From the NCBI RefSeq assembly GCF_004010195.1, contig NC_057752.1, positions 15,141,585 to 15,205,584 on the forward strand: a stretch of 64,000 nucleotides of DNA. The letters run 5' to 3'. This document shows, piece by piece, positions 1-64,000 of this stretch. The stretch is from Chiloscyllium plagiosum. Lineage: Eukaryota. A program made the position numbers and the translations under genes. How positions within the stretch are numbered: the first letter of the stretch is position 1; each line of letters begins with the position of its first letter. Below the pieces are notes generated by a model. That model was not told where the DNA came from. It saw nothing but the letters and a program-made list of their open reading frames with translations, and did no database searches.

Positions 1-684
1 TCCATTTTTGAGCCCAACAGAGCTTCCAATCCCTCCCCATTTCCTGTGTCCAACTATGTAAGTCCCTCACAGTCCTTTTTCCTGAATTCCATACCTAGGT
101 TCTCCTAGACAGAAGAGAAGTATTCATTTAACACCCTTCCAATATCCTGCAGCGTCACACACAGATTGCCACCTTGGTTCCTAATGGGCCCTACCCATTC
201 CCTGGTTAACCTCTTTCCTTTAATCTATGTATGCAATACGAGGGATCTTACGATTCCCCTTATTCCTGTTTGCACAAGTGCTTTTTCATGCTCCCTATTT
301 GCTCTTCTTTGTTAAGGTAAACATTTTCCAAGGTAAACATTTTCTCAGTATTACAAATGTCAACAGTTGGCTCTCACCATTGTGTCACACTTGAATTTCT
401 CAATCTAACTTGGCAATCAGTGCAGCACTTCTAACTGTCCATTATCTAGTATAGTGACCAAAATATTTTAGGTAAGTTGAGCAATATTCACCACCTTCAG
501 ACTTTTTTCCTTCATACGTTCAGCTCTGCTCTGACCTGACAACATCATCAAGTTTCAGATTTTGTCCAAAAGTCCTGCTGAGATGATCTTTCCTGTTGTT
601 CCAACCTAGTTAGGGTGGGAGATGAATTCCTTTCCTTGCCCTCCCCCTCCACTGGCTACAATAAGTGTACTCACATCTATGCAA

Positions 685-822
685 CGCGCGCGCGCACACA
701 CATACATACACATTCGCTCTTACACACACGCACACTCTCTCGCTCTTACACATGCACATGTGCGCACACACATTGTCTCACATGCACGCACACACGTTCT
801 CTCTCTCTCTCTCTCTCTCTCT
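685..822. repeat. Mixed (CG)/(CA) then (CT)n microsatellite
   Basis: Visible dinucleotide tracts. Confidence 0.9.
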
Positions 823-1332
823 GCCCGCCCCACTCTCTCTGCCCGCCCCCCTCTCTACCCGCCTCTCTCTCTCCCTCTCTACCCGCCTCTCTCTCTCCCT
901 CTCTACCCGCCTCTCTCTCTCCCTCTCTACCCGCCTCTCTCTCTCCCTCTCTACCCGCCTCTCTCTCTCCCTCTCTACCCGCCTCTCTCTCTCCCTCTCT
1001 ACCCGCCTCTCTCTCTCCCTCTCTACCCGCCTCTCTCTCTCCCTCTCTACCCGCCTCTCTCTCTCCCTCTCTACCCGCCTCTCTCTCTCCCTCTCTACCC
1101 GCCTCTCTCTCTCCCTCTCTACCCGCCTCTCTCTCTCCCTCTCTACCCGCCTCTCTCTCTCCCTCTCTACCCGCCTCTCTCTCTCCCTCTCTACCCGCCT
1201 CTCTCTCTCCCTCTCTACCCGCCTCTCTCTCTCCCTCGCTACCTAACTCTCTCTCTCCCTCGCTACCTAACTCTCTCTCTCTTGCTACCTCTCTCTCGCT
1301 ACCTCTCTCTCGCTATCTCTCTCTCTATCTCT
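823..1332. repeat. 24-bp pyrimidine-rich minisatellite (ctctctacccgcctctctctctcc), about 16 perfect copies plus degenerate flanks
   Basis: Direct tandem repetition; explains the three overlapping low-complexity ORFs. Confidence 0.95.
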
Positions 1333-3825
1333 TCCAAATCTAAAAAAAAATGTAAAGAGTGTCTTCGTACATCGGCCAGATTGTCCACAGATTTGTGGAC
1401 ACAAAAAAAGAATTATTATGGATTCTTCAAATTCTGGTCTTCAGATAAAGTCAATTTTCACACAAGCTATTGGGATTTCCTCCTGGATCCGTAAAGGTTG
1501 GTTAAATCTCTTTTCCTGGAGACAGTGGTGTAGATTAAGACTTTTCCTTTAAGCTGCATTAAAGAGAGTTTCAGACGGGGCAGAAATTGTTGCCCCTGTG
1601 GCGGTTTCTCTCTGGTTGTGTTTAAGATTTTTTTTTGCACACACAAACTGTATGATGTGACCACTTTCTATCTGAAAGTGCTGGAGTGTCTGAAACTGTC
1701 TCCATCCAACCAGTCTGCTCTTTAGAAATGTAACATTGATACTGCCGTATACAATGAGATTTGCTTTGAACATTAGTATTTTCAAAGGTTCAAGATTCAT
1801 ATAAGATGTCCAGTCAATTATTATAAATTAATATTTTCGATGACACATCATCATAACACTGTTTATTTGAATAAAGTGTTTGGATGAAAAATGGAATGCA
1901 AAATTATTTGGAATGCAAAGCGAGTATCAGCAAACATTGTCAGAAAGCTGTTAGATCGGCATAAACTCACTGGTTTCCTAATGTCTTGGGGAAGGAAACA
2001 TGCTGTTCTTACCCAGATTCGGCATCAAAATGGTTGTATGTTAACCGTATTCTGAACTGACCGAATAATTGATTGCATTATTTCAAACCAGTCCCAAAAG
2101 AGGTGAAGATTAAAAAAAAAGACCACATGCCTTGAAGCATTGAATTAGAATGTGGTAAAGTCACACCCACCTGAGTTGACCCTGCAGGTCCTCTCCACTG
2201 ATATGAGGACAAATGCTAAAGTTGACTTAGTTATCCTACAGCCTAGTGGAGCAGCAGCCTGAAATGATCATACTCTTAAAAGTATACCCTGTAGCCAAAG
2301 TTCCAGACTTCTCCATCACTGTCGATTAATACGTCTTTCTCCACACAGTAGGTAGCCCAAATTTTAATCACTGCGCCACTGGCAGCTGTGCAATAAGCTG
2401 TCTAGAAATTAAGCCCTGGAAATCGTTTTCTAAACTCCTCCACCACTCTTTCTTCATTTAAGACTCCTTGCAACCATTTACTTTGACCAAACAGGGTTTT
2501 TGCAGGTGTCTATTTACCACCCTCAGTCTACTCTCAATCTTAAACAAAGTGATGGAGTCATTGACAGTGTCAACAAGTGGTACTTGCTCACTGACACTCA
2601 GTTTGGGTTCCACCAGGGTTACTCAACTCATGACTTCATTACAGCTTTGGTTCAAACGTAAACAAAAGAGCTGAGTTCCAGAGTTGAGGTGCGATTGAGT
2701 GTGGCACCAAGGAGCCTTAGCAAAGCTGGAGTCAATGGGAATCAGAGGAAACATTTTCCATTGGTTGGAGTCATACCTGACACATAGAAAGATGGCTGCA
2801 GTTGTTGGAGTCCAAACATTTCAGCTCCAAGACATCAATGCAGGAGAATCTCAGGGCAGTGTCCTCAGCAATTTTCCCACTAAGGAGTGCAACAGCCAAA
2901 GTATTCCACGCAAGCTATGTTCTGTGAGAAATTATGCATATTAGCGGCTGCGCAAAGAAATGCAAAACGGCCAAGCGCAACTACATTTTCATTGATCCTT
3001 TGCTGTTTCATCAATTAGTTTTTCTTCATTTAGGTTATAATTGTTTCTGTTACTGAGCCACTGCCTCCATCTCTCTCCATGGCAATTGTTATTCAGCCTT
3101 AGAAAATGTTAAGCATCCAAGGCTTGAGTTCTTCTCCAGTTATTGGCCTTACCTTTAATTGCCTTGGCCCTAGATATTGGAATCTCCGTTCCTTATCCCC
3201 TCCCTGCAAAGGGATTCAGAGTTAAATAGAAAGTTGAAAAGCAGAACCTCTTGGATTGCAAACTTGGGATTACTTCCTGTGCCACTTGCTAATGAGGCTG
3301 AGAACCTCAGGAGTGAAGGGCTTATGACAAAACGTTGGCCGTCCTGCTCCTCGGATGCCGCCTGACCTGCTTTGCTTTCTCAGCACCACACTTTTCGACT
3401 CTGACTCTCCAGCATCTGCAGTCCTCACTTTCTTCTGGTTGTTGTGAAGAGGCAGCAGAGGGATATACAGTGGTTGGGTGAGTGGACATAAACATGACTA
3501 ATGGAATACGATGCAACAAAGTGTGAAAGAAAAATGAAAAAGCAGAAGATTATTTTAAATGCTGAGAGTTGGGGAAATGTTTGCAATCTGAAGGAATTGA
3601 ATATCCTTATACAGGAATCATAAAGTTAATGTCCAGGTAAGGTAAGGAGATAGCAAGGCAAATGGTATATTAACTTTATTTAAAGTAGAGATTACTGTTC
3701 AGAAATCTATCATGTTATGATCATCACTTCGTGATGATCATCTGGGATGCTATTGAACTAATGGAGTTAAAGACCAATAAATCCCCTGGACCTGATGAGA
3801 TGCATCCCAGGATATTAGAGTCATA

Positions 3826-5000
3826 GATGTCAACAGCACTGAAAAAGGCCCTTCAGCCCATCCAGCCTGCACTGATCAAAAGCAAACCACCTAACTATTC
3901 CATTTTCCAGCACTTGGCCTATAGCCTTGTATGCTTTGGCAACACATGTACATCTAAACACTTCTTTAATTTTATGAGGGCTTCTACCTCTACCACCTTT
4001 ACAGGCAGCAAGTTCCAGATTCCCACACACTCCGGGTAAAAAAGGTTTTCTTCATATCTCCTCTAAACCTTCTGCCATTTACCTTAAATTTATGCCCCTG
4101 GCCATTGATCCCTCCATCAAAGGGAAAGTTCCTTCCTGTCTACCCTGCCTATGCCCCTCATAATTTTATACATCTTAATTATGTCCCCTCTCAATCTCCT
4201 CTGCTCTAAGGAAAACACCCCTAGCCTAGCCAGTCTCTCTTCATTACGAAACCTCTCAGTCCAGGCAACATCCCGGTAAGTCTCCTGCGCACCCTCTCCA
4301 GTGCAATCACATCTACTCCTACAATGGGAATTCCAGAAAAGCACATATTTCTCTAGCTGCGGCCTCACCAATGTTTTCTACAGTTCCAACATCGCCCTGA
4401 TCCTAAACTCTATGCCTCAACTAATAAAGACAAGTGTTCCATGTGCTTTCTTAACCACTTTATCTACCTTAAGGGAGTAGAGGACATGCACACCAATGTC
4501 CCTGTGATCCTTGGTGCTCTCCAAGGTTCTACCATTCGTCATGTATTCTGTTGCCTGTTTGTCCTATCCAAGTGTATCACTTCACACTTATCCAGATTGA
4601 ATTCAATTTGCTACTGTTCAGCTCATCTGACTAGCCTCCCTGTATCCTCCTTTAATCTAAGGATATCCTCCTCACTGTTTACCAGCTTACAATTTTTGCA
4701 TCATCTGTGAATTCACTGATCAATCCTCCTACATTCAAGTCTAAATTGTTTAAATGAACCACAAACAGCAATGGCCCCAGCACTGATCCCTGCAGAACCC
4801 TACTGGACAAAGGCTTCCAGTCAAAAGGAAACACCCCTCAACCATCACCCACTGCTTCCTGTCACTCAGCCAATTCCATATCCAATTTGCCACATTCCCT
4901 TGGATTACATGGCCTCTTAGCTTTGCTATCAGTCTGCCATGTGGGACCTTATCAAAAACCTGGCTGAAATCCAAGTTAACTACATCAAATGCATTGTCCT
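3826..5000 (-). mobile_element. CR1 LINE 3' fragment (RT C-terminus)
   Basis: DFSQVFDKVPHGRL and LGVFSLEQRRLRGDIIKMYKIMRG motifs on the minus strand. Confidence 0.85.
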
Positions 5001-5327
5001 TTTTTTAAAATTCATTCAAAGGATGTAGGCATCACTGGCCGGGCCAGCTTTCATTGATCATCCCTAATTGCCCAGAGGGCAGATCAGTATCAACCACTTT
5101 ACTGTGGGTCTGGAGTCACATGGAGGAAAGACAAGATAAGGATGGCAGTTTCCTTCCTGAAAGGACATTAGTGAACCAGATGGGTTTTTCCAGCAGTCAA
5201 CGATGGATTCATAGTCATCATTAGAGTCCTAATTTCAGATATTTAGCGACTTCAAACTCCACCGTCTTGCATGGCAGGATTCAAACCCAGATCCCGAGAA
5301 CATTGCCATGGTCTCTAGATTAATAGA

Positions 5328-5530
5328 TGGAAATGTGTTGCTGGAAAAGCGCAGCAGGTCAGGCAGCATCTAGGGAACAGGAGAATCGACGTTTCGGGCA
5401 TTAGCCCTTCTTCAGGAATGAGAAAAGTTGGTCCAGCAGGCTAAGATAAAAGATAGCGAGGAGGGACTTGGGGGAGGGGCGTCGGAAATGTGATAGGTGG
5501 AAAGAGGTCAAGGTGAGGGTGATAGGTCGC
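5328..5530 (-). mobile_element. Penelope-like element terminal fragment with hammerhead core (5388-5415)
   Basis: Reverse complement reads ctgaaga-a-gggc-taat-gccc-gaaacgtc; homologous to 7850-8045. Confidence 0.8.
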
Positions 5531-5639
5531 GATCAACCAAGAAATATCGTGATGCATGTAAGAATGGAAAGATAATAATTGTGGGGGACTCATTTACTCA
5601 TTTAAAAATATAGTAATAAGACATCTGGGTGTAAAGGGT

Positions 5640-6930
5640 TCCATCAGGCAGAGGCAGCATCGATTCAGAAAGGGAAAGTCACATTTAAGAAACTACTGGA
5701 GTTCTTTGAGGATGTACCAAGCGCGGTGTTTGGAGGGGAACAGGTGAATGTTGTATACTTGGATTTCCAGAAGGCAGTCCATATAGTGCCATATAAAAGA
5801 CTCCTCTAATTAGATAAGAATGCGTGGAGTTGTGGGGAATGTACTAGCATGGATAAGGGACTGGTTAACCAATCAAAAGTAGAGAGTTTGGATAAATGGG
5901 TGTTTCTCTGGTTGGAGATCAGTGGTGAGCGGAGTGCTGCAGGAATCTGCGTTGGGCTATATAAAACAAAAATTTGGAAGAGGAGACTAATTGCAACGTA
6001 TCCAAGTTTGCTGATAACACTAAATTGAGTGGAACGACAAACTGTGCAGAGGATGTGGTGGGTCTGCACAGAGGTTTAGATCAGTTAAGTGAGTTTGCAA
6101 GGGTTTGGCAGATGGGAGTAATATGTTGGTAAATGTCAGGTTATCCACTTTGGAAGTAAAAATAGTAGGTCAGAGTATTACTTAGATGATGAAAGATTGC
6201 AGCATGTTGTTGTGCACTGGGACTTAGTGATTCATATATGAACACTCCTAAAAGTAGATTTGCGTTTGCAACAGGTAATCAGGAAGGCCAACGGAATATT
6301 GGTTTTCATTGCACGAGGAATTGAATTTAAAAGCAGAGAGGTTCTATTGCAATTGGACAAGGTGTTAGCGAGGCAGCATCTGGAGTATTGGGCACAGTTC
6401 TGATCTCCTTACTTGAGGAAGGATATACTGGCTTTGGAGGCGGTGCAGAGGAGGTTCACCAGGTTGACTTCTGACATGAAGGGGTTACCCTATGAGGAGA
6501 GGTTGAGCCACTTGGGACTGTACTTGCTAGAATTTGGAAGAATGAGAGGGGATCTTAGAGAAACATTAAAATTATGAAAGGGATAGAGAAGATAGAGGCG
6601 GGCAGGTCATTTCAGCTGGTGGTTGAAACTAGGACTAGAGGACATGGCCTCAACATTAGGGGGAGTAGATTTAGGACAGGATGAGGAGGAACTGCTTTTC
6701 CCAGAGAGTACTGAATCTATGGAATTCTCTGCCCAAGGACGCAGTAACAGCAGCTTCATTAAATATATTCAAGACACAGTTGGGTGAGTTTTTGCATGGT
6801 AGGGAAATTAAGGGTTATGGGGATAATGCAGGTAGGAGGAGCTGAGACGATTGATAGATCAGCCAAGATCTTAATGAATGTCAGAGCAGGCTCAATGGGC
6901 CGAAAGGCCTACTCCTGCTTCTATTATTAT
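5640..6930 (+). mobile_element. CR1 LINE RT fragment to 3' end
   Basis: Degenerate YLDFQKA and KFADNTKL motifs; CR1-type 3' tail ggcctactcctgcttct. Confidence 0.8.
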
Positions 6931-7551
6931 GATGAGTCCAAGCGTATGTTCTTTGTTGGACTGGACGTGTATTGGTGTAGGAAATTCTTCTGCATGAAAT
7001 TAAGGAATGCTTGCCCCCCTCTGCCCTTTACAATTCAAGTATCCTGGTTTATATTTCGGTAATTAAAGTTCCCCATTGTTATTTCTCTATATTACGGACA
7101 TTCTTCTAATTTCCCTGCAGATTTGTTCTTCTGCATTCTTCCCACTTGCTGGGAGCCTATAGACTATACTGAGTGATGTAATTGCTCCTTACCTCGAGCC
7201 ACATTGATTTAGTTCTTGAATTGAGTCATACAGCATAGAAACAGACCCAATGGTCCAACCAGTCCATGTTGACCATAATCGCAAACTAAACCTGCGCTTG
7301 ACTCATATCCCTCCAAACATTTCTTATTCATGTACTTATCTAATTGTCTTTTAAACTTTGTAACAATACCCATATCCACCACTTTCTCTGGAAATTCATT
7401 CCACACACAAACCTCTTTCTTTGTTTCTAAAAAATAATCCTCATGTCTTTTTTTAAAATTCTTCCTCCTCTCACCTTTAAAAATATCCCCTGTAGTCTTG
7501 AAAACTCACCCTATATAAAAGAGAACTGCTATTCATCTTATCTGTACCACT

Positions 7552-8080
7552 CCTGTACCAACCCAACCACCCTGTGGCTCAACATTTCAATTCCCCCTCC
7601 CACTCCACCAAGGATATGCAGGTCTTTGGATTCCTCCATCGTCAGACCACAGCGAAACGATGGTTGGAGGAAGAACGCCTCATCTTCCGGTTAGGAACCC
7701 TCCAACCACAAGGGATGAACTCGGGTTTCACCAGTTTCCTCATTTCCCCTCTCCCCAGCCTGTCTCAGTCAAATCCATCAAATTCAGCACCGCCTTCCTA
7801 ACCTGCAATCTTCTTCCCGACCTCTCCGCCCCCACCCCAGTCTGACCTATCACCCTCACTTTGACCTCTTTCCACCTATCACATTTCCGACACCCATCCC
7901 CCAAGTCCCTCCTCCCTACCTTTTATCTTAGCCTGCTGGACAAACTTTCCTCATTCCTGAAGAAGGGCTTATGCCCGAAACGTCGATTCTCCTGTTCCCT
8001 GGATGCTGCCTGACCTGCTGCGCTTTTCCAGCAACACATTTCCAGCTCTGATCTCCAGGATCTGCAGTCCTCACTTTCTC
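7552..8080 (+). mobile_element. Penelope-like element 3' part (GIY-YIG endonuclease C-terminus plus terminal repeat with hammerhead core 7957-7984)
   Basis: PVAQHFNSPSHSTKDMQVFGFLHRQ...LEEERLIFRLGTLQPQGMN is typical of Penelope ORF ends. Confidence 0.85.
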
Positions 8081-9180
8081 CAATAGTTGCCCCACCACTA
8101 AGGTTAGGCTGACTGGCATGTAGATTAGTTCCTGATTTATCTCTTGCTCCCTTCTTGAATAGCGTTACCACTTGGCAATTCTCCAGTCATCTTCCACCTC
8201 TCCTTCGGCCAGAGAAGAATTACAAATTTTTGCCAATGTTATTTCTCCCTTGCCTCATTCAACAATTTGGAATACGTTTGATCTGGCCCTGGAACTTTAT
8301 GTACTTTTAAGCCTGTCGGAGTACTCAGAACCTCCTCTCTGTCTATGCTGACTCCTTAAATTATATCACAGTACTTCTCCCTCATTTCTATAACCACATT
8401 GTTCCTTTCACTCATGAACACCAACCCAAAGTATTCATTTAGAACCCAACCTACATCCTCTGGCTCCACGAACAAACTACCACTTACTGGGCCCCACTCT
8501 TTCCCTAGTTATCTTTTTGTTCTTAAGCTACTTGTAAAATGGTTTAAGATTTTATTTTGTTCTACCTGCCACTATTCTTTCATGACCCTTTTTTTGCTTT
8601 CTTGATTTCCTTTTTAAGTTCCCTCTTGTACATTGTCTACTCTATCTGGGCTTCTGCTGTTTTGAGCACTCAGTATCTGTCAAAGGCCTCTCTTTTTCTC
8701 ATTGTCCAATGCTGTGTGTCCCTTGATATTCAGGTTTTGATGGTCCCACACTTTTTCTTTATTGGATCATCCTGCCCCTGTACTCTTCATATTCCCTTCA
8801 TGAATGCATCCCACTGTTCTGACACAGATTTACCAGAAGAATATTCTCCAAGTCCACACTATCCAAGTTATATCTGGTCTTATTGAATTCAGCCTTCCCC
8901 TAGTTGAGAACTTTGATTTCAAGCCCATTCTTGTCCTTTTCCATAACAATCTTGAATCTGACTGAGTCATGGTCGCTGTCTGCAAAATGCTCTCCCTCTG
9001 ATACTTCAACCACTTTCCCAGCTTCATTCCCTCAAGTTAAATCTAGGACCACCCCTTCTCTTGTAGGGTCTTCTATATACTGGCTTAAAAAGCTGTCCTG
9101 GATGTATTTTAAGAATTCCACTCCCTCTAAACTTTCCGCAGTTAACTTTAGGGAAGTTGAAATCCCCTGCCATCACTACC
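8081..9180 (-). mobile_element. CR1 LINE fragment (AP endonuclease region)
   Basis: RVVMAGDFNFP motif and a degenerate RPVSLT motif. Confidence 0.75.
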
Positions 9181-9239
9181 CTATCGGCTTGTGTGTTTGT
9201 ATGACTGAAGACTGATGTGCACTGACGTACCACAAGCTT

Positions 9240-10130
9240 AAGTCCTGGGTCCCTTATTGTTTGTACATGAGAAGGTGGGAAGAACGATAAGCATATTTGA
9301 GGATGACAGTTAAGAAGGTGTTAGGTTACAGGAGAATAGAGACGGATTGGTCAGATGGGCAGATCAATGACAGATGGAATTTACACTTTATAAATGTGAA
9401 GCAATGCACTTTGGAAGGAGTAAGAGGACAAAGGAGTACTCAATGAATAGCTCGACACTAGGAAGCTCAGGAACATTGGGATCTTTGGAGTGCTTGTCCA
9501 CAGATCCCTGAAGATGGCAGGACAGGTTAATGGGGCGGTTAAAGCATAAAGGATGCTTGCATTTATCAGTTATGGCATAGATTATGAGCAAAAAAGTTAT
9601 TTTGAAGCTGTACAAAGTTATGGTTATGCCACAGCTGGAGTACTGTGTGCAGATTGGTCACCACACTATAAGAAGGATGTGATTGCACTGCAGGGGGTGC
9701 AGAGGATGTTACCAGAGATTGAGCATTTCAATGATGAAGAGAGACTGGATAAGTTTGGGTTGTTTTCCTTTGGAGCACAGAAAGTGGAGGGGGAAACTGA
9801 TAGAGGTGTATAAGATTATGAAGGGCATGGGCAAGGTGTCCATGTGACAGGGAAAGGGCAACTGTTCCCTTCAGTTGAAGGGGGAATAGTTTTAAAGTGG
9901 AAGGCAGGAAGAGGTTTGAGGAAAAGCCTTTTCATTTAGAGGGTATGGGGGTGTGGAATGCGCTGCCTGGAAGGATACTTGAGGCAGGAAACCTCACACC
10001 CTTTCAAAAGTATTTGGATGAACACTTGAGATATCCAAAAATTCAAGGCTATCGCCTAGAGCATGAAAGTGAGACTAGTGTAGGTAGTAGTGTATTTTTG
10101 GCAGGACAGACTTGATAAGCTGATTCTATA
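9240..10130 (+). mobile_element. CR1 LINE RT/3' fragment
   Basis: WSPHYKKDVIALQGVQR and VWNALPGRI motifs. Confidence 0.8.
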
Positions 10131-10758
10131 TCTGCTCTTCTATTTCTCTCAGACTGTTAAGGGACCTGCGGTACACCTCCAGCAATGTGATTGCTCTCCT
10201 TTGGGTTTTTAAGCTCTCCCATACGGCTTCGTTTGAGGAACCGTCTAAGATGTTATCCCTCCTTCCTGCTGTAATAGATTCCCTGATCAATATTGCGACA
10301 CCTTCTCCTCTTTTACCTCTTTCTCGGTCTCACCTGAACACCCTGTATTCTGGAATATTGGGCTACCAGTTCCTCTTCTTCCCCCCCCCCACCTCAGTCA
10401 TGTCTCTGCGACAGCAATGATATTGTACCCCCATGTTTTAATTTGCACCCTCAGCTCATCCACCTTGTTCATTAGACTCTTAGCATTAAAGTAGACATCA
10501 TTCAGCCTTGCCAAGCTTCCTTGTGCCTTACCTGGCCTATGGTGTACATGCTTTCTTGACTCACTTGCTGTCACTTCTAATTTTAGCCATTCATCTTCCC
10601 CTGCTGAAACTCAGCCCCCTGCCAAATTAATTGAAATTCTCGGCAAGCATTAGTATACCTTCCTGCGTGGATGCTAGTCTCATTCCAGTCCAAGTGCAAC
10701 CTGTCTGCCTTGTATAAGTCCCATCCTCCCAAAAATGGTCCCAATATCCCAGAAATTG

Positions 10759-11115
10759 GGGTGGCATGGTGGCTCACTGGTGAGCACTGCTGCCTCAGCG
10801 CTGGGTTCAATTTCAGCCTTGGGTGACTGTCTGTGTGGAGTTTGCACATTCTCCCCGTGTCTGTGTGGGTTTCCTCCAGGTGCTCCGGTTTCCTTCCACA
10901 ATCCAAACACGTGCAGGTCAGGGGAATTGGCCATGCTTAAATTGCCCATAGTGTTCAGGGATGAGTAGTTTAGGTGTATTAAACAGGGGCAAATATAGGG
11001 TAGGGGAATGGGTCTGGGTGGGTTACTGCTCGGAGGGTCAGTGTGAACTCATTGGGCCAAAGGACCTGTTTCCACACTAGGGATTCTAACTCTAACTCTA
11101 ATTCTAATTCTAAAT
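10759..11115 (+). mobile_element. HE1-type tRNA-derived V-SINE
   Basis: tRNA-like head with A/B boxes, central tgtgtggagtttgcacattctcccc domain, (ctaact/ctaatt)n tail. Confidence 0.85.
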
Positions 11116-11119
11116 CTAA

Positions 11120-11760
11120 AGACCTTCCTTCTGCATCATCTGTCCAGCCATGCATTCATCTGGACTAACCTCCTATTCATACACAAACTCAGACTTGACA
11201 CTGGACATAATCCAGAGATTACTGCCTTTTGGGTTCTGTCCTTTAATCTACTTTCAAGCTGTCTACATTCTGCTTCCAGGACCTCATATCTTTTCCTGTC
11301 TGGACGAGACACAATTTGACAGAGTAATAAGAAATAGTTCTCTCGCACTCTCTATTTTTGTCCCCTTTCTTACCTATGTCACTGGTGCCAATATGTACTC
11401 CACAATCCCTGTCTGTTTGTCCTCCCTCTTCAGAATGCCGTGCAGCCGAACAAGTGACATCTCTGACCATGGCAGCAGGGAGACAAAATACCATCCTGGA
11501 GTCTCTTCTGCGGTTGCTGAAACACCTGGCTGTTCCACTTACCATTAAATCCCCTACCACTGTATCCCTGCCATCTTCCTCCCATCCTGTCCTGCAGACT
11601 TATCTGTAGTTACCATGAAGTTATCTGCCACTGTTTTCCCCTGCACAGTGACTTCCCCCAACAGTGTTGAAAATGGTACATCTATTAGAAAGAGGGATGG
11701 CCACAGGGACACCTGCACTCCCTGCTAACTCTATTCTGCCTGGTGGTAATCTATGCCCTT
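11120..11760 (-). mobile_element. CR1 ORF1 SGNH-esterase fragment
   Basis: RDSRMVFCLPAAMVRDV...VHIGTSDIGKK matches CR1 ORF1 esterase blocks. Confidence 0.75.
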
Positions 11761-12389
11761 TCTGCCTGTTCAATCTGTACCTGTTGTTTGGCCACCAAAT
11801 TGAATGTATCCTAGTCTCTGTTAGCAGCAACCCATTTCATCACCTGCACACTGACAAATACAACAAGCTGACCCTCTGCTTCAGTGGCGTTAATGACCGG
11901 AACAGTATCCAAGTGCAGAGCAAGATCCATTCTGGGAGGTTGTGGATGTTTGATGGGTTTCCCATGGTTCTTTCAAATATAGAGGTCATGACCAAACCAA
12001 AGGGGCCACTTTCTCTTTCAAGCACAAGTTATGAAACAATATAGGCACATTCCTCATAGGAACTGGATCACTTTATCTATTCCAAGAAAAAGGAAATCCA
12101 ATAGGCAGTGAATGAACTACAACTTTTGAATGCAATGTTTTTGACTGAATTAATCAATGCCTAAAATTTGAAGGAAACATCTTATGAAGAACCAGGATGT
12201 ACGCATGAACTACTTCTACATCAAATTGCCTGTCATCTGTAGATTTGGTTTCATATTCCTCAGTTGTTAACTAAATTAGTTTCAGTTCGATGGAGCCCAA
12301 TTATTCCTGATTTATTGTTTCCGTTATAGTTTGCCCATATCTTTCCCTCAAAGTACGTTATCCTGACTGACATCCATTTCTTTCTACAG

Positions 12390-12529
12390 CTGACAGTGAT
12401 GACTGTGTTGATGCTGCAGAAGTGAAGCCCAAACAGAGACGTGTGAGGAACATCATGTACTTTAATGATGAGGATGAAGAGGATGAAGGCGAGGAAATGG
12501 AGCAAGAATATGATGGAAAGAAAGTAACG
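12390..12529 (+). CDS. SPRYD3: SPRY domain-containing protein 3, penultimate coding exon (140 bp; xDSDDCVDAAEVKPKQRRVRNIMYFNDEDEEDEGEEMEQEYDGKKVT)
   Basis: Acceptor catttctttctacag|, donor ACG|gtatgg. Translation resembles the vertebrate SPRYD3 acidic segment (DSDD...VRNVMYL...EEE...EHEGRKVV) and splices in frame (phase 0) to the exon at 32895. Confidence 0.9.
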
Positions 12530-13591
12530 GTATGGAAGTATTTCTCCTGTCCTACGTTTGCTGTTTCCTGCACTCTGTTCTTTCTGCTGCTTCTGTGGAA
12601 TATTGTGCCTAGCTGACTGGATAGGAATAAGTTGGAGCGCAATTGTGTTGCTGACATATTAGAGTTGCTTAGCAGTACTGGGACTTGTGAATGAAGACCC
12701 ATGACTTCAAACTTAACGCACTAGTATTTTGAGCCTTTCTATAAAGTCATCTTTATCACCTTGGCTCCTTTAATTGTACATTATTGGCTGAACAAGAGCT
12801 TGGTGAGGTTAATGTTGAGCCCTCGCACACACAGCTTTGTGTTCTGGAGTGCTAACAGGGAACAAGATGCAACAAGGGACTGGTTTGACTGTTGCCTCAG
12901 CTCCTTTGGGATTACTTCCCATGCCACCCATGATGAGCGAACCACAGTGAAGCATCACATGGGAAATGGTTCTGCTCTGATCTTCTTGATGAACGTTAAG
13001 AGAGTTTGTGTGGGCTAGGTACCTCATGTCATGTGCAGAAAGATTTTCCCCTTCTTATCCTGGGCTAGCTCTCAGATAGCAGGACCACTTGAAGGGAACA
13101 GAATGAGCTGAGTTTTTTTGGCTTTTTAATTAGGAGGGACTCTGAATGTAATGGGTCACAGTGTAGGAGGAAAAGATGTGCGGTCAAGCAGCAAGTTCTG
13201 ATTAACTGATGTCACAGGAGATGTTAAAGTATCTCCCCTCACATGAGGCATGTTTAGGTTGAACATTCCCAGTCATGTCTCTCAAGGAAAAGTAGCCCTA
13301 TGGTCTGGTAGGACGATGGTAACTTTATCTTTTCCTTTTAAAAGCCTGCAGATTGCAAGAACCCAGAGTTTGGTGGTCCAAGAGTAAGTAGGAATAGGAT
13401 GCAAATGTGGGAGATCAGCACAGCAAGATTACAATGAAATAAGAGAGAAAATTTCAGCATGGAGGTGAGGGAGTAATTGCCCAATGGTCAAACTTGCATT
13501 CTGTTCTTGCAGAAGCAAGAAAATCTTGCCTAGACTTGGAATGTTATTCAAGATGCAGAATAACTTATTCACAGAACTGAGTGAAGTGTTA

Positions 13592-13915
13592 AGTGTGGCT
13601 CAGTTGGTAGCACTCTTAGAAGAATGTAGATTCAAAGCTCACTTTAGAGTCTTGAGCAGGACAGCTAAACTGACTCTCTAGTGCAGCCTTGAGGAAGTGC
13701 CATCTTTTTGAGGAATGATAAAATTGAGGCCCTGCATGGGCCTCAGGTGGGCATGAACATTTCCATGACGTTAATTTTGTCGAAGAAGATGGTAAATCCT
13801 TCCCAGTGCCCTGGTCAATATTATCTTTCAAACAACATCACTGAAACAAGATTCATGTGGTATTTGTTCGAGTGTCAACTGTGAGATCTTGCTGTTATGT
13901 TCAAATTGAGTCTGC
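13592..13915 (+). mobile_element. Old Deu-domain SINE (SacSINE/AmnSINE-like)
   Basis: tRNA head gtggctcagttggtagcact, then degenerate Deu-domain blocks (gtgccatcttt...gaggccc...aggtgg...ccctggtcaatatt). Related copies at ~35790-36200 (+) and ~63050-63300 (-). Confidence 0.6.
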
Positions 13916-14629
13916 ACGAGCACTGACTAGACCTCACCATGCAACATTTTAGGTTTTCTGATGTAGGCAATATGGCCAATTGCTGTTTTAAAAACCCATC
14001 TGGTTCACCAGTATCCTACAGGGAAGGAAAATCTACCATCCGGTCTGGCCTCCATGTGACTCCAGACCCAAAGAAATATAGTTGACTCTTAAATTGCCCT
14101 CTGCAATGACCAAGCAAGTTGATTCAACTGCGGCAAAGGAATGAAATTTGATGAACCAACTGACATCACTAAGGCACTGAAAACATTGGCAAACATAGCC
14201 CTGTCGATCCTGCAAAGTCCTCCTTACTGGGTGCTATTGCTAAAATTGGAAGAGCTGTCTCACAGACTTGTCAATCAATAACCTGACATTATGTGAGAGA
14301 ATGGATTCCATGAAGATGGCTTATGTCCCAGGAACACCACTGCCACCATCTCTGGACATGTCCAGTACCACTGACAGGCCAAGCACAGCAGAGTTGCCAG
14401 CACAGCGGTACATACAGTCCTCTGAGAGTCCTCAACGTTGGCTGTGTACACGATGAACCCCAATGGTATCAGGTCAAACATGGGCAAGGGAAAATCCTTG
14501 CTGTAGTAATCTTGCTAGTAATCCTGCTGATTACTATGTATTACCACCTTGCTAATAAACAATTACTCCTGCATCATTCACACATCTTGGATGCATTAAG
14601 CATGCCAAGGGCACAAAATTCATTTTTTA

Positions 14630-16395
14630 TTTGTTCATTCATTTTGTGGGATGTGGGCGTTGCTGGCTGGCCCAGCATTTATTGCCCATCCCTTGAGAAG
14701 GTGGTGGTGAGCTGTCGTTTTGAACTACTGCAATCCACCTACTGTGGGTTGACCCACAATGACATTAGGGAAGGAATTCCAGGGTTTTGACTGGAAGGAA
14801 CAGCGATATGTTTCCAAGTCAGAATGGTGAGTGTCTTAGAGGGGAACCTGAGGAGGGTGGCTGGGACATGTTGCCAGGGGTGGTGGTAGAGGTGGGTGCG
14901 ATAGCGTCATTTAAGACTTATCGAGGCAGATATATGAATGGGCAGGGAGCAGAGTGATACAGATCCTTAGAAAATAGGTAACAGGTTTAGATAGAGGATC
15001 TGGATCAGCGCAAGCTTGGAGTGCCAAAGGGCCTGTTCCTGTCTGTAAGTTTCTTTGTTCCTTTCTTGACGGTGGTGGTTTTCCCATTTATCTGCTACCC
15101 TTGTCCTTCTAGGTGGAAGTGCTTGTGGGTTTAGAAGGTGTTATCTGAGGATCTTTGGTGAATTTCTGCAGTGCATCTTGTAGATGGTACACACTGCTGC
15201 CACTGAGCGTCAGTGGTGGAGGGAGTGGATGCCTGTGAATGTGGTGCCAATCACACGGGCTACTTTGTCCTGGATGGTGTCAAGCTTCTTGAGTGTTGTT
15301 GGAGCTGCCCCCATCCAGGCAAGTGGGGAGTGTTCCACCACACTCCTGACTTGTGTATCATAGATGATGGACAGGCTTTGGGAATCAGGAGCTGAGTTAC
15401 TCACATCAGTATTCCTAGCCTCTGTCCTGCTCTTGTAGTCACTGTGTTTATGTGGTGAGCTGAGTTTCTGATCAGTAATAGCCCTCAGTATGTTGATAGT
15501 TGGGGATTCAGTGATGGTAACACCACTGAATGTCAAGGGGGCGGTGGTTAGCTTGTCTTTTAGCGGTGATGGTCATAGCCTGGCATTTGTGTGGTGCGAA
15601 TGTTACTTGCCACCTGTCAGCCCAAGCTTGGATATTGTCCAGATCTTGTTGCATTTGGACACAGACTGCTTCAGTAACTGAGGAGTTGCGAATGGTGCTG
15701 AATATTGTGCAATCAGTAGCGAGTATCCCCACTTCTGACCTTATGATAGAGGGAAAGTAATTAATGAAGCAACTGAAGATGGTTGGGCCTAAGACACTAC
15801 CCCGAGGAACCCCTGCTGAGATGTCCCGGAGCTGAGATGACTGACCTCCAACAACCATGACCATTTTCCTATGTATCAGTGTGACTCCAACCACCAGAGA
15901 GTTTGCCCCCTGATACCCATTGATTCCAGTTTTGCCAGGACGTCTTGATGCCACACTCAGTCGAATGCAGCCTTGATGTCAAGGGCTGTCCCTCTCCCCT
16001 CACCTCTGTAATTCAGCTCTTGTCTATGTTTGAACCAAGGCTGTAATGAGGTCAGGAGCTGAGTGACCCTGGTGGAACCCAAACTGGGCAACACTGAGCA
16101 GGGTATTGCTGAGCAGGTGCTGCTTGATAGCCCTGTTGGTGACACCTTCCATCACTTTCCTGATGATCGAGAGGAGACTGATCGGGCTGTAATTGACCAG
16201 GTTGGATTTGTTCCTGCTTTTTATGTACAGGACACACCTGGGCAATTTTCCATATTGTCGAGTAGATACCAGTGTTGTAACTGTACTGGAACAGCTTGAC
16301 TAGGGGAGTGGCAAGTTCTGGAGCACAAGTCTTCAGTACTGTTGCTGCAATGTTGTCAGGGCTCATTGTTTTTGCAGTATCCAGTGTCTCCAACC
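14630..16395 (-). mobile_element. CR1-clade LINE, second family, RT to 3' end, with nested CR1 fragment (~14860-15060)
   Basis: ALDIKAAFD, SAGVPRGSVLGPTIFSCFIN and NYSPISLLS motifs. Confidence 0.85.
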
Positions 16396-17789
16396 ATTGT
16401 CTCTAGGTTGGGTGCATCAGTGTCTATCACCAAGTATGCCTTGTGGCACATCTGCTGACCTAGCTGGTTGAGCCCTAAAGGTTAATGATGAAGAACCAAC
16501 AAGAGGCAAACACTTATTGACGTCATCCTTATTTGCCTGCTGTAGATACATCTGTCCGTGACAGTATCGGTAGGAGTGACCACCCACAAGTCCTTGTGGG
16601 GATGAAGTCCAACTGTTACTTTGAGAATACCCTTCATCGTGTTGTCTGGCACTATCACTGTGCAGACTTCAAACAGATCGAGTACCTCAACAGCAATAGA
16701 ATTGTGCTCCAGCACAATTTGTAAAATCATGGTCCGGTATATCATCCACTCAATGCAGGAGGGCATGCCAGGAGCAGCACCAGGTATACCTGAAGATGAG
16801 ATGTCAACCTGATGAGAGCTACCAAATACTTGCATGCCACACAGCATAAGCAGCAAGTGAGAGACAGAGCTAAGCAATCCCACAATCAGTGGATCAGAAC
16901 TAAACTCTGCAGTCCTGCTATGTCCAGTTATGAATAGACAATTAAACAACTCCCTGGAGGAGGCTCCAAAAATGTCTCCATCCTCAACAATGGGGGAACC
17001 CAGCACATCCATGCAAAAGCAAAGGCTGAAGCATTCAATGGAGGTTATTCTCACTGTGAAGGCAGGACTTTGTCTCCACAAGGACTATGTGGTGGTCATT
17101 CTTACTGATACTGTCATGGACAGATGCATCTCCTGCTGCCAGATTGGTAAGGATGAGGTCAAGTATGTTTCTCCTTCATTTTGGTTCCTTCACCACCTAC
17201 TGCAAAGTCTACAGATCCTGACAACATTCTGGCAGTAGTACTGAAGACGTTCTCCAGAACCTACCTGCCCATTGCACCATCAGTCTTCTCTCAATTAACA
17301 GTAAACTGATGGAAAGGCTTGTCGACAGTGTTATCAAGTAGCACTTCGTGACGGCACCCAGCTTGAGTTCTGCCAGCACCTCTCAGCTCCTGACCTCATT
17401 ACAGCCTTGTTTCAAAAATGGACAAAAGGTAAATTCCGAAGGTGGGATGGGAGTGACATTCCTTGACCTCAAGGCCGCATTCAACCGAGTGCAGCATCAA
17501 GAAGCCAATTGGAATCAAGGATAAATGTTACTTGGAGTCATAGCTGCCACAAATGAAAGTGGCTGACATTGTTGGAGGTCAGTTGTCTCAGTTCCAGGAC
17601 ATTTCTGCAGGGATTCCTCAGGGTAATGTCGTAGGCCCAATCATCATCATCAATGACTTTTCCTTCAACATAATGTCAGAAGTGGTGATCATTGAACAAT
17701 GTTCAGCACCATTCATCACTCCTCAGATACTGAAGCAGTCCATGTCCAATTGCAGAAAGTCCTGGACACTTGGGCTGACAAGTAGCAAG

Positions 17790-18436
17790 GAGAAAGTGAG
17801 GTCTGCAGATGCTGGAGATCAGAGTCGAGAGTGTGTTGCTGGAAAAGCACAGCAGGTCAGGTAGACAATAGGTGCAGGAGTAGGCCATTCAGCCCTTCGA
17901 GCTTGCACCGCCATTCAATATGATCATGGCTGATCATTCCTAATCAGTATCCTGTTCCTGCCTTATCTCCATAACCCTTGATTCCACTATCTTTGAGAGC
18001 TCTATCCAACTCTTTCTTAAATGAATCCAGAGACTGGGCCTCCACTGCCCTCTGGGGCAGAGCATTCCACACAGCCACCACTCTCTGGGTGAAGAAGTTT
18101 CTCCTCATCTCTGTCCTAAATGGTCTACCCCGTATTTTTAAGCTGTGTCCTCTGGTTCGGCACTCACCCATCAGCGGAAACATGTTTCCTACTGTCAGAG
18201 TGTCCAATCCTTTCATAATCTTATATGTCTCAATCAGATCCCCTCTCAGTCTTCGAAACTCAAGGGTATACAAGCCCAGTCGCTTCAGGTAGTATCCAAG
18301 GAGTAGGAGAGTAGACATTTTGGGCCAGAGCCCTTCATCAGAAAGTGTTCTTGATGAAGGGCTCTGGCCTGAATCGTTGATTCTCCTGCTCCTCGGATGC
18401 TGCCTGACCTGCTGTGCTTTTCCAGCAACACACTCT
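17790..18436. mobile_element. Palindromic Penelope-derived insertion, itself interrupted by a CR1
   Basis: Inverted arms; TSD tgacaagt(a/g)gcaag at 17776-17789 and 18437-18450. Confidence 0.8.
17865..18284 (-). mobile_element. Young 5'-truncated CR1 3' end
   Basis: Uninterrupted frame KRLGLYTLEFRRLRGDLIETYKIMKG...IKGYG; TSD tcaggtag at 17857-17864 and 18285-18292. Confidence 0.9.
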
Positions 18437-19279
18437 TGACAAGTGGCAAGTAGCATTCACACCACACAAGTGCCGGGCAATGATCATCTCCAGCAAGGGA
18501 CAATCTAACCATCAACCCTTGACATTCAATGGAATTACCATTGCTGAATCTCGCATTATCAAGATCCTGGGGTCACCATTGACCAGAAACTCAACTGGAC
18601 GCACTACATAAATACTGTCTGTAGAAGAGCAGAACAGATGCTAGGAATCCTGCAGTGAGTAACTCAACTTCTGACTCCCCAAAGCCTGCCTGTCATCTAT
18701 AAGGCACAAGTCAGGAGTGTGATGGAATACTCCCCACTTTCCTGAATGAATACAGCTCCAACAACACTCAAGAAGCTCGACACCATCCAAGACAAAGCTG
18801 TCCCTTTGATTCTTATTCTATGCTTCACCTTAAACACTCACTCCCTCCACTATTAACACAATGTGTGCCTCTGCAAGATAGACTGCAACAACTCATCAAG
18901 GCTCCTTAGACAGCACCTTCCAAACCCATGTCTTCTACCATTTGGTGGGGCAAGGGCAGCAAATACATGGGAATACTGCAATCTGTTAAATTCCTCTCCA
19001 AGCCACACATTATTCTGACTTGGAAATGTACTACAATTCCTTCATTGTCGCTGGGTCAAAATCCTGGAACTCCCTCTCTAACAGGATTATGGGTCTACCT
19101 ACAGCACATGGACTGCAGCAGTTCAAGGAGGTAGTTTACCATCACCTTCTCGAGCAACTAGGGATGGGCACTAAATGCCTGGCCAGCGATGCCCACAGCC
19201 CATGAATGAATAAACATAATTGAATATCCTTGAAGAAAGCAGACCTGTAAGATTAGCATTAAGCATTGCTGCAAGAAGA

Positions 19280-21190
19280 GCATTAGGGTGGATAAGTTCC
19301 CAAGGCCTGATCGTATCTACCCCAGGTTATTGAGAGAGGAGATCGCTGGGGCCTTGACCAAGATCTTTAAATCCTCATTAGCCACTAGAGAGGTCCCAGA
19401 AGACTGATGAGCAGCCTGTTCAAGAAGGGAAATAGGGATAATCCAGGAAACTATGGACCGGTGAGTCTCTCATTTGTGGTTGGGAAGCTATAAGAGAGAA
19501 TTCTTAGGGATAGGATTTACACACATTTGGAAAAGTGTGGCCAATTTAGGGGCAGTCAGAATGGCTTTGTACAAGGCAAGTCAAATCTTACTAACTGGAT
19601 TGAGTTTTTTGAGGAATTTTCCCTGGAGCATTGGAGGCTGAGGGGTGATCTTAGGCGAGGTTTATAGAATCATGGATAGGGTGAATAGACAAGGTCTTTT
19701 CCCCAAGGGCATCCAAAGCTAGAGGTCATAAGTTTAAGGTGAGAGGGGAAAGATATAAAAGGGACCTAAGTTTTCATGCAGAGGGTGGTGCATGTATGGA
19801 ATGAGCTGCCAGAGGAAGTGGTGGAGGCTGGTACAGTTACAACATTTAAAAGGCATCTAGATGGGTATATGAAAACTGAGGGTTTAGAGGGATGTGGTCC
19901 AAATGCTAGCAAATGGGACTAGATAATTTAGGATGTCTGGTTGGCATGGGCCAGTTGGACTGAAGGGTCTGTTTCCATGCTGTACAGCTCTATGGCTCTA
20001 TGTGACAAAAGTAATCAATGAGGGTAGAACAGTGGATATTGTCTGCATGGGTTTTAGTAAGGCTTTTGACAAGTCCCCTCATGGTAGGCTCATCCAGAAG
20101 ATTAAGATGCGTGGGATTCACAATGACTCGGCCGCGTGGATTCAGAATTGGCTTGCCCATAGAAGGTAATGGTGGAAGGGTGTTTTTCAGGCTGGAGGTC
20201 CATGACTAGTGGTGTTCCATAGAGATCTGTACTGGGACCTCAGCAGTTTGTGATTTAGAAAAAATGACTTGGATGAAACTGTAGGTGGGTGGGTTTGTAA
20301 GTTTGCAGACAATACAAAGATCAGTGGAGTTGTGGAAAGTTGTCACAAGATACAGCAGGACATAGATCAGTTGCAAATATCAACGGAGAAATGGCAGATT
20401 GAGTTTAATCCGGGTACATGTAAGGTGCTGCACTTTGGGAGATCAAATGTCAAAGAAAAGTATACAGTTAATGGCAGGACCCTGAATAGTATTGATGTAC
20501 AGAGGGATCTTGTGGTTCAAGTCCATAGCTCTGTGAACGTGGCCAAGCAAGTGGATTGACTGGTAAAAAAGGTGTATGGCATGCTTGCCTTTATTGGTCG
20601 GGGAATTGAATACAAGAGTCAGGATGTCATGTTGCAGCTTTATGAGACTTTGGTTAGATCACACTGAAGTATTATGTTCAAATTTGGTCGCCACATTACA
20701 GGAAGGATAATGGAGGCTTTGGAGAGGGTGCAGAGGAGATTTACCAGGGTGTTGCCTGGATTAGAGGGTATGAGCTATCAGGACAGACTCTGGAGCTGCA
20801 GAGGCTGAAGGGAGACTTGGTAGATGTCTATAAAATCATGAGATGCATAGATAGAGTTTCACGGTCAGAATCTTCTTTCTCGATTTGAAAGGTCTAATAC
20901 TAGGGGGCATGCATTTAATCTGGGGCGGGGGAGGGAGTTCAAGGGAGATGTGAGGGGCAACCTTTTTAACACAGAGTGGTAGGAGTGTGGAACGGACTGC
21001 GGGATGGAGGTAGAGGCAAATGCATTAGGGTCGTTTAAGGGATTTTTAGATAAGCACATGAATAAGCAAGGAATGGAGGGATATGGACCAAGGACAGACA
21101 GAAGGGATTAGTTTAATTTGATGTCATTTTCGGCACAACATCGTGGGCCGAACAGCTTGTTCCTGTGCTGTATATTTCGATGTTCTATTA
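19280..21190 (+). mobile_element. CR1 LINE RT fragment with a nested CR1 3' end (~19615-20000)
   Basis: FSKAFDKSPHGRL and KFADNTKISG motifs; tail gttctat. Confidence 0.85.
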
Positions 21191-21669
21191 GAATCATAGA
21201 GTTCTACAATGTAGAACAGGTAATTCGGTCCATCAACTCTTTGTAAACAAAAGCTACTGTAAATCTACACTCATCCCACGTTCCAACAATTGGCCTGTAG
21301 CCTTGAATGTTATGTTCAAACACTCATCAGTGTATTTTTTTTTGAGGTTTCCTGCCTCAACTTACCCTCCCAGGCAGTACATTCCAGACCCCCATCACCC
21401 TTTGCGGGAAAACGTTTTTCCTTGAATCTATTCCAAACCTCCTTAAAAGTATGCCCTTTGTTATTGATCTTTCTATCCATCTATCTGGTTGGGATGCTGT
21501 TCAGAGGATCAATGTAGACTCAATGGACCAATGGCCTGCCTCCACACTGTAGGGGTTTTATGAGCCTATGATCCTGTCTGTGCCCACCCTCCCTTAATTA
21601 TATACACCTCAAACAGGTCCCCTCTGAACCTTTTCAGCCCTCCCTGCTCTTATAATCTATGCTAAGCTC

Positions 21670-22142
21670 TGCCCTGTGGCCATCCAGTTCAACTTCCCCC
21701 TCGCACTCCCCCAAGGACATGCAAATCCTGGGCCTCTTCCACCGCCAAATCAAAGCCACCCACCAACTGAAGGAAGAACACTTCACCTTCCGCCTCAGGG
21801 CCCGACAACCGCACAACATCAACACTGACTTCAGTTTCTAAATATCCCCTCCCACCACCTCATACTTGGCACCACCCTCTTGACCTGTCCTACCTGTACA
21901 TCTTCCTTCCCACCTATCCACTCCACCCTCCCCACTGACCTATCACAATTACCTCCCACCTGCATCCATCTATCACCATCCTATCTACCTTCCCAGCCAC
22001 ACCCCCACCCCCCATTTATTCTCTCATCCCCCTTCCCCCTCCCTTTTCCTGATGAACGGCTTATGCCCGAAAAATTAATTTTCCTGCTCCTCGGATGCTG
22101 CCTGACCTGCTGTGCTTTTCCAGTACCTCACATTTTGACTTG
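21670..22142 (+). mobile_element. Penelope-like 3' fragment
   Basis: SPSHSPKDMQILGLFHRQ...EEHFTFRL; degenerate hammerhead end. Confidence 0.75.
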
Positions 22143-23424
22143 CAGCAGACAAAGGCAAGCATCCTGTGTGCCTTCTTAATTACCCTGTTCACCTGTCCTG
22201 CCTCCTCAAGGATCTATGGATGAACACCCCAAGATCCCTATGTTCCTCTGAGGTTCCTAATGTTCTACCATTCATTGAGTACTCCCTCGTCTTTTTACTT
22301 CTTCCAGAGTGCATCACCTCACATTTAGAGGGTTAAATTCTTTCTCATACTGATCTGTCCGTCTGGCCAACGTCAGACGGACAGATCACCACCTTCCTCA
22401 TTGTCAACCAACCGTTAATCTTTGTGTCATCCACAAACTTACCTATCGTTCCCCTCCCTCCATTTTCTCATCCACATCGTTTAAACATATTACAAACAAT
22501 AATGGACCCAGCAGTGATTCCTGTGGCACGTCACTGCACACCAGCCTCCAGTCACACAACCAGCTTTCTACTATCACTAGCTGTCTCCTGTCAATAAGCT
22601 AATTTTAGATTCAACTTGCCAAATAACTCTGGATCGCATGTCCTTTTAGCTTAGAATATAGAACAGCATGCCACAGTACAGACCCTTTGGCCCTCGATGT
22701 TTTATCCTACTCGAAGATCAAACTAACCTACAATACCCTTCATTTTACTATCATCCATGTCCCTATCCAAGTGTTGCTTAAATGTCTTAGTCTGTTTCTT
22801 ATGTGGGACCTTGTGAAAGGATTTTCTGATATCCACATGAACTACATTAACTGCCCTACCATCACCTACACACCTGATCACCTCTTCAAAAATTCCTCAA
22901 ACGTATTAGGCATGACCTCCCTCTGACAAAGCCATGTTGACTATCTCTTTTTAAACCTTGCCTGTGCAAGGAGAGGTTAATTCTCTGCTTCAGAATTTTC
23001 TCCAATAGTATCCCTAACACCCTTCTTGAAAAGTAGAGCCACATTAATTGTCCTCCAGTCCTCTGACAAACTTCCCTGTCGCCAGAGAGGAATTTAAAAT
23101 TTGGCTTAAAGTCCGTATAATTTCCTCCTTCACCTCCCACAGCAACCTGGATACAATACATTCGCCCTGGGGATTTGTTTACTTTTGAGCTCACTAAAAC
23201 CTCTAATACCTCCTTACCCTGTGTCAAGCAGATGAAGAATCTCACAGTCCATCTACCCGAATTTTGTACCTGCAACCTCTTTTACCAAAGTGAAGACAGA
23301 TGTGAAGCAGTCCTTTACCACCTGACTGATGTCCTCCAGCTCTACTGATGGTCCCTAGGTCCCTAATGGGCCCTATTCATTTCCTGGATATCCTCTTCCC
23401 CTTGATATATTTCATAGAATATAC

Positions 23425-23742
23425 AGTGCAGAAAGAGGCCATTTAGCTCACTGAGTCTGCACCAACCCTCCAAAGAGTATCTCACCCAAACCCAGCTCCC
23501 CATCCTATCCCTATAACCCCATATTTAACATGGCTAATCCACCTGACCTGCACACTCCTGGACACTGGGTAATTTAGCACAGCCATTCCATCTAATCTGA
23601 ACATCTTTGGACTGTGGGAGGAAACCGGAGCACCCGAGGGAAACCCATGCAGACACAGGGAGAATGTGCAAACTCCACACAGACAGTCACCCGAGGCTAG
23701 AATTGAGTCTGGGTCTGTGGTGCTGTGAGGCAGCAGTGCCAT
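23425..23742 (-). mobile_element. HE1-type V-SINE
   Basis: Reverse complement of the SINE consensus seen elsewhere in the window. Confidence 0.85.
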
Positions 23743-24206
23743 GATGCCACTTGTAGAATACCTTGGGATTCTCCCTAATCTGACCCACCAGTACCTATTC
23801 ATGCTCCTCTTTGTTCTCCTAATTGCTTTCTTAATTTCCCCTTTTTCTCGGACCCCCATTGATCCCTGTGTACCTGTTAAAAGCCTCTCTCTTCCTTTTT
23901 ATCTAGTCCTGAATATTCTTCGACATCCAGGGTCCTTCGAGCTTGTTGCTCCTACATTTCACCCGAAAGGAAAGGTGTTTGGCCTGTACTTTCTCCAATT
24001 CTGTTTTGAATACCCTCCCACTGTTCTGCTGTAGGTTTACCCAGAAGTAGTTAGTCCCTGTCTACTTTGCTTGTGGCCAGCTGGTTTGTGGTGTAGAGTG
24101 ATGCTAATAGCGTCGATTCAATTGCCGCACCAGCTGAGCTTACCATGAAGGACTATCCTTCTCCACCTCTCCATTTGCCTGAGACATGGTGACCCTCAGG
24201 TTAAAC

Positions 24207-24313
24207 TGTCTCTCTGTCTGTCTCTCTGTCTGTCTCTCTCTCTGTCTCTCTCTCTGTCTCTCTCTCTGTCTCTCTCTCTGTCTCTCTCTGTCTCTGTGTG
24301 TGTCTCTGTCTCT
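24207..24313. repeat. (TC)n/TG compound microsatellite (ctgtctctctct)n
   Basis: Direct tandem repetition. Confidence 0.9.
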
Positions 24314-25524
24314 CGTAGGACAATGGTTTTGAATAAAATCTGTCTTCCCCAACTCCAAAATACTTTTCCATGGGTTATCTTTTTCCTTTTCCATAACCAC
24401 CTTAAAATGTCCACTGATGCGCTCATCATCACTACAATGCTTCCTCACGGTCACCTCAACCACTTGTCTGACTTCATTCCCCAGAATTCGGTCTGGTACT
24501 GCACCGTCCCTTATAGGATCATCTACATGTTGATATAAAAAGCTCTCCTGAATACATTTCAAGAAATCTGCCCTCTCTGAACCCTTTATATTACAGTTAT
24601 CCAAAGTAATGTTGGGGAAGTTGAAATTGCCTAACATTATTGCCATTCCTGATGAAGGGCTTCTGCCTGAAACATGAATCTCCTGCTCCTCAGATGCTGC
24701 CTGCCCTGCTGTGTTTTTCCAGCGCCACACATTTTGACTCTGACCTCCAGCATCTGCAGTCCTCACTTTCTCTCAGTTAATATAATTATCCTGTTATTGT
24801 TTTTGCATACCTCAGTGAATTTTTGTCATATCCGCTCCTTTATTGCCCTCTGACTGTTTGGGGGCCTATAATGTATTCCAAACAGTGTGACTGCCCCCTT
24901 TTTATTCCTAAGTGCTCCCCACAAAGCCTCATTTAATGGCTCTTTCAAGATATCATCCTGCCTTTCTGCAGGAACTAACCTCTTATTAAATAATGCAACG
25001 CCACTTCTTTTGTTATACCCTCCACATTTCTATGACGACAACAACATCACATTCCACTGGCAGTCCATGCCCTTAACTCATCGTTTTATCTATAATACTT
25101 CTAGCATTAAAGTAGAGGCCATTCAGCCTCGCCTTACTCCATGATATCTCAACATGGATGAACCCTGTCTGCCTTGGTTCCTACAGTATACAATATCCTT
25201 TTGTTGTCACATGTATTCCATTGTACAAGTACAGTGATAAGCTTTTACAATAGCTGCCTTTTCATAGCGGCATCTTAGGTATAAGTACCTAGGTACGGCT
25301 CGTGGATATAGCAGAGGAATAAAAGTAGTTGCATTACTTAGAGTTGAAAAATAAGTAAAACTAGGCTGAAAAAATAGAAAAACATTAAAGGGTTGACATT
25401 ACAATAAGGTAGGAAATTTTAAATAGATATTACAGTGTAGCACCTCAGCACAGGGCCTCCACACATGGTCTGACCACCTGCACCAGACCACAGTCCAACA
25501 GCTGTCTCCACTCTGCTCCAACCT

Positions 25525-26416
25525 TCAATTGTTGCAAAAAGACTGGAAAGTTTGAGTGCTCTTACACATGGTGACAGATGAGCCACTGAAACTAGAGATT
25601 TGAGTTGGTCCAGTTTTGATAACAGGTATGGAAGGAGTGCCTTGGAAGTAGTCCTGAAATCTATTGCAAATCTGGATAGTCCACGGGTGTCATCACCGAA
25701 AGACTATGTTGAAGACTTTTTCAAAGATGTTTGACAGGGATTAATTGGTGTAGGTTTGATAAATATGGAAGACCATTCAGGCCTTCTCACATTGGATAAA
25801 GACTACAACAGCTTTGGCAAATTCTTGAATTGAATCCTTGGTATGGAGGTACACCAACAGAATGCTCTCTTCCAGTATTTTTCAGACAATTTAAATGCTC
25901 TCATTCAGAATGCAAAGAAGAATGGAAGATATGGTCTGGGAATTTTGGATCTGGGTTCCAGGAACAAAAGGGTGAAGAAATGAGAAGCAAAGAAATTCTG
26001 AACTCCAGGGTATTCTGTATCAGGAGATGTTGAAATTTATGCTAGAAGTGTCGAAAGAGGCATGTTCTGGGAAGAAGCTACAAAGATTTGGGCAGAGCAA
26101 ACTGGAATAGATGATGGCTTCCATTTGTCAGTGCAGATAAGGAATAAGACAGCAATTCTGGTTAAGGAAGTTGACAGCAAGAAGAGACTGTTCATGATGT
26201 ACCAACCAAGCAACTCAAATTAGAGACTTACATTAAACTAAAAAAGAAATATAAAAAGGTAACATCTGCAGAAGCAGAGTCACATTGGTGGAACAGTACA
26301 AGTCATCTACAGAAACTTGTACTCATGCATATTGACGTGGAAACTGCAAAAAAGTAAGCCTTCGAATGGTTTGTGAAGTCGCGCTGAGGTGCTGCACTGA
26401 CCATGTCCTCTGTGGG
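25525..26416 (+). pseudogene. SBNO1: Processed pseudogene fragment of strawberry notch homolog 1 (helicase-C / C-terminal region)
   Basis: Manual translation: [52 protein letters not shown]...[55 protein letters not shown]...[19 protein letters not shown]...KQLKLETY...TCTHAY*RGNCKK...HVLCG. Colinear with vertebrate SBNO1, intronless, at least six stops plus frameshifts. Confidence 0.92.
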
Positions 26417-27901
26417 TGACCAAACAGGTGTATGAGGATAAAGCGGTTAATGTGATGTGTATGGATTTCAGTAAGGTATTTGATAACGTTCCCCACAGTA
26501 TGCTATTGCACAAAATACAGAAGCAATGGATTGAGGGTGATTTAGTGGTTTGGATCAGAAATTGGCTAGCTGAAAGAAGACAGGTTGATGGGAAATATTA
26601 ATCCTGGAGTACAGTTATTCATCGTGTACCGCACAGGGTCTGTTTTGGGTCCACTGCTGTTTGTCATTTTTATAAATGATCTGGATGAGAGCATGGATGG
26701 ATGGGTTAGTAAATTTGCGCATGACACTAAGGTCAGTGGAATTGTGGAATAGTGCAAAAGGATGTTGTAGGTTCCAGAGGGACATAGATAAGCTGCAGAG
26801 CTGGGATGAGAGGTGGCAAATGGAGTTTAATGTGGAAAAATGTGAGGTGATTCACTTTGGATGGAGCAACAGGAATGAAGAGTACTGGGCTAATGGTAAG
26901 ATTCTTGGTAGTGTAGATGAGCAGAAAGATCTCGGTGTCCATGTGCATAGATCCCTGAAAATTGCCACCCAGGTTGCTGGGGTTATTAAGAAGGCATACA
27001 GTGTGTGAGCCTTTATTGGTAGAGGGATTGAGTTTTGGAGCCATGTGGTCATGCTGCAGCTGCACAAAACTCTGGTGTAGCTGCACTTGGACTATTGTGT
27101 ACAGTTGTGGTCACCACATTATAGGAATGATGTGGAGGCATTGGAAAGGGTTCAGAGGAGATTTACTGGAATGTTGCCTGGTATGGAGGGTAGGTCTTGA
27201 TTAGATTACTTACAATGTGGAAACAGGCCTTTTGGCCCAAGTCCACACCGACCCTCTGAAGAGCAATCCACCCAGACCCATTCCCCTACATTTACCCCTT
27301 CACCTTACACTACGGGCAATTTAGCATGGCCAATTCACCTAACCTGCACATCTTTGGACTGTGGGAGGAAACCGGAGCACCCGGAGGAAACCCACGCAGA
27401 CACGGGGAGAATGTGCAAACTCCACGCATACAGTTGCCCGAGGTGGGAATTGAACCTGGGTCTCTGGCGCTGTGAGGCAGCAGTGCTAACCACTGTGCCA
27501 AAAAAGTGAGAGACTTGAGGCTGTTTTTGTTAGAGAGAAGAAGGTTGAGAGCTGACTTAATTGAGACATGTAAGATAATTAGAGGGTTAGATAGGGTGGA
27601 TAGGGAGAGCCTTTTTCCTTGGATGGCAATGGCTAGCATGAGGAGGCATAGCTTTAAATCGAGGGGTGATACATATAGGACAGATGTCAGAGGTAGTTTC
27701 TTTGCTCAGAGTAGTAGTGGAATGCACTATCTGCAACAGTTGTAGACTCGCCAACATTACGGGCATTTAAATGGTCACTGGATAAACATATGGATGAGAA
27801 TCGAATAGTGTAGGTTAGATGGGCTTCAGATTGGTTCCACAGGTGGGTGTGACATTGAGGGCCGAAGGGCCTGTACTGTGCTGTAATGTTCTATGTTCTA
27901 T
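26414..27901 (+). mobile_element. 5'-truncated CR1 LINE fused to the SBNO1 retrocopy; interrupted by an HE1 SINE
   Basis: Starts VTKQVYEDKAVNVMCMDFSKVFDNVPH immediately after the SBNO1 sequence; ends gttctatgttctat. Confidence 0.9.
27199..27500 (-). mobile_element. HE1-type V-SINE nested in CR1
   Basis: gattagattac tail and tRNA head on the minus strand. Confidence 0.9.
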
Positions 27902-29288
27902 TTTCCAAGTTCTAACCCCCTTTCTGCTTCAGACCGGCACTCAGCTGCTCCAAGGTAACTGGCTGGATTAACAGAGAATTCCTGAAGAAGGGCTTATGCC
28001 CGAAACGTCGATTCTCCTGTTCCCTGGATGCTGACTGACCTGCTGCACTGTTCCAGCAACACATTTTCAGCAAAGAACATTTACAGTCCAGGAACAGGCC
28101 CTTCGATCCTCCAAGTCTGAGCCGATCCAAATCTACTCTCTAAACCTATCGCCTAATTCCTAAGCATTTGTATCCTTCTGCTCCTCACCTACTCCCTGTT
28201 GCCTCTACATCTTTCCATAATCTGTATACCTATTTGTTCTTCTACCTCACACTCACTGTTGGGAGGCCTGTAATACAGCCCCAACAATGTAACTGCACCC
28301 TTCTTATTTCTCAGCTCCACCCATAATGCCTCACTACCCAAGCCCTCCATAGTGTCCTCCTTTAGCACAGCCGTGATATTACCCCTGACCAGCAATACAA
28401 CTCCTCCCCCCCCTTTTTACTTCCCTCCTGTCCTGTGTGAAGCATCTATATCCTGGAACATTCAGTTACCAATCATGCCCTTCCTTCAACCAAGTCTCTG
28501 TGATTTGTAAGGGATTGCCTCCATCGTGCTGGTCTCCGTCCGGCACTTGCTGCCTGCATGATACTCCGGGGCTGCTTCACCGTGTGCTGCTGCTCAGCTG
28601 CCTTTATTATATGATGCGGTGTTCCTATTTTACTAATGCATTGTGTCCCCTCCCCTTGCTGAACTTCTTTAAACTCCTCCCAACGCCTGTAGCAAACCCT
28701 CCCACAACTATCCCATCTGTAGAGCTCCCACCTTCCCCAGAAATGGTTTCAGTGATCCAGGAATATAAAGCCCTCCCACATTAGCTCTTGACCCAGGCAT
28801 TCATCTACTGTATTCTCCTGTTTCTGTACTCACTAACCCATGGCACTGGGAGTAATCCAGAGATTACAACCTTTCAGTACCTAATTTTAGTCTGCTCCCA
28901 GTTCCCTGAATTCTTGACCTCATCCCTCATTCTACCTATATCATTGATACCAACATGTACCATGATGTCGTCATCTTCAGCCTGCCCTGCAGCTATTCAG
29001 TGACATCCCTGGCCCTTGCACCAGTGAGGCAATACACCATCCTGGAGTGCAGTCTGCGGCCGCTGAAATCCTTGTCTGTTCTCCGAACTAAGGAATCCCC
29101 TATCACGATCACTCCAGCTTTCTTCTTCTTCCCCTCCTGTACAGTAAGGTCACTTGTGGTGTCAGAAGTTTAGCTCTGTCTGCACTCCCTTGAGGAACTA
29201 GCGCTGTCATCAGCTTCTGGAAAGGAAAATTAATTTGAGAGTGGGACCCCAGGGGTCTCCTGCTATACCTGCCTGTTTCTCTTTGACT

Positions 29289-30146
29289 AGTTTATGGGCC
29301 TCCTTCTTCAAGAACGTACAACCCAGATGGCCTCCTTCTTCAAGGACCGCAATTTCCCCCCCGACGTGGTCGACGATGCCCTCCACCGCATCTCTTCCAC
29401 TTCCCGCTCCTCCGCCCTTGAACCCCGCACCTCCAACCGCCACCAGGACAGAACCCCACTGGTCCTCACCTACCACCCCACCAACCTCCATGTACAGCGC
29501 ATCATCCGCCGTCACTTCCGCCACCTCCAAACGGACCCCACCACCAAGGATATATTTCCCTCCCCTCCCCTACCAGCACCCCGTAAAGACCACTCCCTCC
29601 GTGACTCCCCCGTCAGANNNNNNNNNNNNNNNNNNNNNNNNNNNNNNNNNNNNNNNNNNNNNNNNNNNNNNNNNNNNNNNNNNNNNNNNNNNNNNNNNNN
29701 NNNNNNNNNNNNNNNNNNNNNNNNNNNNNNNNNNNNNNNNNNNNNNNNNNNNNNNNNNNNNNNNNNNNNNNNNNNNNNNNNNNNNNNNNNNNNNNNNNNN
29801 NNNNNNNNNNNNNNNNNNNNNNNNNNNNNNNNNNNNNNNNNNNNNNNNNNNNNNNNNNNNNNNNNNNNNNNNNNNNNNNNNNNNNNNNNNNNNNNNNNNN
29901 NNNNNNNNNNNNNNNNNNNNNNNNNNNNNNNNNNNNNNNNNNNNNNNNNNNNNNNNNCCTTGACCTCTTTCCACCTATCGCATTTCCGACGTCCCTCCCC
30001 CAAGTCCCTCCTCCCTACCTTCTATCTTAGCCTGCTGGACAAACTTTCCTCATTCCTGAAGAAGGGCTTATGCCCGAAACGTCGATTCTGCTGTTCCCTG
30101 GATGCTGCCTGACCTGCTGCGCTTTTCCAGCAACACATTTTCAGCT
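29289..30146 (+). mobile_element. Young Penelope-like element spanning an assembly gap, hammerhead core 30056-30083
   Basis: QMASFFKDRNFPPDVVDDALHRIS...RTPLVLTYHPTNL; 16-bp TSD ctgtttctctttgact at 29273-29288 and 30147-30162. Confidence 0.88.
29618..29957. other. Assembly gap (N run)
   Basis: Ns. Confidence 1.
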
Positions 30147-30249
30147 CTGTTTCTCTTTGACTGCCTGGTGGTCACCCATTCCCTTCTTTCTTCCCGTCCC
30201 TTGAGCTGCAATGTGACCACCTCTCTAAATGTGCTCTTCATATAGGTAC

Positions 30250-32495
30250 CTAGGACTTCAATGTTGTGGCCATTTCGGAGACATGGATAGAGCAGGGACA
30301 GGAATGGTTGTTGCAGATTCTGGGATTAGGATGTTTCAGTAAGAACAGAGAACAAAGAGGGGGAAGTGTGGCATTGTTAGTCAAGGACAGTATTACGGTA
30401 GGAGAAAAGATGTTTGAGGACTCGTCTACTGATGTAGTATGGGCTGAGGTCAGAAACAGGAAAGGAGATGTCACCCTGTTGGGAGTTTTCTTTCGGCTTC
30501 CGAATAGATCCAGAGATGGAAAGGATAGCAAAGGTGATTCTCGATAGGAGTGAGAGAGACAGGGTAGTTGTTATGGGGGGCTTTAACTTACCAAATATTG
30601 ACTGGAAATACTACAGTTTGAGTAATTTTAGATGGGTCAGTTTTTGTGCAATGCGTGCAGGAGGGTTTCCTGACACGGTATGTAGACAGGCCAACAAGGG
30701 GCGAGGCCACATTGGATTTGGTACTGGGTAATGAACTTGGGCAGGTGTTAGATTTGGAGGTAGGTGAGCACTTTGGCGATAGTGACCACAATTTGGTTGT
30801 GTTTACTTTAATGATGGAAAGGGATAGGTATATACCGCAGGGCAAGAGTTATCACTGGGGGAAGGGCAATTATGATGCGATTAGGCAAGATTTAGGATGC
30901 ATAGGATGGGGAAGGAAACTGCAGTATTCAAGGAACAGCTACTGCGTGTCCTTGATAAGTATATACCTGTCAGGCAGGAAGGAAGTGGTTGAGCAAAGGA
31001 ACCATGGTTTACCAAAGAAGTTGAATCTCTTGTCAAGAGGAAGAAGGCGGCTTATGTTAGGATGAGACGTGAAGGCTCAGTTTGGGCACTTGAGAGTTAC
31101 GAGTTAGCCAGGAAGGACTGAAAGAGAGCTAAGAAGAGCCGGGAGGGGATGTTTGAAGTCATTAGCAGACAGGATTAAGGAAAACCCTAAAGCTTGGTTC
31201 GGCCACTGTTGGAATATTGCATGCAATTCTGGTCTCCTTCCTATCGGAAAGATGTTGTGAAACCTGAAAGGGTTCAGAAGAGATGTACAAGGATGTTGCC
31301 AGGGTTGGAGGCTTTGAGCTATAGGGAGAGGTTGAATAGGCTTGGGCTGTTTTCCCTGGAGTGTGGGAGGCTGAGGGGTGACCTTACAGAGTTTATAAAA
31401 TCATAAGGGGCATGGATAAGATAAATGGTCAAAATCTCTTCTCTGGGGTGGGGGAGTCTAGAATTAAGGGAGCATGGGTTTGTGGTGAGAGAGCAAGGAT
31501 ATAAAACAGACCTGAGGGGCATCATCTTCACACAGAGGGTGGTGTGTGTATGGAATGAGCTGCCAGAGGAAATGGTGGAGGCTGGTACAATTGCAGCATT
31601 TAAAAGGAATCTGGATGGATGAATAGGAAGGATTTGGAGGGATATGGGCCGGATGCTGGCAAGGGGGACTAGATTGGGTTGGGATATCTGGTCGGCATGG
31701 ATGGGTTGGACCGAAGGGTCCGTTTCCGTGCTATACATCTCTATGACTCTAAGTGAGAGATAATTCACTTTGGAAGGAGCAGTGGGAATAAAGAGTACTG
31801 GGCTAATGGTAAGATTCTTGGCAGTGTAAATGAGCAGAGAGAACCCGGTTTCCATGTGCATAGAGCCCTGAAAGTTGCTACCCAGGTTGATAGGGTTGTT
31901 GAGAAGGCAATACAGTGTGTTAGCTTTTATTGGAAGAGGGATTGAGTTTCGAAGCCACAAGGTCATATTGCAGCTATACAAAACTCTGATGCAGCCGCAT
32001 TTGGAATATTGTATACAGTTCTGGTCACCGCATTATAAGAAGGATGTGGAAGCTTTGGAAAGTGGGCAAAGGAGATTTACTAGGATGTTGCCTGGTATGG
32101 AGGGAAGGTCTTATGAGGAAATCCTGAGCGACTTGAGGTTGTTTTCATTAGAGATAAGGTTGAGAGGTGACTTAATTGAGACATATAAGATAATCAGAGG
32201 CTAAGATAGTGTGGACAGTGAGAGTCTTTTTCCTCTGATGGTGATGGCTAGCATGAGGGGACATAGCTTTAAATTGAGGGTTGATAGATATGGGACAGAT
32301 GTCAGAGGTAGGTTCTTTACTCAAAGAGTAGTAATGGAACTCCCTGCCTGCAGCAGTAGTAGACTTGCCAACATTAAGGGCATTAAAATGGTCACTGGAT
32401 AAACATATGGATGAAAATGGAATAGTGTAGGATAGATTAGTTTCACAGTTTGGCGCAACATCGAGGGCCTGAACTGCGTTGTAATGTTCTATGTA
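30250..32495 (+). mobile_element. CR1 LINE fragments (endonuclease plus two RT/3' ends)
   Basis: AISETWI, GDSDHN and RPLLEYCMQFWSP motifs. Confidence 0.85.
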
Positions 32496-32894
32496 ACTTT
32501 CAGTCTTGTGGATGTGCCACAGTGTCTCCAGCCACTGCTCAAACTCTGAAACACAGAGCTTTTGTGTACTTTTGAACTGGAGCCCAGTGCTCTCTGGGGA
32601 GAAAGAGAATTTGGAAATCAAATATGTTTTGAGTAAGGTATTCATGCGTCATATCACTGACAGTTAACTTGCGCTGATGAAGAAGGTTACTGACTGAATT
32701 CTCAACTGTGGGCACAATTTGATAGTATCTGGGCAACAGTATAAAATTGATGTTCACAAATTGAGAGACACACCTCCCAGTTGTCAAAGTGTTGAGACTT
32801 GAATTGAGAATGCTCATTTCTTTTGCTGCTCTGTTTACACTGCATAGCATCTCTCCCTCTGCAATGCAAATTTTCATTTGAAAATCTCTTTCAG

Positions 32895-33029
32895 GTATTT
32901 TTTACTCGAAATGGAAAGATAATTGGCAGGAAGGAAGCCCCAGTGCCATCTGGAGGATTCTACCCCACCATTGGAATGCTTAGCAATGGAGAGAAGGTTA
33001 AAGTTGACCTGCATCCTTTAAGCGGCTGA
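32895..33029 (+). CDS. SPRYD3: SPRYD3 last coding exon (VFFTRNGKIIGRKEAPVPSGGFYPTIGMLSNGEKVKVDLHPLSG*)
   Basis: Acceptor atctctttcag|GTA, TGA stop at 33027-33029. Near-identical to the human SPRYD3 C-terminus as I recall it (VFFTRNGKIIGKKDAVVPSGGFFPTIGMLSCGEKVKVDLHPLSG). Confidence 0.95.
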   Translation, partial: VFFTRNGKIIGRKEAPVPSGGFYPTIGMLSNGEKVKVDLHPLSG

Positions 33030-35700
33030 GCTTTCAGTCTGCTTCTTCCTGAACACAGCATGTTCTTCTTCCTACTGACATCTGCTGGCTGTGATGGAGC
33101 CTGTAATTGCACAGAATGCGTGCAGAATTGACCATGATATTTGGCCATTTTCTGTAACTCTGCAATTCCATTGCTGTATTTAACAAATGGTTACATAGGA
33201 CATGTCTATTTTGATTGCTTTTGTTCATTATCTGTTAAATCCTGCTTTGAAACACTAAAAAAACCATGAATACTTTCAAATCTTTTGATGTTACTATAGG
33301 CCAATATTAAGTGATTACCTCAATTACCCGCCCTTGGCATTTGGTAAGAACACTCCCTGATGCTGCTCTCTGCATGTACATCCAGAGCTGTTAAAATATC
33401 AATAGCAGACAGCAAATTGTAAGCTGATCAGAATTAGTTTTATCCTTGTTTGCTGTCTGCAAGCTGCTTTTGAAAGAATATTCTTGAGGGATCTGCTCCT
33501 GTCTGTTAGTACAGCCCTTAAGTGTTCTATAATCCGCAGAGTGTACAAATGAGCAAAGTCTTTTTCTGGGATCCCAGCATCATCAGAGAGTATGCAGATG
33601 TGAGCTGTCATCTCCTCACACTAATTTCTGTATAGAGTGCCTTACCCACACTACTGACGGGGCTGCTCTTCTGACCCTGTTATTACCATCGATGTGGCAG
33701 TAATTACCAGCTCACAGTAAGGTGAGTGATCCTGGTGGGAAATATCCCATGAATACTTTCCCTTTTAGACTGGTATTGATCTTTCTGCAGCAAATGAGCA
33801 TTCCTGTTCCTTCCTTCAATTCCATTGCCGTCAGCAGTCAATCTGCATTCTGGAAAAAAAATTTGCCAGTAGTACGCTGTTCCCCAGCTTATGGTCCTTG
33901 TTATTTCTGTGGTGCATCTCCACTGCACTGGGTAAGATGGCAAGCCTCAGTCAGGGCATTTAAGTGCGCAGCCTGTGGATATAGCTACTGTGCATTGTAC
34001 ATTAAAAACACTGGGGGGGTCTTCTGTTCACTGAAGAAGTATTGGGGAAGTATGGTATGATACAATCCTGAAAATAGCTCAACTCCATGTGTTGTTGGGG
34101 TGTCATTCAATAGAAGAGGAAAGACATTGAACAATGCCAGCAATTGGAGAAATGTTGGTTCTCCAAACTTTGCTGAGTTCAGATGCTTTTCATGTGTGCA
34201 AAATGTTCTCTTCTCACCCCTTACTTTTCATGCTGTACTCAGCCCCTGTATACAGAATTTTATAAAATAATTCCACTCAGCCCATTCGCATCTTCCCCAT
34301 ATCAAATGAACTTTTTGAAAGTTTTAAATCTGCAAGTTTTCTTCAGTTTTAAATGTTGCAATGTGCTGAATATAATGTGTTGGCAAAGTTTCTCAAGCCT
34401 TTTGTCCACTTTGCTCATGCCACTGTTCCTGTTGTTGTGTGCTCAATTTGCCCCATTTCCTAAGGCCTTTTGCCCTTTCAGCTTTGGCAAGTTTTCCTTG
34501 GAAGCTCACATCATGAATAAGCGATAACAGTTTTTTTTCTTAATCTGTGGAACTGTAATTCCCATGAATAAGGTTTTCAAGTTTGAGAATGAAATATTTT
34601 GAAAGAGTGGAAAGTTTCAGGTCGGAACATGTGTGGTATTCAAGTGCCTTTCAGGTCTCTTCCAGACTTTGTTTGCATTGCATCATATACAATGAAACTT
34701 GGGATAAAGTGCGGTAGTGTTCTGCATCCGAACCACATGAAAAACAGGTGAATGCTGAATGGTGAGATGTGGAGTTCTTTTGAATTCTGAGGAAGAGCTA
34801 TCTTAATTCAGGAGATAGGCTTTCCCTCTTTTCCACTCCAGCACATACTTCCAAAATGACCTCAATAATCAGAATTGTACATGGATAAAACAGCACATGC
34901 CATAAGTATACTATAGAGACAAATGAGTTAGAGGAAATGCTGCAGGTATCAGGGATGCCATTCAAATGTTTAAAAACAAGATGCTCGCCTTTAAGTTCTA
35001 CATTGTGAAGTGAAGTGAGCACTGCTAAAGGGCTCATGGTCCAACTCCTATGTCCTTTTTGTTCTATTGCCCAAATTTCATTTCTTTGATTTGGTATTCT
35101 CTGCAGCTTCCCACTCTTCCTCCTGCTTGTTTGAGGTCAATGGTAACTTTGTCCAGTTATGGACCAATGTCCAGCAGTAACACGCTTTACGTTTTGTAAA
35201 TGGATTTGGTGTTCGCCTCTCCCTCCCAGCCAGTAAACAGATGTTTATCTTGTCTGAGTTGGAGCTGAATTTGATGATCCACATCACAATAGACACATGA
35301 AGAGGGAGGTGTCGGTCAGCCATCCGCTTTACCTGCTGTATTCCCAAGCATTGCACTGAGGGAAAAGGAAAGCATTTCATTTTATGTACTATCAATGTTC
35401 GAGTGATCTCTGTAACATTGTGTGTTAAACTAAGGTTTCCTGAAAGGGGTGAAACCAGAGTTCAAAGTTATATAAAACAAAAGGTCCAATTTCTCCCCAC
35501 CTGATCTTTGATATAATTTGAGTGATTGTAAATTGTAAATTGCTTATTGATTGTGGATATTTTTGAGAAATGACCTTTGGCATGTGGCAGTCTCCTACCA
35601 ATTATTTTGTACCAATATCAACCTTGTGCACTATATATCAAAAATATGTACATAATTCAGATGTTTATATGGCTTAATTAAAATAGATATTTCCCTAATA
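33030..35700 (+). other. SPRYD3: Probable SPRYD3 3'UTR
   Basis: AT-rich stretch with no recognisable TE after the stop codon, ending in ATTAAA (35677-35682) followed by GT-rich gtgtgttcatttgt at 35701. Confidence 0.65.
35677..35682 (+). terminator. Candidate polyadenylation signal ATTAAA of SPRYD3
   Basis: ATTAAA with upstream TGTA motifs and a downstream GT/T-rich element; TEs resume about 100 bp later. Confidence 0.55.
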
Positions 35701-36617
35701 GTGTGTTCATTTGTCCCCCAATTGCTTGTGATTCTTATTATTGGCTCTGCTATATTTTATAATAAGGATACAAGGCTGTTAACATGGACTCTGAGAGCTT
35801 GGCTTAGCTGGCCATGGGTGCAAATCTCATTCTGAACAATTGCACATGCAATCCAGGTCAACATGCCCCTGAGGAAGCGCTTCCCTGTCAGAGATGCTGA
35901 CTTTCAAGTGAGATGTTAAGCCAAGGCTCTCTCTGTCTCTCGGGTGGATGTTAAAAATCCCCATGATAATTTTCAGAGGATTTATCTCCAGTATTCCTCA
36001 CCACACATCACTAAAAATGGTGGTCCGACCACAAGCCATGGTCACATTGCTGTGCATAGACTGGCGACTGAATGTTACACATGACAACAGTGTGTGCACC
36101 TCAAAATACACTTCATTTGCCACTGTAACAGCTCTCACTCCTAGGATTGCGAAGAGATTCATGCTTTTTGGGTGAATACTCAATCTGTGTATCTTTATTG
36201 TTAGATATGTCTATACTGCTTAGTTTGAAAGCTTATTCATGAAGCAAAAATACTTTGCAAATCGACATAACATCTATTCACAAAAATGGATTGTTCAGAA
36301 AACACCCTGAATTTTCAGAATATTCAGGAGCAGCACCTGACTGCATTCAATGTTTTCTCTTTTCAAGGGCACTTTTAAAGAGTTTTAGCTAATTTTGGAG
36401 AGAGCTTGTACCAGAATGAAAAATGGGAGAGGAGAAATAAGGGGCAGATAGGTGTGGGAGAGAAAAATAGTGCTAAAGAAACAGAGTTCAGAAGTAGGAG
36501 GCAAAAGGGAAACAGTCCAGATGGGTTTGGAGTGCACATGAGTGAATGCAAACCTTGTTGCAAAAGAGGAAAGATTTAGAACTTACTATTCTAGGAAAGA
36601 TTGAAGACCAAAAGAAA

Positions 36618-37215
36618 TAGAACATAAAACATTACAGCGCAATACAGGCTCTTCAGCCATTGATGTTGCGCCAACCTGTGAAATTAATCTGATTCCCATC
36701 TAACCTACACCGTTCCATTATTATCCATACGTATGTCCAATGCCCATTTAAATGCTCTTAATGTCGACAGGTCTACTACTGTTGCAGGTGGGCCGTTCCA
36801 CGCCCCTACTACTTTCTGAGTAAAGAAACTACCCCTGATATCTGTCCTAAATCTACGTCCCCTCGTGTTAGCCTTCACCATCCGAGGAAAAAGGTTCTCA
36901 CTGTTCACCCTATCTAACCCTCTGATTACCTTATACATCTCGATTAAGTCACCTCTCAACCTTCTCTCCAATGAAAACAGCCTCAGTTCTCTCAGCCTTT
37001 CCTCATAAGACCTTCCTTCCATACCAGGCAACATTCTAGTAAATTTCTCTGAACCCTTTCCAAAGCTTCTTATAATGTGGTGACCAGAACTCTACACAAT
37101 ACTCCAGGTAGGGCCTTACCAGTGTCTGTCCAGCTGAAGCATGACCTTGTGGCTATGAAACTCAATCTCTCTACCAATAAACGCCAACAAACCATCTGCC
37201 TTCTTAACAACCTTC
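36618..37215 (-). mobile_element. CR1 3' end
   Basis: MLPGMEGRSYEERLRELRLFSLERRLRGDLIE. Confidence 0.85.
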
Positions 37216-37619
37216 TTAACAGAGGCAGAAATTGACCAATCAGCCTATTGCATCTACTCTGCAATTCCATGAAATCATGGATTATCTAATAATCCTCAAA
37301 CTCCACTTTTCCTTATTCTTATTCCCATAACCCTTGATCCCCTTGCTGATACAAATCTGTCTATCACAGCCTCGAATATACACAATTACCAGCCTCAACA
37401 GCCCTCGGCAGTGAAGAATTCCACAGATTCACCGCCTACAAAGAGAAGAAATTCCTCATCATCATCTTTGTCTGAAGTGTGAGACATCAGTCCTGCCCCT
37501 CACCCCCACCATGTCTGAGATTATGCCTTCTAAATAGCCTTCTGCCACCACCCTCTGTCTCCAATCATCAAGCTAATTTTATATCCAATTGGCTAGCTCC
37601 CCCGGATCTCATATGATAT

Positions 37620-38150
37620 AGGTGAAAGTGAGGACTGCAAATTTTGGAGATTAGAATCGAAAGTGTGGTGCTGGAAAAGCACAGCAGGTCAGGCAGTATC
37701 CGAGGAGCAAGAGAGTCAACATATCGGGCAAAAGCCCTTCATCAAAAATGAGACTGAGCCAAGGAGGTGGAGAGATAAATGGGAGGGGTGTTGGGGGTGA
37801 GGGGGGAAGGAAGGTAGCTGATAGTGTGATAGGTAGATGGGGGTGGGGGTAATGGTGATAAGTCAGAGAGGAGGGTGGAGAGGATAGGCTGGAAGGAAGA
37901 TGGACAGTTAGGACAGAACATGTAGGTGGTGCCGGGTTGGAGGGTTGGATCTGGGATNNNNNNNNNNNNNNNNNNNNNNNNNNNNNNNNNNNNNNNNNNN
38001 NNNNNNNNNNNNNNNNNNNNNNNNNNNNNNNNNNNNNNNNNNNNNNNNNNGGCTCCAGCCTCATTTCTGATGCCCGAAATGCTCGGCTTTTGCCCAAAAC
38101 GTCGATTGTTGCCTGACCTGTGCTTTTCCAGCACCACACTCTTGACTCCC
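37620..38150. mobile_element. Penelope-derived insertion with inverted ends, spanning a gap
   Basis: Opposite-orientation terminal repeats flanking N run 37958-38050. Confidence 0.7.
37958..38050. other. Assembly gap (N run)
   Basis: Ns. Confidence 1.
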
Positions 38151-39974
38151 ATGTGATCTAACCTTCCTAACCAGTCTACCATGCAGGACCTTGTCAACGG
38201 CCTTGCTGAAGCCCATATAAACAATGTCTACCACTCTGTGTTCTTCTATCTTTTTGCTAACTTCTTCAAAAAAAGCTCAATCACATTTGCAAGACATGAT
38301 TTCCCATGCACAAAGCCATGCTCTCGATCTCTAATCAGTCCCTGTCTTTCCAAATGCATGTAGATTCTGTCTCTCAGAATCCCCTCCAAAGACTTAACCA
38401 CTACTGACGTCAGACTCACCGCTCTATGGATCCCTGGCTTTTCATTGCAGCCTTTCTTAAATAATGGTGCCACACTAGCCAACTGCCAGTCTTCTGGCAC
38501 CTCACCCACAACTGTCAATGATACCAATATCTCTGCAAGGGGCTCCACTAATTCTCTAATATTTCTCTATTAATTTGCTTCAATTCCACTCTCTCACTAA
38601 ACCCTGTGTTCCCCATTATTTCTGATGTTATTCATGTCCTCTTTTGTGAAGACAGAAGTGAAGTATGAATTAGTTTGTCAGCCATTTTTGTGTCCCCCAT
38701 TATAAATTCCCTGTTTATGATTGGAGGAGACCTTCATTGGTTTCCACCAATCTTTTTACATACCTTTGGAAACTTAAACAGTCTGTTCTTCAGTTCCCCA
38801 CAAGCTTACTCTCATACTCTATTTTCCCCTTCTTAACTATTCTCAATCCTCAAATCTATTTTTTGTCACGCCTTTTTTTTGCATCAAATACTATCTCTGA
38901 CTTCCCTCCTAGGCCATAACCAGTCCCTCCTAGTCACTGTTCTCTTTGTACTCTTGCACCAGACTGGAATAAACCATTTTTGCAGTTCACTCATTTGCTC
39001 CTCCAATATTCCAGGAAGCATCCCATCAGGTCCATGGGACTTATCAATCTTTACCTCCTTTAGTTGCCCAAGCATTTTTCCTCTAGTGGTAGTTATTGTA
39101 TTTACTTTCTCTCTTCCTTTGCCCCATGATTGTTTATTAAGTTTGGAGTACTGTTTGTGTCTTCTACAGTGACAACTAATGCAAAGTATGTATTTAACTC
39201 ATCTGCCTACTCTTAATTTTTATAGGTTTAAAAAAAATCTTTTGATGTCTGCCTTGATGTTACTTCTAAGTTTACTCTCAGTTTATTTTCTCCCTTTTTT
39301 TGGCCATCTTTTGTCAGTTTTTTATAACTTTCCCAATTCTCTGGATTATCACTAATCTTTACCAAATTGTGTGTTGTTCTTTCCATTTGATACTATCCTT
39401 AACTTCACTGGTTAACCACATTTGCCGTATTACCTTCCGAGAATCCTCCTTCATCATTGAGATATGTTCTTTGCTCTGCGCATGAATTATTTTCTTAAAC
39501 ATTTGCCATTGTTCCTCAACCAAAGGGAAATAGAATACCCCTGGCTTTAGGTATTGGTTGCTAACTACATCATCCATCTCCAGAGTTTGAATACTTAATG
39601 CACAGCGAGCAAACCAACATCCAGAACCTCAACCTGAGCTACAAATCTTCTCAAAACTCGTTCAATATTTGGTCATAATGATGGAACAAACAAAATAGCA
39701 TTATGCTGCAGTTAATTAAGTCGTGGGAAGGAGTTAGAAGAGCAAATTTGGAGATAAAGTATTAAAAGATGCTAGATCTACAGAGCAGTGATAATAGAGG
39801 ACTTCCATTATCTTGTAAGACTCTTGAATAGTAACTGTGTAAAGGGTACAGATGGAGAGTAATTTCTGAAATGAAGTATGTTTCAGCAGGAGAGTGTTGA
39901 GGGAACAGTGACCACAATATCATGTTTGGAATAGTTACAAAAAAGAACAAGGACAAGTCAAGCAAAAAATTGTG

Positions 39975-41300
39975 CCCACCCAGCACCACCCTCTTCCACT
40001 TGGCTGAGCTCATCTTCACCCTCAACAACTTCTCTTTTAACTCCTCTCATTTTCTTCAGGTTGGGGTGGGGGGGAATGTTGTGCCCTGGGTATGCACATG
40101 ACCCCTAGTTATGCCTGTCTCATCATGAAATATGTGGAACATTCCTTGTTCCAGTCCTATTCTGGCCCCCACCCACAACTCTTTCTTGGATATATTGATG
40201 ATATCATTGGTGCTGCTCGTCGAGAATTGGAATGGTTTACTGATTTTGTTTCCAATTTCTACCTTGCCCTCACTTTCACCTAGTTTATCCTCTCTTCCAG
40301 CCTTCCCTTCTTCGACACCTGTTTCCATTTCTGGGGATAGACTGGCCACCAATATCGACGTTTCGGGCAAAAGCCCTTCATCAGGATTCCTGATGAAAGG
40401 CTTTTGCCCGAAGCGTCAATTTTCCTGCTCCTCGGATGCTGCCTGACCTGCTGTGCTTTTCCAGCGCCACTCTGATCTAAACTCTTGTTTCCAGCACCTG
40501 CAGTCCTCACTTTTGCCTGGCCACCAATATCCACAATAAACCCATCGACTCCCACAGCTACCTGGACTACACATCCTCCCACTCTGTTTCCTGTAAAGAC
40601 TTCATTCCATCCTCCCATTGTATATGTTCCGACGAGGCCAACTTCGATAAGGGCGCCTCTGAAATGTCCACCTTTTTTTTTTAGATTAGATTACATTACA
40701 GTGTGGAAACAGGCCCTTCGGCCCAACAAGTCCACACCGACCCGCCGAAGCGAAACCCACCCATACCCCTACATTTACCCCTTACCTAACACTACGGGCA
40801 ATTTAGCATGGCCAATTCACCTGACCCTGCACATCTTTTGGACTGTGGGAGGAAACCGGAGCACCCGGAGGAAACCCACGCAGACACGGGGAGAATGTGC
40901 AAACTCCACACAGTCAGTCGCCTGAGGCGGGTATTGAACCCGGGTCTCAGGCGCTGCGAGGCAGCAGTGCTAACCACTGTGCCACCGTGCCGCCCACCTT
41001 CTTCCTCAACCAAAGATTCCTCAGCACCGTTGTTGAGCGTCGACTGCGTGACTGCTTCACAGAACACCTACGTTCTGTCCGCAAAAAAGACTTCCAATTG
41101 CCTTCCACTTTAACACAACATCTGACCAACATCTCTGTCTCAGGCTTGCTGCAGTGCTCCAGTGAAGCTCAGTGCAAGCTGGAAGAACATTTCCTAGCTA
41201 CCATCAGGTCTGTGGAAGGGTCACTTGACCTGAAAAGATCACTCTGATTTCTCTCCACAGATGCTGCCAAACCTGCTGAGCTTTTTGATCGCTTTCTATT
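39975..41300 (+). mobile_element. Degenerate Penelope-like element (RT and GIY-YIG remnants) with nested palindromic insertion and SINE
   Basis: PSYACLIMKYVEHSLFQSYSGPHPQLFLGYIDDIIG (RT YIDD) and RRLRDCFTEHLRSVRK (GIY-YIG). Confidence 0.85.
40681..40996 (-). mobile_element. Young full-length HE1-type V-SINE
   Basis: Complete head (gggcggcacggtggcacagtggttagc) and tail; CpG-rich. Confidence 0.92.
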
Positions 41301-43794
41301 TGTGTCTCTGTTTGCTGGAGAAAGATTGGGTGAAATTAAAGAGGTTTTACATCCAAGTGAATTGTTAACTGGCCTGAATGGGAGGTATCAGAGGTTACTG
41401 GGTAACTAAGTATGGAAGTTGCAGAGGATTTGACCAATCTTTCAATATCTGGATATACCAGCGAACTAGACAATTATAATGTTACAGCCCTGTTTCTTTT
41501 TAGAAAAAGGAGATGGTTAAACCTAGCAATTGCAGACCAGGCAACACTGCTGGTGGGGAAAACTTTCGAGGCAATCACCTGAGGCAAAGTGGTTTGGCAT
41601 TTGGAAAAATGCAGCGTAATACAGCATGAATTTGTTGAAGGCAGATTGTGTTTGGCCATTGAGTTATTAAATGAAATAGCAAACAGGGTTAACGAGGCTA
41701 ATGCAGTTGCTGCTGTGTTTGTGGATGTTTTAAAGATACCTGATTAAGCTTCACACACACTTGTTGTCAAACTTAAACTCGTGGGATTATGGGGACCCTT
41801 TTGACATGTATAGAAATGCGGTTAAGAACCAGAAGCAGGGGGTAGTGGTAACCAGTTGTTCTTCAGACTGGAAGGGTGTGTGCTCTGGTGTTCCTGGTAT
41901 TGGTGTTCAGACCACTGCTGTTTTAGAGATATGCCCTCTCAGATTTTCCAATCAGGATTGGAACCCCAATTTCCAATTCTGATTGTACACAAAAAAAAAA
42001 GTACTTTCAGAGACGATCAACATAACCCCCTAACAAATAGGAACAGGAGTAGGCCATTTAGCCCTAGACTACCCCACCTTTCTACAAGATCATGGCTGAT
42101 CTGCCCAGGCTTCAACTCTTCTTTTGTGCCAGCTCCTCATAGCCTTGATTGTTCAAAAATCTATCAACCACCTCTTTCTATACTTTCAATGATCTCGTCT
42201 CCGCAAGTCTCTGCGGTAGAAACTTCTAGACATTCACTAGACTCTGAGAGAAGAAATTTCCTTCACAGCTCAGTGACAGAATAAGGGGACACTTTTTTAA
42301 AACTATACCCCCTAGTTCAACATTTCCCTGCTATTGGAAAAATCTTTTCAACATCTACCCTGTCAAGCCCCCTCAGAATCTTGCAAATTACAATAATCTT
42401 GCAATAATGTTCGAAGAATCTTGCATTCTTCTAAGCTCTAACGAATAATGGCCTAACCTGCTTTGCTGTTTTTAATAAGTCAACCCCTTCGTCCCAGAGA
42501 TCAGCAGAGTGAATCACTTTTCAACTGCCATCAATGCCAGAACATATTTTCTTAAATGTTCACAATAATCCAGGTGTTGGCCTCATCAACAGCCTGTACA
42601 ATCATAACAGGTCTTCTGCTTTTAAACTCCAATACCCTGGAAATAAAAATCAAAATTCCATTTGCCTTTTTAGTTACTATGCCTGATAATTTTTTGTGTT
42701 TCACGCACAAGAATACCCAGCCCCCTCTGTGCTGCACATTTTTGGAATCTCTATCTGTTTCAATAATAGTCTGTCTTTTCATTCGTCCTACTAAAGTGCA
42801 TGACCTCATACTTTCCTAATAAACTCCAGCTGCCAATTGTTTTCCCACTCACTCAACATATGTATCTAACAGATCGCTTAGGTCCTCATCACAACATGCC
42901 CTGTCACCTATTTCTGTATCACTAGTAGATTTGGAAACATTACTCTCTGCCCCCTCCTCCAAGTCATTAACAGAGATAGTAAATTATCTATAATTACATA
43001 AACAGGATAGGTTTGGAGGGATATGGGTCAGGAGCAGGCTGGTGGGACTAATTTAGTTTGAGATTATGGTCAGCATGAACTGGTTGGACCGAAGGGTCTG
43101 TTTCCATGTAGTATGACTCTCTGAATGATCCTTGTTATACTTCACTAGTTACAGCTTTCTAAAAAAGACCCATTAATCCCAACTCAGTCTTCTATTTGTT
43201 CACAAATCCTTAATGCATGCTAATATAGTGCCCTCCAATACCTTGCAATCCTATCTTATGCAATATGTGATATCTTATCAAATGCCTTCTGAAAAACCAT
43301 TTACTGGTTCCCCTTTCTCAAGGCTGCTCATTGATTCTTCAAACGAACAAAACCAATTTGTCGAACATGATTTCCTTTTCACAAAACCGTGTTAACTCTG
43401 TTTGATTACATTAAGCTTTTCTAAATTTCCTCCTTTTTTTCCTTAATAATGTACTCCAGCATTTCCCAACACCAGAGGTTAGGTTAACTCGTCTATAATT
43501 GCCCGCTTTCAGTCTTTGAACAGGGGCAGTTTTCCAATCTGCTTGAATCCTCCTAGAATCCACTGAAGCCTGGAATATTTTGCTCAACGCTTCACTAACT
43601 CTGCAGCCACTTCCTTTAAAATCCTTGGATATGGGTCATCAGGTCCTGACAACTTGTCCACGTTTTGTTTCATGAGTTGATTACTTTATCCTGTTTCCTC
43701 CCATTAGCACCTTGCTTCTAGGATATATTGGGATGTTTATAGTGTCCATGAAGACTAATGCAAAATATTGGTTTCAATTTCAAGGTTTCAGCCT

Positions 43795-44700
43795 TGAGCC
43801 ATTATCTGTGTGGAGTTTACACATTCTCCCCATGTCTGCATGGGATTCCTTCAGGTGCTCCGGTTTCCTCCTACAGCTCAAGGGTGTGCAGGTTAGGGTG
43901 GATTGGCCATGCTAAATTGCCCCATAGTGCCCAGGAATGTGCAGGTTAGGGTGGATTGGCCGTGCTAATTTATCCCATAGTGTCCAGGGATGTGCAGGTT
44001 AGGGTGGATTGGCCATGCTAAATTGTCCCATAGTGTCCAGGTATGTGCAGGTTAGGATGGATTGGCCATGCTAAATTGTCCCGTAGTGTCCAGGGATGTG
44101 CATGTTATGGTGGATTGGCCATGCTAAATTGTCCCATAGTGTCCAGGGATGTGCAGGTTAGGGTGGATTGGCCATGCTAAACTGTCCTAGTATCCAGGGA
44201 TGTGCAGGTTATGGTGGATTGGCCATGCTAAACTGTCCCGTCGTGTCCAGGGATGTGCAGGTTAGGGTGGATTGGCCGTGCTAAATTGTTCCATAGTGTC
44301 CAAGGATATGCAGGTCAGGGTGGATTGGCCATGCTAAACTGTCCCGTAGTGTCCAGGGATGTGTAGGTTAGGGTGGATTGGCCATGCTAAATTGTCCCGT
44401 AGTACCCAGGGATGTGCAGGTTAAGGTGGATTGACCGTGCTAAATTGTCCCATAGTGCCCAGGGATGTGTAGGTTAGGGTGGATTGGTCATGCTAAATTG
44501 ACCCATAGTGTCCAGGGATGTGCAGGTTAGGGTGGATTGGCCGTGCTAAATTGTCCCATAGTACCGAGGGATGTGCAGGTTAGGGTGGATTGGCCGTGAG
44601 AAATATTGAGATACAGGGATAAAGTGGGAGGGTGGGGCTGTGTGGGATGCTCTTTGGAGAGTCAATGCCAACGCGACAGTCACTGTAGGGATCCTCTGAT
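43795..44700 (+). repeat. HE1-type SINE with a 53-bp internal unit amplified to about 14 tandem copies (~43880-44598)
   Basis: Unit cagggatgtgcaggttagggtggattggccatgctaaattgtcccatagtgtc, flanked by SINE body and tail. Confidence 0.9.
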
Positions 44701-46169
44701 TATCTATTTCCCTGTTCCTTATTATTGATTCTCCAGTCACATCCTCCAAGGGTCCTGCACTCATACTTTAGCTTTCTCTTTCTCTAAAAGCTCTTGCTGT
44801 TGGTTTTTATATTTCTGGTTATTTATTTTCATAATAAAGGTTCTTCCATTTTACTCGCTTTTTATTCCTCTGCTGCTGGGTTCTGAAAACAACCTCAATC
44901 CTCTGGTCGATCACGCGTATTCACTGCGTTGCACACTTTAATCTTTGATAGGATACGTTCCTTGATCACCTTTGTTCACCACAGGTTCCTTCCTTCTCGT
45001 TGAGTCATTCTTTTTAATCAGGATAAATTTTTGCTGAGTCTTATAAACTATTGAATGATCTGCTTGAACACTCCCTGAGAAATTCCTGTCCAGGAAGCTT
45101 TTCTCCTGAAGCAGAGTAAATAGGTCCTAGGAATCCTGAAAAATTAAGGAGTGGAGAGGATGAGCATATGGATGAGTGCTCACGGTAGGTCAGGGAAGAA
45201 GGTGCCCAGTCTGGTGGGTGTTGGGGTGGGGGGTGAGAAGGGAGGGTGTGCCAGGGGCTCAGTTTAATAGTCACTTGGGAGTTCAAGCAGGTTTTTAATC
45301 CTCTAACCTTTCCTGGGTAACTAATAGGTGAGTTGGAACCCAGTGAATATCCAACTTGAACATCTGCTAATGGAAGATTTCCTGTGTGGACAATTCCTGT
45401 GGAGTCAGCTGCGTCAACAATTCCACATGGTCCCTACGCACGACTCTATGCTAATGTCACAACAACTGTGTCATTGGCACTTCTGGACCAAAAAAGACTC
45501 AGACTTGGTAAAATGCTCAAGTTGACAGATGACACAAAACTCAGAGATGTATTAAACAATGAGGAGGATAGGAGCAGGCTTCAGGAGAAAAGGCAGAGAG
45601 GGAGACATTCTGGTGAGAGAATGCAAGGCACTCAAAAGCAAAAGAAGAATGTAGCTCCTTTTCCAACCTCTCCTTGGGGCATGGTACAGAGCAGATCCAT
45701 CTTCGCCCCTAGATGGAGGCTGGGAATTGAACCTCTCATTTCATTTTGTCCCCATTGGACCCGGAACTGTTGCCTTTCTTGCTGGCTATCCTTCAAAATT
45801 AAATGTGAGAAATCATTGGGCTCTTCGGCCTTGGAGTGCTCCACAGCAGAGTTTTCCCAATGCCTTTGCACAGAGTTCCTAGCAGAAGTGCATGGATAGC
45901 GCACGGTGCTGAACCCTGACTGATTTTCAGAGCTATCACAATTCCAACCAGCAATATTCCATGGTTTATTTTAACCTCTTTCAGATTCACAAACAGACCA
46001 ACATTAAGCTGAAAGATTCAGAAATGGTTAACAAGTAAGCATTCACATGTGAAGATTCCAGAATGCTGGGGATCAAGTAATGTGTGATTAATATTGTAAG
46101 TACAAAGTCCGAATCAGAAACTGGGAAGTGGAGACTGAATGATACTTATCACTCAGTTCCCCTATTTAC

Positions 46170-46580
46170 AGAGTGGTGCTGGAAAAGCACATCTGTATCC
46201 AAGGAGCAGGAGAATCGATGTTTCGGGCATAAGCCCTTTATCAGGAAAGTGGGAGCGGCCCAAGGAAGGATCCTTGTAGAGAGAGGCACCACCCTCCTGA
46301 CCTATCCATCACCTTTCCCATCTATCTGCTTCACCCTCCTCTCCGATATATCACCTTCTCCCCCACCTTCATTTCCCTATCGCATTCCCAGCTACCTTTG
46401 CCCCAGCCCCAACCCCCTCCCAATCTCTCAACCTCCTTGAGCCACCCCCTTATTCCTGATGAAAGGTTTATTCTCCAAATGTCGATTCTGCTGCTCCTCA
46501 GCTGCTGCCTGACCTGCTGCGCTTTTCCAGCACCACACACTCAACCCTGATCGCCAGCATCTGCAGTGCTCACTTTCTCC
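46170..46580. mobile_element. Older Penelope-derived insertion with inverted termini
   Basis: Minus-oriented arm at 46170-46245 and plus-oriented end at 46450-46580. Confidence 0.7.
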
Positions 46581-47004
46581 CCTGTTTACAGACCCAGACT
46601 TCACATTGTCTGATTTCTAGCCCCTGAAAGCTGGGGGGGGGGGGGAGAAAAATCTCTGGACTATAATGAAGGATTTTCCAAGGCGGAGACATAAGCAAGC
46701 CGTTCATGTCTGACTGTGCTTCCCAGATTTTGTTTGAATTCATTTGGGGACTGGCTGGATCAGCATTTATTGCCCATCTCTCCTTGCCCTTGAGAAGGTG
46801 GTGGTGAACTGCCTTTGGTCCATGTGCTGTAGGTAAACCCACAATGTCATAAGGGAGGAAATTCCAGGATTTTGACCCAGTGACACTGAAGGAACTGTAA
46901 CATACCTCCCAGTCATGATGGTGAGTGGAACTTGCAGGTGCTGGTGTTTCCTAGTCTTTGTCCTTCCAGTGGTTGTGAGTTTGGGAGGTGCTGTCTACAG
47001 CCAT

Positions 47005-47234
47005 TGTGAAAAGGTCCAGCAGGTGGATCTAATAGAATATGAGTTGCCCGATTGGGGCTGTTAACCGTGCCCAATCAGGGAGCCCTGGCAGACAGTTATA
47101 AACAGGAGTGTCAGGTGGTAGTGTAGGGGGGAAAAAAGAAAAAAAAGAAAATGAGCTGGCTCTCATGCACGTGTACCATGCACGTGTAAATAAAGTGATG
47201 GTGATGGGTTACAGGCATCTGTGGAGTTATTTCA
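47005..47234 (+). mobile_element. Solo-LTR-like element
   Basis: TG...CA ends, tataaa and AATAAA; related sequence in reverse orientation at ~61350-62245. Confidence 0.55.
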
Positions 47235-47671
47235 CTGTCTAAAGATCCTTGGCAAGTTATTGTTGAGCTATGTATATAATTCAACAGAGGTCATTCCCTG
47301 AGAGAACGGGCAGAAAACATCAGGTATAGTATTCCTGCCTCAGTAGAAGGTAATGAGCAGAAATCCCTAGATTCTCAAAGGTGGAGAGAGGCCTGAGTAA
47401 GGCCTCAATTCAGTTGGTACTAGCCAGCTGGCCCAAGTATTCCTGGGAGTCATGCATCAAATGATGTATTATGGTTTACTAGAGACTACTGAATGGAAAT
47501 GATTCACAGCAAGATGTAAGCTCATATTTTTCAACCAAAGAACACTGATTGTAGCTCTAAAGTGCATTATGAAGCATGTTGAGATGTCCTGAAACTATGC
47601 AAGGGTCAACTGAAATGCATTATCCTGAAATGCATAAACTGGCTCTCGTACTAATTTTACAGAAAGACAGG

Positions 47672-48017
47672 AAATCATAGAATCCCTACAATGTGGAAGC
47701 AGGCATTCCGCCCATTGAATCCACACCGACCCTGTGAAGAGCATCCCAACCAGATCCACGCCCCTCCCCAACACCCCATTCCCTGCATTCCCCATGTCTA
47801 ATCTACTTAGCCTGTACATCCCTGGAAACTACGGGGCAATTTAGTATGGTCAATACACCTAACTTGTGGGAGGAAACCGGACCATCCAGAGGGAACCTAC
47901 GCAGACACGGGTAGAACATGCAAACTCCACACAGACAGTTGCCCAAAGTTGGGATTGGACTTGAGTCCCGGGTGCTGTGAGGCAGCAGTGCTAACCACTG
48001 AGCCACCGTGCTGCCCC
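47672..48017 (-). mobile_element. HE1-type V-SINE
   Basis: SINE consensus on the minus strand. Confidence 0.85.
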
Positions 48018-48427
48018 AAAACTGATTTTGTCACAAGTTCACCAAAGTGTCATAGTGTGTCCAGCAGTGCCTCATGCTATGTTAAAGGCAGTGTCAAAAT
48101 ACTTCTATAACTTCTGAATTTTCAGAACAGTAATTCCAATCTTAAGGCCTTTCTTCCTGGACCATTTTTCATGCCTGACGTTTTGAACAGTTCAGAAAAT
48201 CTCCCAAGTAGCATAACGAGTGAGTCACTGGGTTACAGAAACATCAACATATACATCAATTTGATACATAACAAGAATTAAACCTCCAACAATTCCTTGT
48301 AATTAGACCACCAAAAGATTCCGAAGCCATAGGGTCATGCTGTATAAAAAGGAAAGCCATTTTTCTCTCTCTCCTGCGAAGATATTGAAGAAAGCCTGAG
48401 AGACCTGGTGGTGGTCTTGATTTTCAT

Positions 48428-48634
48428 TCACATGTGGATGCCTGGCACTTTCACTGCAACAGTCTCAGGGCAGCTTTTGCTGTTGAGGTGGTTGCTATTC
48501 GTGGGCTGGGTGAGCATATATCTTGCGATCTCTGTCACAGACGTTGCATTGGAGTGTGAGATATCTGTGCTTGTTAATTGGTGGCTGCATTGGACCTTGT
48601 ACTGTGACCACTGCCTTTTAAACGCACTTTGCAC
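48428..48634 (-). CDS. calcrl2: Calcitonin receptor-like GPCR, last exon: helix 8 and C-tail (VQSAFKRQWSQYKVQCSHQLTSTDISHSNATSVTEI...KVPGIHM*)
   Basis: Acceptor ctttttcctttag|GTG. Helix 8 resembles CALCR VQTTVKRQWAQFKIQ and CALCRL VQAILRRNWNQYKIQ; TGA stop. The paralogue label is inferred from the divergent tail and linkage to SPRYD3. Confidence 0.88.
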   Translation of the reverse strand: MQSAFKRQWSQYKVQCSHQLTSTDISHSNATSVTEIARYMLTQPTNSNHLNSKSCPETVAVKVPGIHM

Positions 48635-49702
48635 CTAAAGGAAAAAGGCCCTGTTAGTCCAAACATATCTCAGTGACCAGAATGTCAACAAGCTTCCACT
48701 ATTTGTGAGAGCAATATTGAGCAAATACCTCTCATTGTTCTTGCCTCACATGGGAACACTGCACATTAGGCAGAAAGGAGGGAAACTGTACTGCATTGGC
48801 CAGTTTTTTTCAAGACCTCTCCGGGCTGGAATTTTCTCAGAGGACTGCTCTAAGTCAGCATGTACAATGATAGACACAAGAGTCTGCTGCAGAGGCCTAC
48901 CAGCACCCAGAGCTTCCTCTCTCTACTCCAGCAGAGAAGGCTGGTGACCACTCCCCTCTGCATGACTGGAAACTGGGCTGGGGAGATGGGGTATCCACTG
49001 ACCATCCAAGTATCACCTTCAGGCGAATGAGAGCAGTAATGTCAATCTTACAGAGTAGCAGCATGGAGGGGAGGCTTCACTAAAGCCATTATTGCCTTTT
49101 ATAGATAGTATGGCTATTGTTGGACTCTTGACAACTTTGAAACATCAGCCTTTGAGGTTCTTCCAGCTGCACATCGGGAGAAGATTCAGCAGATTGCTGG
49201 CTGGGACCTCTGATGGGAGGCTGGAGTTTGGCAGAGCAAGAGGTGATCACCTCAAGATTCTGAAGGGGCTTTTTGGGGCGGATACTGAGAAGTTATGTCC
49301 CCTGGTTGGGGAACCTGGAACATGAGAAAAGGGATTGATCATTTCAGACTGAGATGTGGAGAAATGTCTTCACTCAGAAGGTTGTGAATCTTTGGGATTC
49401 TCTGCCCCAGAAGGTGTGGATGCTCAATTATTGAATCGATTCAAGGCTGGCACAGACAGATGTTTGGTCTCATGGAATCGACAGAGAGAGGGTGGAAAAG
49501 TGGAGTCGAGAATGAAGATCAGCCATGATCATATTGCCTGGCAGGGATGTACCAAGTCCTCTGTTCCTCCTATTTCTGATATTTTGTAACAACTACTATA
49601 GTTGAATCAGCTAAAGTTTTCTTGAAGGTAGAGACCCTGCCCAAGCCCCGTAACAGCTGGGTAGTCCCAGGGCCAAAACCAAAGCAAGGCGTGAGTGTAC
49701 AT

Positions 49703-49890
49703 CAGACGCTGGAGATGAGAGTCAAGATTAGAGTGGTGCTGGAAAAGCACAGCAGATCAGGTAGCATCCGAGGAGCAGGAAAATCGATGTTTCGGGCAAA
49801 AGCCATTTCCTGATGAAGGGTTTTTGCCCAAAGCGTCGATTTTCTGGCTCCTCGGATGCTACCTGACCTGCTGTGCTTTTCCAGCACCAC
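49703..49890. mobile_element. Palindromic Penelope-derived insertion (diverged arms)
   Basis: Head-to-head arms around ttcctgatgaaggg. Confidence 0.8.
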
Positions 49891-50484
49891 GCGAATGAAT
49901 ACAAAGCTAGTTCATCCCAAGGTTATGATTCCTGAGCAACAGGCTCTTGCAGTCAGTGTGTCCAGTGTTGCATACAGCAGATTGGGAAGTTAGTGAGCAA
50001 TCCCCAATCATTTATAATTCATAGACTCAAGTTCCCACTGACATCCTGGTCCCCAAAAAGTAGAGACGGTGGTATAGTGGCCTAGAGGGCCAGGTTAATG
50101 CCCTGGGGACATGGGTTCATGGCATCTGGAATTTAAATTCGTTGACTAAATTGAAATATAAAGTTGGCCTCACCATCATCAATTGCCGTAAAAACTCATC
50201 TTGTGCACAAATGTCCTTTAGGGAAGGAAATTGCTGTCCTTATCTGGCCTGGCCTACATGTGACTCCAATATGTTCAATTCTTAACTGTCTTCTGAAATG
50301 GCCAAGCAAGCCCCTCAGTTCAAAGGCAACAAGGGATGGACAACAAATGCCGGCCTTCCCCACGATGCCAGCATCCCACGAAAGAATAAATTAAAACCAT
50401 CCCAGATGAGCAATCTTGGCAGCAGAAACATTGTACTAGGAACAGGAATTCGACTTGAATGGGCATTGTGGAGGTCAAACTCAC

Positions 50485-50526
50485 CTCTCCATTATAAAAG
50501 CAGAATATCGTTGTCACTGGTATCGC
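50485..50526 (-). CDS. calcrl2: Calcitonin receptor-like GPCR, 42-bp TM7 exon (AIPVTTIFCFYNGE)
   Basis: Acceptor ctttctttcacag|, donor GAG|gtgagt. The 42-bp exon typical of class B GPCRs (CALCRL GLLVSTIFCFFNGE). Confidence 0.92.
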
Positions 50527-50741
50527 CTGTGAAAGAAAGCAGATTTATTTGTCACTTCGCTGCATTTGAGAGTTCCCTATCCAGTCAAGCCCAGTCATTC
50601 TCCCAGCTCTGGGAGATCAAGTCTGTCAGGTATTTCAGTTCAGAAGCAGCTAACCCTCTGCAATTTGGAATGGGCTGGACTGTTCAAATGTGAAGAATCA
50701 GTTGTGCGTGAATTAGTCACACTGGAACAGGAACAGACTTC

Positions 50742-50956
50742 GAGGAGAAAGTGAGGTCTGCAGATGCTGGAGATCAAAGTTGAAACTTTATTGCTGGAAC
50801 AGCACAGCAGGTCAGGCAGCATCCAGGGAACAGGAGATTCGACGTTTCGGGCACAGGCCCTTCTTCCTGAAGAAGGGCCTGTGCCCGAAACGTCGAATCT
50901 CCTGTTCCCTGGATGCTGCCTGACCTGCTGTGCTGTTCCAGCAATAAAGTTTCAAC
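50742..50956. mobile_element. Perfect-hairpin Penelope-derived insertion
   Basis: 88-bp perfect inverted arms 50779-50866 and 50869-50956; TSD aggaacagacttc. Confidence 0.9.
50867..50894 (+). ncRNA. Minimal type I hammerhead ribozyme core
   Basis: CTGAAGA-A-GGGC-CTGT-GCCC-GAAA-C-GTC: complete catalytic core, stem II, palindromic ACGT stem III, GUC cleavage triplet. Confidence 0.7.
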
Positions 50957-51285
50957 AGGAACAGACTTCTCAAGTAGGTTACAATGTGGTTTAGGGGATC
51001 TAGGAACATGAAAGTCAGTAAATCATTGATATGACAAGGACCATAGTCCATCAAATTGACCTTGGAACATGCTGATATTTGCGTGATCCATCGCCTGGCT
51101 CTCTCTCCTTATGGATTAGTTCCCCACCCACAAGCTGGTAACATCAGACAGTGACCAATTGGACTGTGGAGCTCTGCATGTGAGGAAGTCCCAGGAACAA
51201 CCTGGATCCTATCTCGCGAATGGGGATACATCGAGGGAAGGGTGGTTGTTTGGGAGTGTGGGTCTACTGTGCCATCATGATATAG

Positions 51286-51495
51286 CTGAAACTTTATTGC
51301 TGGAACAGCACAGCAGGTCAGGCAGCATCTAGGGAACAGAAGATTCGACGTTTCGGGCACATGCCCTTCTTCAGGAAGGGCATGTGCCCGAAACGTCGAA
51401 TCTTCTGTTCCCTAGATGCTGCCTGACCTGCTGTGCTGTTCCAGCAATAAAGTTTCAGCTTTGATCTCCAGCGTCTGCAGACCTCACTTTCTCCT
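51286..51495. mobile_element. Perfect-hairpin Penelope-derived insertion
   Basis: 86-bp perfect arms 51284-51369 and 51375-51460; TSD ccatcatgatatag. Confidence 0.9.
51347..51374 (-). ncRNA. Minimal type I hammerhead ribozyme core
   Basis: Reverse complement CTGAAGA-A-GGGC-ATGT-GCCC-GAAA-C-GTC; same sense as the GPCR pre-mRNA. Confidence 0.7.
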
Positions 51496-52155
51496 CCATC
51501 ATGATATAGTGTTACCAATATACAGGTTTGCAGTACAAAACAGATCATGGCCTATAGACTGGAAACAAACAGAGCTGAGATATCACCAGAACATCTGCTG
51601 GACAGAACCAGATGGATAGGCAGATTACAGTTGTTTTTAAATCTGTGGTACGGTATCCCCATTTAGGCTCCAAACTTAAATTCAAGGATGCCAACTGTTT
51701 TATCTGAGTTGCAATGTTAAACAAAATCAAACCACTTCTCTGCTTTTTCCAGAGTGTTGCCCTCATGAGACATCCTTCAGCATCTCAGCCAAGTGACAAG
51801 CAGGAGTCACTGCACAGTGGTCAGGAGCAGCACCCCAAGGCTAATTTTGCACCAATACCAAATCTAAGCCTGTTTCAGATGAGAGCAGCTCAGTCCCCAA
51901 ACAGAGCCTGGGATCTTCCTCTGTCCCCTCTGTGTAGGGTAGCTGGTGATGCACACTAGTGATACTTTGCCCTATACATGCCCCAGCTGTATGCCCATTG
52001 CTCATGATTCAGGTGGTTTGTGAGCGGCACAAAGGTAGGGTTTGGATTGGTTTTACGGCAGACAGCATGTCAATAGGGCTCAGCCCTCACCCTAACAGGA
52101 AGCTGGGCATTGGTCATGGTCTGGTTGTCCACCAGAATCCATGAGGATACTTTAC

Positions 52156-52374
52156 CTGATAATGTAGACAGATGTGCATCACGTGTTCATAAATCTCTCC
52201 GGTAATGTGCCCCTTGGGCTTTGCTGGAACCAGCACATACTGAATGCCAAGCAATGGCACCAGAATCAATGTGGCTCGTACCACCTTCATGTAGGCTTTC
52301 GACTGCGCCTGGTGGGTAACCCTCAGCTTTGTGATAAGAACTCGAACAATGTTGAGTAGAAAAAACAGGTTGAC
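52156..52374 (-). CDS. calcrl2: Calcitonin receptor-like GPCR, TM5-TM7 exon (219 bp; [73 protein letters not shown])
   Basis: Acceptor ccctgtctcccag|, donor CAG|gtaaag. Open frame with strong similarity to CALCRL/CALCR, including the PLLG motif of TM6. Confidence 0.95.
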
Positions 52375-53649
52375 CTGGGAGACAGGGCAAACAGAGAGTT
52401 ATGAGAGATAAACAATGGCATCCAAATCAATCAATCCTCAGTCCAGCCCTCAGTGGTTCACAGACACAGGGCTGCTTGAAGGGCTTTGCCTGAAACGCTG
52501 ACTCTCCTGCTCCTCAGATGCTGCCTGACCTGTTGTGCTTTGCCAGTGCCACCCTCTTGAGTTCCCAGTCACAGCTCAGTCCCGGCCCTTCCAAGCACTC
52601 ACATGCATGGAACGATTTCATGGCGACCAACTGGAACTTTACTGAGGGTAAATCAGCACTGATTGACAATCTGACTGCGAAACGATACTGGCTCCTTATA
52701 CAGCTCCTAGGAGTTGGGAGCCTGACAGTTTTCACGCTCCCCATCCCAAGGAGACTGAAGTCAGTGGGAGAACTGGGAAATTCCTGATGGCTGTAGTTGG
52801 TGAGCTGAGCAAGTGTACTCTCGGCTCAGAGAATCATAGAATCATTCAATACAGAAGAAGTCTTTCGGCCCATTGAGTCTGTACTGCCAAAAAATACACT
52901 ACTACCTACACTGGTTCCATTTTCATGTACTAGGCCCATAGCCTTGAATGTTATGACATTTCAAGGGCTCATCCAAGATTAGGAGGTTTCTCACCTCAAC
53001 TACCATCCCAGGCAGTGCATTCCAGTCCCCCATCACCCTTAGTGAAAAAACATTTTGTTAAATCCCGTCTACAACTCCTGCCTTTCACTTTAAAATTATG
53101 CCCCTTGTTATCGACCCTTCGAGTAAGGGGCATAGCTGCTTTCTATTCACCCTGTCCATGTCCCTCATAACCTTATACACCTCTATCAGGTCCCCCCCTT
53201 AACCTTCACTGCTCCATGGAAAATAACCCGAGCCTATCCAGCCTCTCTTCTCAGATGCAATGCTCCATCCTTGCTGTGTCCTTCCAGCCTACTGCTTGTC
53301 TACCTTGGAATCAGGCACCTCTAGTTTTTGTTTGTCTCCCTCGTCTCCCACAGCAGCTTGAGATACAACCCTTCAAAATCTCCAATACCTCCTTGCTTCA
53401 TATATCAATCTGCTCAAGAACCTCACAGTCCATTTTTTGAATTCATCTCTCCTCAGTGAAGTCAGATGTCAAGTACTTGTTTAACACTCTCCCAGTGTCC
53501 TCTGGCTTCACACACAGATTGCTGCTTTGTTCCCTCCTTTTTCTGTGGTTATTCTCTTCCCCTTGATATACTTGTGCAGATTTTCCCAAATCTTGCCCTC
53601 ATCTTAAATTGGTTCATGCTGAGTTTAAAAAATGGAATAAGGTACATAC

Positions 53650-53716
53650 CAATAAGGCCGTACATATTGGGCCATGAATGACGTACAGGAGATGTGTGCC
53701 TGAACTGATCCAGCAA
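53650..53716 (-). CDS. calcrl2: Calcitonin receptor-like GPCR, ECL2/TM5 exon (67 bp; [22 protein letters not shown])
   Basis: Acceptor ctgttttctctag|, donor |gtatgt. Matches CALCRL [22 protein letters not shown]; phases agree with neighbouring exons. Confidence 0.92.
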
Positions 53717-53897
53717 CTAGAGAAAACAGAAGAGCAGATTCAGTTGCTGAAATGAACCCATCAATTCCCAACATTTTGTTGATACACCATGCAGGGCTGT
53801 TGCATTATTGAACTGACCCCAGGAAACGTCACCCTCTACCTGAGAAGAGTAGGCTGGAAGGACACAGCAAGGATGGAGCATTGCATCTGAGAAGAGA

Positions 53898-54211
53898 GGG
53901 GCGGCACGGTGGCACAGTGGTTAGCACTGCTGCCTCACAGCGCCAGAGACCCAGGTTCAATTCCCGCCTCAGGCAACTGACTGTGTGGAGTTTGCACGTT
54001 CTCCCCATGTCTGTGTGGGTTTCCTCCGGGTGCTCCGGTTTCCTCCCACAGTCCAAAGATGTGCAGGGTCAGGTGAATTGGCCATGCTAAATTGCCCGTA
54101 GTGTTAGGTGAAGGGGTAAATGTAGGGGTATGGGTGGGTTGCGCTTCGGCGGGGCGGTGTGGACTTGTTGGGCTGAAGGGCCTGTTTCAACACTGTAAGT
54201 AATCTAATCTA
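53898..54211 (+). mobile_element. Young full-length HE1-type V-SINE
   Basis: Complete tRNA head, V domain and taatctaatcta tail. Confidence 0.92.
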
Positions 54212-55420
54212 AAACCTTGTAGAAACTATTGTCCCCAGTTTACTTGATGATTTGTGATTGGTTTCACAGTGGATTGTGTCCCTGTCTCTGAGCTAGAGCT
54301 CCCCAGTTACCCTGGAGAAAGTGGTTGTGAACTGCTTTCTTGAACTGTTGCAGTCCACGCTTGAACGTTCGTGTTGGTGTTGAAACAGCTCACAGATTGT
54401 GTTAACCATCAGGCAGTGAACCGCTTCTGAAGAAGTCATGCTGGACTCAAAACATTAACTCTATCTCTTTCTCCACAGATGCTGCCAGACCTGCTGAGTT
54501 TGTCCAGCAAATTCTGTGTTTGTTTTGCAGCATCTCCAGTATTTTGTTTTGACCAAATTAGTGAGCAGTGACAGGAGCGACTGACCGCAGCATCGTTTTC
54601 TGTGCCCCCAGCCTGACCTCACACCATGTGATTTTTACTGGAAAAGCTGGAAGCTCAAAGTGAGCTAGACAAAAGCCCAGGACTTGATACTAAAGGGGAA
54701 GTTGGGAAATGATGGGGGAATGGCAATGTTACTGGATGTGTAAATCAGAGATCCAGGCTAAACCCTTGGGGAAATGAGTTCAAATCCCACCACAGCACCT
54801 GATGGAAATTAAAATCAATTAATAAACCATCATGATTTTTCTTTTTAAAAACCTCCTGGTTCTCTAATGCTCTGCTGTCCTTACCTGATCTGGCCTTGAA
54901 ATAACTCCAAACCCACTGCAATGGCATTGACTCTTAACTGCCATCTGAAATGGCTGAAGGGAGAGGCTACAATCTCCTTTTCCAAAGAGGTGGTCACCAT
55001 TTTTTAGATCTCCAAATCCCATTTGGCCATGAAGACATCCTTGAGCTTAGGACTGGTCTATCCATTGGGACTGCTGGAATTATAAGGAAGGGGAAGGGGG
55101 GATCATTCCCAACAGAGTTGGTAAATGGATTGAAATGGGAGTGTTGGAAAACCTGGGCGATGGATAGCAGGGCAGCCAATGGAGGGGCCTACTCCAGCCA
55201 TTCTCCCATTTCAGGCAGGTAGACACCAGAATGATTGAACTGACCCCTGATCCTGGCTCAGCAATGGAAGCTAGTTGAGAGGAGAGTCCCCAAGCTCACC
55301 GCCAAAGAGTTGTGACCAATTGATTCAAATGCTGCTCGACATCCCCCACAGCTCCATTTTACATTCCTTGAAGATACAGGCCCAGAGCTCCCTTCATTTT
55401 GTGGTTCCCTTCTCATCTAG

Positions 55421-55693
55421 TGGGCAGCACGGTGGCACAGTGGTTAGCACTGCTGCCTTGCAGTGCTAGAGACCCGGGTTCAATTCCCGCCTCAGGCAAC
55501 TATCTGTGTGGAGTCTGCACGTTCTCCCCGTGTCTGTGTGGGTTTCCTCCGGTTTCCTCCCACAGTCCAAAAATGTGCAGGTTAGGTGAATTGGCCGTAG
55601 TGTTAGGTGTAGTGTGGGTTGCTCTTCGGGGGGTCAGTGTGGACTTGTTGGGCCGAAGGGCCTGTTTCCACACTGTCAGTAATCTAATCTAAT
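55421..55693 (+). mobile_element. HE1-type V-SINE with internal deletions
   Basis: Head gggcagcacggtggcacag, tail aatctaatctaatct. Confidence 0.88.
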
Positions 55694-55948
55694 CTCATCA
55701 ACCTGCTCTCACTGAATTCCCACGTTCCCCTCCACTCTCCGTCCAGTTTACTTCTTTCCCCCAACCCAATGTTTCACTGCTCTGACCACCCATTTTGGTG
55801 GTGAGATGGGAGGGGGGGCTCGTGATTCGATTCTAACTCGTGTTTTATGGAATTATCTGACATATTGGATTTTCCTTGGGCCTGTGCTGTCTCACAGTAA
55901 CAAAGCTCCTATGCAGAGCCCAAGGCAAGCAGGTGGAAATGTTCTTAC

Positions 55949-56009
55949 TTGTCGTTGAAATATTTGCTTCTGGCAGCTGCGTGTATAATGGCTGGAATCA
56001 GTGGGAACC
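55949..56009 (-). CDS. calcrl2: Calcitonin receptor-like class B GPCR, TM4/ECL2 exon (61 bp; GFPLIPAIIHAAARSKYFNDN)
   Basis: Acceptor tgttttcctttcag|, donor |gtaaga. Matches CALCRL [21 protein letters not shown]. Upstream exons were not found and probably lie beyond 64000. Confidence 0.9.
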
Positions 56010-58816
56010 CTGAAAGGAAAACAGAGATCCAGCATCAATTCCCTCATTCAGCAAGGGTCACATGGCACAATATTCCTCTTTCTATTTCAAGGACCTGGGC
56101 AGTGCTGAAGTTCCAGGTGTGATCAGATTACTGGAAAGAGCACTAATGGACAGGAGCTATAAGGTGTGAAGAGATGCAACAATTGGCTTCCAACTTTGCT
56201 TGACGGCCATGAGAAAGGCTCAGGCGGAAGTTCCTCTTCGTCACCAGCTGCTGCCAGGGAGGGTGGAGGTGCCAGACAAAATGAGCAGCAGGAGTGGAAT
56301 GGAGATCCTGAATATTGTCCACAGCTACAGATCAAGGATGGCTCTTGGCAGCCACGTTTCACAGTGGGACCCTTCCCGCATTGTGTACGTCAGCCTTCCT
56401 CCCCTCCCCTACACCATGTTCACCAGCCCCAATCAAATCAGTCCAGTTTTACCCAATTCCCACTTTCTCCATCCTCTACTGCCAGAAGTCTCACTCCTCC
56501 ATTCCTCCTATCAGACCTCATTCATGTCCCCTCACCCTCCCTCCATATCCTGAGATGGCAGTACGCCCCAATTTTTCACTCCCATTCTGAGGAAGGGCTA
56601 CTGGACCTGAAACGTTAACCCTGCTTTGTCTTCACAGGTGCTGCCTGATCTGCTGAGCTTTTCCAGCTACTTTCTGCTTTTGTTCCACTCCCATTCCTTG
56701 TGCCTCTACTACACCCATCTCGTTCTTTCCCCCGTATCTGCACCACCCCCAGGCTGTTGTCCCTTGTGAGAGGCTGGAGGGCTGAGTGTTCATGAGATAG
56801 TACAGTCCACAGGAGGGCTACAGGGACTGAATAACATTTCTCCAATACAGGAAGAAGACCTGAACACCAGTAAACCCTCAGGTCCTACCGATGGGGAGAC
56901 TATAATCTTTCAGGCATTTGTCTCGAGTGTCAGAACATCACACTCCGATCACATCTTGATTGCACATTATCAGTATCTCAAAAGGTCCATTGCCTACTAT
57001 TGCCTTCTCCTTTGCTCTTCCAAGGTCACCACCTGAAGATTATGAGCCACGCCCCAGGAGAGGACAAAGACTGGATACATCCATCACAAGATCTAGTGTT
57101 GTAGGCCACAGTGCAGATGCCAGCCCACTTGGGTTGGCCCTCTTCACTGGGGAGTTGGGAATGCACTTGGCAGTTCTCACAGTGAGTGGCATGAAAGGGA
57201 TGAGAAGAGTGGCAGGGGCAGCTGCTGCGATGGGAGCTACACGGTGCTGATCAGGGCAGCTCATTGGGGCCAACCATGAAAAGTTTGGGAGAGCGGCAGC
57301 AGCTGGGCTCTCCATCTACAAGGGAAAGAGAGGACGAGGATTTCAACTCAAAGGCCTGATGGTAGTCATGGTAACCACAGCCACAAACGTTCGCACCATA
57401 GAGTTGCACAACACAGAAAAAGAATCTTCGGCCCAACTCGCCCAAGACGACCAGATATCCTAAATTAATCTAGTGTTATGAAGGTGTGGGTGGACTGTAT
57501 CTTTAAGAGAGTTAAAAGCTAGCAAAGACTACCTGACAGCACTAAGTATTCTGAAAAAAAGATACAATGTAACATGTGCTCCAGCTACCAAACTTCAATC
57601 CAGTTTGAATTGAGTATATTGACAATCTTAAAAGCCAATGACACAATCCGATGCTTTGGGGCATAAGACTGGGGAAAATTGAACAGTTGGGGGCAGCTGC
57701 TAAGCTACCAGAATGTAAAGACTGTCTGAAAAATAGCTCTCTTAAAGGCAACTTTTTCACAGAGAAGTGGTTCATGTTTGGAATGATTTGCCAGAAGAAG
57801 TGGTGGAGGCTGGTACAATTATAACATTTAAAAGGCATTGGTACATGAATAGAGTCATGCATCATGAAGCCATCTCCTGTCTTCCGCACTATCACAGACC
57901 CACACAAGCTGTTTACTCACGTGGTCCTCTGTAGATGGCTCAATACCTCTGCCTTACAATCTCCCTTCAAAATAAAACAGGATAAAATAACCTCTTGAAA
58001 GCCATAGCATCATCACAACAGCTCCAGCATGAGACTGATGCATTTAGGTATCTGCTGTTATAGTATCTCTTACATTAAGCACTGCAAAATCTGGCTTTGT
58101 GTTTGGGTCCCATCATTTTTACACTCTTGTCTATCTGAAGGCAGACAGGACCTGCCTATTTCCTTTATCCTGCACCTCAAAGATATTGAAGCAGTCCATG
58201 TCTGCATCCAGCAAGCCTTGAACAACATCCCGGCTTGCGCAGGCACATGGCGAGTAGCATTCAGAATTGCAAAATTGTTATGGTGCAGAGGAGGCCATTC
58301 CCACCCATCCTGTCTGCACTGGCTCCCGGAATGAGTCACTTAGTTCCATGTTCCCTCCTTCTTCCTGTACGTCTGCACATTGTTCCTTTACAGATAACAG
58401 TCCAACTCTCTTCTGAATGCCTCAATTAAAACTGCCTCATCCACACTCACAGACAGTGCATTCCAAATGTTAACCACTTTTCTCCTATTATTTCTGCTTC
58501 TTTTACTAATTACTAAATCTGTGCTCTCTGGTTCTCAATCCTTTCATTAATGGGACCCATTTACTCTGTCCAAATTCTTTGTGATTTTGACATCCTTTCA
58601 AATCCATTAATATATTTCAACCTTCTCTTCTCCAGGGAATGCAGTCTCAACTTCTTCAAACAACCTTGGTTCCTTGGGACCATTTACCTGAGACTTCTCT
58701 GTACCTTGCTTCATGCTTTCAAGTTCCTCTGGAAGTGTGGCTGCCCCATAGAATTGGACACAATACTCCAGCTGAGGTCTTATGCAGGTTCAGCATAACC
58801 TCCCTGCTATTATGCA

Positions 58817-60935
58817 GTCATAGAATCATACAGATGTACAGCATGGAAACCAACCATTTGGTCCAACCCATCCATGCCGACCAGATATCCCAACCCAATC
58901 TAGTCCCATTTGCCAGCACCTGGCCCATATCCCTCTAAACCCTACCGATTCATATACCCATCCGGATGCCTTTTAAATGCCGTAATTGTACCAGCCGCCA
59001 CCACTTCCTCTGGCAGTTCATTCCATACACATACCACCCTCTATGTGAAAAAGTTGCCCCTTAGGTCTCTTTTATATCTTTTCCCCCTCACCCTAAACCT
59101 ATGCCCTCTAGTTCTGGACTCCCCGACCCCAGGGAAAAGACTTTGTCTATTTACCCTATCCATGCCCCTCATGGTTTTATAAATCTCTATAAGGTCACCC
59201 ATTAGCCTCTGACGCTCCAGGGAAAACAGTCCCAGCCTGTTCAGCCTCTCCCTATAGCTCATGATCATATTGAATGGCGGTGCAGGCTCGAAGGGCTGAA
59301 TGGCCTACTCCTGCACCTATTGTCTATTGTCTATTGTCATATCCTCCAACCCTGGCAACATCCTTGTAAATATTTTCTGAATCCTTTCAAGTTAGCAAGG
59401 TTAGATCTCATGGAATACAGGGAGAATTAGCCATTTGGATACAGAACTGGCTCGAAGGTAGAAGACAGAGGGTGGTGGTGGAGGGTTGTTTTTCAGACTG
59501 GAGGCCTGTGACCAGTGGAGTGCCACAAGGATCGGTGCTGGGTCATCTACTTTTTGTCATCTACCAAAATAATTTGGATGCAAGCATAAGAGGTACAGTT
59601 AGTAAGTTTGCAGATGACACCAAAATTGGAGGTGTAGTAGACAGCGAAGAGGGTTACCTCAGACTACAACAGGATCTGGACCAGATGGGCCAATGGGCTG
59701 AGAAGTGGCAGATGGAGTTTAATTCAGATAAATGCGTGGTGCTGCATTTTGGGAAAATAAATCTTAGCAGGACTTATACACTTAATGGTAAGGTCCGAGG
59801 GAGTGTTGCTGAACAAAGTGACCTTGGAGTGCAGGTTCATAGCTCCTTGAAAGTGGAGTCGCAGGTAGATAGGATAGTGAAGAAGGCGTTTGGTATGCTT
59901 TCCTTTATTGGTCAGAGTATTGAGTACAGGAGTTGGGAGGTCATGTTGCGGCTGTACAGGACATTGGTTGGAATATTGCGTGCAATTCTGGTCTCCTTCC
60001 TATCGGAAAGATGTTGTGAAACTTGAAAGAGTTCAGAAACAATTTATAAGGATGTTGCCAGGGTTGGAGGATCTGAGCTACAGGGAGAGACTGAACAGGC
60101 TGGGGCTGTTTTCCCTGGAGCGTCAGGGGCTGAGGGGTGACCTTATAGAGGTTTACAAAATTATGAGGGGCATGGATAGGGTAAATAGACAAAGTCTTTT
60201 CCCTGGGGTCGGGGAGTCCAGAACAAGAGGGGCATAGGTTTAGAGTGAGAGGGGAAAGATATAAAAGAGACCTAAGGGGCAACGTTTTCACGTACATGTA
60301 TGGAATGAGTTGCCAGAGGATGTGGTGGAGGCTGGTACAATTGCAACATTTAAGAGGCATTTGGAGGGTTTGGAGGGATCTGAGCCGGGTGCTGGCAGGT
60401 GGGACGAGATTGGGTTGGGATGTCTGGTTGGCATGGACAGGTTGGACCGAAGGGTCTGTTTCCATGCTGTACATCTCTATGATTCTATGACTCTAATATC
60501 CTTCCAATAGGAAGGAGGCCAGAATTGCACACAATATTCCAACAGTGGCCTAACCAATGTCCTGTACAGCCGCAACATGACCTCCCAATTCCTGTACTCA
60601 ATACTCTGACCAATAAAGGAAAGCATACCAAACACCTTCTTCACTATCCTATCTACCTGCGCCTCCACTTTCAAGGAGCTATGAACCTGCACTCCAAGGT
60701 CTCTTTGTTCAGCAACACTCCCTAGGACCTTACCGTTAAGTGTATAAGTCCTGCTAAGATTTGCTTTCCCAAAATGCAGCACCTCGCATTTATCTGAATT
60801 AAACTCCATCTGTCACTTCTCAGCCCATTGGCCCATCTGGTCCAGAACCTGTTGTACTCTGAGGTAACTTTCTTCGCTGTCCACTACACCTCCAACCTTG
60901 GTGTCATCTGCAAACTTACTAACTGTACCTCGTAT
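58817..60935. mobile_element. Young CR1 on - (58817-59390 and 60495-60935) with a same-family CR1 on + (~59392-60493) in between
   Basis: SGVPQGSVLG and KFADDTKIGG motifs; near-identical peptides on both strands. Confidence 0.88.
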
Positions 60936-61474
60936 GTTCTTTTAAAACCGTGTTCAAAAACATATCTTTATTCATTCATAAGCCCATAAGACATAAGAGC
61001 AGAAGGAGGCCTTTCAGCTCATTGAGTCCACTGAGACAATGGCTGATCTGATCATCCTCAACTCCACTTTCCTGCCTCGCTCGATTCCCTTACTGGTTAA
61101 ATATCTGCCTATCTCAGCCTTGAATATACTTACTGACCCAGCCTCGACAGCCCTCTGTGGGAAAGAATTCCACAGATTCACTCACCTCAAAGGGAAGGAA
61201 TTCTACTTCATCTCTGTTTTCAATGAGCAACCCCCTTATTCTGAGATAATACCTTCTGGTCCAAGACTTTTTCCTCCAGGGGAAACACTCTCTCCACATC
61301 TCACCTGACAAGTCCTCTCAGAACCTTGCATGTTTCAATAAGGTCGCTGTACAGAGGCCGCGGTATCTCGTCACCAACTCACCCTTTAGTTACATGTGGA
61401 GAGCCCTTGACCCTGATCCAGCTCCCTCAGAGCCAGCTCTCAGAGTGAACAGAACCTCTGACACTCCTGTTTCA

Positions 61475-62180
61475 TTTTTTTCTTTCTTTTTAACAAGTGC
61501 ATAAATCTTTATTCAATGGCCACCACCAGGAAGAAAGGAAACACCCAAGTGGCCAGTAACAAGCAGTGCTCTTCTCAAAGGGCAATGCTGCGTGATCAAA
61601 CAGTGAAGGGGAGGGCAGGGATTAAATTAAAATAGAGTTGGAGGGGGAAATAATGCACTCCACTCCCTGCGGTGCCCACCGCTCCCTGAAAATCTGGAGG
61701 GTATTGGTGGACACCGCGTGCTCCTTCTCCAGGGACACCTGGGCTCTGACATAACCACAGAAGACAGGCAGGCAGTCGGCCCTAACGACCCCCTCCACGG
61801 CCCGCTGCCTGGACCTGTTTATGGCCAGTTTGGCCAGACCCAGGAGTAGAGCCATGAGGAGGTCCTCTGACCTGCCCTCCCTCTCTCCGCACCAGGTCTA
61901 AAGATCAGGAACGTGGGACTGAAGTGTAACCAAAAACAGAGAAGAAGGTTTTTAAGGAAATCAAAAAGGGAGTGCAAATGACCACACCCAATATATACAT
62001 GGTCCACGGACTCCACAACATCAAGCAGTTGGGCTGGGTGTCCGTGAACCACCACAATCTGCAGTTGCAGGGGATCGCTACATGCAGCACCCTCTGTCCC
62101 AGATCCCCGAGAGAAAGGGGGAGAACTCCCACATAGAGAGCCCTCCACTGGGGATCCCCACCACCCGGTGGGACACTCTC
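61475..62180 (-). mobile_element. Tx1/L1-clade LINE 3' end (ORF2 C-terminal zinc-knuckle region, A-rich tail) inserted in an LTR-like element
   Basis: ESVDHVYIGC...LLLGLAKLAINRSRQRAVEG...FRERWAPQG; AATAAA plus A-rich tail on the minus strand. Confidence 0.8.
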
Positions 62181-63530
62181 GTTTCTATCTGTCAGCCAGG
62201 GCTCTCTGAGTGGATAAGATTAACAGCCCCAATCAGGGAACTTGCATTGGAGGCAGTCCAGAGAGGTTCACTAGACCAGGTATGAGGGTCTATCTTGGAG
62301 AGGTTGAGTAGATTAGGCCTGTACTTGTTAGAATATTGAGGAATTAGAGGAAACTGTAGTAATTCGAACAGAGGTAAGGCGAGAATAACTGCTCTCGTCG
62401 TCAAGCCACATTTGACTGAATGTATCATGAAGAAGGTAAAACAATGACTGCAGATGCTGGAGACCAGATTCTGGATCAGTGGTTCAGGCAGCATCCGAGG
62501 AGCAGTAAAATCGACGTTTCGGGCAAAAGGAATACCATGTATCATAAAGAAGCCATCGATAAACTAGAGTCAATGGGAATCCAGGGAAATTGGACTCCAT
62601 TGGTTGGAGTCATACCTGGCACACAGGAAGATGGTTGCGGTTGTTGGAGAACCATCTTCAGCCGCTTCATGGGAACACCTCCACCTGCAAGTTTTCCTCC
62701 AAGCCACTCTCCATCCTGACGATGTCACCATTCCTTCAGCGTTGCGGAGTCCAACCCCGGGAAGTTCCTCTCTAAAAGCACTGAGGGTGCAGCAACGCTG
62801 CAGTTCAACAGGGCTACCCACTGCCAGCTCCACAGCAACGATGCGTGGGCAAGAAATGGTGGCCCTGCCAGCAGTGCCCACATCCTATGAATGAACACCT
62901 GTTTTTTACTAAAGGGTGGATCTGCTGACAGGGGTTCCTGCAGCCTGAACATAGTGCTCGCCATTTCACCTCACTCAGCTCAAACCAGCAGCAGAAATTG
63001 TCTTCTGACAGAGTTGTTTACACCTTCTCAATGATCCAAACAGCTTCACGGACAATGAAATGCTCTTGAAGCGCAGGCATTATTGCAAACAAGGCAGCCA
63101 AATTGTGCACAGCATGCTCCCACAACTAGCAGTGAGATCAGTTATCATACCATGTGATTTTTCTGACATTGGTTGAAAGATAAATATTGGCCAGGACACC
63201 AAGGATGATTTGCTTTCTCTTCTTCGAATCCGGGCCATGGAATTTTAAGGATCAAGCAAGCCTCAGTTTAATATCTCAAATGAAAGACAGCACTCTGGAA
63301 TACTAAATGGCCTGGACAGAGTGGATGTTGGGAAGCTGTAGGAGAGACTAGGACTCAAGGGCACAGCCTTAGAGTAAAGGGGAGACATTTTAGAATGGAG
63401 ATAAGGTGAAACATCTTCAGCGAGAGAGTGGTGAATCTCTGGAATTCACTACCACAGAAGGCTGTGGAGGCCAGGCCAGTATATTTAAGACAGAGGTCGA
63501 TAGGTTCTTGATTGTCAAGGAAATTAAGGG

Positions 63531-63870
63531 TTTAGATTAGATTAGATTCCCTAAGTGTGGAAACAGGCCCTTTGGCCCAACAAGTCCACACTGACCCTCT
63601 GAAGAGCAACCCACCCAGACCCATTCCGTTACCCTTTTACTCGACATTCACCCATGATTCATGCACCGAGCCTACACATCGCTGTACACTATGGACAATT
63701 TTGCCTGGCCAATTCACCTTACTTGCACATCTTTCAATTGTGGGAGGAAACCCACGCAGACATGAGGAGAATGTGCAAACTCCACATAGACAGTCGCCCG
63801 AGGTAGGAATCGAACCAGAGTCCCAGGCACTGTGAGGCAGCTGTGCTAACCACTGAGTCACCGTGCTGTC
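63531..63870 (-). mobile_element. HE1-type V-SINE nested in a CR1 3' end (~63300-63990, +)
   Basis: (ttaga)n tail; CR1 sequence resumes after the SINE head. Confidence 0.85.
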
Positions 63871-64000
63871 CGGTTATGGGGACAAAGTGGGAGAATAAGG
63901 TTGAGAAACTTATCAGCCATGATTGAATGGTGGAGCAGACTTGATGGGCTGAATGGCCTAATTTCTGCTCCTATGTCTTATGGTCTTATACCTCTGACGG

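Follow-up and report, generated by a model that had tools for sequence, protein, structure and literature searches.

The window is a 64,000-nucleotide stretch of Chiloscyllium plagiosum DNA (NC_057752.1, positions 15,141,585 to 15,205,584). Translation of its three plus-strand frames between 25400 and 28000 gives SBNO1-like sequence broken by stops, followed by reverse transcriptase (RT)-like sequence. The two parts are fused to each other and are enclosed by an older interspersed repeat, and a SINE is nested in the RT-containing part (Table 1).

Table 1. Coordinates of the SBNO1-CR1 block, its target site and its nested SINE in the window
Feature	Position	Strand	Remarks
Older interspersed host repeat, left part	25188-25522		Ends at position 300-301 of the majority of copies
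Left copy of the likely target-site duplication, TCCAAC	25517-25522	+	Overlap of the host pieces, common non-majority C
Processed SBNO1 fragment	25523-26415	+	Joined copy of ten exons, cut within an exon at either end; the first 219 codons contain five stops; 6-, 10- and 1-nt deletions
SBNO1/CR1 junction	26415-26416	+	One shared G, no poly(A), no spacer
5'-truncated CR1-type LINE, RT region	26415-27198	+	ORF2 from about residue 572
Younger tRNA-headed SINE (HE1-like, name inferred)	27199-27500	-	Inserted reversed within CR1; best other copies about 90% alike
CR1 ORF2 C terminus, 3' UTR, degenerate 7-nt tail	27507-27914	+	Tail at 27889-27914; tail/target boundary between 27902 and 27915
Host repeat resumes	27911-27967		In register, 44/57 matches, no gaps; begins with the right duplication copy TCTAAC (27911-27916)
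Next piece of the same host repeat	28512-28581		Displaced by later insertions; E = 6e-10

The SBNO1 and CR1 parts of the block

Pfam analysis of the SBNO1 fragment identifies Helicase_C_4 (E = 7e-33) and SBNO domains. Its best named relatives are the SBNO1 proteins of sharks and rays (83% for whale shark), and it spans residues ~973-1275 of a 1359-residue shark SBNO1. The parent gene lies on the minus strand of G000:C6:121178739-121192185 in the same genome and comprises ten exons and nine GT..AG introns, which range from 78 to 4733 nt. The window copy lacks every one of these introns, and the spliced parent forms a 910-nt open frame that aligns end to end with the fragment. Both an intronless retrocopy and a multi-exon parent had been expected in the original prediction and are borne out; the predicted start at 25525 is corrected to 25523, with the end at 26415. 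Both edges fall within exons. The parental exon extends 113 nt beyond the 3' edge, and the copy lacks the last ~84 codons and the 3' UTR.

The frame is disrupted by stops as predicted, five of them in the first 219 codons, and the 6.7% change at zero-fold sites versus 10.3% at four-fold sites corresponds to near-neutral decay. The introns are precisely gone and the frame is disabled, which identifies the SBNO1 copy as a processed pseudogene. It is dead, with no function visible in its product. A DNA search of the genome with the SBNO1 piece returned at least 12 matches, which consist of the window, the ten C6 exons (minus strand) and an older intronless copy on C1. No second SBNO1-CR1 fusion was found among at least 12 DNA and at least 27 protein matches listed, and an amplified SBNO1-CR1 family was rejected on this basis. 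The missing SBNO1 remainder was found neither in the window nor elsewhere on its contig among the 27 matches listed, and SBNO1 sequence does not resume after CR1 in the window, as had been anticipated. The C1 copy (L017, G000:C1:94612001-94622000, about 5013-5461) is 77-90% identical per exon and passes at its 3' side into a long minisatellite of 21-nt units and a gap.

The LINE part corresponds to residues 572-942, the C terminus, of a 942-residue endonuclease-RT protein (74% identity) and is 42% identical to a stork RT protein with common C-terminal motifs. We take bird LINEs and these C-terminal motifs to signify CR1. The match to the C terminus of an endonuclease-RT protein and the bird RT relative with the same motifs make assignment to the CR1 clade likely. 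The CR1-clade features recognised are the relation to an ORF2 with AP endonuclease and RT, a CR1-type C terminus, a short tandem-repeat tail and no poly(A). The tail is of the (TTCTATG) type, and the 7-nt tail is also found in family copies. The prediction that CR1 continues to its own 3' tail near ~27900 stands, with the amendment that the reversed SINE interrupts the element. The SINE and CR1 have a common motif before the tail. An HE1/HER1 pair of shark SINE and LINE is tabulated in PMC3747384. The tail unit at 27903-27909 reads TTCCAAG, close to the CTCCAAG of the target, possibly a trace of slipped or repeated priming at the 3' junction. Two database records are 69-70% identical to the CR1 ORF2 piece: P0125 ("adenylate kinase 2", zebra shark) and P0121 (Klebsiella reverse transcriptase). 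The first probably represents a gene model that has exonised a CR1, and the second a contaminant entry.

The letters of the parent, the window and the CR1 family were compared at the break. Up to the break, parent and window both read ...CTCTGTGG|, after which the parent goes on with TTCAG and the window with GTGACC; the CR1 family has ...GAGAAG|GTGACC at this point, which leaves one G common to both parts. The predicted direct fusion to the RT region of a same-orientation CR1 is therefore found as described, without poly(A) or spacer. All 29 family copies fetched extend further 5' of the CR1 break at 26415, so this position is a truncation point of the window copy only. The SBNO1 frame reaches a TGA at 26417-26419 and is out of frame with CR1 ORF2. 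Because this stop lies at the junction, no fusion protein was ever encoded, and an in-frame SBNO1-RT fusion was rejected.

The block had also been placed in an intron of SPRYD3. This host gene was not confirmed, with 0 SPRY matches in the 123 longer, repeat-free ORFs tested out of 249 non-repeat ORFs. Elsewhere in the window, an ORF at 52117-52398 (minus strand) resembles an exon of a 7TM receptor of the secretin family (Pfam 7tm_2, E = 8e-13), and a 53-nt tandem array at 43881-44595 has 13.5 copies with 89% matches and a unit resembling part of the SINE.

Target site, age and presence in a related species

The left part of the host repeat has 40 matches in the genome. A majority sequence was built from 27 copies, two near-duplicates being left out, and the left part differs from it at 35/298 sites (11.7%). 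Measured against this majority, the last position of the left piece is 300, and the right piece covers 57 nt from position 296 onwards without a gap. In 13 of 29 host-repeat copies, BLAST matches the sequence past the break to the window again right behind the CR1 tail. The right piece scores 62 against a mean of 14 (sd 3) for 3000 random window slices; two of these slices also scored 62 and are probably the site itself. The left TCCAAC and right TCTAAC have a common C where ~90% of host-repeat copies carry G. The duplication around the block measures about 6 bp (range 2-7 bp), has one mismatch and partly overlaps the CR1 tail, and it is likely a target-site duplication. Target-site duplications are given as 3-5 bp for CR1/L2 and 13-15 bp for L1 (PMC4245944), and the ~6 bp seen here fits CR1/L2 rather than L1. 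The original description, which gave no target-site duplication, is corrected in that a short duplication surrounds the block as a whole. The inner join of the block holds no host or SBNO1 letters, and the host repeat resumes straight after the CR1 tail. The host repeat thus serves as a paralogous empty site, which argues that the block entered as one unit.

A 17-nt inverted repeat (16/17) pairs 25433-25449 with 26383-26399, between the host repeat and the SBNO1 copy. The ancestral states would pair at 12/17, and each of the four changes brings the arms closer to each other. By a rough estimate, selection among many pairs can produce such a repeat by chance. A 5' inversion was rejected as its source, the left arm being ordinary host repeat.

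The ages of the two parts were compared by sequence decay. Compared with the majority of 20 copies, the CR1 part has changes at 95/1177 sites (8.1%), or 78/1134 non-CpG sites (6.9%, CI 5.5-8.5); these copies are the best matches, and their own divergence spans 6.4-10.0%. The SBNO1 part differs from its parent at 63/889 sites (7.1%), or 34/555 zero-fold non-CpG sites (6.1%, CI 4.3-8.5). The parent SBNO1 protein is identical to that of whale shark at 367/368 residues and is thus nearly unchanged, so the zero-fold changes fell on the copy. Decay is matched between the SBNO1 and CR1 parts as predicted (Fisher p = 0.60 for non-CpG sites and p = 0.45 for all sites), with confidence intervals that permit an age difference of up to one-third. 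The order of ages is consistent, the host repeat (11.7%) being older than the block (7-8%) and the block older than the SINE.

Sequencing runs were searched for the block. Part of the stretch was present in 20 of the 24 runs listed, and these 20 come from two organisms. None of those listed as containing it is an RNA run, which is not evidence on expression in either direction. In three runs of a related species (organism B, two studies), single contigs span the host/SBNO1 junction, and these contigs are ~3% from the window (18/573, 20/651 and 19/640). The SBNO1/CR1 junction is bridged in run X11 of the same species, with 33 nt beyond it, and nearly so in run X10, where 29 nt falls below the 31-nt threshold; no bridging piece was found among the matches listed for run X15. 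Coverage in this one species includes these two junctions, host/SBNO1 and SBNO1/CR1, and neither an intermediate state nor an empty site was seen in it. The presence of the block in organism B makes it older than that species split. The predicted gain of SBNO1 and CR1 as a block is backed by the paralogous empty site, and the one related species carries these two junctions.

Other probable RNA-derived copies in the genome

A small, biased sample was surveyed for further cases. It comprised the HSP90, chaperonin, actin, Slu7, GAPDH, Sds3 and MIR families together with one HSP90 gene and SBNO1; for actin and chaperonin it covered matches other than intact single-exon ones. The survey yielded ten further copies of likely RNA origin, two of which have a CR1 or SINE tail and are the two youngest. 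Six older copies (L098, L166, L168, L170, L199 and L218; 70-91% per exon) have no CR1/SINE tail as judged with a small tail library and no clear poly(A). The remaining two are the C1 copy of SBNO1, which ends in its minisatellite, and L173 (G000:C16:65651500-65657500, 2582-3198), an old HSP90 retrocopy. A 500-N assembly gap separates L173 from a CR1 on the same strand, and it is a candidate for another chimera. The GAPDH search gave 1 match, an exon, the Sds3 search gave 0 matches, and no retrocopy was recognised among 18 MIR matches, L237 being the one inspected. L171, L172 and L080 were excluded from the count as non-retrocopies, because their matches are short or come from repeats, or consist of an exon that carries a splice donor.

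The first tailed copy, L081 (G000:C10:88604557-88608429, about 323-2910), is a very young piece of HSP90B1-type pre-mRNA, 94-100% identical to its source. It is partly spliced, the first introns being gone and later introns retained, and ends inside an intron. There it is fused bluntly to the last ~125 nt of a SINE, and the block is flanked by AATGT, a 5-bp duplication. It is nested in another SINE that itself lies in an older CR1. A SINE piece is absent from the matching point of the HSP90B1-type parent, and L081 is a second chimera of the same layout as the SBNO1-CR1 block. The other tailed copy, L169 (G000:C18:11082500-11087500, 2238-3660), is a 96% identical copy of an unspliced chaperonin segment that begins at an exon start and is located in the 3' UTR of another CR1. 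The CR1-type tail at its end begins with 42 nt that belong to the parent's intron, which would make L169 an RNA-derived copy with its handle in cis. The predicted CR1-driven route to gene-fragment duplication gains one further young case, with the qualification that the present SBNO1 copy is a dead one whose frame does not match that of the CR1 ORF.

Joining of the two RNAs and relation to known chimeras

The SBNO1 piece and CR1 very probably represent one CR1-driven insertion. The order is cellular RNA 5' and LINE 3' on the same strand, directly fused without poly(A), as in LINE chimeric retrocopies, and the single target-site duplication with its paralogous empty site and the equal ages of the parts agree with that class. 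A classical L1-made retrocopy does not describe a copy that ends mid-exon without poly(A) inside a ~6 bp duplication, nor does an LTR-mediated retrocopy describe a block with an older host repeat on its left and a non-LTR element on its right. The joining step is better explained by a template switch than by any other single route, and we consider it probable that the CR1 RT started copying at the tail of its own RNA and subsequently switched to an internal site of SBNO1 mRNA. The CR1 endonuclease would have nicked the host repeat, and the enzyme would have used the CR1 tail for priming. The retained sequence records that about 1.2 kb of CR1 was copied, with a halt in the RT region. The enzyme and nascent cDNA may next have shifted to an intact or cleaved SBNO1 mRNA, landing mid-exon and ~84 codons before the stop. 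The copy shows that ~910 nt of spliced mRNA was copied over nine junctions, and its 5' end presumably attached to the target through one shared base and left a short duplication behind. The SINE entered the CR1 part later, and both parts decayed equally, as their present state shows. Ligation of the RNAs or capture during 5' end-joining would yield the same DNA.

Microhomology at the junction is one base only, which counts against a template switch. The shortness of the duplication, its mismatch and its overlap with the tail weigh against this history too, as do the six of ten surveyed copies that have no CR1 or SINE tail. The last 50-60 nt of the SBNO1 piece have a patchy likeness to the CR1 sequence just upstream of its break. 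This likeness was first spotted by eye, and its tests are post hoc. Against random position pairs, one scheme gives p = 0.011 for 60 nt upstream and four other schemes give p = 0.001-0.13 for 50-60 nt upstream; for the downstream side p = 0.47. Five window choices range over p = 0.011-0.47 and 16 scheme/window pairs over p = 0.001-0.43. Extended homology as a guide for the switch was set aside as post hoc and is kept as weak. The likeness is not clean support for a switch because it lies on the side where a cDNA-guided switch would leave CR1 letters. RNA structure at the junction or tail was not better than in shuffled sequences (tail fold z = 0.75).

The retention of SBNO1 letters across the weakly similar 50-60 nt fits priming of a sense strand on CR1 cDNA better than a cDNA-guided jump. 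Such priming belongs to a route in which free SBNO1 cDNA or an RNA patch was taken up by host end-joining during 5' attachment of the truncated CR1, within the same single insertion. Insertions of the L2/CR1 type often have extra nucleotides at their 5' end, about 40-50% of them in the case of ZfL2-2, but the accounts given in PMC4245944 and PMC2666801 describe these extras as 'several nucleotides'. Capture would also call for a further, simultaneous reverse transcription at the same site, and the order on one strand that both clear cases have agrees with a single continuous cDNA, which makes this route quite unlikely. The blunt junction, with at most one shared base, and the equally blunt young HSP90B1 chimera are what would be expected if a cleaved 5' piece of SBNO1 mRNA had been ligated to a cleaved 3' piece of CR1 RNA, by an RtcB-type reaction, and the product copied by CR1 proteins from the CR1 tail. 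RtcB joining precedes U6/L1 chimeras in the account of PMC6789731. For this reaction the mRNA piece must end in a 2',3'-cyclic phosphate; U6 has such an end by design (PMC6789731), but an mRNA would gain one only after endonuclease cleavage, and no such cut site is evident here. Ligation is an unlikely alternative to the template switch.

CR1 copies are very dense in this genome (3865 candidates for a 284-nt piece) and tail-less, 3'-truncated retrocopies are present in it, both of which would assist a history of two events. An ordinary SBNO1 retrocopy would then have lost its 3' part to a CR1 insertion or to a later deletion, or the SBNO1 piece would have arrived later at the CR1 5' edge. The host repeat is in register right after the CR1 tail with nothing between the parts, both breakpoints would have to fall a few bases from the edge of the first insert, and the parts have decayed equally; two events are therefore improbable. 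The least probable origin, and a very remote one, is a chimeric parental transcript in which cryptic splicing or read-through carried SBNO1 into an intronic same-strand CR1 that was recognised by its tail. The CR1 break follows an AG (…GAGAAG|GTGACC), a GT lies one base ahead of the break in the parent, and L169 offers an unspliced copy whose CR1-type tail starts in its parent's intron. However, the would-be donor GTG|GTTCAG agrees with the consensus only at G|GT, the spliced product would be one G short of the window, and no same-strand CR1 family copy that covers the junction was found 3' of the exon in the 39 kb of C6:121140001-121178739.

The template-switch reading was set beside published chimeras, as the cited texts describe them. 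Stringent LINEs have produced U6-L2 and U6-Mon-1 chimeras in platypus and U6-L2, U6-RTE and U6-AnolisSINE2 chimeras in anole, with duplications of 1-9 bp for U6-L2 (Doucet et al. 2015, PMC4476161); one turkey U6-CR1 case is left unsettled there by an assembly gap. The SBNO1-CR1 block resembles these chimeras in having cellular RNA 5' and a LINE or SINE 3' end, a 5'-truncated cellular part, a short duplication and a proposed template switch. The passenger here is a spliced Pol II mRNA of ~900 nt entered mid-exon, whereas theirs is an snRNA entered at its 3' end. Mammalian and Magnaporthe (MINE) chimeric retrogenes likewise place two transcripts head to tail within one direct-repeat pair, but they involve L1 or MGL and repeats of 10-20 bp (PMC2104539), unlike the CR1-type element, ~6 bp and protein-coding passenger seen here. 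The RtcB-ligated U6/L1 chimeras have the same DNA layout and a blunt junction, and depend on the cyclic-phosphate end of U6; the demonstration concerns U6 and L1, not an mRNA piece or CR1 (Moldovan et al. 2019, PMC6789731). LTR-mediated retrocopies are also partial mRNA copies without poly(A) made by template switching (Tan et al. 2016, PMC5131818). They are LTR-flanked on both sides with a median microsimilarity of 6 bp, in contrast to the 3' non-LTR element and single base found here. In the head gain of PittSINE, too, a CR1 enzyme is proposed to switch from CR1-tailed RNA to cellular RNA (PMC5729268); its passenger was a tRNA and its product became a family, whereas the present copy is single and dead.

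The SBNO1-CR1 block is genuine and well supported as a chimeric retropseudogene of mRNA and CR1 whose landing point is internal. The mRNA passenger on CR1 and the internal landing set it apart from the published U6 and L1/L2/RTE chimeras. A literature search, mostly of papers outside subscription, found no resolved mRNA-CR1 chimera. Because the copy is a dead pseudogene, its value is mechanistic. Reviews describe CR1 as making retrocopies poorly and put the few retrocopies of CR1-dominated genomes down to the need of CR1 for its own 3' end (PMC5470649, PMC3136929), and the locus provides a concrete structure for CR1 carriage of spliced mRNA, a route that reviews treat as closed. The empty site, the matched ages and the second young example stand behind that structure. 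A 2026 preprint counts 14,081 retrocopies in cartilaginous fishes, correlated with CR1 or Tx1 content (10.64898/2026.06.26.734816). A tentative extension, which we regard as possible and rather doubtful, is that shark CR1 and its partner SINEs routinely serve as 3' handles, starting on their own tail and jumping into the middle of an mRNA or pre-mRNA, so that a large share of young retrocopies would be tail-less internal fragments ending in a CR1 or SINE 3' end. If true, such routine use would explain many cartilaginous-fish retrocopies even though CR1 is held to be unable to make them.

Follow-up and report, generated by a model that had tools for sequence, protein, structure and literature searches.

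Two short, perfect hairpins, here called A and B, stand close together in a 64,000-nucleotide stretch of the Chiloscyllium plagiosum genome (the window; NC_057752.1, 15,141,585 to 15,205,584), each with a minimal hammerhead motif at its apex; they raise the questions of what kind of element produces such insertions and of whether the ribozyme determines where they fold back. An earlier note on this DNA had taken them for a separate, MITE-looking class with its end set by the ribozyme. The analysis given here places them instead, with a probability of about 0.93, as miniature insertions of a Penelope-like retrotransposon, built from one terminal repeat with its tail, a tail-less inverted repeat and a TSD.

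Two hairpins in one receptor-gene intron

The gene that hosts A and B runs on the minus strand and has a 7tm_2 match (E 8e-13); its closest relatives among solved structures are the CGRP type 1 and calcitonin receptors, the best being the CGRP type 1 receptor (E 3e-30), and by this similarity it is a calcitonin-receptor-like class B GPCR. The exon upstream of the intron, which encodes TM5-6, ends at 52156, and the gene resumes at 50526 with an exon of 42 nt; A and B thus both lie in one intron, so that the claim of two insertions in a single GPCR intron is borne out by the exon borders together with the 7tm_2 match. The 42-nt exon starts with an unusual Ala-Ile-Pro-Val, at a place where the calcitonin-type receptor family usually has Gly-Leu-Leu-Val. 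The insertions enlarge the 1.6 kb intron by about 450 nt, including two perfect duplexes of 86-88 bp. They are also mutually inverted (50742-50872 and 51366-51496, 131 nt, 93%, with a spacing of 493 nt) and could thus form alternative long duplexes in the host pre-mRNA, ending ~215 nt upstream of the acceptor at 50527.

The arms of A (50779-50866 and 50869-50956) measure 88 nt with a spacer of 2 nt, those of B (51284-51369 and 51375-51460) 86 nt with a spacer of 5 nt; complementarity is 100% in both, just as the earlier note had described, and the folding z-scores are -28.7 (A) and -26.5 (B), with none of 200 shuffles equally stable. A is flanked by an exact direct repeat of 16 nt, of which 3 nt are common to the arm end, so that its TSD comprises 13-16 nt; the flanking repeat of B, likewise exact, has 14 nt, of which 2 nt are common to the arm end, for a TSD of 12-14 nt. 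The TSDs had been called exact, which holds for the direct repeats and is qualified by these shared nucleotides.

Both hairpins are asymmetric: past one arm only runs an unpaired tail, 37 nt long in A and 35-36 nt in B, and this one-sided tail, which the earlier note leaves out, is the feature that identifies their element class. The whole insertion, repeat plus tail, comes to about 212 nt without a reading frame, and none begins at the ribozyme in either hairpin. Of 122 positions compared between A and B, 5 differ, and all four of the differences that fall in the arms are mirrored in both; since the arms are identical within each copy while the copies differ, the derivation of both arms from one template stands. 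The mirrored substitutions had also been thought private to each hairpin, which is not so for one of them, the 'ctaggg' state, as it recurs in a non-hairpin copy at 5317. A and B are oppositely oriented relative to the tail and their apex junctions differ; they have subfamily features in common that are absent from the young linear copies of the window.

For the age of the insertions, four sequencing runs (DNA, and one of RNA) were aligned to 49450-51800. The alignment of one contig from a related species (run X9, record 22) is broken into three segments, 50283-50741, 51001-51271 and 51496-51800, so that both inserts are missing from it; at B the two flanks meet precisely at the TSD. One contig thus crosses both sites insert-free, and the reading of A and B as young, independent insertions is supported. 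In the window's own species, contigs from two samples in two studies extend the flank 22-25 letters into A, short of the 31-letter bridging rule, and 610 contigs of run X3 have a loose end at 50743, the edge of the tail of A. A contig of the same run (record 8) stops aligning exactly at the right TSD of B, at 51496, with 30 letters remaining; it is read as a probable empty allele, which makes B probably polymorphic for presence and absence. Intron duplexes with such a probable polymorphism could affect editing or splicing. Each DNA run holds between 62,081 and 98,236 contigs matching 49450-51800, a figure that is not a copy number and from which the family is taken to be very large in both species. 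In the RNA run, from single-cell poly(A) material, 2,876 of 12.96 million reads match, on both strands, and 98% of them continue into unlike sequence; no position has many molecules beginning or ending, in a library of a type unable to map a start or a cut, and letter changes in these reads are indistinguishable from family variation.

That the perfect arms are an artefact of assembly or polishing is hardly credible: the window does contain two N gaps, and neither apex is spanned by any contig among those listed, yet the TSDs are exact and the sites empty in the related species, the junction-side contigs for A come from two samples of two studies, and older hairpins, with arms of 80-89%, are constructed in the same way. 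The gaps, at 29618-29957 and 37958-38050, both lie inside or adjoin copies of the family.

Table 1. Features of the host intron, of hairpins A and B, and of related copies in the window.
Feature	Position	Strand	Basis or remark
Host intron	50527..52155	-	flanked by the exon that ends at 52156 and by the 42-nt exon at 50485-50526
Calcitonin-receptor-like exons	50485-50526 and 52156-52374	-	receptor similarity
Left TSD of A (13-16 nt)	50726..50741	+	exact direct repeat; empty site in related species
Penelope tail of A, 37 nt	50742..50778	-	3' end of element, no partner arm; folding, end comparison
Long arm of A	50779..50866	-	pLTR copy, sense on minus strand; first two nucleotides of the core missing
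Short inverted arm of A	50867..50956	+	intact minimal hammerhead motif 50867-50894: core start, 4-bp stem II, GAAAC-GUC
Right TSD of A	50954..50969	+	first 3 nt also match arm end
Left TSD of B	51272..51285	+	last 2 nt also match arm end
Short inverted arm of B	51284..51374	-	intact minimal hammerhead motif, running 51374 to 51347
Long arm of B	51375..51460	+	without the first five core nucleotides
Penelope tail of B, 35-36 nt	51461..51495 (or 51496)	+	folding, end comparison
Right TSD of B	51496..51509	+	empty site in related species; probable empty allele in same species
Related non-hairpin copy	7559..8081	+	C-terminal endonuclease region, then ribozyme-bearing repeat and tail; tblastn to P0001/P0003/P0005
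Related non-hairpin copy	29306..30149	+	post-RT linker fragment, assembly gap, then repeat ending at proximal site
Older non-hairpin copy	21713..22134	+	joined to endonuclease end
Older hairpin C, same family	49689..49896	.	arms 88% complementary, apex at core
Older hairpin D	40340..40531	.	TSD 15-17 nt; inside Penelope RT fragment; short arm ends at most 3 nt from GUC cut
Older hairpin E	17776..18450	.	TSD 14 nt; split by later insertion ~17865-18284
Inverted unit F	46158..46592	.	TSD 15 nt; junction about -22 and -170, well upstream of core

Membership of a Penelope-like family

BLAST of one arm against the 64-kb window gives 27 matches, which were grouped into 16 insertion units with 22 arm ends. 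Left out of this tally are 38118-38148, 41253-41285, 54464-54510 and 56630-56670, which match mid-repeat only and look like other families; the last three resemble other Penelope families with different stem II sequences. Three copies in the window (7559-8081, 21713-22134 and 29306-30149) continue into sequence 51-83% identical to shark proteins, and the shark homologues of the window copies combine an RT with a GIY-YIG domain and a cysteine-rich linker. This identifies the unit as the terminal repeat of a Penelope-like element with an endonuclease, and the Penelope-like origin proposed earlier is upheld by a unit joined to its own reading frame elsewhere in the window. Pfam gave no Penelope domain directly on the seven window fragments, the link being made through the homologues: in P0003 the GIY-YIG match clears its cut-off (23.2 vs 22.6 bits) while RVT_1 falls short (E 9e-5), in P0004 RVT_1 is above threshold, and P0003, P0005 and P0013 have a Cys motif in the stretch that separates RT from GIY-YIG. 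As this motif is common to Neptune and Nematis (PMC8557442), the shark element would, by its linker, be of the Neptune or Nematis type. Among named sequences, those closest to the Penelope fragment in the window are from Chiloscyllium punctatum (83%) and Rhincodon typus (70%). There were no family matches in viral contigs and none to a 31-letter pattern in metagenome contigs; 48 metagenome loci found with a 19-letter pattern were rejected as chance matches, none aligning over more than 30 nt and the best reaching E 2.8.

The build of A and B corresponds closely to what has been published for this class. A typical Penelope insertion comprises an inverted 5'-truncated copy and a one-sided tail of 30-40 bp (Craig et al. 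2021, PMC8557442), and inverted pLTRs 37 bp shorter than the full ones have been described with a 31-bp tail, a TSD and palindromes at the inverted junctions (Arkhipova et al. 2013, PMC3846280). A and B share with such EN+ units the head-to-head repeat whose inverted copy is 5'-truncated, with one arm ~37 nt shorter, the one-sided tail of the 30-40 bp type, the TSD, the quasi-palindrome at the junction and the hammerhead motif; a repeat joined to an RT/GIY-YIG ORF is found in copies of the family, not in A and B themselves. They differ from EN+ units in being reduced to repeat and tail and in having the junction at the start of the ribozyme core, and inverted units are very frequent here, with six in 64 kb. 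The notion of a separate MITE-looking class is thus given up, the unit being the pLTR and tail of a Penelope-like element in an already published layout (PMC3846280, PMC8557442).

The ribozyme, too, has precedents: metazoan Penelope pLTRs carry minimal hammerheads, with thousands of single motifs from truncated elements and some motifs paired on opposite strands 100-700 bp apart (Cervera and de la Pena 2014, PMC4209133). The motifs found here agree with these in the CUGANGA core, the extra nucleotide before stem II, the G-C first pair, the short helix I, the lack of a helix III and the location in a pLTR, and differ in their stem II of 4 bp and, in A and B, in being buried in a perfect duplex (PMC4209133). 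The literature searched (most subscription journals lying outside it) holds no statement of inverted junctions at the 5' edge of the ribozyme; nor, with Repbase and Dfam also outside, does it describe such elements in sharks, apart from a single line on Penelope in the available text of the whale shark genome paper, in keeping with the earlier note, which knew of none. With both their build and their association with a ribozyme already published, A and B are a tidy but unremarkable case. Their element type as such has little significance; their value is as material for the study of transposition, where young copies with empty-site controls show the exact positions of priming and joining.

MITEs are short, non-coding elements of high copy number with inverted repeats at both termini, fixed ends and a transposase-type TSD, and are moved by a DNA transposase. 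A and B were rejected as MITEs, being asymmetric, with one arm ending 36-37 nt inside the element, and stemming from the 3' end of a retroelement, in a family with variable 5' junctions and with TSDs that vary from 12 to 17 nt; repeat annotation could mistake such copies for MITEs. Retrozymes are non-autonomous retroelements with direct or tandem repeats whose ribozymes release the unit RNA; these were rejected as well, the repeats of A and B being inverted with one intact motif per element. In twin priming of LINE-1, two target-primed cDNAs of one RNA are joined by microhomology, which yields a 5' inversion; the inverted part is not duplicated there, whereas A and B carry the same 86-88 nt twice. 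It is also improbable that transcription of a hairpin master and its renewed mobilisation in trans produce a self-propagating, non-autonomous, MITE-like family. A and B are short, young and bounded by TSDs, and their common subfamily features, missing from the young linear copies, would fit such a master; however, their apex junctions and their orientations relative to the tail differ, the element is asymmetric, the five hairpins with an apex at the core span at least three sequence types, and 183 RNA reads on the arm of A continue into Penelope-body-like sequence. By analogy, a master of this kind would also have to supply what the lizard element needs, namely RNA extending ~55 nt past the start that is not copied into such inserts (PMC11167929).

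The hammerhead motif and the position of the ends

An intact CUGAAGA..GAAAC-GUC core is present on one strand only, the plus strand in A and the minus strand in B, which agrees with the earlier description, as does the assignment to the minimal hammerheads: both motifs have the core boxes, a stem II of 4 bp, a stem I of 3 bp and no helix III. The window contains seven intact motifs, all of them in the family of A and B, where 20 Markov controls average 0.15. Rfam gives no match at the gathering score in the whole window, and the 21 matches up to E 10 around the elements include no hammerhead family, being mostly sub-threshold generic hairpin (microRNA) models. The intact motif of A and of B belongs to the short arm and is preceded by its own antisense copy; imposing the hammerhead fold takes 49.9 kcal/mol in A and 44.6 in B, vs 3.4 and 1.3 in two linear copies, and on the strand of the host pre-mRNA A has no intact core while that of B is buried. 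Judged from these modelled costs and from the buried or absent core on the host strand, the ribozymes of A and B are unlikely to be active. Dimer cleavage is reportedly the subject of a paper by Lunse, Weinberg and Breaker.

Where the elements end was mapped in positions counted from the first C of the core, the GUC cut falling after +27; the tally covers the 16 units of one window, the ends being partly placed by hand and those of two long copies, which end at gaps, being bounds. In 10 of 16 units all 5' ends fall within -8..+11, and in none of the 16 does one fall at +12..+60; under uniform truncation over 200-560 nt, the binomial chance of such clustering is 5e-7 to 2e-11. Among the inverted units the junction lies at the core in five of six, F being the exception, so that the placement of the fold-back points at the ribozyme is borne out for the inverted units and for the units at large. 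One TTC/GAA overlap of 3 nt fits the apexes of both A and B, with either the first or the second GAA of the core taking part. Which arm reaches further towards the apex varies: it is the short arm in A, B and C and the long arm in E and F, with D near a tie.

The arms of F differ far more from each other than do the copies of its TSD (1/15), and their upstream variants differ; F is possibly derived from two different templates. The insertion that splits E (17865-18284) is the 3' end of another retroelement, with an 8-nt duplication. D, whose short arm has 36 nt, sits in a fragment of a Penelope RT at 39976-40678.

The end may thus be said to be set by the ribozyme as far as position goes, not by its cleavage. 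The 5' ends lie ~20-35 nt upstream of the GUC cut and none is near +27, and both arms of A and of B retain GUC, GAAAC and stem II, which together argue that self-cleavage does not make the apex; it is also dispensable for insertion in vitro (PMC11167929). That self-cleavage sets the fold-back end is therefore most improbable, for all that the apex overlaps the first core nucleotides in five of the six inverted units. The short arm of D, ending at the GUC or within 3 nt of it, looks as if a 5' cleavage product had been its template. It may record a priming event on cleaved RNA, but three nucleotides of identity with the target account for it just as well.

How the hairpins may have formed

At the other side of the repeat, the 3' ends fall into two classes ~37 nt apart. 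Of the 22 arm ends, assigned by eye, 11 lie at a distal site, the tail end, at ~+125, 10 at a proximal site at ~+87, and one at +27..+30; all six inverted units pair one distal with one non-distal end, and single-arm copies end at either site (five proximal, five distal). This resembles Poseidon PAc of Anolis carolinensis, where the tail is bounded by two RT start sites whose distance from stem II is comparable (Frangieh et al. 2024, PMC11167929): one lizard start site lies 111-118 nt past stem II, and the shark tail ends ~118 nt past it. In vitro, the lizard protein, a predicted dimer, cuts both strands and extends them from the two internal start sites, inserting uncleaved RNA (PMC11167929). 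These data come from another clade, and the shark element differs from PAc in its cysteine-rich linker of the Neptune/Nematis type, A and B also in that no reading frame starts at their ribozyme.

By analogy with the lizard element, we consider it rather probable that both strands of the target were nicked, one RNA was copied twice from two internal start sites, and the copies were joined in head-to-head fashion immediately 5' of the ribozyme motif. The TSD would result from nicks staggered by 13-16 nt; one nick would prime at the distal site and the other at the proximal one, each with 2-3 nt of primer-template pairing. Both cDNAs would come from one RNA or one source locus, which would account for the identical arms; both would stop near -7..+6, possibly at the 5' end of the RNA, and their ends would pair at the core-overlapping TTC/GAA quasi-palindrome. 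The product would probably be immobile, with an inactive ribozyme, A and B thus likely being dead by-products of element copying.

The origin of inverted Penelope products is given as still unexplained in the available text of Craig et al. (PMC8557442), and self-priming has been put forward for their junctions (PMC3846280): an antisense strand ending in ..CAGGAA would fold back and be extended through the tail, and the endonuclease would then trim it at the edge of the tail, either ahead of integration or in the course of it; the tail has indeed been ascribed to endonuclease resolution (PMC8557442). Such a route would yield identical arms and the short-arm polarity of A, B and C directly, explaining these three as well as a two-cDNA join does, and the 5-nt loop of B is plausible for a fold-back. 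We regard it as rather unlikely all the same: it gives no account of F, whose long arm has ~150 nt that are missing from the short one, and does not easily accommodate D and E; the 2-nt gap between the arms of A is tight for priming; and the single-arm copies at both 3' sites fit two start sites. Fold-back of a target-primed long cDNA, which allows long-arm polarity only, is rejected as the sole mechanism by the short-arm polarity of A, B and C; the joining of two cDNAs, which allows both polarities, is thus favored over it.

Why copying should stop at the core may be sought in the start of the transcript. The initiator-like consensus is YYANWYY, and it occurs with its A at -4 or -6 in 6 of the 7 arms that retain native upstream sequence, arms that are not independent of each other; the motif is degenerate, with 8 matches in 509 nt of neighboring sequence, and is missing from the seventh arm. 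The short class makes up 10 of the 16 units in the window, and its longest 5' ends, at -4, -4, -5 and -7, lie at most one base from the A of the motif, which suggests run-off at the 5' end of the RNA. The apex is thus tentatively read as the 5' end of the Penelope transcript, with a start 4-6 nt before the core: copying primed in the first 90-125 nt would run off, and twin priming would make the mini-hairpin the commonest product. Against a general rule of this kind counts Drosophila virilis, where transcription begins 46 nt before a 75-nt intron (PMC2377424) and the intron ends at helix I (PMC4209133). Should the transcript-end reading hold, shark genomes would contain a very large natural record, at single-base resolution, of where transcription starts, where each of the two cDNAs is primed and where they are joined head to head, and rare units of the D type, with priming at the GUC, would give the first sign in a genome that minimal hammerheads cleave in vivo.

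Two further features of the window may be recorded. A single-arm copy at 62420-62552, with a TSD of 16 nt, has internal deletions, one of which removes most of the ribozyme core; and a long tandem array with a 16-nt purine/pyrimidine unit and repetitive open frames occupies 746-1312.
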